A stretch of 38,867 nt of DNA. Origin: Candidatus Woesearchaeota archaeon. Lineage in GTDB: Archaea > Nanobdellota > Nanobdellia > CAZGMV01. The position numbers and the translations under genes were made by a program. The DNA lies in NCBI GenBank assembly GCA_964526875.1, contig CAZGMV010000001.1, forward strand, positions 1 through 38,867. The letters are read 5' to 3'. Below are positions 1-38,867 of this stretch, piece by piece (positions within the stretch are counted from its first letter, which is position 1; each line of letters starts with the position of its first letter). The notes under the pieces were generated by a model. That model did no database searches. It was given only the letters and a program-made list of their open reading frames with translations, and was not told the DNA's origin.

Positions 1-59
1 CAAACGGACTCGTTTGATCCGTACGCTGCATTCTGCCTTACGGCAGAGCAGCGTCCGAC
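1..59 (+). ncRNA. 3'-terminal fragment of an unidentified structured RNA, cut by the window edge
   Basis: GC-rich island (34 of the first 60 nt are G/C by my count) in a very AT-rich genome. Interrupted 12-bp hairpin (24-29/48-53 and 33-37/42-46, UUAC loop), with a possible closing helix 5-9/53-57. It is followed directly by T6 (60-65), the usual archaeal terminator signal. The identity (rRNA, SRP, RNase P or other) cannot be decided from 59 nt. Confidence 0.3.
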
Positions 60-63
60 TTTT

Positions 64-1191
64 TTAATTTAAAGACCATTTCCTATCAACAACATCTTGA
101 GCTAACATAACTCCACCTTCATTAGGGTTTCCATACCATAATTCCCAGACAGCTCCTTTGTCAAAACATTGTCTTGGATAATAAAGTTGAACTCCTGAAA
201 GAATTCCTTCATCTACACACTGAACATTTCCATAAATAGTTCCATCATTTCCTTTTCCTGATTTATCTTTAGCTGTACAATCATCAAAATCTAAATAAAG
301 TACTAAAGAATCATCATTAGGACAATTGCCTAAGAAACATTGTTTTATTTCTTGGTCTGATAATGCTCTGTTGTAGATTCTTACTTCGTCTATTGTTCCG
401 TTGAAATAAAACCAATTAGCTCCATTATTAAACCTTCCTATCTCGGAAAAGGTTTGTTCCCAACTACTATTATCTTTTATTATCGTTTTTAATTCGCCAT
501 CAATATAAGATCGATACAATCCATTATTGTCTTTTGTAATAATTAAAGAAATTTCATTATTAACTAAAGATTGGGATAAACTAATATAATAATCTTTTAT
601 CCATCCTATTCCAAATGCCAATGACGTATTATTGTTTATTCTAATTCTAAACCCTTTATTATCAGGAGTATCAATAACAGAAGAAGTTGTAAATACACCT
701 CCATTTGTAGATAAAGTTTTTAAATTAAATATCCAAGTAATTTCGTTATTATAAGAAGGAAAATTATTTGTTTTTGTAGCTATATAACTATTTCCATCAA
801 ACAACATTGCTTTTCCATTCTTTCCCAAAACTAAACCATTAAACTCTTTCAAACCAAAACCTCCAGTGGCTTTTCTAACTAATAAATCAGTTGGTTTTTC
901 TGCTAAGAATAATTCCATTAAATTTTTTGAGCTATTTCCACATTTTAAGTATAAATTTGGAGTGTCTTTATCATTATCCCATTGTCCAATAATATTTAAT
1001 TCCTTTATTCTTACAACATTGTTTGGATCAATTTGGACATCAAATTGAATATTTACATTGCTTGGCGGTTCTATATTCTTATTTCCTTTCTTTGCAATGT
1101 TTGCTATTCCTACTACCAGTGTAATGGAAATAATGATTAAAGAGATGTACCAAATATACTCTGGGACAGCACTTTTCCTAAAGGATTTCAT
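64..1191 (-). CDS. Pilin-like (class III signal peptide) surface protein with an internal LamG/concanavalin A-like lectin domain
   Basis: The N-terminus MKSFRKSAVPEYIWYISLIIISITLVVGI has a basic n-region followed by a hydrophobic helix. The LamG_3-type hallmark FNGTIDEVRIYNRALSDQEI and the surrounding beta-rich segment are present. It is a paralog of 19263-19838 at both termini. Confidence 0.6.
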   Translation of the reverse strand: MKSFRKSAVPEYIWYISLIIISITLVVGIANIAKKGNKNIEPPSNVNIQFDVQIDPNNVVRIKELNIIGQWDNDKDTPNLYLKCGNSSKNLMELFLAEKPTDLLVRKATGGFGLKEFNGLVLGKNGKAMLFDGNSYIATKTNNFPSYNNEITWIFNLKTLSTNGGVFTTSSVIDTPDNKGFRIRINNNTSLAFGIGWIKDYYISLSQSLVNNEISLIITKDNNGLYRSYIDGELKTIIKDNSSWEQTFSEIGRFNNGANWFYFNGTIDEVRIYNRALSDQEIKQCFLGNCPNDDSLVLYLDFDDCTAKDKSGKGNDGTIYGNVQCVDEGILSGVQLYYPRQCFDKGAVWELWYGNPNEGGVMLAQDVVDRKWSLN

Positions 1192-1314
1192 AACTAAAAA
1201 AGAATTTTTCTATTTTTAAGTGTTTTTTTTCGTTTAGTAGTAAAACCTAAGATACTACTTTGCTTAATAATTCCAAATACTTTTAAAATTTTAATGTTGT
1301 TTTAAACTAATAAA

Positions 1315-2190
1315 ATGCTAAAAGTTATTCCTGTTGCTTTTGATTCCTTTTCAACTAGAAGTATGGCAACTTTTGTCAAAACAGACCTAAATATCTTTAT
1401 AGATCCTTCAATAGCAATAGCTCCAAAACGATTTTCTTTACCACCGAGCAAAGAAGAATTAAGTGCTCTAGAAAAAGGAAAAGAAGAAATTTTAAAACTT
1501 TCTAAACAAATAGATATTTTCATTATTACTCACTACCATTGGGATCATTGTCCTAATCCAAAAGAAAAACACTTTGAGATATTCAAAAATAACGCTTTAT
1601 TTTTAACCAAGAACCCTAAAGAAAATATCAATAAATCTCAACAAGTAAGGGCAGAAAGAGTTATTAAAAAAGCTAATGAATTAAATCCTAATTTTCAATT
1701 TCAATTTACAGATGATAAGGAATTTCATTTTGGAAAAACTTGTTTAAGATTTAGTCCAGCACTTTGGCACGGTATTAGTAATACTTCTTTAGGCAAAGTA
1801 TTAGCAGTAGAAATCTCTTATAAAGATGATTCCTTAGTTTTCGCGTCTGATATTCAAGGAATCCTAACTGAAGAGACAAAAAAATGGTTGATAAACACCA
1901 ATCCTAAAATTTTAATTCTTTCAGGCCCTGCAACATATCACTATAAATGGGATAAAAAATTAACAAAAACTTCAAATGAAAATTTAATTAACTTTATGGA
2001 AAAAACAAATATAAAAAATATTGTTATAGACCACCACCTACTAAGAGATTTGAACTTTAAAGAAGAATTAAAGGATGTTTATAAATTCGGAGAGCAGTTA
2101 GGAGTAAAAGTCATTACAGCAGCTGAATTCTTAGGAAAGAAAAATCTGCAGTTGGAAGCACATAGAAAAGAACTGCTCAAAAAACTTTAA
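1315..2190 (+). CDS. Metallo-beta-lactamase-fold hydrolase (archaeal UPF0282-like)
   Basis: HxHxDH motif (ITHYHWDHC). The N-terminus VIPVAFDSFSTRSMATFVKTD...IDPSIAIAPKRFSLPP resembles the archaeal UPF0282 family as I remember it. Confidence 0.6.
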   Translation: MLKVIPVAFDSFSTRSMATFVKTDLNIFIDPSIAIAPKRFSLPPSKEELSALEKGKEEILKLSKQIDIFIITHYHWDHCPNPKEKHFEIFKNNALFLTKNPKENINKSQQVRAERVIKKANELNPNFQFQFTDDKEFHFGKTCLRFSPALWHGISNTSLGKVLAVEISYKDDSLVFASDIQGILTEETKKWLINTNPKILILSGPATYHYKWDKKLTKTSNENLINFMEKTNIKNIVIDHHLLRDLNFKEELKDVYKFGEQLGVKVITAAEFLGKKNLQLEAHRKELLKKL

Positions 2191-2502
2191 TTAGAATAAA
2201 ATGTTTATGCAATAAAAAGACAGCCATATTTAATACCATGAACATTTTGACCGTATATTGGAAATTTAGCATTTAAAAAAATTTTAAAAATACCCAACTT
2301 AAAACTTATTCACACTTCTGGCCAAATAGGTAGTGTTTGTCTTTATTGTCCTAAAGAAAAAAATTATTTTCACAAAAGATATTGTTTTTCCAGAACTTGT
2401 GGTAGAACTGATTTGCCCACAAAAAATACAAGCAATTATTAAAAATGTTGGCTAAGATTATAAAACACTAATTTTTTAAATCTTTCTATCCTACAAAAAG
2501 AT

Positions 2503-3216
2503 ATGAAAAGAGAAAAAGCGGTTTTCTTTGATTTTGACGGTGTTATAATAAATAATTTCCTTTATATTCTGAATAGTTTTAGAGAGTTTATCAAGAAAAA
2601 GGTGGGAATAGATGATATTGATGAAGAAGATAAAGAATTTTTCCTCAGCAATCCTTTAGAAAGGACGATAGTTTATCTGAAAGATAAATACGGGATAGAG
2701 ATAAAAAGAGATAAAAAAGAAGCTAGGGAATATTTGAGTAAAATCTTGTTTGAAAAAGAAAAAAGATTTCTAAAGGAATACGAGAAAGAGGAATATTTCA
2801 AAGAATTAAAAGAGTTGTTAACAAAATTAAAAGAAAGTGGTTTTTATTTGGCTATAATCTCCAATTCTTTAAAATACAGAATATTGGATACAATTAATTT
2901 TCTAAAAATAAGTTGCTTTTTTGATGAAGTGTTAGCTGCAGAAGATTTAATAGAATATAAAGGAAAAATCGGCTATTTAAAGCAAATAAAGCCAAAATTC
3001 TCGGAGATCTTTTTAATAGATGATAGTATAAAAATTATAGAGGAGTATAGAAAGTGTAATGAATGTGAAGGCATTAAAGTAATCTTTTTCTTTAATCCTA
3101 TTCGTTATAAAAAGAACATTTTAGAAGAAGCAAAGAAAGAAGAAAAAGAAAATAAAGATAATTTATTTGTTGCAGAAAATTGGAAAGAAATAGAAAAAAT
3201 ATTATTTAAATCCTAA
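2503..3216 (+). CDS. HAD-superfamily hydrolase
   Basis: Motif I FFDFDGVII (DxDG), motif II AIISNS, and a late IDDS acidic motif. Confidence 0.6.
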   Translation: MKREKAVFFDFDGVIINNFLYILNSFREFIKKKVGIDDIDEEDKEFFLSNPLERTIVYLKDKYGIEIKRDKKEAREYLSKILFEKEKRFLKEYEKEEYFKELKELLTKLKESGFYLAIISNSLKYRILDTINFLKISCFFDEVLAAEDLIEYKGKIGYLKQIKPKFSEIFLIDDSIKIIEEYRKCNECEGIKVIFFFNPIRYKKNILEEAKKEEKENKDNLFVAENWKEIEKILFKS

Positions 3217-3265
3217 TTAAAAAGTAACAAAAAATATTTATAAAAACTTAGTTGTTTGGAATTAT

Positions 3266-3526
3266 ATGCCTGAAGAAAGATTTATCAGTAAGATCCTTTA
3301 TGGTAAAACAATTATTAGTAAAGCTGGAAGAAAGTTTGGTGAAGTAGGAGATTTAATTTTTGAAGTTAAAAGTGGAGAATTACTTTATATTGTAGTAAAG
3401 AATCCAACAGAATATGTAGAACATTTAAATGTTGATAAAGATCAAGAAGGAAATCCTTTAATTCCTTTTAGTTCAGTAATTGCAATAGGAGACTTTTTGG
3501 TTGTTAATGAAGAAGAAATAATTTAA
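3266..3526 (+). CDS. PRC-barrel domain protein
   Basis: 86 aa. The pattern GKTIISKAGRKFGEVGDLIFEVKSGELLYIVV is typical of archaeal PRC-barrel proteins. Confidence 0.55.
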   Translation: MPEERFISKILYGKTIISKAGRKFGEVGDLIFEVKSGELLYIVVKNPTEYVEHLNVDKDQEGNPLIPFSSVIAIGDFLVVNEEEII

Positions 3527-3527
3527 A

Positions 3528-4172
3528 ATGATTATTGTAAATTTTAAAAATTATAATCCAACAAAACACAACATTTTTTCTTTAGCTTTTTCTATTAAAG
3601 AATTGAATGAAAGATATGGAAAAATTATTTATTTAGCTCCACCAACTATTTTCTTAAACTTAATTAAAGATGTTCCTCTAATTAGTCAAGGTGCTTATCA
3701 CTCTTTTGGAAGCAATACTGGGAAAATAAGTGTCGAAACTCTAAAAGAATTCACAAAAATTGAAGGAGTTTTATTGAATCACTCAGAAAACCAGTTATTA
3801 TTCAATGATTTAATTAAAACAATAAAGAAAACAAATGAATTAAATTTGGATGTTATTGTTTGTGCGGATAGTAAAGAAAGTGCTCTCGCCCTAAACACCT
3901 TAAATAACTCCAAAGAATTAAAAATTGATTATATAGCTTATGAACCACCAGAATTAATTGGTGGAGATGTTAGTGTATCAAAGGCAAAACCGGAAATAAT
4001 TGAAGAATTAACAAATAAGATAAACAATTTATTAGTAGGGGCTGGAATTAAGACTAAAGAAGATGTAAAAAAGGCTTTAGAATTAGGAGCAAAAGGAATT
4101 TTAGTTGCTAGTGGTGTTGTTAAAGCTGAAAATCCTTACAAAATACTAGAAGAATTCATCACTTGTTTTTAG
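3528..4172 (+). CDS. tpiA: Triosephosphate isomerase (short archaeal type)
   Basis: IIVNFKNY start, LLNHSE catalytic His region, AYEPPELIGG catalytic Glu region. The 214-aa length is typical of archaeal TIM. Confidence 0.8.
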   Translation: MIIVNFKNYNPTKHNIFSLAFSIKELNERYGKIIYLAPPTIFLNLIKDVPLISQGAYHSFGSNTGKISVETLKEFTKIEGVLLNHSENQLLFNDLIKTIKKTNELNLDVIVCADSKESALALNTLNNSKELKIDYIAYEPPELIGGDVSVSKAKPEIIEELTNKINNLLVGAGIKTKEDVKKALELGAKGILVASGVVKAENPYKILEEFITCF

Positions 4173-4176
4173 GTGG
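4171..4176 (+). promoter_or_regulatory. Shine-Dalgarno-like AGGTGG upstream of the ATG at 4181
   Basis: AGGTGG lies 4 nt upstream of the ATG and overlaps the tpiA stop codon. The same hexamer recurs at 4651-4656 and 26087-26092 in front of ATGs. Confidence 0.4.
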
Positions 4177-4180
4177 TAAA

Positions 4181-4630
4181 ATGGGAAAAAAAGAAAAAAT
4201 ATTAAAAGTAAAAAAAGAAGTTGTTAAGGATTCTATAAATGAAGTAGAAAAGAAAAAAGAAAAAGAAAATTTAGTTAAAAAAAATAAAAAAAGAAAAAGA
4301 ATTGAAATAGCTTTTGATTTTGTAATAGCAGGAATTTTAGTTTATGCATTGGTATTTTACATAATATACTCAAAAAACTTAACAAACTACTTGCTTCCAG
4401 CTTTAGTAGGAGTTATGTTTTATTTTACAGCAATATTCTTTTCCTTTACATTACACCAAATGTGTAAAGATTTAAGTATGAAAAAAAAGAAGATAATTTA
4501 TTTAATAATATACTTCTTAGTGATGATAATATTGACACCAATAACAATATTCTCTTTATTAGCAGGCTACTTTTTGTCGGATGATGATTTCTTTGAAAAA
4601 TTAAATATAAGATTCCAAAAAAGAGATTAA
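4181..4630 (+). CDS. Membrane protein with a lysine-rich N-terminal tail (hypothetical)
   Basis: ORF with an SD-preceded ATG at 4181 (the ORF track starts at TTG 4163). K/E-rich N-terminus followed by 3-4 hydrophobic helices. Confidence 0.4.
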   Translation: MGKKEKILKVKKEVVKDSINEVEKKKEKENLVKKNKKRKRIEIAFDFVIAGILVYALVFYIIYSKNLTNYLLPALVGVMFYFTAIFFSFTLHQMCKDLSMKKKKIIYLIIYFLVMIILTPITIFSLLAGYFLSDDDFFEKLNIRFQKRD

Positions 4631-4661
4631 ATTTATAATTTTTTCCTCATAGGTGGTAGCA

Positions 4662-4970
4662 ATGGATGATATAACAAAATTAACAGGTTTGCCTGAAGAA
4701 ATTTTTTTAGATGAAGAAATTAAAAAGGAAACGCAGATAGTTAAAATTAGAGTTGTAAAAAGAAAGTTTGGGAAAGAAGTAACCCTAATAGAAGGAATTG
4801 ATGAAAGAGATGTTGATATTAAATCTTTATTAAAAACATTAAAACATAAACTAGCTTGTGGAGGAAGTTACAAAGACGGAGTAATTGAATTACAAGGGAA
4901 TCATAAAGAAAGAGTTAAGGAGCTATTAATCAAAGAAGGTTTTAATCCTGATAACATTGAAATTGAATAA
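4662..4970 (+). CDS. Translation initiation factor aIF1 / SUI1
   Basis: The SUI1 core IKIRVVKRKFGKEVTLIEGI...LKHKLACGGSYKDGVIELQGNHKERVKELL is present. ATG 4662 is preceded by AGGTGG (4651-4656); the track start GTG 4653 lies inside that SD. Confidence 0.85.
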   Translation: MDDITKLTGLPEEIFLDEEIKKETQIVKIRVVKRKFGKEVTLIEGIDERDVDIKSLLKTLKHKLACGGSYKDGVIELQGNHKERVKELLIKEGFNPDNIEIE

Positions 4971-4978
4971 AATTAAAA

Positions 4979-5743
4979 ATGAATAAAAAATTCTTCTTAA
5001 TAGGACTAGGAATAAAAAAAGAAAATGTTAATGAGGAGATTCTAAATAAAATCAGAGAATCAGAAATAGTTTTTTTTGAAAAATATACTTCTTTTTTTAA
5101 AGATGAAGAGTGGTTAGTCAACAAAATAAAAGAATTAAATAAAAACATAATAATAGGAGATAGAGAAACAATAGAGCAAAAGATTAATAATTACTTAAAA
5201 AAATTCAATAAAATAAGTATTTTAGTTATAGGAGATCCTCTAACAGCAACAACCCATACGACTTTAATAATTGAAGCTAAAAAGGAAGGGTTTGAAATTG
5301 AAATAATTAACAATGTTTCTATTTTTAACTTAATAACAAGAACTGGTTTAAGTATCTATAAATTTGGAAAAACAATTTCTTTACCTTTTTTAATAAGAGA
5401 CAAAAGAATAAATTTAGAAACACCAGTAAAAGTTATTAAAGAGAACTTAAGTACTAACGCTCACACTTTACTTTTGATGGATTTAGATCCAATAAATAAA
5501 GACTACTTAAGAATGGAAGAAGCTCTAGAATACTTATTAAATAAAAGAATAAATAAAAATTTAATTATTTGCTCAAGACTTGGTTGGAAAGATGAGAAAA
5601 TTTTTTTAATTAAAGAGTTAAATCAAGAAAAAATTGAAAAAGTTAAGAACTTAAACTTAAAACCACCTTTATGTATTGTAGTATACGACCAAAACTTAAA
5701 TGAAGGAGAAAAAGAATTCCTCGAATTATTACAAACTTTATAA
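4979..5743 (+). CDS. dphB: Diphthine synthase
   Basis: Tetrapyrrole-methylase fold motifs FFLIGLGI and LVIGDPLTATTH. The length of 254 aa fits. Confidence 0.8.
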   Translation: MNKKFFLIGLGIKKENVNEEILNKIRESEIVFFEKYTSFFKDEEWLVNKIKELNKNIIIGDRETIEQKINNYLKKFNKISILVIGDPLTATTHTTLIIEAKKEGFEIEIINNVSIFNLITRTGLSIYKFGKTISLPFLIRDKRINLETPVKVIKENLSTNAHTLLLMDLDPINKDYLRMEEALEYLLNKRINKNLIICSRLGWKDEKIFLIKELNQEKIEKVKNLNLKPPLCIVVYDQNLNEGEKEFLELLQTL

Positions 5744-5763
5744 AATTTCTTAACTCTTATTAA

Positions 5764-6321
5764 GTGATGAAAAAAGAATACAAAGACTTTATTAATAGAT
5801 ATTATCCTTTTTATTTAAGATGTATTAATTTTAAATTACAAGGCCTTTTTGGAATCTTTGGAATATTTGCTAGTTGTGGGTTATATAAATTAAAAAATCG
5901 TAATCTTCCTCCAGAAGAAAAATACTTAGCTGATAAATTATGGGTAAATAATACAAAAAGTAATATAGCTTTTTTCACACTTTTTTATTTATTAAATTAT
6001 TATTTTTTAGCAAATATTTTTCCTCCAAAAACATATACAGATGTTCTAGAAAATAATAAGAAAAAAATAACTTATTTTTGTAAAGAGGGAGTTATAACTA
6101 ATGGAGACACTATAAAATACTTAATTGAAAGTTATACTTTAGGACTTTATTTTTCAAATAGAGAACTTAAAGAAAAAAAGTTTAGTGTTGTATGTGAATT
6201 GTATAAAAACAATAATGAAAACAAGGAACGTGTAATATTTAAACCCTCAGAACCTGTAGATAAAGAAAAACTAGAATATCTTTTAAGAAATTACTTAAAA
6301 AGAAAGAACATTCTTTTTTAA
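5764..6321 (+). CDS. Hypothetical membrane protein
   Basis: ORF with two predicted hydrophobic helices and no recognisable domain. Confidence 0.35.
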   Translation: MMKKEYKDFINRYYPFYLRCINFKLQGLFGIFGIFASCGLYKLKNRNLPPEEKYLADKLWVNNTKSNIAFFTLFYLLNYYFLANIFPPKTYTDVLENNKKKITYFCKEGVITNGDTIKYLIESYTLGLYFSNRELKEKKFSVVCELYKNNNENKERVIFKPSEPVDKEKLEYLLRNYLKRKNILF

Positions 6322-6324
6322 AAA

Positions 6325-6714
6325 CTATGTTTTTTCAAATTTTGTAATTAAAAATTTCTTCCCTTTCTTTATAAAAAATTCTAAGTCTTTTAAACAATAT
6401 TTCTCATTAAAAGTTTTTCTCTCAACGACAACTAACAATAATTTTACAATAAAGGTGTTTGAATTAAAGACTTTCTTAACTTTTTCAATTTTTAAATTAA
6501 CTAAACAAAATTCCCCAAGAAGTAATAAATCTTCAATCAATTTTTTGAAAATTTCTTCTAAAGAACCTTTATATTTTAAATTCTTTAAAAAGACTTTCGA
6601 ACTACCTTCATTTTCATTCAGTTCACAAACTTTTATTATACTAGCAGCCTTTAATTGCTTTAATAGACTTTCCAACAATTCTGTTAAGTTATAACCTTCA
6701 ACTTCTATTATCAT
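6325..6714 (-). CDS. Hypothetical protein
   Basis: The ORF track extends to 6783, but that extension overlaps the start of the divergent PRC-barrel gene. The internal ATG at 6714 (MIIEVEGYNL...) is the more plausible start. No domain recognised. Confidence 0.3.
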   Translation of the reverse strand: MIIEVEGYNLTELLESLLKQLKAASIIKVCELNENEGSSKVFLKNLKYKGSLEEIFKKLIEDLLLLGEFCLVNLKIEKVKKVFNSNTFIVKLLLVVVERKTFNEKYCLKDLEFFIKKGKKFLITKFEKT

Positions 6715-6770
6715 AGTATCAATAAGAAAGGAGTAACTAAAATTTATAAAAATAATAGGAATTATTTTAA

Positions 6771-7043
6771 ATGTTAAAAACAAAGAAAATTAGTGAAGTT
6801 TTTGGCAAACTTGTTTATACTGACGAAGGCCAATTATTTGGCAAAGTCGAAGAAGCTATTTTAACAATGGGAAAAGTTTATGGATGGGCTGTTGTTTCTG
6901 TTGAAGGTTCTTACTTAGAAAAAATTATTAGTGGGACAAAAAAAGGAGTAATTGTACCTCATAATTTAGTTAGAGCCGTTGGAGACATAGTTATTATTTC
7001 AAAAACTGCTTTAAAAATGGAAGGAGAAGAAGATTATGAATAA
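6771..7043 (+). CDS. PRC-barrel domain protein
   Basis: The pattern GKLVYTDEGQLFGKVEEAIL...VPHNLVRAVGDIVII fits a PRC barrel. It is the second such gene in the window. Confidence 0.55.
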   Translation: MLKTKKISEVFGKLVYTDEGQLFGKVEEAILTMGKVYGWAVVSVEGSYLEKIISGTKKGVIVPHNLVRAVGDIVIISKTALKMEGEEDYE

Positions 7044-7083
7044 TTCTATTTAATTTTTTAAATTTTAATTTATATTTTCTTAA

Positions 7084-7136
7084 ATGATGAAGTAAACCCC
7101 GGCTGAAAAAAATGATGATAAAGGGGTAACTGCTGA
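7084..7136 (+). ncRNA. C/D box sRNA (2'-O-methylation guide)
   Basis: C box ATGATGA (7084-7090), 12-nt guide AGTAAACCCCGG, D' box CTGA (7103-7106), 5-nt loop, C' box ATGATGA (7112-7118), 14-nt guide TAAAGGGGTAACTG, D box CTGA (7133-7136), then T6. It lies in an ORF-free spacer. Confidence 0.7.
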
Positions 7137-7140
7137 TTTT
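7109..7140 (+). repeat. Direct repeat copy 1 (32 nt, 3' half of the C/D sRNA)
   Basis: AAAATGATGATAAAGGGGTAACTGCTGATTTT matches 8281-8312 at 31 of 32 positions. The single difference is G7126 versus A8298. Confidence 0.85.
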
Positions 7141-7142
7141 TT
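7137..7142 (+). terminator. Oligo-T terminator of the C/D sRNA
   Basis: T6 lies immediately after the D box. Confidence 0.5.
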
Positions 7143-7193
7143 AAGTTTTCAATTTGTTTATAAAAGTTTATTTTTAGAAATAATCAAGCTAAA

Positions 7194-7763
7194 TTATTCT
7201 AGTATCCTTAATTTTTTCATTTTTTCTAAGATTTCTTTTTTATATTCGCAGTAGAAAGTTTTGCAATTATTTAATATCTCAAGTAATAAATTTTTATCCA
7301 ACTTATTTAAAAGAAATTCTATATCTTTTTTATCCCTTTCATTAAATCTTATCAACTTATTCAAGAAAATAATTTCATCCACTAATTTTGGAATAATAAC
7401 ATCTCTAAATCTAATTTCTTCTATATAAAAGCAGTTAAATGGTCTAAAATCTATTTTAAGTTTTGTAATTTGATTACTTCTATTTAAAATCTCTAACTCA
7501 AACATATTTTTGTGTATAATCTTGTCTCTATAATCTAAGGCTACCTCATCTATCAAATTACTTAAGAAACTCCTAATAGTTTTTGTTTTCACTGTTGGAA
7601 GATATTTTAAATCAATGTCATAGGAAGGCCTATGCCAGTATTTCAACATTAAAGAAGTACCTCCTTCTAATGCAAGATTTTCTCTTAAATTAGAACTAAA
7701 TATCTTGATTATCAACTTTTCAATTATTTCAGAATGTGGAGAAGGAAGATATTTTTTAAGCAT
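7194..7763 (-). CDS. AbiEii/DUF1814-like nucleotidyltransferase (type IV toxin-like), short form
   Basis: Pol-beta NTase signature LALEGGTSLMLKYWHRPSYDIDL (GG/S...DxD). The C-terminal LNKLIRFNERDKKDIEFLL resembles the AbiEii K..R..RD..D motif. Confidence 0.5.
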   Translation of the reverse strand: MLKKYLPSPHSEIIEKLIIKIFSSNLRENLALEGGTSLMLKYWHRPSYDIDLKYLPTVKTKTIRSFLSNLIDEVALDYRDKIIHKNMFELEILNRSNQITKLKIDFRPFNCFYIEEIRFRDVIIPKLVDEIIFLNKLIRFNERDKKDIEFLLNKLDKNLLLEILNNCKTFYCEYKKEILEKMKKLRILE

Positions 7764-7784
7764 TAAAATTAAATCTAAATCAAA

Positions 7785-7792
7785 TTTATAAA
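7785..7792. promoter_or_regulatory. Shared palindromic TATA box TTTATAAA for divergent genes 7763(-) and 7814(+)
   Basis: The octamer centre lies 25.5 nt from both start codons in a 50-nt spacer. Confidence 0.55.
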
Positions 7793-7813
7793 ATTAAATT
7801 TCTTAAATAATAA

Positions 7814-8287
7814 ATGGTTAAAAGGATAATTTATTACCCTATATGGAACGAATTCCAAAACAGAGAAAACTTTATTCAATCATCAACGCAGGCGTTGGAT
7901 ATAACATCATTAGATTCAATTAGAATAACCAAGAACGACTTAAAATTCATTAAACCGGTTTATTCATTTGACGATTTTAGGGTTAAAATTTTAGTTAAAA
8001 TAATTGAGAGATATATTGATAAATTTGAAAAAGATGATAGAGAATTTATTTGGAATTTAGAAGATTTTATTAATGATTTAAATAAACTAAATGAAGAGTG
8101 CGACATCTTTTGGGTTAAAGGATTTTATGAACATTACAACAAAATAGAGCAATTGTTCAAAAAATATAACTATGACACTAAAATCCTTAAAAAAATTTAT
8201 AATGATTACAAAAACTATTATGAAAGATTAAAAAAAACGAATTTTAAACCAGTGGTTGTTAAAGTTAAGTCCTTTAATTTAAAATGA
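7814..8287 (+). CDS. Hypothetical protein, cassette partner of the AbiEii-like gene
   Basis: 157-aa ORF with no recognisable domain. Its stop codon TGA (8285-8287) lies inside direct repeat copy 2. Confidence 0.4.
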   Translation: MVKRIIYYPIWNEFQNRENFIQSSTQALDITSLDSIRITKNDLKFIKPVYSFDDFRVKILVKIIERYIDKFEKDDREFIWNLEDFINDLNKLNEECDIFWVKGFYEHYNKIEQLFKKYNYDTKILKKIYNDYKNYYERLKKTNFKPVVVKVKSFNLK

Positions 8288-8312
8288 TGATAAAGGGATA
8301 ACTGCTGATTTT
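8281..8312 (+). repeat. Direct repeat copy 2 (half C/D unit: C box, 14 nt, D box)
   Basis: AAAATGATGATAAAGGGATAACTGCTGATTTT. No upstream C/D' half is present, so it looks like a displaced partial copy. Confidence 0.85.
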
Positions 8313-8455
8313 AAACGGCAAAAAACAAACCTTTTAGTACAAATAACAGCTGTGAAGAATCAAAATCCATGCTACCTGACAACATAGAAAAGATTTTAAG
8401 AGGTTATTCTGTTTAGAGAATAAATATTTATTAACTAGTCTTAATAAGGAAAAAA

Positions 8456-9241
8456 ATGGCTAGAAAATTAAAAAAATATTTAACTAAATTAGGTTATTTT
8501 AGTTTGGTTAGTTCTTATTTTGGAGGTATGGGTGTTTTAGGTTTAATTTCCTTGCCAGAAGTATTAAAAGATTATAAAGAAAAATCTAAAAAAATAATAG
8601 TAGGAGGTTATTTAGCTTTGTTAAGCTTTTCTACTACTTTATATGGTATGGTTAACACTATAAAAGGAAATACTTATTATGAACGTGTTGGAAAAATCGT
8701 AGATCAAATAATTAAAAAAGCTGAAAAAAAGGAAAAGGAGCTAGAAAACAAGTTATTATTGTATGCAAATAAAAAAGATAAAAATAATGAAGATGTTGTA
8801 ATATTTACTATTAAGAAAAAAATTGATGACGGGTTTTTCAGTTATGAGAAGATGTATAAGGTAATTGTGGAACCATTACCTTTTTATCAACCTTTAAGGG
8901 AAAATTTTGAAAAGTTTAAAGGAAATATTAAAGAAAAAGACGCACGAGCTATGAAATATTTCTATTCTTTACCACTCGTGAATTTGGTTGTTATTGCAGA
9001 TGATTTGTGGAATAGAAAATTTGGAAATTATAAAAAAGAAAAAGAAGAGTTAGAAAAAATGTATGAAGATTGGTTAAAAAAACAAGAAAATACATTTGAA
9101 GAATTGATAAAAAGAAAAGATGAGAACATTTATCATGTTATCTTAGAAGATAAATATGGATATCAACAAGATTCATTTTATACAATGGCTAAAAGTAAAG
9201 AAGACGCTAAGAAAAAAATTAAAGAATTATACAACATCTAA
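8456..9241 (+). CDS. Hypothetical membrane-anchored protein
   Basis: Two N-terminal hydrophobic helices followed by a K/E-rich soluble region. No domain recognised. Confidence 0.4.
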   Translation: MARKLKKYLTKLGYFSLVSSYFGGMGVLGLISLPEVLKDYKEKSKKIIVGGYLALLSFSTTLYGMVNTIKGNTYYERVGKIVDQIIKKAEKKEKELENKLLLYANKKDKNNEDVVIFTIKKKIDDGFFSYEKMYKVIVEPLPFYQPLRENFEKFKGNIKEKDARAMKYFYSLPLVNLVVIADDLWNRKFGNYKKEKEELEKMYEDWLKKQENTFEELIKRKDENIYHVILEDKYGYQQDSFYTMAKSKEDAKKKIKELYNI

Positions 9242-9801
9242 ATTTTTCTTTTTTTGCCTTTCTTTCTATTTAAAACTCTCTTAAATTCCTCACAACCACA
9301 TCTTGGGCATTGAGTTAATGTACTTTCATACACTAACAAACACCTCAAACACTTCTTCCAATACTTTCTTTTTTCCTTTATTCCTTCATAAGCAATAGGT
9401 ATTATTTCTAAATCCAATTCTTTAGCCAGATTTTGCATTCCATAATCATCAGTTGCAATTTTTATTTTTAAATCAACATCTTTATCTTCAAATCTTCTTT
9501 TCAACGTTTCTGCTAATGCCAAAATTTTTAAGTCAGTTTTTGACAAATTCTCTCCAAATTTTTCACATAATTTTTTAACAAACTTAAAAGAATTTTCACT
9601 TGGTTTATCGACGAAATATTCTAAAGAAGCCAATTTAAACAAAGTTTCATAGTCTTTAATTTCATTAATAACTTCAGGAACTGTCCACAACTCACCAAAT
9701 TGGGTTAAATAAGGAAGTTGGCCATGAATCAAAGAAGAAGTATCAAAAATAACAATTTCTTTTTTTTCTCTGTTCTTTTCAATTCCTTTAATTCTTTTCA
9801 C
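9238..9801 (-). CDS. nob1: PIN-domain endonuclease with C-terminal zinc ribbon (Nob1-like)
   Basis: PIN acidic motifs (VIFDTSSLI, TVPEVINEI, ATDDYGMQN) plus CLRC...CPRCG. GTG start at 9801. Confidence 0.65.
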   Translation of the reverse strand: MKRIKGIEKNREKKEIVIFDTSSLIHGQLPYLTQFGELWTVPEVINEIKDYETLFKLASLEYFVDKPSENSFKFVKKLCEKFGENLSKTDLKILALAETLKRRFEDKDVDLKIKIATDDYGMQNLAKELDLEIIPIAYEGIKEKRKYWKKCLRCLLVYESTLTQCPRCGCEEFKRVLNRKKGKKRKI

Positions 9802-9821
9802 AAAAGAATTTTTTTCAAATT

Positions 9822-9829
9822 TTTATAAA
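9822..9829. promoter_or_regulatory. Shared palindromic TATA box TTTATAAA for 9801(-) and 9851(+)
   Basis: The centre is 24.5 and 25.5 nt from the two start codons in a 49-nt spacer. Confidence 0.55.
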
Positions 9830-9850
9830 TCTTTCCAATTTTTTTGGCAA

Positions 9851-10759
9851 ATGGATAAATTAACTTATTCAATTATTTTTGGTTTAATTAGCTCATTCTT
9901 ATTTCCTTTAACAAACATATTAGACAAAAAAGGAATAAAGCATTTTAATTCTCTTTTATTTGCTATAATTAAAAGTTGTTCCAATGTTCTTCTTTTGTTT
10001 TCTATTACTTGTTTTATATTAAATGCAAACTTCTCCTTAATTTTTAAAATTCTAAAAAAGAACCTTATTCTTGTCTTCTTAGGCATAATGACTTTTTCTT
10101 TGTCATATTTATCTTTTTTGGAATTAATTAAATCAAAGTACTTAATTAAAATTGAAGCCCTTTTATCTTTCTTTTCTTTGGTAATATCAATTTTTATTGG
10201 AATTTTGTTTTTCAATGACAAGCTAACATTTTTAATTTTATTTTCGTTAATTTTGACTATCTTTGGAATTAGCTTAATTAACAACTTAGATTTTAAAATA
10301 GTTAAAATTCTAAGTAAAAAAGAGTGGTTTTTGTTTTTAATAATGCTTGTTGGCTTTAATTACCATCCTCTTTACACAACCTATTTCTCTAAAAAATTAA
10401 ACAGCCCTATTTTAGGTGTTTTCATAGGAGAAGGAACAACTTTTATTTCTAATTTAATAATCCTATCCATTTTCATTTTTAAAAAGAAAATTAATGGAAA
10501 TGTGAAAAACATCAACTTTTATAAATTAAAATACCCACTTCTTTCGTCTTTTTTCTTAGTAATTGCTTTTATTTCTTTATTCACTGGGACAACTAAGGGA
10601 TTTTACTCAATCACATCTGTATTGTCCTATTTATCTCTTTTATGGCTTTCTTTATTCGCACATCTATTCTTAAAAGAAAAATTAAGTTTAAAACAGTATC
10701 TTGGAGTTTTATGTTTGGTTATTAGCTTGATATTAATAAAAATATTAAATTTAAACTAG
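9851..10759 (+). CDS. EamA/DMT-family transporter
   Basis: About 10 hydrophobic helices in two similar halves, and a length of 302 aa. Confidence 0.6.
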   Translation: MDKLTYSIIFGLISSFLFPLTNILDKKGIKHFNSLLFAIIKSCSNVLLLFSITCFILNANFSLIFKILKKNLILVFLGIMTFSLSYLSFLELIKSKYLIKIEALLSFFSLVISIFIGILFFNDKLTFLILFSLILTIFGISLINNLDFKIVKILSKKEWFLFLIMLVGFNYHPLYTTYFSKKLNSPILGVFIGEGTTFISNLIILSIFIFKKKINGNVKNINFYKLKYPLLSSFFLVIAFISLFTGTTKGFYSITSVLSYLSLLWLSLFAHLFLKEKLSLKQYLGVLCLVISLILIKILNLN

Positions 10760-11977
10760 TTCACCATAACCAATTAACCTCCACCTATTTCCTTTTCTTC
10801 TTGAAATTGCTAATTTATCACCTTTCTCCCCAACAATAGGATATTTAAGCTTTAAGGTTATTTTGTTATCCTTAATATTAGTTATATAACCAACAGTAGG
10901 GATGTTATTTATATGTATTAATAGAATTTCGCCCTTTTGTAGAGGTTGTGTAATTAATTCATCTTTTTTATTAACCAATCTTTTCAATAAATGATATTCA
11001 AAAGTAATGTCCATTTTAGTTTCAGGCAATTTTCCAGGTAAACCAATTACATTTCCTAACAATCCATCAGATTTTGTTATTGAAGGATCTAAAGTAGTTG
11101 ATAAAGCCACACTACCTCCAGGTGTAGCTTCTTTAATTCTTTTTTCCCCTGAATAAATAGCAGTTACTTTAGTCACAATAGGTTCCCAAACAATTTGTCC
11201 TTTTTTCAATTCTTTTTTTAAACCAGGCCTTATTTCAATTAAGTCTCCTTCTTTTATTACTCCCTGCTTTAAAGCCCCTCCTATAACACCTCCAACCAAA
11301 TTTTCAATAGAAGTTCCTGGTTTATTAACATCAAAAGTTCTTGCAATGTAAAAAATAGGGTTCTTAGTTAAATCTCTTTTAGGAGTTGGAAAAAATTCTT
11401 GAATAGCTTCTAAAAGCAAATCAATATTTATTTTTTGTTGTGCTGAGACAGGAATTATAGGAGCATTTTCAGCAATAGTTCCTTTAACGAATTCCTTTAT
11501 TTCCTTATAGTTTTCTAAAGCTCTTTCTTTGCTAACTAAGTCAATTTTATTTTGGACAATAATGATGTTCTTTAAACCCATAGCTTCTAAAGCCATCAAA
11601 TGTTCTTCTGTTTGTGGTTGTGGGCATTTTTCATTAGCAGCAATAACTAAAATAGCAGCATCCATAATAGTAGCTCCTGAAAGCATGGTAGCCATTAGAG
11701 CCTCATGCCCAGGAGCGTCTACTATTGACACAACTCTAACCAATTCAGTTGATTCTCCATTTGGACCAAGTTTTGAAGTAGTATATTTAATTTCTCCTGT
11801 TTCTTTATCTTTATATTTTCTAATTTCAACATTTGCATAACCTAATTTAATAGTAATACCTCTTTTTAATTCCTCTGAGTAAGTATCTGTCCATTTTCCT
11901 GACAAAGCATGTGTCAAAGTGGTTTTTCCATGATCTATATGACCAACCATTCCTATATTCAATTCTGGTTTTACCAT
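10751..11977 (-). CDS. eif2g: Translation initiation factor aIF2 gamma subunit
   Basis: NIGMVGHIDHGKTTL P-loop, DAPGHE, NKIDL, and three-domain EF-Tu-like length (408 aa). Confidence 0.95.
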   Translation of the reverse strand: MVKPELNIGMVGHIDHGKTTLTHALSGKWTDTYSEELKRGITIKLGYANVEIRKYKDKETGEIKYTTSKLGPNGESTELVRVVSIVDAPGHEALMATMLSGATIMDAAILVIAANEKCPQPQTEEHLMALEAMGLKNIIIVQNKIDLVSKERALENYKEIKEFVKGTIAENAPIIPVSAQQKINIDLLLEAIQEFFPTPKRDLTKNPIFYIARTFDVNKPGTSIENLVGGVIGGALKQGVIKEGDLIEIRPGLKKELKKGQIVWEPIVTKVTAIYSGEKRIKEATPGGSVALSTTLDPSITKSDGLLGNVIGLPGKLPETKMDITFEYHLLKRLVNKKDELITQPLQKGEILLIHINNIPTVGYITNIKDNKITLKLKYPIVGEKGDKLAISRRKGNRWRLIGYGELV

Positions 11978-12023
11978 TTAAAAAGAAATTGAAAAAATTT
12001 TATAAAAGGATAATTAAATTTTA

Positions 12024-12866
12024 TTGAAAATGGACAGATTAAGATTTGGTCCTGCAGGCATTCCTTTATCCGCTAAAAAGAGCGATATAATTGAAGGGCT
12101 AAAAGTAACTCATGAACTAAATCTAGATGCCTTTGAACTTGAATTTGTTAGAGGTATTAACTTTAAAAAAGAAAATATTCCTAAAGTTAAAGAAATTGCT
12201 AAAGATTTTGATATTGTCTTAACTGCTCATGCTCCTTATTTCATTAATTTAAATGCCAAAGAAGAAGAAAAGATCAAAAAGAGTATTGAAAGAATAATTA
12301 AAACTGCTGAGTTATTAGATAAACTTGATGGTTATTCAGTAATTTTCCACCCTGGATATTACTTAAAACAAGATCCAAAAAAGGTTTTTGAAAATATTAA
12401 AGAAAAATTAAAAATTATTGAAAAAGAAGTTATAGACAAAGGACTAAAAGTTGATATTAGGCCGGAGTTAATGGGAAAAAGAAGTTCTTTTGGTTCTTTA
12501 GAAGAGATAGTTGAAATTTGTGTTGGATTTGAAAAAATAAAACCTGGAATAGACTTTGCCCACTTACATGCAAGAACTAAAGCATTCAATACAAAAGAAG
12601 AATTTGTTAAAGTATTAGAATTAATTGAAGAAAAACTGGGAAAAGAACATTTAAAAGATATGCACATCCACATTTCTGGAATTGAATATGATGATAAAGG
12701 AGAAAAACAACATCTACCTTTAGAAAATAGTGACTTAAACTGGAAAAATTTAATTAAAGTTTTGAAAGAGTACAAGGTTAAAGGAGTTGTTATTTCAGAA
12801 AGTCCTTTGTTAGAAAAAGACGCTATAAAAATGAAAGATTTTTACTTAAAAGAAAGATTTAAATAA
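12024..12866 (+). CDS. AP endonuclease family 2 / endonuclease IV-like TIM-barrel protein
   Basis: RFGPAGIPLS start, HAPYFINL, FHPG, DFAHLHAR and HIHISGIEY metal-ligand-like motifs. TTG at 12024, with an alternative ATG at 12030. Confidence 0.55.
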   Translation: MKMDRLRFGPAGIPLSAKKSDIIEGLKVTHELNLDAFELEFVRGINFKKENIPKVKEIAKDFDIVLTAHAPYFINLNAKEEEKIKKSIERIIKTAELLDKLDGYSVIFHPGYYLKQDPKKVFENIKEKLKIIEKEVIDKGLKVDIRPELMGKRSSFGSLEEIVEICVGFEKIKPGIDFAHLHARTKAFNTKEEFVKVLELIEEKLGKEHLKDMHIHISGIEYDDKGEKQHLPLENSDLNWKNLIKVLKEYKVKGVVISESPLLEKDAIKMKDFYLKERFK

Positions 12867-13066
12867 CTAGTTAAATAATTAATCCCTAAAATCGCTGAAA
12901 AGCAACTATTCTTTTGTTTCTAAAGAATCTACTTTCTTTACTTTCTATGAATCAACAATAAAAAGACTAAATAAATAGCATAAAAAATTTGTAATTCTTG
13001 AATTCGTTAACACTGGCAAGTTTATACTAAAATTCAAGATGTTATAGTTTAAAAACTTGAATAATT

Positions 13067-13510
13067 ATGTCAAAGACTAAAACACAATTATTCAAAAGAA
13101 AAAATAAAAAAATTAAAAAAGCTCAAGTTGAAAGTATTGAAGTAATTTTACTTTTAGCTATGGGTTTAATGATTATTTATTACATCTACTCTTTTACACA
13201 AGGTACAAAAACACAATATGAAAGAACTTTTTACTTTTATAGCCAATATATAATCAGCGAAGATATTTTAAATACTTATGAAAGTTTATGGCTTTTAAAA
13301 AATCAAATAAAAGCTAAAAATTTAACTTACAACATCTACCTTCCAAAAAGACTATTTGGAACTACTTATTATATAAGAAATAAGACAATACAAGACACTA
13401 ATTTTCTAATATTCTACTTACCAGGAAGCCCTTATTTTTTTAGGATTGATTACGGGTTAAATAAAAGTTTTAGTTACTTGTCTGGAGAAAACAAAGATTT
13501 TATCAACTAA
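13067..13510 (+). CDS. Pilin-like protein (class III signal peptide), hypothetical
   Basis: The N-terminus KRKNKKIKKAQVESIEVILLLAMGLMIIYYIY has a basic n-region, a small residue, then a hydrophobic helix. Confidence 0.4.
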   Translation: MSKTKTQLFKRKNKKIKKAQVESIEVILLLAMGLMIIYYIYSFTQGTKTQYERTFYFYSQYIISEDILNTYESLWLLKNQIKAKNLTYNIYLPKRLFGTTYYIRNKTIQDTNFLIFYLPGSPYFFRIDYGLNKSFSYLSGENKDFIN

Positions 13511-13554
13511 AAAGTAAAAGCAATAATTTATTAATTTAAAGTTCAAAAAAAAAT

Positions 13555-13881
13555 GTGAAGAAATTAGTTTTGTTTACAAAAAAAGAATTTAAAGTCTTAA
13601 ATGAAGACGATCTAGAGCAAATACATAGGACAATTAAAGATTTGTACTCTTCCAATTTAACAGATGAAATTTTGATTGTTGATGAAAAAGAAGTTAGATT
13701 ATCTAACATAGATTTAGAATTTTTTAACCAAGCTTTTAAAGAATTAAATGATGTCAAGTACTCTTTAAAAAAATTAAACAAAGATGTTTTTGAATTAAAG
13801 GAAATTGTTTCTAAGTTGATTGATGGTATAAGAAATATTCAAGCAAAAATTTTTGAAGAAGAAATTAAAAAAAATAAGTGA
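13555..13881 (+). CDS. Hypothetical coiled-coil protein
   Basis: 108-aa ORF with a GTG start and heptad-like K/E/L composition. Confidence 0.3.
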   Translation: MKKLVLFTKKEFKVLNEDDLEQIHRTIKDLYSSNLTDEILIVDEKEVRLSNIDLEFFNQAFKELNDVKYSLKKLNKDVFELKEIVSKLIDGIRNIQAKIFEEEIKKNK

Positions 13882-13980
13882 ATTTACATTTACAACGATG
13901 AGAAAAAGAAAATTAAGGATCTACTAATTAAGCTGTTGATTGCAAAATAGAATTTATAAATATTTAATTAACATATTCAA

Positions 13981-14874
13981 ATGATTAAAATTTTAAATAA
14001 ACCATTATTTTTCTTTTTGTTAGTTATTTATTTAGCTTCTATTTTCTTTTATTTTTTTCGATATAAAAAAATTTTAAAAAAAAACAGAAAACTTTTATTG
14101 AAATTTGAGAAAAAGAAATTATTAATTTCTTTAATTTTAGAGCTTATTTATATAACTTCAATTTTTTTAATAGCTTTAAGTTTTGTTGGTATTTATTTAC
14201 CGTTGGGAATTAAAAAAGACAAAGTTTATTTATTCTTGATAGATACAAGCGGTTCTATGCAAGCTAATGATTTTAAACCTTCTAGATTGGAAGTTGCTAA
14301 AGATATAACTAAAGAGTTCATTGAAAAAAACAAAGGTTATTTTGGGATTGTTGCTTTTAGCGATTATCCTTTATTAGTCCAATACCCTACTAAAAACAAA
14401 GAAGAAATTTTTGAAAAACTAAAAACATTACAAGCCCAAGGAGGAACAGATTTAGGAGACACTTTAAAAACAGCTTATTCCATTTTAGATAATTTTGTAG
14501 GTTATGATAAATACATCATATTATTAAGTGATGGAAAGCCAACACAAGGAGAAAACCCATTAAAAGTTGTTAGAAAAGACATTCCTATTTTCACTGTAGC
14601 ACTAGGAAGTAATAATATGATTTTAGGTTATGATCCTTTTGGAAGACCTTTAATTGCAGAAGTGGATAAAGAACTACTAAAAAAACTAGCTGAAATTAGT
14701 AATGGAAAGTTTTTTGAAGCAACACAAACAGAAGAATTGATTAGAGCTTATGAGGAAATATCAAAAATAAGTAATCAAAAAGAATTAAATAACATATCTC
14801 CTTATTTAATAAAAATCTCTTTTGTTTTACTTCTATTAAGCTTTTTAGCGAAAATTTACCTAACTTTGGTTTAA
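13981..14874 (+). CDS. Membrane-anchored von Willebrand factor A domain protein (BatA-like)
   Basis: MIDAS DTSGSM, plus GGTDLG and LLSDG. N-terminal transmembrane helices and one C-terminal transmembrane helix. Confidence 0.7.
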   Translation: MIKILNKPLFFFLLVIYLASIFFYFFRYKKILKKNRKLLLKFEKKKLLISLILELIYITSIFLIALSFVGIYLPLGIKKDKVYLFLIDTSGSMQANDFKPSRLEVAKDITKEFIEKNKGYFGIVAFSDYPLLVQYPTKNKEEIFEKLKTLQAQGGTDLGDTLKTAYSILDNFVGYDKYIILLSDGKPTQGENPLKVVRKDIPIFTVALGSNNMILGYDPFGRPLIAEVDKELLKKLAEISNGKFFEATQTEELIRAYEEISKISNQKELNNISPYLIKISFVLLLLSFLAKIYLTLV

Positions 14875-16151
14875 TTTTTGATTTTTATTTCTAAGTTCAT
14901 TTTAGAATTTAAATCTTCTAATTCTTTTTTAATTTCTTTAATAGCTTTATCAATATTCTTAATTTCCTTTCCAAAAGCTTTAACTCTTTCATTAATATAA
15001 TCAAAAACCCACAAGTCTTCATTGTGTTTGTTAACAAAATTAAATAAAAACCCCTTTTTTATGAATAAAGAAGGTCCTTTAAATTCTTTTAATTTGCTAT
15101 ACTTACTAGTTAAAATTAAAAATTTTCCTTTTAGAAAATCTTTATCAATCAAATAAGCGAAATCTAAAACTTCAAAATTATTTTCTATTAAACAATTAAC
15201 AATTTTCTCAACAGTTTTCAAAAATTTATTCCCTACAATATCTAAATTATTATATTTTTTACCTAATTCTGTTAAATCAGCATTAATTTCAACTAAACAA
15301 TAATTCCCTTTAATATTTTCCCTGTTTTTTTCCCAAAATTTTTTAATTTTTTCAATTTTTAATTCTTTCTCAAAATTAGGAGTTAATAAAAACTTTTTAG
15401 AATGAAAAATCAATTCTAAAACTTTTTCTTTACTTAAAGCCATCCCTAAATTTCTATTTCCTAAAACAGGATCAATAATGTTAAAAAAAGAATTTAATTT
15501 TCCTTGCTCTTTCAACAATTTCTTATTTTTATCATTTATTCCAATATTAATTGGCAATTTTTTAACTTCTGAGAAAAACTTTAAAGTATTTAAAAAATTT
15601 CCAAACTTAATAACTAAAACTTCACTTAAATAACCACTAAAACCCCGTATATAACTTTCAGCTCCATAAAGTTCCTTTTGTTTTAAAAAATACTTAAATA
15701 ACAAAATTTCGTCTCTTAAAAATGGTTTTTTTTCTAGTTCTTTTTTTACAAACTCTACATGAAATTTACTTATGTCTGTCGTATTTTTAGCCTCTTCTGG
15801 TTTTTTGATATCTAAAACAGGAACACACTCAAATAAAAAACCTTTGTAATGAATATGGTAATAATTCCTACTACCTTTAAGTATTTTTAAATTATCAAAA
15901 TGATTTTTTAGCCTTTTTTCAATTTCTTCCTGTTCTTTTTCATTTTTTAAAATCAAATAGACATCAATATCCTTGACATTAACTAAAAAAGTTTTTTTAG
16001 CAACACTACCTCCTAAATATGCTTTTATTCCTAAGTTATTTAATTCATTTAAAAAAGAACCACTAATCTCTTCGATTTTTTTAATCAAATCTTCTTTAGG
16101 CTTTATCTTATCAAGGACCTCTCTTAACAATTTTTTTAAATGATGATTCAT
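14871..16151 (-). CDS. cca: CCA-adding tRNA nucleotidyltransferase (archaeal class I)
   Basis: GGSVAKKTFL...DIDVY NTase motif, archaeal-type length (426 aa) and layout. Both tRNA genes in the window lack an encoded CCA. Confidence 0.8.
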   Translation of the reverse strand: MNHHLKKLLREVLDKIKPKEDLIKKIEEISGSFLNELNNLGIKAYLGGSVAKKTFLVNVKDIDVYLILKNEKEQEEIEKRLKNHFDNLKILKGSRNYYHIHYKGFLFECVPVLDIKKPEEAKNTTDISKFHVEFVKKELEKKPFLRDEILLFKYFLKQKELYGAESYIRGFSGYLSEVLVIKFGNFLNTLKFFSEVKKLPINIGINDKNKKLLKEQGKLNSFFNIIDPVLGNRNLGMALSKEKVLELIFHSKKFLLTPNFEKELKIEKIKKFWEKNRENIKGNYCLVEINADLTELGKKYNNLDIVGNKFLKTVEKIVNCLIENNFEVLDFAYLIDKDFLKGKFLILTSKYSKLKEFKGPSLFIKKGFLFNFVNKHNEDLWVFDYINERVKAFGKEIKNIDKAIKEIKKELEDLNSKMNLEIKIKN

Positions 16152-16159
16152 TTTTATTT

Positions 16160-16453
16160 TTAGATAACCAATCTATAATAATAAGCTTCCTTTGCTGTTG
16201 GGCTTTTCCTAATTATTTCTAGAACATCCCCTTTTTTAGCTCCACAAATTTTTACTAATGGGTCTTTCTCAAATATTTTTGGTAATTGCTCTTTTGACTT
16301 TAAGTTATATTTATTTAACAAATCTTTAACTTCTTCTTCATTTAAAACCCTAGCTTTAGGAACTAATTCATGTTCTTTAATTATTTCTAAAAAATTATCT
16401 TTTTCTTTTTTTCCATTATTTTTTTTAGAAGAACTTGTTTTTTTTCTAGGCAT
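16160..16453 (-). CDS. rpoH: DNA-directed RNA polymerase subunit H (Rpo5)
   Basis: [24 protein letters not shown]...LPKI...DPLVK...[22 protein letters not shown], with a K-rich N-terminal extension. Confidence 0.85.
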
Positions 16454-16473
16454 TTTCCAAATTTAAAAAAATT

Positions 16474-16481
16474 TTTATAAA
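16474..16481 (-). promoter_or_regulatory. TATA box TTTATAAA for rpoH
   Basis: The centre is 24.5 nt from the start codon at 16453. Confidence 0.5.
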
Positions 16482-16489
16482 GTTTTTAT

Positions 16490-16497
16490 TTTATAAA
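16490..16497 (+). promoter_or_regulatory. TATA box TTTATAAA for the DUF134 gene
   Basis: The centre is 27.5 nt from ATG 16521. It sits back-to-back with the rpoH TATA. Confidence 0.5.
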
Positions 16498-16520
16498 AAT
16501 TTTTCCACTTTTTTAACTAA

Positions 16521-16865
16521 ATGTTTGGAAAAGGTTTTGGAAGAAGAAGAAAAAGAAGAAAAATTTGTTTTAATGCTAAATTTAAATTTTTTAAACCCCA
16601 AGGGATTTCTTTAAGTGAATTAGAGGAAATAATTTTATTAGCTGAGGAATTAGAAGCACTAAGATTAAAAGATTATTTAGATTTGGACCAAAATAAAGCC
16701 GCTGAGGAAATGGGGATCTCACAACCTACTTTTCATAGAATTCTAAAATCCGCAAGGAAAAAAGTTGCCACTGCTATTATTGAAGGAAAGGCTTTAAGAA
16801 TTGAAGAAGGGTTTGAATTAATAAAAGATGAAAAAAATTACGAAAGAGAAGAATATAAAGAGTAA
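16521..16865 (+). CDS. DUF134 / UPF0251 DNA-binding protein
   Basis: FKPQGI...EELEALRLKDYLDLDQNKAAEEMGISQPTFHRILKSARKKVA is a sigma-70 region 4-like HTH. Confidence 0.75.
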   Translation: MFGKGFGRRRKRRKICFNAKFKFFKPQGISLSELEEIILLAEELEALRLKDYLDLDQNKAAEEMGISQPTFHRILKSARKKVATAIIEGKALRIEEGFELIKDEKNYEREEYKE

Positions 16866-18152
16866 TTATTCTCTTCCACTCATTTTTAGAATTAAGATAA
16901 ACATTAAATTCAAAAAAGGGATTAAAATATAAGTCCCTAATTTTGCAATTTTTTCTAAGATTGGAGAACTTGAGAAAGAACTTAAAATGGAAATAGTGGA
17001 TACAAATAACAAAGGAATTGCCACTACTAAAATAACATATAAATCACTAAAAACATCTAAAGAGCTAGTATATTTTTCTTTGTTATATTTATATTCTAAA
17101 ATAGCCTCTTGAGATTTTTGTTGTAAATAATTTGTTATATCACCTCCGCTTTTGGTTAAATAAACAATAGATCTTAAAATATCAGCCAATTCATCAGATG
17201 GTGTTTGTTCACCCACTAATTTCAAAGCATCTGTTAGACTCATATTAAATTCTTCAACCAGACTAATAATTTTTTGAAATTCTTCTGCCAAATCTTTATA
17301 ATCTTTAGTTTCAGCAATCATTTTAATTACATAGTAAAAATTGATTCCTGAGGAACTAATAGCTGCCATGTGAATCAAAGCAAAAGGTAAATAAGCATTA
17401 ATTTTTCTTCTCTTTTCATTAAAGGAATAAAAAGGATAAGTTAAAAGGATCATAATAACTAAAACTCCTAAAAATGTTAAAAATAAAAGAGTTTTTTTAA
17501 AAAATTCTAAAGAGATCTTTTTCATAAAAAATAAAAAAGACAATGCTAGAAAAATAACGCTCAAATAAGAAAGGAGAAAAAAAGATAGAATATATACAAC
17601 ACTTAATAAATTTCTCTGAAAAGGAGTTAAATCAAATTTTCTCAAATAATTATAAATCCATAAATAAAAATCAGGCAATAAATTAAGGAAAAAATTAAAT
17701 AATTTGTCGAAAGATTTTAAATTAGTTAAGCTAATAGCTTTCCTTACCTTTCTTTTCTTTTTTTCTTTGGATATAAAATCTTTAACATCTTTTCTTTTTT
17801 TAGAATTTTTCTCTTTCAATTTTTGGTGTAGTTTTCTTTTTATGATTATTTTATCTCCTAAAAAACGATTTATTTGTTTAGCTCGATTTTCTCTTTTTAA
17901 TTTATAATAATGGCTAATTACAGGAATATTTGAATTAGCTAATTTATGTTCTTTTTTATATTTTTCAATTAGGGAAAGGATTTTTGTAATATGGTTCGTT
18001 AATAAAATAATTTCATTTTTTAATTCCAAATACTCTTCTCTAGTATAATAACCCTTCTTAAATTTTAAATCTTCTACTTCTTTAAGTTTTTCTAAAATTT
18101 CTAGTTCTTTATTAAGAGCTTCTTCTATTTTTTTAATTCTTTCTAAATCCAA
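16866..18152 (-). CDS. Type II secretion system F-domain membrane protein (TadC/FlaJ-like platform) with N-terminal coiled-coil extension
   Basis: T2SSF core LPFALIHMAAISSSGINFYYVIKMIAE...MSLTDALKLVGEQTPSDELADILRSIVYLTKSGGDITNYLQ is flanked by transmembrane helices. The first ~150 aa are K/E-rich coiled coil. Confidence 0.65.
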   Translation of the reverse strand: MDLERIKKIEEALNKELEILEKLKEVEDLKFKKGYYTREEYLELKNEIILLTNHITKILSLIEKYKKEHKLANSNIPVISHYYKLKRENRAKQINRFLGDKIIIKRKLHQKLKEKNSKKRKDVKDFISKEKKKRKVRKAISLTNLKSFDKLFNFFLNLLPDFYLWIYNYLRKFDLTPFQRNLLSVVYILSFFLLSYLSVIFLALSFLFFMKKISLEFFKKTLLFLTFLGVLVIMILLTYPFYSFNEKRRKINAYLPFALIHMAAISSSGINFYYVIKMIAETKDYKDLAEEFQKIISLVEEFNMSLTDALKLVGEQTPSDELADILRSIVYLTKSGGDITNYLQQKSQEAILEYKYNKEKYTSSLDVFSDLYVILVVAIPLLFVSTISILSSFSSSPILEKIAKLGTYILIPFLNLMFILILKMSGRE

Positions 18153-18221
18153 TTAAAAATAAAGTATTGTTGAATAAAAAATTTTAATTTTCACTCTTAA
18201 AGGACAAAAATTTTTCTATCA

Positions 18222-18229
18222 TTTATAAA
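18222..18229 (+). promoter_or_regulatory. TATA box TTTATAAA for the DHH gene
   Basis: The centre is 24.5 nt from ATG 18250. Confidence 0.5.
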
Positions 18230-18249
18230 GGTTTTCTTTTTCATTCCTT

Positions 18250-19251
18250 ATGAATTTAAAGGATTATGTCAAAAAGTTAATAGAAAAACAAAAAAAAGAA
18301 AAAGTTAAAATTAATGTGTTAGTGCATAATGATTTGGATGGCACAGGTTGTTTGTATCTTATTAATAAAGTCTTTAAAAACGCCGAAGTAAATTTTAAAA
18401 AAGTAAGCTATTCAAAATTGGTTGAAAAATTTAATGAATTGGCTTTAGATTTAGAAGAAAATAATAAAGAATTACTTATTGTATGCGATTTAGGTCTAAA
18501 TAAAAGAATATTGGATAAATTAAACTTAAAAGCTGTAAAAGGAAAATTGTTATGGTTAGACCATCATATCTGGGATAAAGAATTAAAGAAAAAATTGTCT
18601 GAATATGGGGAAATTGTAATTAATAAAAAAACATGTGCAACAGGTATTGTTTTTAATTATTTTAAGGAATTTTTGAATTTTTCAGAATTTGATAAAAACT
18701 TGAAAGAAATCATTTGTGATTTTGATTTGTGGAAGTTAAAGAAAAAAATTAGTTGGAAATTATCTTTAGCTTTAATTAATTATAATCTAGAAAGATTTAG
18801 GAAGGAAAAATTAGAAAAAGGAATTCTCTTCGATGAAGAACTGGAAAAAAATTACTTGAAAAACTTGAGGAAATTTGAGAATTTAGTAAAAAAATTTGAA
18901 AAAGATGGAGAAGTTCTAAAAACAAAAAGAGGTAAATTATTAATGGCTTTTTCTAATAAAAAGAACATGATTTTTATTTCTCATTTGTATGAAATGTTGA
19001 AAAATAAATATGACGGGTTTATTTTAGTAGGAGAAAGTGGAAAAATTAGCTTAAGAGGAAAAATACAAGTAAATGATATTGCCCAAGAATTTGGAGGAGG
19101 AGGACATTTGAATGCCGCAGGTGGCTTAGTAAATTACTCAAAGCTACAAAAATTCTTAAATAAGATACTTTTTAAGCTAAGAATTTATCCAAAAAAGGAA
19201 GAAATCAAAAAAAGAATTTTAAAGATTACAGAAAAAGAAAATAAAAAATAA
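18250..19251 (+). CDS. DHH/DHHA1-family phosphoesterase (NrnA-like)
   Basis: VHNDLDGTGC (motif I), CDLG (motif II), LDHHIWD (DHH), GGGHLNAAGG (DHHA1). Confidence 0.7.
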   Translation: MNLKDYVKKLIEKQKKEKVKINVLVHNDLDGTGCLYLINKVFKNAEVNFKKVSYSKLVEKFNELALDLEENNKELLIVCDLGLNKRILDKLNLKAVKGKLLWLDHHIWDKELKKKLSEYGEIVINKKTCATGIVFNYFKEFLNFSEFDKNLKEIICDFDLWKLKKKISWKLSLALINYNLERFRKEKLEKGILFDEELEKNYLKNLRKFENLVKKFEKDGEVLKTKRGKLLMAFSNKKNMIFISHLYEMLKNKYDGFILVGESGKISLRGKIQVNDIAQEFGGGGHLNAAGGLVNYSKLQKFLNKILFKLRIYPKKEEIKKRILKITEKENKK

Positions 19252-19262
19252 TTTTTTAACTC

Positions 19263-19838
19263 TTAACTTACTGTAGTTTCATAAACTCTTGTACCTCCCT
19301 GAGCAGGATCTGAATAGAACAAGAACCACTTAGTACCTTTTTTAAAGCACTCATCACTTATATTCCAACTATCTTTTGTTACTTCAATACTTGAAAGTAA
19401 ATTATAAACACCTGTACCTTCTAGAACGAAAATTGCCTGGTCTACAACATAACCATCATCTTCAGGATTACAAATTTTTAATTGTGTGGAGTTTATTTTA
19501 CCGTCCTGTAACAATTTTAAACAAGTAACTTTTGCATATCGTGTTGGATCTTTTTCACATTCTAAATATAAAGCATTTAGATCACTTTTCTTAAAAGAAA
19601 CTTTTGGAGAAATTACCAATTCATCAATACTTACAGTATTTACTTTTCCTGCCACTGCCGAAATACTCATAGATGCTACTGTAAAAGGTGCTCCTTGTTT
19701 TACACTAGTTGCTTGTTTAGTTGATTTACTTGTAATACTGTTAATAACTACTACCAACCCTAAAGTAATAGCAATTAAAGAAACGTACCAAATATATTCT
19801 GGAATTGCCGCTTTTTTTATTTTTCTTTTTTGACCCAT
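19263..19838 (-). CDS. Pilin-like (class III signal peptide) protein, short paralog of 64-1191
   Basis: N-terminus KIKKAAIPEYIWYVSLIAITLGLVVVI and C-terminus ECFKKGTKWFLFYSDPAQGGT both match the LamG protein. Confidence 0.5.
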   Translation of the reverse strand: MGQKRKIKKAAIPEYIWYVSLIAITLGLVVVINSITSKSTKQATSVKQGAPFTVASMSISAVAGKVNTVSIDELVISPKVSFKKSDLNALYLECEKDPTRYAKVTCLKLLQDGKINSTQLKICNPEDDGYVVDQAIFVLEGTGVYNLLSSIEVTKDSWNISDECFKKGTKWFLFYSDPAQGGTRVYETTVS

Positions 19839-19967
19839 AATATTTTTATGGAATTAAAATTCTTAATAAAAATGTATTACCACTTAAAGGTCAAAAATTA
19901 GATTTGTTATCCTAGCGTTAGATTAAAATTTTATAAAGAATTAAAAGATTCAAAAAATAGACAGACA

Positions 19968-20159
19968 ATGGCCTTTATACAATTTTTAACAAAATATTGG
20001 AAACAAATTATTGCTCTTGTTTTACTTATATGGACTATAGGGGCTTTTGTTTTTTTTCTGTTAAAAACTAATTATTTGAAAAAAAAGAAAGTAGAAGCAA
20101 TGCTTAATGAGTCAACCATAATTATTTATAACGACGAGATTAATAGACCTCCTCTTTAA
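19968..20159 (+). CDS. Small single-pass membrane protein (hypothetical)
   Basis: 63-aa ORF with one hydrophobic helix. A TTTATAAA lies at 19930-19937 upstream. Confidence 0.3.
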   Translation: MAFIQFLTKYWKQIIALVLLIWTIGAFVFFLLKTNYLKKKKVEAMLNESTIIIYNDEINRPPL

Positions 20160-20198
20160 AAAACTTTATAAATATTTTATTGCATAAATTAGTTAATA

Positions 20199-20363
20199 AT
20201 GGATGAAAAAGTAAAGCAGATTTTGTTAGATGTTTTAGATAATTTAAATGACAGTAAGTACGAATTAGAAAATTTGAATGCTGAAGAGTTAAAAAATGAG
20301 ATTGAAGAAGTAATTTATGGGTTGGAAGAATTAATTGACAAATTAGAGAATTTATTAAAATAA
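20199..20363 (+). CDS. Small (54 aa) acidic coiled-coil protein, not in the ORF track
   Basis: ATG 20199 to TAA 20361-20363 (165 nt, in frame), translating to MDEKVKQILLDVLDNLNDSKYELENLNAEELKNEIEEVIYGLEELIDKLENLLK. A TTTATAAA lies at 20165-20172. Confidence 0.3.
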   Translation: MDEKVKQILLDVLDNLNDSKYELENLNAEELKNEIEEVIYGLEELIDKLENLLK

Positions 20364-20402
20364 TTGGCTATTCTAAATTTAATTCTTTTTCTGGGTGAGA
20401 GT

Positions 20403-20870
20403 GTGGAATGTGAGTTATGTGGTAAAAAAACAAATAAATTATTCCATGTTATTATTGAAGGTGTTTCTTTGCAAGTTTGCGAAAATTGTGCTAAATTTGG
20501 AAAAATAAAAAAAGAAAAAATCATTAGTAATAAAGCTCATTTAAAAAATGAAGATGTTGAATTAAAAGAAATTAGAGAAAAAGAAGTGATTATCTCTCCA
20601 AAAGCCAAAGATTTATTAAGGAAATATAGAGAGGAAAGAGGATTAACTAGAGAAGAATTAGCTAAAGCATTAAATGTTAAAGTAAATTTAATAGAGAAAA
20701 TTGAAAGAGGAATAACTGATTTAGATTTAAAAGATGTAGAAAAAATTGAAAAAAAGTTAAAATTAAAATTAACAGAAGAGGTTGTTATTGACTACGATCC
20801 AAAACAAAAACAATTTGATGAAAACGAAACTTTAACTGTAGGTGATGTCGTTAAGTTAATAGTTAAATAG
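20403..20870 (+). CDS. mbf1: MBF1-type transcription cofactor (zinc ribbon plus HTH)
   Basis: ECELCGKK...CENCAKFG zinc ribbon, then the cro/C1-type HTH LRKYREERGLTREELAKALNVKVNLIEKIERG. GTG 20403 gives the usual M-x-CE-x-CG start; the track ORF begins at TTG 20364. Confidence 0.75.
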   Translation: MECELCGKKTNKLFHVIIEGVSLQVCENCAKFGKIKKEKIISNKAHLKNEDVELKEIREKEVIISPKAKDLLRKYREERGLTREELAKALNVKVNLIEKIERGITDLDLKDVEKIEKKLKLKLTEEVVIDYDPKQKQFDENETLTVGDVVKLIVK

Positions 20871-20880
20871 TAGATAGTAG

Positions 20881-22773
20881 TTAAATTGCTATATCAAAAT
20901 TTAAATCATATTCTTTTAGACAACCTTTATATTTATTTTTGACGATAATCATTTTTTTCTCCAAAATCTTCTTTAGGACGTTTAATTTTTCCTCTATTGT
21001 TTTAATATCATTTAAAATTTCTTTTTTATTTAAAAATAAGGCGTTATGTAAATAAACTACAGAAACGCCTAATCTTGCCAAGACAACATCATCATAATTT
21101 TTCCAAAAGAGTTTTTTTTCTTTTAGTATTAACCTTCTAAAAATTAATTCACCTTTTTCACAGTTTATTTTATATTTTTCCGTTTTTGGAAATACATACT
21201 TTTTTGTCTTTTCTAAGATTCTCCTTTGAATTTCTTGTAAAAACCCTTTTATTTTTTTTCTATCTATTTTTTTATCTGAAAAGAAGAAAATAAAGAATTC
21301 GTCCCCTAAACCAGCTATTACAAATTGGTAAAGTTCTTTATTATTTTTTAAATCCTTGCTATTTTTTAAAAAAACATAATCATTAGCAGTCTCAAAGAAA
21401 GTGTTTATTATTTCATTATATATTTCATCATATTCGTTTGGAAATACATAAAAGTTAAATGCATTAAAACCATCAAGCTCTAAAAATGCTGAATCAACAT
21501 ATAAATGTTCAAAATCGTTATATTTAAAAAGACAATTTATAAAATTAACAATACCTTTTTCAAAGGTTCCTTCTTTACCATCAAGTATTAAATAAAAATT
21601 TCTTTTTCCAAATTTTATAAAAACATTTTTCAATACTTCTTCAAGATTCTTATTGGCAATTAAATAAAGCTGTCTTCTAAAAAAAGTAAAGGTTTTTTCA
21701 TTAACATGTAATTTATTTGTTAAAGGTATTGTTAAATTTAATATCTCAAGTTTTTCAACAAAATTATTTATTTCCTTAATTAATTTCTCTTTTACTTCAT
21801 TTACTTTTTTTAAATCTTTGATTTTTATATTCTCATCAAGATTCTTAATATCCCTCTCTATTTCCTTAGCATAACTCCTTAATTCGCTGTTTAAAAAAGG
21901 ATAAAAAGGTTGTATAACACTTTGAAACCATATTAGAAGATCCTTAAAAAAATCTTCAATTTCTTTTAATTTTTTATTATCCATTAACTCCAATTTAAAA
22001 TAATTCTCCTTTTTATTAATCATCGTGTTTATTTTTTCTTTTTTAAACAATTCTCCAATAACCAAAATTATTTCAATCCACAAGTAATAGGAAATCGCAT
22101 ATAACAAGAAAAATTCGTGTTCGTTTTTACTTTTAAAATATAAAGCTTTCGTTAATAAAGGGCTTTTCTTGACTTTTTTGTATAATTCTTTATAATCACT
22201 ACTTAAAACCTTTTCTTTTAATTTAAAATCTAATTTATTATTTAAGATACTAGACAATTCTTTTAAATCATTCTCAATTTCCAAATTTTTCCCCTTTAGA
22301 ATTTCTTGAATTTTACCACGTATTTTCATTAGGTTATTCTCTAAGATAATCTCCTTTGCAAATAATTCTTCTATGTCATCAATTTTCAGTATTTTTTCTT
22401 CAATAAATATTATTTTATTACTATTTTTTATTACTTTTCTCTCTATTTCTCCAATCTTATTCTTTTCCAGTGGTTCAGAAGTAAATGCTATTATTTTCCC
22501 ACCTGTCTCTAAAATATATAAGGATTTGTAATTTCTTAAAAGCTCAAATATTTTAGATTTTAACCTAGAACCTATTTCATAGCCGTATTTTTTATTTAAG
22601 TAAGTTAAATCAAGTGTTATTCCATATAAATAAATTGTCTCTTTTTTATTTAATTTGTTTAACACTTCTTTAGCCAATTTCAATAGCTCATTGTCTCTTT
22701 CATCTATTAACTTACTACCATCTGAATTCCTTGAAAATAAAATAGCAAATTTTTCAAATAAATTTATGTTCAA
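20881..22773 (-). CDS. Twin palm-domain (GGDEF/Cas10-like nucleotide cyclase fold) protein of uncharacterised function
   Basis: The N-terminal module is ITLDLTYLNKKYGYEIGSRLKSKIFELL...YILETGGKIIAFTS. The C-terminal module is FLELDGFNAFN...FVIAGLGDEFFIFFF...ARLGVSVVY, with GLGDEF encoded at 21295-21312. TTG start at 22773. Confidence 0.5.
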   Translation of the reverse strand: MNINLFEKFAILFSRNSDGSKLIDERDNELLKLAKEVLNKLNKKETIYLYGITLDLTYLNKKYGYEIGSRLKSKIFELLRNYKSLYILETGGKIIAFTSEPLEKNKIGEIERKVIKNSNKIIFIEEKILKIDDIEELFAKEIILENNLMKIRGKIQEILKGKNLEIENDLKELSSILNNKLDFKLKEKVLSSDYKELYKKVKKSPLLTKALYFKSKNEHEFFLLYAISYYLWIEIILVIGELFKKEKINTMINKKENYFKLELMDNKKLKEIEDFFKDLLIWFQSVIQPFYPFLNSELRSYAKEIERDIKNLDENIKIKDLKKVNEVKEKLIKEINNFVEKLEILNLTIPLTNKLHVNEKTFTFFRRQLYLIANKNLEEVLKNVFIKFGKRNFYLILDGKEGTFEKGIVNFINCLFKYNDFEHLYVDSAFLELDGFNAFNFYVFPNEYDEIYNEIINTFFETANDYVFLKNSKDLKNNKELYQFVIAGLGDEFFIFFFSDKKIDRKKIKGFLQEIQRRILEKTKKYVFPKTEKYKINCEKGELIFRRLILKEKKLFWKNYDDVVLARLGVSVVYLHNALFLNKKEILNDIKTIEEKLNVLKKILEKKMIIVKNKYKGCLKEYDLNFDIAI

Positions 22774-22824
22774 TTTTATTTATTTACAAAAATAATTTTT
22801 TAAATTTAATTTTTCTCTTTATTT

Positions 22825-23865
22825 ATGGGTATTAACTTAACAGAATTAGTTAAACCATTTAAAAAAGAAATTTCCTTGGAAGAGTTAAATGGGAAAGTCA
22901 TCGCAATAGATGCTTTTAACACACTATATCAATTCTTAGCAACAATTAGACAAATTGATGGAACACCTCTAATGAATAAAGAGGGTAAAATTACTTCCCA
23001 TTTATCTGGTTTATTTTATAGAACCATTAATTTAATTGAAAATGGAATTAAACCTGTTTATGTTTTTGATGGAAAAGCCCCAGAGTTTAAAAGAGAAGAA
23101 AGAGAAAGAAGAGAGAAAATTAAAGAAAAGTATAAAGAAAAGTTAGAAATAGCCAAAATGGAAGGAGAAAGAGATTTAAAAAAATATGCACAAGCATTAG
23201 CAAAATTAAATAATGAAATGGTTGAAGAAAGTAAAGAACTAATAAAGGCAATGGGTTTACCAGTTGTTCAAGCTCCTAGTGAAGGAGAAGCAGAAGCTGC
23301 TTATTTAGTTAAAAGTAATAAAGTTAATTTAGCAGCTAGTCAAGATTATGATTCTTTAATTTTTGGCGCTCCTTTCTTAGTTAGGAATCTAAATATTGTT
23401 GGAAAAAGAAAAGTTGCAAATAAAAACATTTATGAAGAAATAAAGCCTGAATTATTAGAAAGAAAGAAAATTTTAGAAGGTTTGAAAATTAATGAAGATC
23501 AGTTAATTGTTCTTTCCTTATTAATAGGAACTGACTTTAATCCAGGAGGAATAAGAGGAATAGGTCCAAAAAAAGCTTTAGAGTTAGTTAAAAAATTTGG
23601 AAATAATTTTGATTTATTATTCAAGTTTGTTAAATGGGAAGAAAATTTTTCAATTGATTGGAAAGAAATATTTAATTTTTTTAAGAACCCTCCAGTAATT
23701 GATTATGAGATTAAATTTGGAAAAGTTGAAGAGGACAAAATAATTGAAATTTTGGTTGAAAAAAACGATTTTTCAAAAGAAAGAGTTATTAAATATATTG
23801 AAATTTTAAAAAAACATATGAACGTTAAACAACAAAACGTTCTGGATTTTTTCAAAAAGAAGTGA
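22825..23865 (+). CDS. fen: Flap endonuclease 1
   Basis: MGINLTELV...IAIDAFNTLYQFL, SEGEAEAAYL, SQDYDSLIFGAP, LIGTDFNPGGIRGIGPKKAL. Confidence 0.95.
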   Translation: MGINLTELVKPFKKEISLEELNGKVIAIDAFNTLYQFLATIRQIDGTPLMNKEGKITSHLSGLFYRTINLIENGIKPVYVFDGKAPEFKREERERREKIKEKYKEKLEIAKMEGERDLKKYAQALAKLNNEMVEESKELIKAMGLPVVQAPSEGEAEAAYLVKSNKVNLAASQDYDSLIFGAPFLVRNLNIVGKRKVANKNIYEEIKPELLERKKILEGLKINEDQLIVLSLLIGTDFNPGGIRGIGPKKALELVKKFGNNFDLLFKFVKWEENFSIDWKEIFNFFKNPPVIDYEIKFGKVEEDKIIEILVEKNDFSKERVIKYIEILKKHMNVKQQNVLDFFKKK

Positions 23866-23866
23866 T

Positions 23867-25036
23867 TTAAAAATCTTCATAAGGAAGTAAATAAATAAAT
23901 AAAAAAGCAAAAACGACAATTAAAAGCAAAATAAATATAATCTTCCTTATATAACTTATTGTTTTTTCAAATTTCTTTTCTTCCACTATTTGTGGTTGGA
24001 AAGTATAAATTGTTTTATTTTCGTAAATAATTGTATAATTAGAGAAAGGGAGTTTTAGGTTAATTAAGTAATTACCTAACTCAATTTTTTTAGATTCTGT
24101 TTTATTGTTTAATTCGTATATTATCGTAATATTATAATCTCTATCGTAAGGATTTTTTAAAAAAACCTCGCTAATTTTAACTTTCTTTTGGAACTCGTCC
24201 GCTAAAGCGTAAAAGAATTTACTATAATTTAGGTTTATTCTTTTTTCACATAATCTTCCATCTATGTAAATCTTTAAATCAAAAATTCCTGCTGGATAAA
24301 AAGTTGGAAAGTCTATATAATAAAACCTTTCCTTTAAATAAGGCAACAAATCTGAATCAAAATACTTAATTTTAGGATTATAAACATTACCATCTTGATC
24401 CTTTATAATTAAATCAAACTTTAAATAATAAGGGAAGTTATTTTCTACTATCTGAACATCACAATAAGCAGGAGAAGGTTTTATTATTAAAAAATCCTTA
24501 AAAACCTTACAAAACCTACCATCACAAAGTTTTAAAGTTATTGGCAAAGCCCCTATTGGGTAAAATTTTGTTAAATTAATTTTGTTTGTTCCAGGATTTA
24601 ATTGAAAAACATCACTTCCTATTTTTAAAAAACCATTATATTGTGTAGTTATTGTTAAAACATTGTTTCCTGTTAATATCAATTCTTTTGGGGTTATTAC
24701 ATAAGCAATTTCATCATTAAACTTAATTTTTTTTTCTTCTGTTTTTGTTTTATTGTTTATTGTGTAAAACGCTTTTAAAATTACAGTTTCATTATTATTT
24801 AATTTTTTTATTGAAAAAGAACCATAACAACTATAAGCCGTTTTATTTAAAGGAATTACTTCTAGTTTACAACTATCAGGAATTGTTTTATTTTCGTAAA
24901 TCAAATAAAAAATTGTTAATGAAAGGGAATTCTCTTTAGTGTAGATTGCCAAATTAGAATTTAATGTATTTAAAACTAAGTTAAGTAAAATAAAAAAAGA
25001 AAAAAAAGTTAAAAATACCTTACTTTTTGCTTTCAT
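23867..25036 (-). CDS. Secreted, C-terminally membrane-anchored protein rich in N-glycosylation sequons (hypothetical surface protein)
   Basis: N-terminal signal-like helix and C-terminal transmembrane helix (IIFILLLIVVFAFLFIYLL). About ten N-x-S/T sequons by my count. Beta-rich composition. Confidence 0.45.
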   Translation of the reverse strand: MKAKSKVFLTFFSFFILLNLVLNTLNSNLAIYTKENSLSLTIFYLIYENKTIPDSCKLEVIPLNKTAYSCYGSFSIKKLNNNETVILKAFYTINNKTKTEEKKIKFNDEIAYVITPKELILTGNNVLTITTQYNGFLKIGSDVFQLNPGTNKINLTKFYPIGALPITLKLCDGRFCKVFKDFLIIKPSPAYCDVQIVENNFPYYLKFDLIIKDQDGNVYNPKIKYFDSDLLPYLKERFYYIDFPTFYPAGIFDLKIYIDGRLCEKRINLNYSKFFYALADEFQKKVKISEVFLKNPYDRDYNITIIYELNNKTESKKIELGNYLINLKLPFSNYTIIYENKTIYTFQPQIVEEKKFEKTISYIRKIIFILLLIVVFAFLFIYLLPYEDF

Positions 25037-25043
25037 TTATCTT

Positions 25044-25640
25044 TTAGCTTAATTCAACAATTAATGTCTTATGATCATAAATTTCATTACTTTCGCAATC
25101 ATCTGGAATATTATTTCCATTGTAATTACCTTTACATACATAAATTTTGAATATATAATTTCCCGCATTCTTACCTTTTGGCCCATTAACAATTAAAGCA
25201 TCTTTATATGTTGAAGCACTTTTAACAACAGTTGGCTTAAGCCATTGTAAAAACCATTTCTTTTTTTCTTCATCATTACAATTCCAATTAGGATCTCCAG
25301 TACTACTTACACAATTAATTGCCATGTAAAATGTTTGATCTTGATTGTCAAAATTTTGAACATAATAACCAATAGCCTGTACTTCCCCAATCTTTAATTG
25401 GATCTTGTCTTTAGCTAAAAAAAATCTAGCATTAGGATCCTCTACTACTAAAGAATTAATTGCTTGTTTTGTAATCTCATTCATTTCTTTTGTCTGTGAA
25501 GTCAAACCACCAAAGAAATTTTTAATCCAAGCAATTGCCAATATTAATAAAACAAAACCGATAGCTACCACTATAATCATATTTATTGGCAAAGACATTG
25601 ACTTTTTTATTTTCCCTTTCTTCTTACTTACCATTTTCAA
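25044..25640 (-). CDS. Pilin-like (class III signal peptide) protein with a Cys-containing globular domain
   Basis: N-terminus KKKGKIKKSMSLPINMIIVVAIGFVLLILAIAWI. Paired cysteines follow (NCVSSTGDPNWNC, VCKGNYNGNNIPDDC). Confidence 0.5.
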   Translation of the reverse strand: MKMVSKKKGKIKKSMSLPINMIIVVAIGFVLLILAIAWIKNFFGGLTSQTKEMNEITKQAINSLVVEDPNARFFLAKDKIQLKIGEVQAIGYYVQNFDNQDQTFYMAINCVSSTGDPNWNCNDEEKKKWFLQWLKPTVVKSASTYKDALIVNGPKGKNAGNYIFKIYVCKGNYNGNNIPDDCESNEIYDHKTLIVELS

Positions 25641-25729
25641 TTCTGAAAATTTTTAGTTTTTAAAATTATTTTGTTTACTTATAGTAGTTACAAATTATTA
25701 TAAAAAATAAACGAAAATGTTTTTTAATT

Positions 25730-26059
25730 ATGGGGGAACTTAATTTTAGTGATGCTTTTCAATATTTAGTTAACTCAGGTTTTATTGATTATGTTGTTTC
25801 TTTTATTTTAATTTTTACGGTTGTTTTTTATATATTAAGAATAATTCCTTTATTTAAAAAACATAAAGGAGCAAATCAACTAATTTCTTTTGCTATAGCC
25901 TTAATTTTTATATCCAATCAAAATTACGTAAGAGTTGTTAAGTATATAATCTATGATTATTCAACAATAATAATAACTACTCTTTTAATTGCTATGATTG
26001 TATCTTTTATTTTATACGTACAAGCAAATTATAGTAAAGGAGAAAACGAAGGTAAATGA
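25730..26059 (+). CDS. Small polytopic membrane protein (hypothetical)
   Basis: 109 aa with three hydrophobic helices. It is divergent from the pilin-like gene. Confidence 0.4.
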   Translation: MGELNFSDAFQYLVNSGFIDYVVSFILIFTVVFYILRIIPLFKKHKGANQLISFAIALIFISNQNYVRVVKYIIYDYSTIIITTLLIAMIVSFILYVQANYSKGENEGK

Positions 26060-26096
26060 AGGAAAAAAGTAAAATAAAAGACAAAAAGGTGGAAAA

Positions 26097-26414
26097 ATGT
26101 CTGAAAATGGGAAAAAAGAAGAAAAACAAAGAGAAAATAAAGATCTTAAACCTTTTTTAGTAGGATTAGGTGTTCTTTTATTAGCATCTATTGCAATTTA
26201 TAATTATGACACTCAATTAAGTTTTACAAATGGTGAAGAAGGTAGTTTTTTATATAGAGCTTTTTATGCAATAGCAGGAGCACTAGGAGCTATTGCCAAT
26301 CTACTTAAAAAAGCTATTGATGAGATTACTTCCCATTTAGGAACAGAATTTTGGAGTGTTTTAGTTGTTTTAATAGTATTTGTTGTATTAGCAGTATATA
26401 TATCAAAAGAATAA
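26097..26414 (+). CDS. Small membrane protein (hypothetical)
   Basis: 105 aa with two hydrophobic helices. AGGTGG (26087-26092) lies 4 nt upstream of the ATG. Confidence 0.4.
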   Translation: MSENGKKEEKQRENKDLKPFLVGLGVLLLASIAIYNYDTQLSFTNGEEGSFLYRAFYAIAGALGAIANLLKKAIDEITSHLGTEFWSVLVVLIVFVVLAVYISKE

Positions 26415-26419
26415 ATAAA

Positions 26420-26923
26420 ATGTTACCAATTCCTGAAAGTTTGGCAAAAGTACTTTTCTCAATTGTTTTGTTCATTTTTTTAATGACTTTGTCTTATGTT
26501 GTACTAGGAAGTTTACAACTTCTAAAAGACAATAAAGGATTAAAAACAATATTAAGTTTTTCTTTCTCTTTCTTAATCCTTTATTTCATCCTTTTTTCAC
26601 CTTTTGGAAAATACTTTACAGAGGTTGTTTTACCTTTCGTTTTAATAGGATTTTTCTTTTTAGTTTTAGTTAGTGCTTTATTCCCTACTGTTGGAGTAAA
26701 ATTTGGGGAAAAAGAGGAAGAAAATTCTTTTATTTCAATAAATTCAACAATTATTATGTGGGCAGGCATAGCAATTTTACTTATTAGTATTCTAGCAGCT
26801 TTTAGACAAATGGGTTATAGTGTTGTCGACAAACTTCTAACACCTTCAGTATTTGGAGTTTTATTATTCTTCTTAATGGCTTATTTTGTTATACTAAGCT
26901 TCGAAAGTGAGGGGAGTAAATAG
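26420..26923 (+). CDS. Polytopic membrane protein (hypothetical)
   Basis: The in-frame ATG at 26420 (MLPIPESLAKVLF...) avoids overlapping the preceding gene; the track ORF starts at 26351. About five hydrophobic helices. Confidence 0.4.
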   Translation: MLPIPESLAKVLFSIVLFIFLMTLSYVVLGSLQLLKDNKGLKTILSFSFSFLILYFILFSPFGKYFTEVVLPFVLIGFFFLVLVSALFPTVGVKFGEKEEENSFISINSTIIMWAGIAILLISILAAFRQMGYSVVDKLLTPSVFGVLLFFLMAYFVILSFESEGSK

Positions 26924-26938
26924 TCAAAATAAAAAGAA

Positions 26939-27625
26939 CTATTGTTTTTTAACTTTTTCAATTAGATAATCTAAATTAGGAAAATCTAAGGAATTTTCAA
27001 TTTCTTGAATAATTTTTGCTACAAATAGTTCATCTTTTCTACTTTCTCCTTTAATCCAAACAACACCATTTTGCCCAACAATTATTTCAGTATTGGTTTT
27101 TTCTTTTAACTCATTAACATTTTTTCCTTTTTTTCCCAGAATCTTAGCCACTTTAGCAGGAGAAACAAAAGTTATCAAACCACCTTTTAATTTCTTTATA
27201 GGACTATCCTTAACACTAACTCTGACAGTTTTATTTCTTGTTACTCTAATAACTTTAGCCAAAATTACATCGCCTACATCATAAATTTTTGACAAATCAA
27301 CTTCATCAGGATTTAATCTTTCACTTACAGCATCTCTTAAAAACAAAACTGCTGAAAAAGGACTATTAATATCAACTAACCAAGAAGTAGGCATTACCTC
27401 CTTTATTTCCCCAATAACCAAATCTCCTTCCTCTGGCAAATATTGCTTATTTAAAGGAATAACTCTTATTGTGTTATCTTTAATCTCAACAATCCCATAA
27501 AATTTTGAAATTATCTCTTCATTTTCTCTATAAACACCTTTTAAAGGAAAAATATTAATTCCTTTAGCTAAAACTTGCCCGGGATAAACAATTTCTTTAT
27601 TTTTGACAAAAATCTCTACCATCAT
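26939..27625 (-). CDS. rrp4: Exosome complex RNA-binding protein Rrp4 (S1 plus KH)
   Basis: S1 segment GDLVIGEIKEVMPTSWLVDINSPFSAVL, and KH segment VSPAKVAKILGKKGKNVNELKEKTNTEIIVGQNGVVWI. Confidence 0.8.
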   Translation of the reverse strand: MMVEIFVKNKEIVYPGQVLAKGINIFPLKGVYRENEEIISKFYGIVEIKDNTIRVIPLNKQYLPEEGDLVIGEIKEVMPTSWLVDINSPFSAVLFLRDAVSERLNPDEVDLSKIYDVGDVILAKVIRVTRNKTVRVSVKDSPIKKLKGGLITFVSPAKVAKILGKKGKNVNELKEKTNTEIIVGQNGVVWIKGESRKDELFVAKIIQEIENSLDFPNLDYLIEKVKKQ

Positions 27626-27662
27626 CTCACCTTAGGATTTAGTTTAAAATCTTTTAATTATT

Positions 27663-27670
27663 TTTATAAG
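27663..27670 (+). promoter_or_regulatory. TATA box (TTTATAAG) for aIF1A
   Basis: The centre is 24.5 nt from ATG 27691. Confidence 0.45.
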
Positions 27671-27690
27671 TTTTTTTGTAAATTTTCTTT

Positions 27691-28056
27691 ATGGATAAAA
27701 AAGAAAAAGATTTAATATTAGAAGACTTAAAAGACGAAAGTGTTCAAATAGAGATTAGGAAAATCCCTTTACCAAAAGATGATGAAGTTATAGGTATTGT
27801 AGAAAGCAGACTAGGAGGACCAAGAATGAGGGTAAAGTGTTTTGATGGAAAAACAAGAATTGGTAGAGTTCCTGGAAGATTACAAAGGAAATTATGGATT
27901 AAAGAAGGAGATTATGTACTATGTAAACCATGGGAATTACAAAAAGATGAAAGATGTGATATAATTTATAAATACACAAAAACCCAAGTCAATCATCTAA
28001 AAGCAAAAGGGATTATTAATGAAGTAGAAGACTCGTTCTTTGAAGAAGAATTTTAA
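27691..28056 (+). CDS. eif1a: Translation initiation factor aIF1A
   Basis: S1-like OB core GIVESRLGGPRMRVKCFDGKTRIGRVPGRLQRKLWIKEGDYVL...CDIIYKY. Confidence 0.9.
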   Translation: MDKKEKDLILEDLKDESVQIEIRKIPLPKDDEVIGIVESRLGGPRMRVKCFDGKTRIGRVPGRLQRKLWIKEGDYVLCKPWELQKDERCDIIYKYTKTQVNHLKAKGIINEVEDSFFEEEF

Positions 28057-29465
28057 CTAGTTAAAAAATTCAACCTTTTAATTTTTTCAAAACTTTTATA
28101 TAGAGAATTCCTATAAAAGTTGTATAGGTCTTTTAACCTTGTAAAAATAACATTTATTTTGTCTTTAACAAACACTCCATTCTCTTTAAATTTTTCAATT
28201 TTCTCTTTATAGAGACCTCTAAACTTTTCTCTCACTTTTGAATACAAACCTTTAAGTGGTTTAATATACTTATCTTCTAAATAATCAAAGAAATTATTTT
28301 CAAAAACATTATAACTTCTATCTTTTAAATTTTCTTTTTTAACTTCCTGTTCTACATCAGTTATTCCATAAATATTTCCTATTTTATCAATAAACCGTTC
28401 TTTATTCAAGGAATAAAAAGAATTGTTTCCTAAATGTATAAATATTGGAGCCCTATCATAAGTAGGTGTGGATAAATTAGCATAAAAAGTTTCAGAAGAG
28501 TTTAATTCACTTACTTCATTACCATTTATATCATAAACTCTATTGAAACCTTCCAAATGACCTCCTATGGCAAAAGGAATATTGTTTTCTTTAATTAATT
28601 TTCCTAACCAAGGGTCTCCCACATGTTTATCAATTAATTCAATTTTACCTTCTCTTAAAAGTTGTTCTAAGGTTTTTTTATTTATTGCAAATAAAGGAAT
28701 TTCTTCTCCTTTTTTAACAACATTACTATTAAAATTTAAATCTTCTTTAACTTTAATATACTTTGCAACATCAATATCTAAACCTTCAATATAAGGAGGG
28801 TCGTGGGAAATAATTAAATCTATTTTCTTATCCCTAAATTTCTCATATATCTCTTTCGGATTTATATTATAAATAAAAGAATTGTTTAAAAAATTTATTT
28901 CACTTAAGATAGATTGAATTTCTTTGCTATCTCCTTTTTCTAAAGCCTGGAAATAAAGAATTTTTAACTTTCTATAATGCTCTACTAATTCATTTACTTC
29001 CTTATCACTCATTTTCCTAAACTTTTTATTTTCTATAGCATAAAAACCAGAAGGTAATTCTTCATTTCTAGTAATATTACCAGGTTTTATCAACCTATAA
29101 GCACCAGGAACAAATAAAATTCTTTTACCATTTAATTCCTTAATCTCAGGATCTATTACATAATGAACATTAGGATATTTTTCTTCGATGCTTTTTTGAC
29201 TCAAAACTTCAAAAATGTTTTCATGATTTCCTTGATTAATTATTATTTGAGGAAGTTTTTCACTTTTTAACTCTTCTAAAGCCTTATACAAAGAGTTTAA
29301 ATGATAAATATAATCCCCATTTAAAACAATAAAAAAATTATTTTCACTGGCTGTTTTTAAAGTTTCTTTAAAAAGCCTATAACTCTCTTCCTGACTAATT
29401 CTATGTTGTAGATCAGATAAATACACTAAATTTAGAATGTCTTTTATCTTATTTTCTAAACCCAC
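28053..29465 (-). CDS. Calcineurin-like metallophosphoesterase with internal insertion and K-rich C-terminal tail
   Basis: Ordered motifs LSDLQH (DxH), LNGDYI (GD), NQGNHEN (GNHE), ISHDPP (H), GGHLEG (GH). Confidence 0.6.
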   Translation of the reverse strand: MGLENKIKDILNLVYLSDLQHRISQEESYRLFKETLKTASENNFFIVLNGDYIYHLNSLYKALEELKSEKLPQIIINQGNHENIFEVLSQKSIEEKYPNVHYVIDPEIKELNGKRILFVPGAYRLIKPGNITRNEELPSGFYAIENKKFRKMSDKEVNELVEHYRKLKILYFQALEKGDSKEIQSILSEINFLNNSFIYNINPKEIYEKFRDKKIDLIISHDPPYIEGLDIDVAKYIKVKEDLNFNSNVVKKGEEIPLFAINKKTLEQLLREGKIELIDKHVGDPWLGKLIKENNIPFAIGGHLEGFNRVYDINGNEVSELNSSETFYANLSTPTYDRAPIFIHLGNNSFYSLNKERFIDKIGNIYGITDVEQEVKKENLKDRSYNVFENNFFDYLEDKYIKPLKGLYSKVREKFRGLYKEKIEKFKENGVFVKDKINVIFTRLKDLYNFYRNSLYKSFEKIKRLNFLTS

Positions 29466-29517
29466 TATTTATCATACTTTTTTTGTTTTATAAATATTTA
29501 TTCTAAAAATAAAATAA

Positions 29518-30066
29518 CTATATTCTTGAGAACAACAAATCATTTCTAACTTTTTTAATAAATTTAAAACCCTTATTCTTAAACAAGTTTTTCCAATATT
29601 TTTCTCCTTTTGATTTATACATAACGCTATGTATTTGCATATTTTTTAAACTTAAGATTCTTAGCACACTTTCTTCTTCCAAATTCTGTAAAGAAGAACA
29701 TGAAATCAAAATATTTCTTTTATTATTCTCAATTTTCTTAAAACAAAAATTATTTAAATCACAATTAATCAAAAAATCGTAGATGTTTTTGTTTTTATTA
29801 ATTTTTAAAGAATTAAAAGATAAATCCAAACCAAATAACTTTATTTTTCTACCTTTTATCTTTTTTAAAAAAAATAAATCATTAAATCCGACACCACAGC
29901 CTAAATCAAAGATTACCAACTTTTTTTCTCTAGAATTATTTAAATAATTAATTAATTCTTCCAACAAAGTAAACCATTTCTCTCTTTGCTCTTCTCCATA
30001 AAGTTCTTCATAGTTAAAAGCTAATTGGTCATAGAATTCCATGACTTGTTTAGTCCTTTCTAACAT
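29518..30066 (-). CDS. Class I SAM-dependent methyltransferase
   Basis: Motif I VIFDLGCGVGFN, with a downstream GLDLS acidic motif. Confidence 0.6.
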   Translation of the reverse strand: MLERTKQVMEFYDQLAFNYEELYGEEQREKWFTLLEELINYLNNSREKKLVIFDLGCGVGFNDLFFLKKIKGRKIKLFGLDLSFNSLKINKNKNIYDFLINCDLNNFCFKKIENNKRNILISCSSLQNLEEESVLRILSLKNMQIHSVMYKSKGEKYWKNLFKNKGFKFIKKVRNDLLFSRI

Positions 30067-30092
30067 TGTTTATTCCTTTAGAATAATTAAAG

Positions 30093-30163
30093 TGCGCCCG
30101 CCGGGATTCGAACCCGGGCCATTGGCTTGGAAGGCCAAGGTACTGCCACTATACTACGGGCGC
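30093..30163 (-). tRNA. tRNA-Gly (anticodon UCC)
   Basis: The reverse complement folds as a cloverleaf. Acceptor GCGCCCG/CGGGCGC, D arm GTAT-AGTGGCA-GTAC, anticodon arm TTGGC-CTTCCAA-GCCAA, T arm CCGGG-TTCGAAT-CCCGG, discriminator A. No encoded CCA and no intron. Confidence 0.92.
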
Positions 30164-30192
30164 TTTTGAACTAAATTAGAATAATGGAAAAT

Positions 30193-30200
30193 TTTATAAA
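30193..30200 (-). promoter_or_regulatory. TATA box TTTATAAA upstream of tRNA-Gly
   Basis: The octamer sits about 30 nt upstream of the mature 5' end at 30163. Confidence 0.45.
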
Positions 30201-30202
30201 AC

Positions 30203-30715
30203 TTATTTGTCTGAATGTTGTAAGTATTGTATTTTTTCTCCTTCAGAATAAACAAATTCCTCTTGAACTTTGTAATCAGCTAAACTTTCCAAAGGAGCCC
30301 CACAATTACTACAAATAAAAGAGTTCTCCATAGCTTCAAAATAGTCAAATGTTGTGTTGCAGAAGGAACATACAAAATTTGAGTTTTCTGAAAATATTTG
30401 AGAAGATATTTCCTTTTCTTCACTTTTTTTAGACTCTAAGAACCTTTCAATTTCCTTAAAGTTTACATGCCAAGAATTTACATACCAGCCCTTTTCATTG
30501 ACCTTCCAGAATTTTGAGAAAACAAGATTTTGATTTTGGAGATGATAAAGAATTTTTCTCACATCATGGACATCTTTTTTCAGAATTTGGGCGATGAGGT
30601 TTTCATCCTTTCTTTCTCCAGAAATATCGGAATGAATCAAGACTTCTAAGACTAATAAATAATCCTTGGCTAAATAGGGTTCTAACTTGGCTAAATATTC
30701 TTCTTTAATCCCCAT
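30203..30715 (-). CDS. tfe: Transcription factor E (TFE alpha)
   Basis: N-terminal winged helix followed by the zinc ribbon CSFCNTTFDYFEAME..FICSNCGAPL. GGTGA lies 4 nt upstream of the ATG. Confidence 0.7.
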   Translation of the reverse strand: MGIKEEYLAKLEPYLAKDYLLVLEVLIHSDISGERKDENLIAQILKKDVHDVRKILYHLQNQNLVFSKFWKVNEKGWYVNSWHVNFKEIERFLESKKSEEKEISSQIFSENSNFVCSFCNTTFDYFEAMENSFICSNCGAPLESLADYKVQEEFVYSEGEKIQYLQHSDK

Positions 30716-30793
30716 TCTCTCACCATTTTAGAATATAATTTTGTCAATAATGAGCGTACTAATATCTAAGAAAAAAATTTTATAAATTTAATC

Positions 30794-31072
30794 TTACCTA
30801 AGCTTTATAAATAGTTGATAACCACAATTTTTGCAGACACTTATTTTATAATTTTTATTAACCCTATATTTTAAATCCAAAGAAAAACATTTTACACAAA
30901 TTTTAGTTTCCTTTTTTCTTAATTTATTTTCCAATTCCCTAATTCTCAAAGCAATTTGTTTTTTTAATTCTTTATCTTCTACTTCCTTAATTAAAGAAAG
31001 TAATTGTCTATAATAATTTTTATAAAAACTCTCTTTTGCTTTTAAGTAACTTTTAACTTTCTTTTTTTTCAT
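30794..31072 (-). CDS. rnp4: RNase P protein component 4 (Rpp21)
   Basis: Helical N-terminal part plus the zinc ribbon CVKCFSL...VCKNCGY. The ATG at 31072 (MKKKKVKSYL) avoids overlap with ppa. Confidence 0.55.
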   Translation of the reverse strand: MKKKKVKSYLKAKESFYKNYYRQLLSLIKEVEDKELKKQIALRIRELENKLRKKETKICVKCFSLDLKYRVNKNYKISVCKNCGYQLFIKLR

Positions 31073-31091
31073 TTTAAGAAAAAATAAAAAA

Positions 31092-31625
31092 TTAAACTTT
31101 ACCAAAATGTTTCTTGTATTTATCAATACCTGCTAAAATAGCTTCTTCTGCTTTTTCTTTTCCAAAGAATCCCAAAACTTTTGTTTCTTTTCCTTGTAAT
31201 TCTTTGTATCTATTAAAGAAATGTTCAATTTCCTTCAACAAATGTTGAGGCAAATCACTAATATCCTCAACTTCGTTAAATCTTGGATCTTTTGCTGGAA
31301 CAGCTATTACTTTATCGTCTATTTCCCCACTATCTTCCATTTTCATTAATCCTATCGGCCTTACATCAACTAGAACTCCAGGATGCCAAGGTTCATAAGA
31401 GATAACTAAAACGTCTAAAGGATCTCCATCCTCCCACCAAGTTTGTGGAAAGAAGCCATAGTTAGCAGGATAAACGAAAGGGGAATAAAGAACTCTATCA
31501 ATTTTGATCAAACCTGTTTCTTTGTCAACTTCATACTTAACCCTGCTACCTTGTGGGATTTCAATAACTGCTGTAGCAATTTTTGGAACTTTGCTTCCTA
31601 TGTCTATATCCAAAATGTTTTTCAT
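31092..31625 (-). CDS. ppa: Inorganic pyrophosphatase (family I)
   Basis: EIPQGSRVKYEVDKETG, YPANYGFFPQTWWEDGDPLDVLV, GEIDDKVIAV. Confidence 0.95.
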   Translation of the reverse strand: MKNILDIDIGSKVPKIATAVIEIPQGSRVKYEVDKETGLIKIDRVLYSPFVYPANYGFFPQTWWEDGDPLDVLVISYEPWHPGVLVDVRPIGLMKMEDSGEIDDKVIAVPAKDPRFNEVEDISDLPQHLLKEIEHFFNRYKELQGKETKVLGFFGKEKAEEAILAGIDKYKKHFGKV

Positions 31626-31679
31626 TTTAATTAAAAAATGTACTTAAAAATTATAAATATTTTCTAACCTTATTTATTA

Positions 31680-31856
31680 ATGACTGCTCAAGAAATTAAA
31701 AATAAAGAAGTTAAAGAAAAAAACGAAAATATGTTAGAAGAAGAATTTTTTGAAATTGATGAGAATGAAATAAACTATGGTTTAAAAGAAGAAGAACTTG
31801 AACAAATTGAAGAGGAATTGTTTGCTCAACTAGATGAAGAAGAATTAGAGGAATAA
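31680..31856 (+). CDS. Small (58 aa) highly acidic protein, not in the ORF track
   Basis: ATG 31680 to TAA 31854-31856 (177 nt, in frame), translating to MTAQEIKNKEVKEKNENMLEEEFFEIDENEINYGLKEEELEQIEEELFAQLDEEELEE. An ATTATAAA TATA-like element lies about 26 nt upstream and is shared with divergent ppa. Confidence 0.3.
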   Translation: MTAQEIKNKEVKEKNENMLEEEFFEIDENEINYGLKEEELEQIEEELFAQLDEEELEE

Positions 31857-31962
31857 ATTTTACTTATTATATTTTTATTGTTTTATTTCTAAATGATTCT
31901 TAATAAATAACTAGAAATTTTTATCCTTCAAACCTGTTAATTATATCTAAAAAAATAAAAAA

Positions 31963-33837
31963 TTAATGTTGAGGTCTTTGACTTAATAAATAAGGCATCC
32001 TCAAAAACATTTTTGGATAGCCTTTTGTTTTTTCTTTAATTAATTTAATTAGCTCTTCAACTTTCATTTTTTTCTCTTTCTCCTCTTCTCTATCTCTTAC
32101 TGTCAAAACATTTTCTTTAATTTCTTTATCACCAACAATTACAATATAATTAACCCATTCTTTCTCGGCTTCAGCAATTTTCTTACCAATTCTTTCATCC
32201 CTGTCATCCAAATCAACCCTAATACCTTCAGCATTTATTTTATCAAATACTTCTTTTGCTTTTTCTAAATGTTTCTCACTTACAGGAATTACTCTAACTT
32301 GAATTGGAGCAATCCATAGAGGCAATACTGGTTTTTTCCCCTCTTTAATAAATCTTTCCAAAGCTTTATCAAAAATAGCATATAAAAATCTATCAACAGT
32401 TCCCAAAATTGCTGTATGTAAAATAGTAACACCTTTTTCTTTCCCATTTTCGTCTTTATAAGTAATTCCAAACCTTTCCCAATTTCCAATATCTATTTGA
32501 ACAGTACCTATTTCCCTTACCTTATTTTTATTATCAATAATGTTATATTCAATATTAATTGTCCAATATCTTTTATCTTCTTTTGGATAAATATAAACTA
32601 AAATAGGTCTATTAACTGATTTGGCAATTGTTTTTAAATAATCCCTATACTTTCCAAAAACTTCTTCGTTTGTTACATTAATTAACAACCAATACTTTTT
32701 TCCAATTTTATTCTCCATTTCGTCCATAATTATTTCATGGATTTTTAACATATATTCTTTTCCTTCTTCCTCATTTTTACAAAATATGTGCCAATCAGGC
32801 ATTGTAAGTTTTCTTAGTCTAAAAAGTAATTCAACCTCTCCTCTCTGCTCATACCTATAAGAATCAGCAATTTCCAACATCCCAAAAGGCAGATGTTTAT
32901 AACTAAAATTCCAGTCTTTAACCATCGCAAACTGTTGGAAACATGCAGCATATCTTAAAACATATTCTCTTTTATCAGTTTCAACTTTATACATTCTTTC
33001 CCCAAATAATTGAGCATGTGTCTTAATCGCAGGGTGGTCTAAAGAGAACATATTTGTACCTTTAATCTCAAAGACATTAATTCCCTTTTTAGAACCTTCT
33101 TTAAATACTTGTTGCCTTACATAATCGCTTGCTAAATCGTACATCATTGCAGCTTTTGGGCCTAATCTCATATGTCCACTATCACTTAAAGGCTCCCATT
33201 CAAAACCAAATTTATTGAATATGGAGTTATAATCAACATTAATTTTTATACTAGTATCTTTTTTCAATACTTCCTTTTCAATTAAAGTTTTTAGTTCTTT
33301 ACTAAATTTACCTTCTTCAACTAGCTTTAAAGCTTCCTCAACACTTAACTCTTCCCCTTTTTCAGTAATTACTAAAAATCTTCCCTCTTCTTTTTTTACG
33401 TTTTCTTTTTCTGTTTTTTTCCCTTTTACATATTCTTCATTAATAGTTTTACTTAATTCACTTAAAGGGTGTCCTTTGACTTTAACCTCAAACTGCTTAT
33501 ACCATCCAAAAGGAGCTTTTTTAACAAAATTAACATTATCCAATAACCTTAAATAAATTCTATTTAACAATTCTCTAGCTTTGTTAGGGCTTTCCAGATT
33601 ACTGCTTAAGTGTGCATAAGGATATAAAACAATTGACTTGGCCCCAACTTTTCTATAAACTTCTAAGATCTCATCAACAATAAAGTCTAAATATTTTTCA
33701 TCCCCTTTCTCAATAGAAATCAACACAACTAAAGGTTCATTTAATTCTTCAATCTCTATTTTCTCATCTTTCTCTTTTAGAGCTTCTTTTAATGGTTTAA
33801 CTTTTATATAATCAGCATGCCAAAACAAAAGTTTCAT
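31963..33837 (-). CDS. thrS: Threonyl-tRNA synthetase, archaeal type with N-terminal editing domain
   Basis: MKLLFWHADYIKVKP editing-domain start (ATG 33837; the track extends to 33852). Class II core HMRLGPKAAMMYD, RYAACFQQF, and a C-terminal anticodon-binding domain. Confidence 0.95.
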   Translation of the reverse strand: MKLLFWHADYIKVKPLKEALKEKDEKIEIEELNEPLVVLISIEKGDEKYLDFIVDEILEVYRKVGAKSIVLYPYAHLSSNLESPNKARELLNRIYLRLLDNVNFVKKAPFGWYKQFEVKVKGHPLSELSKTINEEYVKGKKTEKENVKKEEGRFLVITEKGEELSVEEALKLVEEGKFSKELKTLIEKEVLKKDTSIKINVDYNSIFNKFGFEWEPLSDSGHMRLGPKAAMMYDLASDYVRQQVFKEGSKKGINVFEIKGTNMFSLDHPAIKTHAQLFGERMYKVETDKREYVLRYAACFQQFAMVKDWNFSYKHLPFGMLEIADSYRYEQRGEVELLFRLRKLTMPDWHIFCKNEEEGKEYMLKIHEIIMDEMENKIGKKYWLLINVTNEEVFGKYRDYLKTIAKSVNRPILVYIYPKEDKRYWTINIEYNIIDNKNKVREIGTVQIDIGNWERFGITYKDENGKEKGVTILHTAILGTVDRFLYAIFDKALERFIKEGKKPVLPLWIAPIQVRVIPVSEKHLEKAKEVFDKINAEGIRVDLDDRDERIGKKIAEAEKEWVNYIVIVGDKEIKENVLTVRDREEEKEKKMKVEELIKLIKEKTKGYPKMFLRMPYLLSQRPQH

Positions 33838-33857
33838 AAAGCAAAAAAACAAAAATT

Positions 33858-33865
33858 TTTATAAA
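33858..33865. promoter_or_regulatory. Shared palindromic TATA box TTTATAAA for thrS (33837, -) and 33887 (+)
   Basis: The centre is 24.5 and 25.5 nt from the two start codons in a 49-nt spacer. Confidence 0.55.
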
Positions 33866-33886
33866 AGTATTTAGTTTTTTTATTAT

Positions 33887-34303
33887 GTGATTAAAAAGAA
33901 ATCTCTTTTAGATTTACTAAACTTCTTCCTTTTAATGACTTTTTCTTTGATTTTACTAACAATTTCATGGATTTTAATAAATGATAATGAAAAAAACCTG
34001 GAAAAATTAAAAGAAAAACACTTATTTTTTATATTAAATGAAAAAGCTAAAGTTTTAATCTTAAATCCAAAAAGTTTGGAATTTATTGATTTATTGTGTA
34101 ATTCACCTTTTGAAAGGAAAGAAAAAGAATATTACTTAAAATATTTAAAAGAGTACCTAGAAGATTTTAATCTTGAAATAAAAATAGTTTGCTTAAATAA
34201 AGAAACCTATAAAATAAGAAATAATTGTGAAAAGAAAGTAAAAAATGAAATTATTGAATTCCCAGACTATGAAATAAAACTTACTATTTGTGATTTAGAT
34301 TAA
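33887..34303 (+). CDS. Hypothetical protein with N-terminal membrane anchor
   Basis: 138-aa ORF with a GTG start and one N-terminal hydrophobic helix. Confidence 0.35.
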   Translation: MIKKKSLLDLLNFFLLMTFSLILLTISWILINDNEKNLEKLKEKHLFFILNEKAKVLILNPKSLEFIDLLCNSPFERKEKEYYLKYLKEYLEDFNLEIKIVCLNKETYKIRNNCEKKVKNEIIEFPDYEIKLTICDLD

Positions 34304-34931
34304 AAATCACAAAATCTTTATCATTTAAATATTTCTGTTTTAATAAAAATAATAAATTACTACCTACTGCTTTTTTTGCTTCTAAAGGATTTAAACCCAA
34401 TAATTGGCCAAAAGCTCTTCTATCAAAAGGATCTAAAGAGAATTTATTTTCATTTAAACTGCAAATAATTGGTAAAAATTGAGATTTTTTCTTCTTCACT
34501 ATTTTAATATTTTGTCTAAATCTTCCAAGAATTTGTTGTTTATAAATAAATTCGTTTTTTTCAGTAATATTTTTAAAAAAAGACAATGGAAAAAGCAAAC
34601 CTTTTTTTTGTTTTGGTAAATAAGCCAAAGAAGTGTTAAACAAAGAATTTCTAAATTCCATTTTATCTTCTTTTTCTCTAAAATCTAAAAGAAATAAATC
34701 AAATCTTTCAATATTCTCCTTGAACTCTAAAATTTCTCTAAAAATTCCCAACGACAAATATTTACTTGAAGGCTTTAAAGAAATATATACTTCTAAAAAA
34801 TTATCTTTTATTTTTGGTTTTTTTAATTCTTCCTTATCTTTGCAAAGAAAAAAAACACCAGAATAATTATTTTCTTTTAGTTTTCTTATTTGCTTGTTTC
34901 TATTTTCTAAAAAAATCAAGTCAAAATACAT
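34284..34931 (-). CDS. rnp3: RNase P protein component 3 (Rpp30)
   Basis: The MYFDLIF start and the C-terminal GRFRQNIKIVKKKK..LPIICSLNENKFSLDPFDRRAFGQLLGL fit my recollection of the Rpp30 TIM-barrel pattern (R.N..l..K....vi.S.A...lR.P.d...lG). Confidence 0.5.
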   Translation of the reverse strand: MYFDLIFLENRNKQIRKLKENNYSGVFFLCKDKEELKKPKIKDNFLEVYISLKPSSKYLSLGIFREILEFKENIERFDLFLLDFREKEDKMEFRNSLFNTSLAYLPKQKKGLLFPLSFFKNITEKNEFIYKQQILGRFRQNIKIVKKKKSQFLPIICSLNENKFSLDPFDRRAFGQLLGLNPLEAKKAVGSNLLFLLKQKYLNDKDFVIFNLNHK

Positions 34932-34932
34932 T

Positions 34933-35376
34933 TTACTTTTTATTTTTAACTATTTCATTAGCAATTTTGTCTAAAAAACTCCTTCCTTCATCTGTAACAA
35001 CTCTTCCTTTATAAGTAACATTACCTTTTTTAATCTCAACTTGTTTAACTAAACCTGCTTTTTCTAATTGTTGTAAGATAGTTCTAATAATTTTTCCGCT
35101 TGCTTTATAATGTCTTTCAGGAGCATGTCCTTTATTTTTCCTATTACCATACCTTGTCCTTAACCTAGACACACCAACAGGTCCATTAATATAAACCTGC
35201 CTTAAAATAGCAGCAGCTCTAATTTGCCACCAATTATCTTGCTCAGGAGGTCTTTCTCTTCCACTACCTGTTTTAACAAATTTTGCCCACTCAGGCATCT
35301 CTATTCCTCTTTCTTTCAATTTTTCAGCAGCTTTTTCAATTAATTCGTAAGGATAAACATCATATACTGTAACCAT
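34933..35376 (-). CDS. rps19e: 30S ribosomal protein S19e
   Basis: [19 protein letters not shown]...[17 protein letters not shown]...[14 protein letters not shown]...[10 protein letters not shown]. Confidence 0.95.
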
Positions 35377-35396
35377 AAAGAAGGTTATAGAAAAAA

Positions 35397-35404
35397 TTTA
35401 TAAA
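35397..35404. promoter_or_regulatory. TATA box TTTATAAA between rps19e and tRNA-Trp
   Basis: The centre is 24.5 nt from the rps19e ATG (35376) and about 37 nt from the tRNA-Trp 5' end. Confidence 0.5.
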
Positions 35405-35437
35405 GGTTCCTATAGTTTATTAAGAAATACTGAAAAA

Positions 35438-35509
35438 GGGGGAGTAGTTTAGCTGGCAGAACATGGGACTCCAGATCCCAAGACCAGGGTTCAAATCCCT
35501 GCTCCCCCA
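35438..35509 (+). tRNA. tRNA-Trp (anticodon CCA)
   Basis: Acceptor GGGGGAG/CTCCCCC, D arm GTTT-AGCTGGCA-GAAC, anticodon arm TGGGA-CTCCAGA-TCCCA, T arm CAGGG-TTCAAAT-CCCTG, discriminator A. No intron and no encoded CCA. Confidence 0.92.
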
Positions 35510-35581
35510 TTTAGAAATTATAAATTCTTTAATCTTTTTTGGTACAAAATATAAAAAGTAATAAAGACTAAATTACCAAAA

Positions 35582-35995
35582 TCAAATTTTTTTTCCTTTT
35601 AAATTTTCTTCCCAAGTTAAAATTGAATGTGTATATTCATTTTCATCTTTAATACCTCTTTTTAATTCTGTTATATGTGCTTCTTTAGCTTTTATTTCTT
35701 TCAAAATAAAGTCCACAGCTTTTTCTGGTTCTGCTTTAGTTCCACATGTATAAACATCAATTGCAGCGTATCCCTCTTCTGGCCAAGTATGTATAGAAAT
35801 ATGACTTTCAGCTACAACGACAAATCCACTAACACCTTCTGGATTAAATCTAAAAAAATATACACTTTTAATATCCATCTTACTTATTTTAGCAGAATTT
35901 ATTAAAATTTCCTTTAATTTTTCTAAATTTGTTAAGATTTCTTTATCACAACCAGAAGCTTCAATAATATAATGAAAGCCTATTGTTTTTCCCAT
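35582..35995 (-). CDS. speH: S-adenosylmethionine decarboxylase proenzyme (pyruvoyl, class 1)
   Basis: GFVVVAESHISIHTWPEEGYAAIDVYTCG contains the E-S self-cleavage site. ATG at 35995 (the track starts at TTG 36001). Confidence 0.9.
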   Translation of the reverse strand: MGKTIGFHYIIEASGCDKEILTNLEKLKEILINSAKISKMDIKSVYFFRFNPEGVSGFVVVAESHISIHTWPEEGYAAIDVYTCGTKAEPEKAVDFILKEIKAKEAHITELKRGIKDENEYTHSILTWEENLKGKKI

Positions 35996-36052
35996 AATCA
36001 AAAGTAAATATAAATGATTTATAAATAAGAATTTCCTTCTTTCAGTGGTAAA

Positions 36053-36526
36053 TTATCCTACAAAATTATTAAAATCTTCTTTTTTTATTTTTCTTTCTTT
36101 ACTAATAGTTTTTTCAATAAGATTCAACATTTCTCTTATTTTTTTTTCAAGTTTTTCATCTCTTTTTTCAGCAAATACAAATTTCAATTTATTCAGCAAT
36201 AAAAATAATTTTTCTTTATTTATTTTTAAAACGACATATCTAAACATTGAATTTTTAAGTTTAAACCATATAGTTTCTGTATTCTTGTCATCTTCTAAAT
36301 AATAAAGATCTCTAATTCCAAAATTGGAAAAAATAGCTACTTTTCTTGTTTTATTTTCATAGTAAAATTCTTTTTTTATATAATCTTTCTTTAATTCAAA
36401 ACCTAAACCTACATCTACAATTTGATTTATAGGTATTTCTATTCTCTGAGCAATTTTAATTAAGAAATGGTTAATTAATCCCTGAAAAATTATTGATTCT
36501 TTCACTTCATCATAATAGATCTCCAC
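36053..36526 (-). CDS. Hypothetical protein
   Basis: 157-aa ORF with a promoter-like TTTATAAA upstream and no recognisable domain. Confidence 0.35.
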   Translation of the reverse strand: MEIYYDEVKESIIFQGLINHFLIKIAQRIEIPINQIVDVGLGFELKKDYIKKEFYYENKTRKVAIFSNFGIRDLYYLEDDKNTETIWFKLKNSMFRYVVLKINKEKLFLLLNKLKFVFAEKRDEKLEKKIREMLNLIEKTISKERKIKKEDFNNFVG

Positions 36527-36548
36527 TACTATATAATTAATAAAAATA

Positions 36549-36556
36549 TTTATAAA
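36549..36556. promoter_or_regulatory. Shared TATA box TTTATAAA for 36526(-) and 36582(+)
   Basis: The centre is 26.5 and 29.5 nt from the two start codons in a 55-nt spacer. Confidence 0.5.
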
Positions 36557-36581
36557 ATTAATTTTTCACAAAGTCAAAAAA

Positions 36582-37646
36582 ATGAATGATAATAAGGAAT
36601 TTTTTATAAGTTTCTTAAAAAAAATAGAAAAAAATGTTCCTTTAGATGCTTATGTAAGCTATTTTGCTAAAAAAATTAAAAATAAAGAGGAAAGGTTGTT
36701 TAAAGTGATTATCTCAACAATACTTTCAGCAAGAACAAAAGATGAAACAACAGCTAAAGTTTCTGAAAGATTATTTAAAAAAGTTAAAAATTGGAAAGAT
36801 TTAGAAAAAATTTCTTTAGAAGAGATAGAAAAATTAATTTACGGAGTTGGATTTTACAAAAATAAAGCAAAACAACTAAAAAAATTAGCTGAAAAAGTTA
36901 AAGAATTAAATTATAAAATTCCTGACACTTTAGAAGGTTTAACTAAACTACCTGGAATTGGAACAAAAACGGCAAATATTATTCTAGCAGAAGGTTTTGA
37001 AAAAGAAGGTTTAGCAGTAGATACACATGTTCATAGAATTGTTAATAGGTTAGGAATAATCAGCACTTCAACTCCTGAAGAAAGTGAAAAAGAATTAAAA
37101 AAGTTAATTGATAAAAGTAATTGGAGAAAAGTTAATGCTTTATTAGTTTCATTCGGAAGGCAAATTTGTAACGTAAAACCAAAATGTGAAATTTGTTTTT
37201 TTAAAGGAGAATGTCCTTATTATAAAAAAATAATGGGAATTAATAAAATTCTAAAAAATTATAACTTTAAAAAAATTAAAAAGAAAGAAATTAGCAACTT
37301 AAATTATCCAGGAACTTATGTTTTAAAAATTTATTTAAAAGAAAATAGTAAAATAAAAAATTGGAAGTTAAAAAAGGGTTTTTATTTTTATATAGGTTCT
37401 GCAAGAATGAAAAACGGATTAAAAAATAGAATTTCTCACCATTTAAAAGAAAAAGAAAGACTACATTGGCATATAGATTACTTAACAAACAATAAAAATT
37501 CGCAAATTAAAGAAATTTTTATTAGCGAAAGATTTGTTGAAAAAGAAGTAGCTAAAGAATTTTTAGAAATTTTAAAATATATAAAAAATTTTGGAAATAG
37601 TGATGATAAAAAGAACAAAAGCCATTTATTTTATTTAGAACCTTAA
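36582..37646 (+). CDS. nth: Endonuclease III (HhH-GPD, Fe-S) fused to a C-terminal DUF123 / GIY-YIG-like domain
   Basis: The Nth part has ILSARTKDE, LPGIGTKTANIIL, AVDTHVHRI and a Cys cluster CNVKPKCEICFFKGEC. The C-terminal part has GTYVLKIYL, GFYFYIGSA, NRISHHLKEKERLHWHIDYL and NFGNSDDKKNKSHLFYL, which match the DUF123 pattern. Confidence 0.8.
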   Translation: MNDNKEFFISFLKKIEKNVPLDAYVSYFAKKIKNKEERLFKVIISTILSARTKDETTAKVSERLFKKVKNWKDLEKISLEEIEKLIYGVGFYKNKAKQLKKLAEKVKELNYKIPDTLEGLTKLPGIGTKTANIILAEGFEKEGLAVDTHVHRIVNRLGIISTSTPEESEKELKKLIDKSNWRKVNALLVSFGRQICNVKPKCEICFFKGECPYYKKIMGINKILKNYNFKKIKKKEISNLNYPGTYVLKIYLKENSKIKNWKLKKGFYFYIGSARMKNGLKNRISHHLKEKERLHWHIDYLTNNKNSQIKEIFISERFVEKEVAKEFLEILKYIKNFGNSDDKKNKSHLFYLEP

Positions 37647-37671
37647 TTCCCTAAAAAAGAAAAAATAGAAA

Positions 37672-38163
37672 TTACTCTTTTTCTTCTTCTAATTCACTTA
37701 GTTCTTTAATAAATTTAATTTCCATCTCATCTAATTTAATTAACAACTCAACAATTCTAATTTGTAGCCAGATTTTTACTGTTAAATAGAAGAACAACAT
37801 TATTGTTATTCCAAAGAAAGTGAAATTTAAGCCAATAGTAAAAGGTTTTGTTATTGGATTATTGTTTAAAGTTAAAACAGCAATTAAACTAATTAAAGCA
37901 AAATTTATGTAAAATAAACTTAACGAATAATTTAATTTCGTTAATTCATCTAATTTATAATGAACAAAAGTTTTAATTTTTTCTTCTTTAAAAATTGTTT
38001 CTAATAATTTCTCTTTTTTAATTCTCCTTTTTGCCTTTTTTAAATCACCATTAACAACTTCCTTTAAAAAATTGTAGATAAACCAATATCTCATTAAGAA
38101 AGGTGTTAAGATAATTAATGAAAAAATAACTCCTACAATGAAAAAGAAGTTGCTTTGTTCCAT
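37672..38163 (-). CDS. Hypothetical membrane protein
   Basis: 163 aa with three hydrophobic helices. The TTTATAAA at 38184-38191 is centred 24.5 nt from the start. Confidence 0.35.
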   Translation of the reverse strand: MEQSNFFFIVGVIFSLIILTPFLMRYWFIYNFLKEVVNGDLKKAKRRIKKEKLLETIFKEEKIKTFVHYKLDELTKLNYSLSLFYINFALISLIAVLTLNNNPITKPFTIGLNFTFFGITIMLFFYLTVKIWLQIRIVELLIKLDEMEIKFIKELSELEEEKE

Positions 38164-38183
38164 TCTTTAGTTCTTCCTTAATC

Positions 38184-38191
38184 TTTATAAA
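38184..38191 (-). promoter_or_regulatory. TATA box TTTATAAA for 38163(-)
   Basis: The centre is 24.5 nt from the start codon. Confidence 0.5.
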
Positions 38192-38222
38192 TTTTTTTTA
38201 TTTTTTAGATAAACAGTTAAAA

Positions 38223-38230
38223 TTTATAAA
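38223..38230 (+). promoter_or_regulatory. TATA box TTTATAAA for the pilin-like gene 38251(+)
   Basis: The centre is 24.5 nt from ATG 38251. Confidence 0.5.
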
Positions 38231-38250
38231 TAGTTTGTGTTTTTTCTTTT

Positions 38251-38793
38251 ATGTCTTTTATGTCCCTATCTAGTTTACAAAGTAAAAGTATTAAAAAAAA
38301 GAAAAAAAAAGCAGTTTCTCCATTAATAGCTACTATTGTTCTAATTTCTTTTACAATTGCAATTGGAAGTTTAGTAATTAACTGGGGTAAGCAATTCATT
38401 ACAGCACAAACACAAGGTCTACAACAAGCAGGAGTTGAATGTCAGAAGGAAAATATGCAAATAGTAAGTGCTACTTGGGATAGAACAAACAATAAATTAA
38501 AATTCATAACAAAAAACATGGGGGAAATAGAATTTAAATTCAAGACAGTTAATGTTTACTTTGATGATGGGACCGTAACTACCTTACCTAGTGCAGGTAA
38601 TAGTATTAGTGACGGAACTAATAAATGTGGAGGTAATGGAAATAATGGAAAAGATTGTTCTGTAGCCGTTGGGGAAGTTAAAAATTGGAACGTAAAGTTA
38701 AATAATGATGCTAATAAGAAGATACAATACATAGAAATCCCTTCCTCCAAGTGTACACAAAACCTTTATTATTTCTACAATGTGCAACAATAA
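38251..38793 (+). CDS. Archaeal type IV pilin-like protein (canonical class III signal peptide)
   Basis: KKKKKKAVSPLIATIVLISFTIAIGSLVI matches the archaeal pilin/archaellin N-terminal consensus: basic run, A/G, then V/I-S-P-V/L-I-A-T-V-L-L-I. The globular C-terminal part has cysteines. Confidence 0.6.
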   Translation: MSFMSLSSLQSKSIKKKKKKAVSPLIATIVLISFTIAIGSLVINWGKQFITAQTQGLQQAGVECQKENMQIVSATWDRTNNKLKFITKNMGEIEFKFKTVNVYFDDGTVTTLPSAGNSISDGTNKCGGNGNNGKDCSVAVGEVKNWNVKLNNDANKKIQYIEIPSSKCTQNLYYFYNVQQ

Positions 38794-38867
38794 ATTTTTT
38801 CTTTTTATCTTTAATTTATAAAACTTACTGTTTTGTTTTTATAATGTTAAACAAAGTAAATGATTTC

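Follow-up and report, generated by a model that had tools for sequence, protein, structure and literature searches.

Background

DUF1814 nucleotidyltransferases occur in toxin systems such as AbiE (the AbiEi-AbiEii type IV toxin-antitoxin system) and mycobacterial MenAT. AbiE is a bicistronic operon with the antitoxin gene first, and the AbiEi antitoxin has a wHTH N-terminal domain. In the HEPN-MNT system (HepT-MntA, type VII), the minimal nucleotidyltransferase AMPylates and silences the toxin.

Integration into RNA genes is on record for archaeal SSV- and pNOB8/pT26-2-type elements (tRNA genes), for bacterial phages (tRNA and tmRNA genes), and for phage phiEf11, which uses ffs, the gene of 4.5S RNA (PMC8371274; PMC12540744). 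The preferred targets of archaeal integrases are tRNA gene 3' ends, where an intact copy of the gene is re-formed (PMC8371274), a precedent for the insertion considered below. The review of archaeal recombinases never mentions sRNA (PMC8371274), and in a literature search on box sRNA genes as integrase attachment sites, none of the papers listed had the term 'box sRNA'.

Archaeal box C/D sRNAs are guides for methylation. Their guides have about 12 nt, with a short linker between D' and C', and pair with an rRNA or tRNA target, in which the modified base is 5 nt from box D or D'; the RNA is bound by L7Ae, Nop5 and fibrillarin. The genes of these sRNAs are plastic. In six Pyrobaculum genomes they form duplicates and pseudocopies (in one case at a distance of 2.5 kb from the parent gene) and swap individual guide halves, giving 'transposed' and 'composite' sRNAs (Lui et al. 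2018, PMC6009581). There are 23 instances of an ORF whose stop codon is formed by the C box of the sRNA that follows it (PMC6009581).

Box C/D sRNA gene

The window, that is, the whole 38.9-kb stretch of DNA analysed here, comes from an uncultured, AT-rich hydrothermal-vent archaeon of the DPANN group (Woesearchaeota-like), and the locus is chromosomal. A candidate box C/D sRNA gene is positioned immediately 3' of a PRC-barrel gene (7084-7136, plus strand). It consists of box C (7084-7090), the D' guide (7091-7102), box D' (7103-7106), box C' (7112-7118), the D guide (7119-7132) and box D (7133-7136), and is directly followed by a run of six T (7137-7142). All four boxes coincide exactly with the consensus (RUGAUGA for C, CUGA for D) and stand in the order C-D'-C'-D. 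The D' guide has 12 nt, the D guide is slightly long (14 nt), and the D'-C' linker has 5 nt. In the window the pattern of all four boxes has a single occurrence, versus none in 300 Markov simulations, and the half-mer pattern is present three times, versus 0.09 expected.

The region 7080-7138 can be aligned, mostly at full length, to 13 archaeal C/D sRNA families of Rfam. All these alignments are below the gathering score (12-20 bits vs. 36-60; the best one has 20.1 bits, E 0.12-0.3), but since the families are guide-specific, this is no argument against the C/D class. The candidate RNA folds with a terminal stem (z -2.2). Thus the earlier call of a C/D sRNA at this locus agrees with the four boxes, the Rfam alignments and the simulations, and the predicted RNA is, by its architecture, an archaeal box C/D sRNA.

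No target of the guides was observed in the window, its two tRNAs included. Comparison with the 16S and 23S rRNA of E. coli, which are the rRNAs of another organism, gave no convincing match, and no rRNA genes are present among 1.16 Mb of fetched loci. L7Ae, Nop5 and fibrillarin are not encoded in the 38.9-kb window.

Half-repeats around two genes

The 3' half of the intact sRNA, read as AAAA, box C', D guide, box D and TTTT (7109-7140, plus strand; AAAATGATGATAAAGGGGTAACTGCTGATTTT), recurs at 8281-8312 on the same strand. The two copies are identical in 31 of the 32 positions, with a single G to A difference (G7126 vs. A8298), as the sequence-only reading had it, and the similarity ends sharply on both sides. 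The second copy is an orphan C'-guide-D half, and the statement that it lacks a 5' half is borne out by the absence of both a C box and a D' box upstream of it. The pattern of the 24-nt core, with up to three mismatches allowed, matches only these two sites in the window, whereas the expected number in 100 shuffles is zero, which rules out a chance repeat. A pairing of the second copy with a downstream GUGAAGA...CUGA (8354-8379) was considered and rejected: it would imply a 45-nt spacer, a 17-nt guide and no terminal stem, and its sole support is an Rfam match with E=8.

Between the copies, our ORF reading agrees with the earlier one that there are only two genes, divergently oriented, if two antisense shadow ORFs are set aside. 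These are a nucleotidyltransferase (NTase) gene at 7194-7763 on the minus strand and a gene for a 157-aa partner protein at 7814-8287 on the plus strand. The resulting cassette is about 1.17 kb long. The NTase stop codon is 53 nt from the left repeat, and the partner overlaps the right repeat, its stop codon TGA (8285-8287) lying within the C' box of the second copy; the repeat does supply this stop.

The intact sRNA gene at one end, the orphan 3' part at the other and their direct orientation make up the attachment-like geometry that had been proposed. The locus looks like an insertion footprint, although the integration reading is unproven. We tentatively favour, at less than an even chance, the scenario in which a single crossover brought a portable toxin-antitoxin or abortive-infection module to the 3' half of the sRNA gene. 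A self-contained module of 1.1 kb would have entered on DNA, probably circular, that bore a copy of the 32-nt C'-guide-D segment, and this segment would have recombined with the chromosomal sRNA gene. This crossover might be homologous, or else site-specific with catalysis in trans. Its products would be the intact sRNA gene at the left end (7084-7136) and the orphan 3' half at the right end (8281-8312), the latter now giving the partner's stop codon. The uninterrupted, or empty, site would read CCGGCTGAAAAAAATGATGATAAAGGGRTAACTGCTGATTTT joined directly to AAACGGC. The 143-nt spacer that precedes the next gene, encoding a 261-aa protein (8313-8455, delimited by sequence reading), would comprise the sequence that originally followed the sRNA and the promoter from which the 261-aa gene is transcribed. 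Some 100 nt (8313-8415) are unaccounted for; the spacer has a noise-level Rfam match only (E 8) and no significant fold. The 261-aa protein has zero homologues among 5.8e9 proteins.

The repeat may also be explained by partial duplication of the sRNA gene. The second copy would then be either a local pseudocopy or a functional C/D RNA that stands alone with its single guide; having landed where the following ORF of the same strand ends, it could be expressed by read-through. Its bracketing of the two genes would be coincidental and would carry no information on their arrival. We regard this explanation as possible but doubtful, and nearly equal to the insertion. Duplication, pseudocopies, exchange of guide halves and C boxes giving ORF stops all have precedents in Pyrobaculum (PMC6009581), and both repeat copies in the window lie just past the 3' end of a plus-strand ORF. 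Further, the repeat is a self-contained unit, exactly AAAA-C'-guide-D-UUUU, and the flanks of the second copy add three complementary bases, the chance of which is about 0.034. This yields a 7-bp A/U stem abutting the boxes (UUUAAAA at 8278-8284 with UUUUAAA at 8309-8315). A duplicated functional RNA therefore fits such a repeat equally well as an attachment site, which counts against the insertion.

However, the stem of the second copy consists of A-U pairs only and has no energetic significance (z -0.34), its guide deviates from the parent at position 7 from box D, and half-mer C/D RNAs methylate poorly in vitro. A duplication could have involved either half, in either orientation and on either side, and only two of these eight arrangements mimic the integration geometry; moreover, the copy would have needed to arrive precisely at the distal border of a unit whose portability is shown independently. 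The whole 38.9 kb contain one sRNA and one half-copy, and hence no sign of an expanding sRNA family. In favour of the insertion are both the repeat itself, nearly perfect, sharply bounded and not expected by chance, and the position of the direct 3'-half copy, downstream of the intact gene and precisely where the two genes end on the far side.

The absence of an integrase from the cassette, pointed out before, extends to all integrase, transposase and other recombinase families and to the approximately 50 ORFs of the window. This argues against the insertion and fits the duplication. Two other origins of the repeats were rejected. A target-site duplication made by a transposase would not reach 32 nt, and terminal inverted repeats and a transposase are both absent. 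For an integron attC site, no GTTRRRY-type core was seen on reading the sequence, and there is no IntI.

The cassette might also be a remnant of a larger virus or plasmid that encoded an integrase, had its attachment site in the 3' half of the sRNA gene and lost all but the addictive two-gene module through internal deletions. The geometry would be the same as in the insertion scenario, toxin-antitoxin modules often persist after the elements that delivered them are lost, and the segment 8313-8415 could be debris. However, there are only two intact genes between the repeats, 53 nt and 0 nt from the edges, and no gene fragments, so the deletions would need precise trimming on both sides. Neither module family has relatives in IMG/VR, and no plasmid or phage relatives were found in PLSDB (both proteins), INPHARED (NTase only) and PHROGs. 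We consider such a remnant very unlikely.

The composition of the cassette gives mixed indications. Its overall GC content is that of the flanks, which is against the insertion. On the other hand, the codon-usage fit of both genes is mildly atypical (ranks 8 and 9 of 50; GC3 0.22 and 0.26 vs. a median near 0.165), and this, together with the patchy distribution and extreme rarity of both families in the databases searched, would speak for it.

Divergent gene pair

The NTase (189 aa) exceeds the Pfam thresholds for two families. The match to AbiEii (DUF1814, PF08843; 29.9 bits, threshold 22.5) covers only residues 24-81, that is, profile positions 9-66 of 238, whereas that to DUF6036 (28.3 bits, threshold 23.6) is near full length (residues 16-179, profile positions 8-149 of 164). 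Seven AbiEii profiles of PADLOC also match, the best one with 1.8e-6. The catalytic motif GGTS (33-36)-x11-DID (48-50) and D104 are invariant in the alignment of three NTase homologues. The proposed AbiEii/DUF1814-like assignment thus holds in profile searches. Judging by profiles and alignment, the protein is a minimal nucleotidyltransferase of the AbiEii/DUF6036 type with an intact predicted catalytic motif, and the retention of this motif in a protein that passes the Pfam thresholds would favour the insertion model. The NTase profile has no match among PDB sequences, and the AF2 model, built from a two-sequence alignment, is poor (pLDDT 57). A literature search for DUF6036 found no mention.

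The partner is an all-helical protein whose N-terminal motif PIWNE-x4-RENYIQSS is conserved in the alignment. Its family has four representatives among 1.84e9 (1.84 billion) proteins. The AF2 model is confident (pLDDT 85) and contains nine helices; a Foldseek search with this model produced no PDB or BFVD match, and there is no match to Pfam, PADLOC, NCBIfam or PHROG families. An AbiEi or other known antitoxin fold, which had been suggested as a candidate for this protein, is not supported, as there is no AbiEi match in Pfam or PADLOC and no fold match in PDB. Likewise, no HEPN family matches the partner, no invariant histidine follows the invariant R17 in the alignment, and the Rx4-6H motif is absent.

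Both genes share one palindromic TATA box (TTTATAAA, 7785-7792), and its central position, already noted from the sequence, is exact: both start codons are 25.5 nt from its centre, a spacing that implies a leaderless mRNA on either side. The same divergent pair was found in two metagenome contigs, L001 (NTase 55% and partner 42% identical) and L096 (47% and 34%, respectively). In all three instances the genes are separated by a 50-nt gap with a single shared palindromic TATA box, at a distance of 24.5-26.5 nt from both starts. We infer that this box serves as a bidirectional promoter, driving the two genes in opposite directions as predicted leaderless transcripts.

The neighbourhoods of the three modules have, in pairwise comparison, no gene in common. 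Because the same pair with the same TATA geometry recurs in unrelated neighbourhoods, the gene pair is a self-contained, portable module; this portability and the conserved spacing between the TATA box and the starts are in favour of the insertion. However, neither L001 nor L096 has flanking repeats or an adjacent RNA gene, so that only the copy in the window has either. This is a point against the insertion and one for the duplication.

The earlier suggestion that the divergent pair forms a non-canonical toxin-antitoxin system stands in part: the two genes do behave as one module, recurring in two unrelated contexts, but the partner is not of the AbiEi type. As in AbiE, there is an NTase core of the Pol-beta type, with the motif G[GS]...DxD...D and a score over the Pfam AbiEii threshold, and a small partner is tightly linked to it. 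Unlike in AbiE, the NTase is approximately 50-100 residues shorter and matches AbiEii in the N-terminal core alone, the partner has no wHTH and no family or fold match, and the genes are not in an operon but diverge from a single TATA box. The nature of the partner and the divergent order would both weigh against the toxin-antitoxin part of the scenario. The pair most likely acts as a toxin-antitoxin or abortive-infection module, with inferred toxicity and inferred roles of toxin and antidote. The NTase might nucleotidylate an RNA or its partner, and the partner might control the NTase.

The roles may be reversed, with the NTase as antidote or modifier and the 157-aa protein as effector, as in HEPN-MNT, with which the pair shares the combination of a minimal nucleotidyltransferase and a small all-helical protein. 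With 189 aa, the NTase is closer to minimal NTases than to full AbiEii, in line with the extents of its AbiEii and DUF6036 matches. In L001 the partner looks frameshifted next to an intact NTase, the usual decay if the partner is the toxin, and an awkward one if it were an essential antitoxin. In a third contig (L098) a homologue of the partner lacks a divergent NTase on its upstream side, where an unrelated ORF of the same strand adjoins the start codon and only 105 nt of contig are left. However, unlike in HEPN-MNT, a HEPN signature is missing from the partner, whose structure matches no PDB chain, the NTase is of the AbiEii/DUF6036 and not the NTP_transf_2 type, and the families matching it are annotated solely as toxins or unknown. 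Such a reversal of roles seems rather unlikely.

Occurrence of the locus in other samples

When the NTase, SUI1, the PRC-barrel protein and the 261-aa protein were looked up by exact sequence, only one population came back, always with the filled site; the 105-aa version of SUI1 has no exact-protein record. The population is represented in five samples (ERR2021503; JGI 3300041922, 3300007771 and 3300028838; ENA FORT21-1). In all contigs with the flanking genes, which are 99.7-100% identical, the cassette is present, its SNP density is similar to that of the flanks, and both repeats are invariant, which is against the insertion.

The pattern of the empty junction has no matches in JGI metagenome contigs, a collection that lacks even the filled locus. 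In the same contigs the relaxed repeat pattern produces only two chance matches in coding regions (L099, L100). Nothing was found in GTDB representative genomes with the repeat pattern, the 261-aa protein, the NTase alignment (A2) and the partner alignment (A1). The nearest genomes, according to aIF2-gamma, have at most 60% identity and no synteny.

Discussion

The locus resembles integrative elements of RNA genes in that its direct repeats are the 3' part of an RNA gene, with the intact gene at one end and an orphan copy at the other, the cargo is accessory, and 32 nt is within the usual range of repeat lengths. It differs from them in its target, a box C/D sRNA gene, and in being a 1.17-kb cassette with no integrase that consists of a two-gene module only.

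The Pyrobaculum sRNAs are similar in other respects: a copy of a guide half lies near the parent, a C box is the stop of the upstream same-strand ORF, and the copies are situated at ORF 3' ends. However, the Pyrobaculum copies are complete sRNAs with two guides or else evident pseudogenes, for which no bracketing of accessory genes is reported, whereas here a bare half frames, together with its parent, a portable gene pair.

The insertion can be taken further. The C'-guide-D half could be a genuine attachment site, at which an integrase-less circular cassette of 1.17 kb, with nothing but a new NTase/partner module for defence or addiction as its cargo, enters C/D sRNA genes with the help of a recombinase acting in trans, so that DPANN would have a mobility resembling that of integron cassettes; the orphan half might also serve as a K-turn 3' element on the partner mRNA. 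We consider this extended version distinctly unlikely.

If the duplication took place, the locus would be a case of ordinary C/D sRNA plasticity, first seen in a DPANN lineage. Whatever the origin of the repeat, the pair is a new two-gene module, in which a minimal nucleotidyltransferase of the AbiEii/DUF6036 type is combined with a partner that has no match to known folds. Its layout, also conserved, is unusual, with a single palindromic TATA box for two divergent genes predicted to be leaderless. If the insertion is true, box C/D sRNA genes would join the genes of tRNA, tmRNA and 4.5S RNA as integration targets. A recombinase-free cassette of barely 1.2 kb would then move between archaeal genomes, which would bear on how the tiny genomes of DPANN archaea gain defence and addiction genes.

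The divergent gene pair as a portable module

All elements reported by the sequence-only reading are present at the coordinates given; the feature is genuine, and its description is accurate. Between the repeat copies there are only two real genes, a nucleotidyltransferase (NTase) gene (7194-7763, minus strand, 189 aa) and its divergent partner (7814-8287, plus strand, 157 aa). The centred TATA element at 7785-7792, TTTATAAA, is perfectly palindromic, with 25.5 nt between its centre and either start codon. TGA 8285-8287, with which the partner gene ends, is indeed supplied by the repeat, falling within the C' box of copy 2.

The NTase/partner pair is a portable module, and this is the main new result. 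Divergent homologous pairs were found in two other metagenome contigs, L001 (ENA, 4.5 kb; NTase 55% and partner 42% identical) and L096 (JGI, 24 kb; 47% and 34%). The module lies among different neighbours in each case, none of them with a window homologue. The intergenic gap, 48-51 nt long across the three loci, always contains one TTTATAA(A/G), 24.5-26.5 nt from both starts. Thus the conserved unit consists of two leaderless genes with one common TATA box. A fourth partner homologue, in contig L098, has its start abutted by a same-strand ORF instead of a divergent NTase; only 105 nt of contig lie upstream. Both families are absent from GTDB representatives and IMG/VR, and in tblastn searches neither protein was matched in PLSDB, nor the NTase in INPHARED.

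In L001 (3340-3480, minus strand) the partner ends at codon 107, beside an intact NTase, as a T5A6 run lacks one base. In the shifted frame, homology to the C-terminus of the 157-aa protein continues without interruption as far as a natural stop; the break may be a sequencing error, a recent frameshift or recoding. A second divergent pair in L096 (10243-11116), 4 kb from the module, encodes a 133-aa minimal nucleotidyltransferase (Pfam NTP_transf_2/Polbeta) and a 139-aa partner without family match, and toxin-antitoxin or defence genes may be concentrated in this stretch.

The two proteins

The NTase exceeds the Pfam thresholds for AbiEii (29.9 bits, residues 24-81 only) and DUF6036 (28.3 bits, residues 16-179), and seven PADLOC AbiEii profiles match it. 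The earlier AbiEii-like assignment holds for family likeness. The protein is not a canonical AbiEii; the most fitting description is that of a minimal nucleotidyltransferase within the AbiEii/DUF6036 group. Three NTase homologues share, without variation, the motif GGTS-x11-DID and a third aspartate, D104. No sequence relatives were found in PDB, the AF2 model is too poor for use, and no paper in the literature set searched mentions DUF6036.

No family in Pfam, PADLOC, NCBIfam or PHROGs matches the partner. Its own family has only four members among 1.84 billion representatives searched exhaustively with phmmer, and these have in common the N-terminal motif PIWNE-x4-RENYIQSS. The AF2 model is confident (pLDDT 85, nine helices) and matches nothing in PDB or BFVD. 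Therefore the partner is neither an AbiEi protein nor a HEPN protein.

The sRNA gene and its repeated 3' half

The C/D sRNA call was borne out. The gene (7084-7136) consists of a C box, a 12-nt guide, a D' box, a 5-nt linker, a C' box, a 14-nt guide and a D box, a four-box pattern occurring once in the window and in none of 300 Markov simulations. Region 7080-7138 aligns to 13 archaeal C/D sRNA families, full length for most; all 13 scores are below gathering, as expected, since the family models are guide-specific. Three C/D half-mers were found against 0.09 expected.

The 3' half, 7109-7140, recurs at 8281-8312 with a sole difference in 32 nt, G7126 versus A8298. The 24-nt core, at up to three mismatches, occurs at these two sites only (none expected in shuffles), and the similarity ends abruptly at either side. 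Neither a C nor a D' box lies upstream of copy 2, which lacks a 5' half.

The repeat unit is exactly AAAA-C'-guide-D-UUUU. The own flanks of copy 2 lengthen the A/U stem against the boxes to 7 bp (chance about 0.03), giving it the predicted shape of a stand-alone single-guide C/D RNA. This shape counts for an independent sRNA duplication as the source of copy 2, a reading only slightly less likely than insertion. There is precedent in Pyrobaculum: C/D sRNA genes are duplicated there, with pseudocopies left at a distance of a few kb, and single guide halves are exchanged; in 23 cases the C box of an sRNA provides the stop codon of the upstream ORF (PMC6009581).

The predicted terminal stem of the intact sRNA, CUUAAA/UUUAAG (7079-7084 with 7140-7145), is weak, all A/U, and draws on bases that follow copy 1 directly, towards the cassette. 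AAACGG, which follows copy 2 and would be the original flank, is unable to form it. The D guide with the D box (GGGRTAACTGCTGAT; 7123-7138 and 8295-8310) resembles GGGGATAACAGGCTGAT (E. coli 2444-2460), a segment of 23S rRNA that is conserved universally. The likeness is in sense, not antisense orientation, so the segment is not a guide target, and the resemblance is probably due to chance.

Setting of the locus

The window is chromosomal DNA of an AT-rich archaeon (GC about 24%) with core genes for aIF2-gamma, SUI1, aIF1A, a Dph5-like methylase, a Nob1-type PIN protein, CCA-adding enzyme, RpoH, FEN1, Rrp4, ThrRS, S19e and TFE. Contigs that are identical to it, or nearly so, stem from metagenomes of hydrothermal vents and related metagenomes. 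Among GTDB genomes, Woesearchaeota/Nanoarchaeota MAGs are nearest, with aIF2-gamma identity of only 60%, and no synteny around the locus is common to them and the window.

Of 23 differences between the window and contig L094, 8 cluster at 2380-2707, including three non-synonymous changes in the HAD-hydrolase gene, all inside 45 nt; this is a local hotspot of strain variation. Downstream of copy 2, 8313-8415 is a spacer of about 100 nt without ORF, significant fold or Rfam match; in a genome where most genes abut or overlap, this length is unusual. The orphan gene directly downstream of the cassette (8456-9241) encodes 261 aa, with N-terminal hydrophobic segments and a charged, coiled-coil-like remainder; it has no family match and no homologue but itself among 5.8 billion clustered proteins.

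Origin of the repeat

Insertion with duplication is a real, if tentatively held, possibility. It is the 3' half that is found again, downstream of the intact gene and in direct orientation, and what the two copies enclose is precisely the portable unit alone. That archaeal integrases favour tRNA genes, at their 3' ends, and leave an intact copy restored (PMC8371274) also counts for insertion, as does the mildly atypical codon usage and GC3 of both cassette genes. On the other hand, no recombinase was found anywhere in the 38.9-kb window, and the module copies in L001 and L096 have neither flanking repeats nor RNA genes. Moreover, in the contigs, which come from five samples, the cassette is fixed throughout; its SNP density resembles that of the flanks, and the repeats are invariant. 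That the cassette is a decayed larger element is improbable.

The data on the locus come from one population, with an orphan gene downstream of the cassette, and the metagenome collection scanned for the empty junction (the sRNA joined directly to the 8313+ sequence) lacks even the filled locus. Logan contigs of ERR2021503 run unbroken through both repeat copies, which is weak evidence against an empty site or circle co-existing in this sample. The Logan assembly breaks at neither repeat; the break is within the NTase gene (contig end 7353, next start 7408), and 7354-7407 is covered in the ENA assembly made from this run.

Predicted function and known systems

Judged by family, the module is akin to toxin-antitoxin or abortive-infection pairs built on an NTase. 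It differs from AbiE in two of three testable defining features, partner type and operon layout. The NTase family matches favour an AbiEii-like toxin role, whereas the apparent frameshift of the L001 partner beside an intact NTase, together with the shortness of the NTase, favours an MntA-like modifier role.

A review of archaeal recombinases nowhere mentions sRNA (PMC8371274), and none of the papers listed for box sRNAs in connection with integrases and attachment sites contained the term 'box sRNA'. In bacteria, the nearest parallel found is a phage that has its attachment site in ffs (PMC12540744). Reading the feature as an integrated defence cassette is plausible but tentative, and the locus is of known kinds, yet new in form.

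Follow-up and report, generated by a model that had tools for sequence, protein, structure and literature searches.

The window, the whole 38.9-kb stretch of DNA analysed here from a tiny, uncultured DPANN archaeon, carries a gene for a 630-aa protein with two GGDEF-like palm modules (Table 1). The predicted reading frame is real, and a second copy with an identical product and the same TTG start is called in JGI metagenome 3300041922 (P0001). All peptides named in the original prediction were located in the translation, with YGITLDLTYLNKKYGYEIGSRLKSKIFELL...SLYILETGGKIIAFTS at aa 50-99, FLELDGFNAFN at aa 430-440 and GLGDEF at aa 488-493, and the last of these maps exactly to the nucleotides given for it (21295-21312). 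The spacing from D55 to the GG motif, put at about 37 residues, is 36 residues when counted to G91. As had been described, the gene adjoins FEN1 head-to-head, the two genes diverging across a 51-bp A+T-rich spacer that presumably serves as promoter for both. The flanking genes are clearly archaeal and include FEN1, an aMBF1-like regulator, aIF2-gamma and an archaeal ThrRS; a CCA-adding enzyme is encoded in the same window. No CRISPR array and no cas, CARF or effector genes were found in the 38.9-kb window, in agreement with the earlier statement that no CRISPR-Cas, CARF or known effector lies nearby.

Table 1. Features of the two-palm gene and its immediate surroundings (nucleotide positions of the window; residue numbers of the 630-aa protein)
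Feature	Position	Strand	Basis and remarks
Whole gene, 630-aa two-palm GGDEF-like protein	20881..22773	-	ORF list; TTG start at 22773; stop codon included
C-terminal long helix and short strand, aa 586-630	20884..21018	-	H590-614, E619-623 (DSSP)
C-terminal GGDEF-like palm, predicted catalytically intact, aa 421-585	21019..21513	-	Domain model, Foldseek, hhalign
Family-specific beta-meander insertion, aa 531-563	21085..21183	-	DSSP; invariant K533 and R546
L489-G490-D491-E492-F493, counterpart of GGEEF on the beta2-beta3 hairpin, predicted catalytic loop	21295..21309	-	Conservation, DSSP
C-module motif F430-L-E432-L-D434-G-F436-N437-A-F-N440 ... D449 .. Y452	21418..21486	-	Invariant 19/19
All-helical scaffold between the palms, aa 131-390	21604..22383	-	DSSP; pLDDT mostly above 80
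N-terminal degenerate palm module, aa 45-130, beta1-alpha1-alpha2-beta2-beta3-alpha3-beta4	22384..22641	-	DSSP; hhalign P 0.0015
N-module hairpin G91-G92-K93, counterpart of G-G-E370 of GGEEF	22495..22503	-	hhalign alignment
N-module motif I-T-L-D55-L-T57-Y-L-N60-K-K-Y-G64-Y65-E-I-G68-S-R-L-K, aa 52-72	22558..22620	-	Aligns to PleD DIDFFKKINDTFGHDIGDEVL
Divergent intergenic spacer of 51 bp between the 630-aa gene and FEN1	22774..22824	.	Sequence; ~94% A+T
FEN1	22825-23865	+	XPG_N and XPG_I matches

Structural models place a palm fold in both halves of the protein and GGDEF domains as the leading matches. The full-length AlphaFold model (pLDDT 82, pTM 0.85) contains, by DSSP, a beta-alpha-alpha-beta-beta-alpha-beta palm core in each half, formed in the N-terminal module by E47-54, H56-63, H65-81, E84-90, E93-98, H104-114 and E122-129. 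The C-terminal module was modelled as a domain at pLDDT 81.5, and its Foldseek search of the PDB returned the GGDEF domain of DosC first (4zvf, E 3.9e-3, prob 1.0). The best 50 matches comprised 21 GGDEF domains, 13 class III cyclases, 5 Thg1 and 3 AbiA structures, with palm cyclases or polymerases making up 42 of the 50. A full-length search was likewise led by diguanylate cyclases, and phage GGDEF proteins were the only high-probability matches in the BFVD viral library (prob 0.87-1.0). The combination of AlphaFold and Foldseek that had been proposed as a check thus ranks GGDEF domains first in both PDB and BFVD at marginal E-values, none of the full-length or C-module matches reaching E <= 1e-3. 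Insertions keep the TM-scores low (0.49 or less on the target). Thg1, Thg1-like proteins and the AbiA polymerase were also among the structural matches with probabilities of up to 0.77, and those to Cas10 were weak (7uzz_F, prob 0.47; 8s9x_C, prob 0.25).

Single-profile searches fall short of this relationship while profile-profile comparison recovers it. Pfam, NCBIfam and PADLOC scans of the window protein and a PDB phmmer search gave nothing relevant, and the protein has no match to Pfam GGDEF (PF00990) even at E<=10. Across 20 family members PF00990 is the sole Pfam family that matches more than one, with sub-threshold matches in two (best E 0.09), and none of the 20 reaches its gathering threshold. 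No class III cyclase Pfam match was found in the window protein or the 20 members, NCBIfam and PADLOC scans of the 20 at E<=10 gave no Cas10, CD-NTase or other defence HMM match, and HMMER profiles of the family (full-length and C module) retrieved no GGDEF or Cas10 chain from the PDB. For hhalign, the GGDEF profile was built from 12 diverse annotated diguanylate cyclases from plasmids plus PleD and 6d9m; the plasmid cyclases were used because a PleD query of a 5.8-billion-sequence database gave only close PleD relatives, and a second PDB query contributed nothing further. Both modules align to this profile in catalytic register, the N module with P 0.0015 and the C module with P 0.0032 (z 5.2). 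None of 150 column shuffles equalled the score of either module (z ~5), and reversed controls gave background-level scores. These P values are modest, and no one search is significant by conventional standards if taken alone. The suggested profile comparison to GGDEF therefore succeeds for both modules where Pfam itself gives no threshold match and, together with the palm topology of both halves, upholds the proposal of two palm modules. The two scores against GGDEF, 24.5 and 23.9, lie above a control alignment of the GGDEF and class III profiles (21.7, P 0.011). Against the class III profile the modules score only 13.3 and 11.9 (P ~0.27; shuffle mean ~11-12), which is background, so class III is not the nearest family and a class III cyclase identity for the modules was ruled out. 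A direct alignment of the N and C modules is not significant (P 0.49), and any internal duplication is consequently too old to see.

The C-terminal module retains a complete set of counterparts to the GGDEF active site. The roles of PleD D327, D329, N335, D344, G369, E370 and E371 in binding metal, phosphate and guanine are documented, as is their essentiality (PMC7288161). The profile alignment sets E432, D434, N440, D449, G490, D491 and E492, in this order, against these residues, and all seven are invariant in 19 of 19 homologs. E432 is accordingly placed at PleD D327 and is the predicted metal ligand, with N440 and D449 as the predicted guanine-contact pair; D434, which had been taken for the first metal-binding Asp, corresponds instead to D329, as does D55 in the N module. 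The intact G-D-E-F of the original prediction lies on a hairpin between strands E483-489 and E492-499, its G-D-E being fixed throughout the 19 homologs and position 489 being L, M or A. PleD K332 and R366 are replaced by N437 and A487. The beta-meander insertion (strands E531-538, E541-548, E550-555 and E558-563) has no counterpart in GGDEF alignments, and its K533 and R546, invariant in 18 of 18 members, may bind phosphate. The C-terminal tail bears a weakly conserved K..KG motif with the consensus IKxxxKG that may resemble the 'AK..GRN' end motif of GGDEF domains.

The N-terminal module has lost the metal site and kept other positions. In register with PleD, T53 stands at D327, D55 at D329 and N60 at N335, and D55, T57 and N60 do not vary among the 19 members; conservation of D55, D434 and G490-D491-E492, singled out beforehand as a check, is thus complete. 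Position 93 is lysine in 18 of 19 members and arginine in one, a lysine replacing the metal-binding acid. The hairpin glycines vary (G/S/A), the window protein reading G-G-K-I-I. The catalytic DE is therefore indeed replaced, as had been noted, by K93 at the E370 position. With T53 and K93 at PleD D327 and E370 the N module is devoid of both metal ligands and the C module keeps all of them, which agrees with the proposed pairing of one degenerate and one active palm.

The two palms are separated by a K/E-rich helical scaffold without a family or PDB match. Scattered invariant residues are found along it (E145, R152, S204, Y229, E246, K247, W282 and P350). It had been described as a helical linker with one strongly hydrophobic helix. 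The helical part of this description stands, aa ~131-390 being predicted all-helical, but helix 219-245 is hydrophobic in this ortholog only (Kyte-Doolittle 19-mer 2.12) and amphipathic in all other members (-0.3 to 1.4). Because the hydrophobicity is not conserved, the segment is a buried core helix and not a conserved transmembrane segment, and a transmembrane helix at aa 219-245 was ruled out.

The family is rare and archaeal. About 20 clusters were found among 1.84 billion representatives and copies in 4 of 185,579 species genomes, and the family is restricted to AT-rich DPANN-type archaea. Homologs share 25-45% identity. Both modules are present in 17 of the 20 aligned members, each longer than 550 aa, the three shorter members being partial and from short contigs. 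A deep search with the C-module profile yielded same-family fragments alone, with no intermediates and no other architectures. The protein evolves faster than the genes that flank it, with 46-51% identity against 69-91%, and its catalytic motifs are nonetheless fixed. The gene sits amid generic housekeeping genes, its synteny is vertical inside one clade, and no operon partner or effector is conserved across five independent loci, which bears out its description as stand-alone. No cas genes occur in the window or in the four other independent loci, no CARF, SAVED or 2TM effector adjoins any copy, and no PilZ, EAL, HD-GYP or other receptor or turnover gene was seen near any copy. One locus (L001) contains genes for a tRNA endonuclease, Trm5/TYW2 and TruD. 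A type IV pilus-like apparatus is encoded near the two-palm gene in three of the five independent loci. A mobile or viral origin of the gene was ruled out, no relative being present on IMG/VR contigs.

Judged by profiles and structural models, the two-palm protein is a new, very divergent and soluble family of the GGDEF palm superfamily, about 600 aa in size, and is probably a GTP-using (oligo)nucleotide synthase. The family is now defined with motifs and a confident model where annotation pipelines say 'hypothetical'. Among the grounds on which it could fall, the original prediction had named the lack of a profile or structural match and of conserved motif residues, and it survives on these. 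The explanation towards which we lean, though only slightly, is a single-chain enzyme with one dead and one live GGDEF-like palm that makes a guanine-containing di- or oligonucleotide signal. The C palm would bind GTP-Mg, with E432 and D491/E492 serving the metals and the alpha-phosphate and N440 and D449 the guanine, and would catalyse attack of a 3'-OH on the alpha-phosphate to form a phosphodiester bond. The product would be a guanine-containing di- or oligonucleotide such as pppGpG, c-di-GMP or a relative, and would act as an intracellular signal. The dead N palm would hold a second nucleotide without metal via D55-x-T57, N60 and K93 and face the live palm within one chain, forming a pseudo-heterodimer like Palm1/Palm2 of Cas10 or C1/C2 of mammalian adenylyl cyclase.

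The most serious alternative, if an unlikely one, is a diguanylate cyclase of canonical style, in which two chains dimerise via the helical region, the live C palms make c-di-GMP and the N palm is an allosteric nucleotide sensor. It draws on the evidence of fold, profile and residues that also underlies the single-chain reading; the guanine-contact pair N440/D449 is intact, and the long helical region could be a dimerisation stalk. Every characterised GGDEF cyclase works as a dimer of live domains, and degenerate GGDEF domains, such as those of bacterial PdeA, GdpP, FimX and LapD, are documented sensors of GTP or c-di-GMP (PMC7288161). However, the RxxD I-site is missing upstream of the GDEF loop, where the sequence is YQFVIAGLGDEF, and no coiled-coil stalk directly precedes the C palm, unlike in typical cyclases. 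The pTM of the model suggests a compact single-chain assembly, and the invariant D-x-T plus Lys of the N module looks like the triphosphate clamp of Cas10 Palm1. We regard as improbable a nucleic-acid enzyme, namely a palm polymerase, Thg1/TLP-like or of another kind and either untemplated or guided by a template, that would extend an RNA end (e.g. of tRNA) and bind RNA through the large basic helical region. The Thg1, Thg1-like and AbiA structural matches, the K/E-rich helices and the nearby tRNA-processing genes (the CCA-adding enzyme in the window, three genes in L001) point in this direction, and GGDEF, Cas10 and Thg1 palms are evolutionarily unified (PMC12657218). Yet GGDEF consistently outranks Thg1 and polymerases in both probability and E-value, the invariant N440/D449 pair corresponds to the guanine pocket of GGDEF domains, and the neighbourhoods are generic housekeeping ones in which the tRNA genes are not retained as partners.

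More improbable still is a divergent defence synthase of Cas10 or mCpol type, an orphan type III-like or Panoptes-like sensor with its antiviral effector encoded elsewhere in the genome. The succession of dead palm, helical domain, live palm and helical tail is reminiscent of Cas10 (PMC11734703), the distribution is patchy as well as rare, the protein evolves faster than the flanking genes, and the weak Cas10 structural matches may be counted here too. Against this stand the GDEF rather than GGDD loop, the lack of an HD domain and zinc finger, the housekeeping setting and the vertical synteny. With no defence HMM match in 20 members, no CRISPR array or cas gene, no adjoining effector and no copy on viral contigs, the defence role suggested originally is unsupported. 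A pseudoenzyme, with both palms merely binding nucleotides as receptor or scaffold, is the reading we find hardly credible. Many GGDEF domains are non-catalytic receptors (PMC7288161), and here the first glycine of GG[DE]EF is altered and the K332 and R366 counterparts are lost; but strict invariance of the metal ligands and G-D-E at 25-45% identity is what a functioning active site shows, and the decay that follows lost catalysis is exemplified by the family's own N module.

A guanine-nucleotide synthase in DPANN would be of consequence for archaeal signalling. c-di-GMP signalling is regarded as essentially bacterial, with neither the messenger detected in any archaeon nor a diguanylate cyclase characterised from one (PMC10249747, PMC8646023), and canonical GGDEF matches in archaeal MAGs are open to suspicion of contamination (PMC5847659); these reviews agree with the stated rarity of GGDEF domains in archaea. 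The two-palm family stands apart in being invisible to Pfam and BLAST, in its archaeal flanks and in its strictly conserved predicted catalytic and guanine-contacting residues. It is a candidate synthase of a GTP-derived signalling nucleotide in Archaea, for which no such synthase has been demonstrated. If active, it would open guanine-nucleotide signalling in Archaea, and in host-dependent DPANN in particular, to direct testing, and would provide a natural GGDEF-type active site in the single-chain two-palm layout associated until now with Cas10, which bears on the origin of CRISPR polymerases from simpler cyclases. A bolder and rather unlikely scenario is that the family represents a hitherto unrecognised archaeal lineage of the GGDEF/Cas10 palm radiation, a single-chain synthase of one dead and one live palm combining GGDEF-type guanine chemistry with Cas10-type architecture and making a guanine-based (cyclic) di- or oligonucleotide messenger in DPANN, perhaps to control the type IV pilus-like apparatus. 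If true, Archaea would have their first messenger system of this kind, and the family would be a living intermediate linking diguanylate cyclases to CRISPR polymerases.

Among known systems, GGDEF diguanylate cyclases (PF00990; PleD, WspR, DosC, DgcZ) are closest, sharing the palm fold, leading the structural matches in two libraries, aligning in catalytic register with both modules and having counterparts of their metal-binding residues, E371 and the guanine-binding N335/D344 in the C module. The C module differs by its [L/M/A]-GDEF instead of GG[DE]EF loop, by Glu (E432) in place of the first Asp (PleD D327) and by the ~35-aa beta-meander insertion with K533 and R546, which is peculiar to the family. 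The two-palm protein also lacks the GGDEF lead-in D-x-LTGL-x-NRR, the I-site and any sensor, REC, PAS or GAF domain, joins a dead and a live palm across a helical scaffold of ~260 aa, and occurs in archaeal (DPANN) hosts at a divergence beyond Pfam/HMMER detection. Class III adenylyl/guanylyl cyclases (PF00211) are members of the same palm superfamily and come second among the structural matches (13/50), and F-L-E-I-D-G-F-N and I-L-G-D-E-F-F are superficially like F-x-D-I-x-G-F-T and K-x-I-G-D-x-Y-M. In mammals, class III enzymes combine a degenerate site with an active one. The N module resembles the degenerate GGDEF sensors GdpP/YybT, PdeA, FimX, LapD and PelD in having lost catalytic acids and kept nucleotide-contact positions (PMC7288161); those are fused to EAL, DHH or other outputs in bacteria, whereas its partner is a live GGDEF-like palm.

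Cas10 (Csm1/Cmr2) has the same layout: a single polypeptide carries an inactive Palm1 and an active Palm2, and helical domains lie between the two palms and follow them. Its active site lies at the Palm1/Palm2 interface, where Palm2 supplies the metal loop and Palm1 holds the triphosphate of the second ATP via Asp256, Ser258 and lysines (PMC11734703), paralleled in the N module by the invariant D55-x-T57 and by K93 (18/19). Cas10 differs in its GGDD loop, and the base-contact residues of the two-palm protein are of the GGDEF (guanine) type. The two-palm protein has no HD, zinc-finger or D4 domain and no cysteine cluster, and its loci are without Csm/Cmr partners, CRISPR arrays or CARF effectors. 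The Cas10 logic invoked in the original prediction is thus retained for the dead-plus-live layout and dropped for the Cas10 HMM, the GGDD loop, the HD and zinc-finger domains and the cas genes: the two-palm protein is not a Cas10 member and the resemblance is architectural only. mCpol, the Panoptes synthase OptS, is a stand-alone palm synthase outside CRISPR loci that is structurally near PleD and Cas10, with the GGDEF motif nearly absent and the acidic hairpin kept; it is a minimal, oligomeric single domain, genetically coupled to S-2TM-beta, CARF or SAVED effectors and CBASS (PMC12657218). This description sets it apart from a protein of ~600 aa with two palms and no coupled effector, but a stand-alone palm of the nucleotide-synthase type outside CRISPR loci is common to both.

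Both halves of the two-palm protein possess a palm fold whose nearest alignment is to GGDEF domains. An AlphaFold2 model built with a 20-sequence alignment is confident over the full length (pLDDT 82.2, pTM 0.85) and contains a beta-alpha-alpha-beta-beta-alpha-beta palm core in both the N and the C module. Foldseek searches of the PDB with the whole model returned diguanylate cyclases at the top (DosC 4zvf, E 0.049, prob 1.0), followed by Thg1-like proteins and weak Cas10 matches. When the C module was modelled separately (pLDDT 81.5), the DosC GGDEF domain was again the best PDB match (E 3.9e-3, prob 1.0, TM 0.49 on target). As no C-module match reached E <= 1e-3, every single match is marginal. 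The top 50 comprised 21 GGDEF domains, 13 class III cyclases, 5 Thg1, 3 AbiA, 5 MoaC and 3 other proteins, which for this predicted structure represents an overwhelming enrichment for one small fold class. In BFVD, an independent viral library, phage GGDEF proteins were the only high-probability matches (prob 0.87-1.0). The structural check proposed with the original prediction supports it, with a palm core found in both halves and GGDEF domains leading the C-module and whole-model searches.

Sequence-model searches of the two-palm protein against Pfam, NCBIfam, PADLOC and the PDB (phmmer) yielded no relevant match, HMMER profiles of the family detected no GGDEF chain among PDB sequences, and NCBIfam and PADLOC searches of all 20 members gave no recurring match. 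The sole recurring Pfam signal was GGDEF, found in two of 20 members at E 0.09. Using hhalign and a GGDEF profile composed of 12 annotated diguanylate-cyclase domains, PleD and 6d9m, we obtained motif-to-motif alignments for the C module (104 columns, score 24.5, P 0.0032) and the N module (69 columns, score 23.9, P 0.0015). None of 150 column-shuffle controls matched the real score for either module (z ~5) and reversed alignments scored at background level. As a yardstick, the same procedure gives the accepted relationship between GGDEF and class III cyclases a score of 21.7 (P 0.011). Against the class III profile the two modules score only 13.3 and 11.9, so that class III affinity was rejected and GGDEF is specifically the nearest family. 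Structure-based and profile-profile results agree with each other.

The C module carries a full, invariant set of predicted counterparts of the GGDEF metal, phosphate and guanine residues, while the predicted catalytic acids of the N module are lost. In PleD, a characterised GGDEF diguanylate cyclase, two Mg2+ ions are coordinated by D327 and E370 and guanine is bound by N335 and D344; D327, N335 and D344 are all essential, and in Hypr enzymes a D344S change alters base specificity (PMC7288161). E432, D434, N440, D449, G490, D491 and E492 of the C module are invariant in all 19 members covering those positions, as are K533 and R546 of a family-specific beta-meander in 18/18. With T53 at the D327 position and K93 at the E370 position, the N module lacks both metal ligands; it retains D55, T57 and N60 in 19/19 members and K93 in 18/19, the remaining one having R. 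The original reading, in which a dead palm is paired with a live one, is correct, and the residues singled out for a conservation check (D55, D434, G490, D491, E492) are each kept in 19/19. The first metal-binding Asp had been placed at D434 and D55, which is off by two residues, the D327 equivalents being E432 and T53. A strongly hydrophobic helix had also been described; the hydrophobic 19-mer is present in the window ortholog only, other members scoring 1.7 or below, which argues for a soluble protein.

Coordinates of modules, residues and genes (residues of the two-palm protein in aa, genes in nt)
Feature	Position	Counterpart or description	Basis
N-module palm core	E47-54 through E122-129		AlphaFold2 model
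C-module palm core	E423-434 through E531-538		AlphaFold2 model
Region between N and C modules		all-helical	AlphaFold2 model
N module	T53	PleD D327	profile register
N module	D55	PleD D329	profile register
N module	N60	PleD N335	profile register
N module	G91-G92-K93	PleD G368-G369-E370	profile register
C module	E432	PleD D327	profile register
C module	D434	PleD D329	profile register
C module	N437	PleD K332	profile register
C module	N440	PleD N335	profile register
C module	D449	PleD D344	profile register
C module	L489-G490-D491-E492-F493	PleD G368-G369-E370-E371-F372	profile register
Two-palm ORF, window	20881-22773 (-)	630 aa, TTG start	mechanical ORF listing
Type IV pilus/archaellum-type genes, window	16866-18152 (-), 19263-19838 (-), 25044-25640 (-)		
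Type IV pilus/archaellum-type genes, other loci	L001 12394-12951; L003 3617-7913; L021 4510-4923		
Lectin protein, window	64-1191 (-)	375 aa, Laminin_G_3/concanavalin-like	
Conflict-type genes, window	7194-7763 (-), 9238-9801 (-)	AbiEii/DUF6036-type nucleotidyltransferase and PIN_6 ribonuclease-domain protein	
DHH/DHHA1 phosphoesterase, window	18250-19251 (+)	333 aa, NrnA/GdpP-type fold	
ORFs downstream of FEN1, window	23867-25036 (-), 25730-26059 (+), 26351-26923 (+)	membrane/secreted, no Pfam family	
Glycosylase fusion, window	36582-37646 (+)	354 aa, HhH-GPD base-excision domain fused to DUF123	
Diadenylate cyclase, L001	3041-3826 (+)	DAC, PF02457	

We propose that the C palm would bind GTP-Mg and catalyze phosphodiester formation, with the D-x-T/N/K set of the N palm holding a second nucleotide without metal. 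This set parallels Cas10, where Asp256, Ser258 and lysines of Palm1 bind the triphosphate of the second ATP and the chemistry is done by the Palm2 GGDD loop at the inter-palm cleft (PMC11734703). The live palms may instead form a canonical dimer in which the N palm acts as an allosteric sensor. A single-chain pseudo-heterodimer of dead and live palm is the preferred arrangement. The enzyme might make pppGpG, c-di-GMP or an oligonucleotide that is longer or of mixed composition.

The family is small, and in one clade it diverges rapidly. When 1.84 billion cluster representatives were searched exhaustively with phmmer, just 20 proteins were retrieved (25-45% identity, E down to 1e-111), 17 of which exceed 550 aa and contain both modules, the other three being shorter and partial. 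None carries a precomputed Pfam domain or informative name, and one family fragment is labeled Nanoarchaeales. Only four of 185,579 species-representative genomes encode the gene, all of them uncultured low-GC archaeal MAGs; a metagenome scan added one locus and no member was found in viral contigs. Complete MAGs with the gene include GCA_054027755.1, UBA583 and DT_72. Two of the MAGs (L004, L005) are titled 'uncultured Methanosarcinales archaeon' despite ~26% G+C and DPANN-like gene content, and this automatic label looks doubtful. In the L003/L006/L021 clade, a PfkB-like kinase gene, the two-palm gene and convergent FlaJ/FlaI/FlaH-like genes are syntenic, indicating vertical inheritance. Within this clade the two-palm protein is 46-51% identical and the flanking PfkB-like kinase, FlaJ-like and FlaI-like genes 69-91%; the protein diverges much more quickly than its neighbors with its active-site residues fixed.

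The two-palm gene stands alone in a housekeeping setting. A JGI metagenome gene call (P0001) uses this TTG start as well and encodes an identical protein. All peptides originally quoted occur at the positions given for them, and the location stated for GLGDEF (aa 488-493), nt 21295-21312, is correct. The window (G+C ~25%) encodes FEN1, exosome Rrp4, CCA-adding enzyme, an aMBF1-like HTH protein, aIF2-gamma, aIF1A, TFE, ribosomal protein S19e and a ThrRS with the archaea-specific editing domain. Together with the Nanoarchaeales label of the one fragment, this marks the organism as a DPANN-type archaeon. SerRS, SecY, ribosomal proteins, SRP54 and tRNA enzymes neighbor the gene copies. Across five independent neighborhoods (window, L001, L003 clade, L004, L005) no partner gene is conserved, in line with the predicted stand-alone character. 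As originally noted, the window contains no CRISPR array and no cas or CARF genes; SAVED, PilZ, EAL and HD-GYP genes are likewise absent from the entire window. The suggested defense role is unsupported. AbiEii/DUF6036-type nucleotidyltransferases are a toxin family of type IV toxin-antitoxin systems; such a gene and the PIN_6 gene are the sole conflict-type genes in the window, each >11 kb from the two-palm gene. The window also encodes a glycosylase-DUF123 fusion and, among the ORFs downstream of FEN1, a 389-aa protein with hydrophobic segments at both termini.

In three of the five independent loci, the two-palm gene has type IV pilus/archaellum-type genes within a few kb. Among these are FlaJ/T2SSF-like, FlaI-like ATPase and FlaH/KaiC-like genes, together with pilin-like ORFs that carry class III signal peptides. 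A pilin-like ORF occupies an equivalent relative position in the window and L001 (32% identity). The proximity is suggestive because c-di-GMP controls pili in bacteria, and could represent a functional link or chance in pilus-rich DPANN genomes. A 118-aa stretch of the lectin protein is 80% identical to the L001 pilin-like ORF, which may reflect fusion of a conserved pilin-like module with a lectin domain. Bacterial DHH/DHHA1 phosphoesterases break down pGpG, pApA and cyclic dinucleotides; the window homolog lies ~1.6 kb from the two-palm gene, and linkage is unsupported as none is found near other family members. In L001, the diadenylate cyclase gene ~6 kb upstream of the two-palm homolog (P0002) predicts that this genome also has the capacity for c-di-AMP synthesis.

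Overall, the sequence observation behind the original prediction is confirmed and its interpretation as GGDEF-like palms is supported as a computational hypothesis. Reviews concur that GGDEF proteins are rare in archaea, describing diguanylate cyclases as almost exclusively bacterial and c-di-GMP as so far undetected in archaea (PMC10249747). The most fitting description of the two-palm protein is a new family within the GGDEF superfamily, highly divergent, novel in architecture and confined to DPANN archaea; our literature search found no publication describing it. Pfam does not formally recognize it as GGDEF, and it departs from GGDEF domains in its lead-in motif, at the I-site and at the first Gly; the two-palm layout is the only Cas10 membership feature it displays. 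Judged from its sequence, the protein appears GGDEF-cyclase-like in predicted active-site chemistry and Cas10-like in domain logic.
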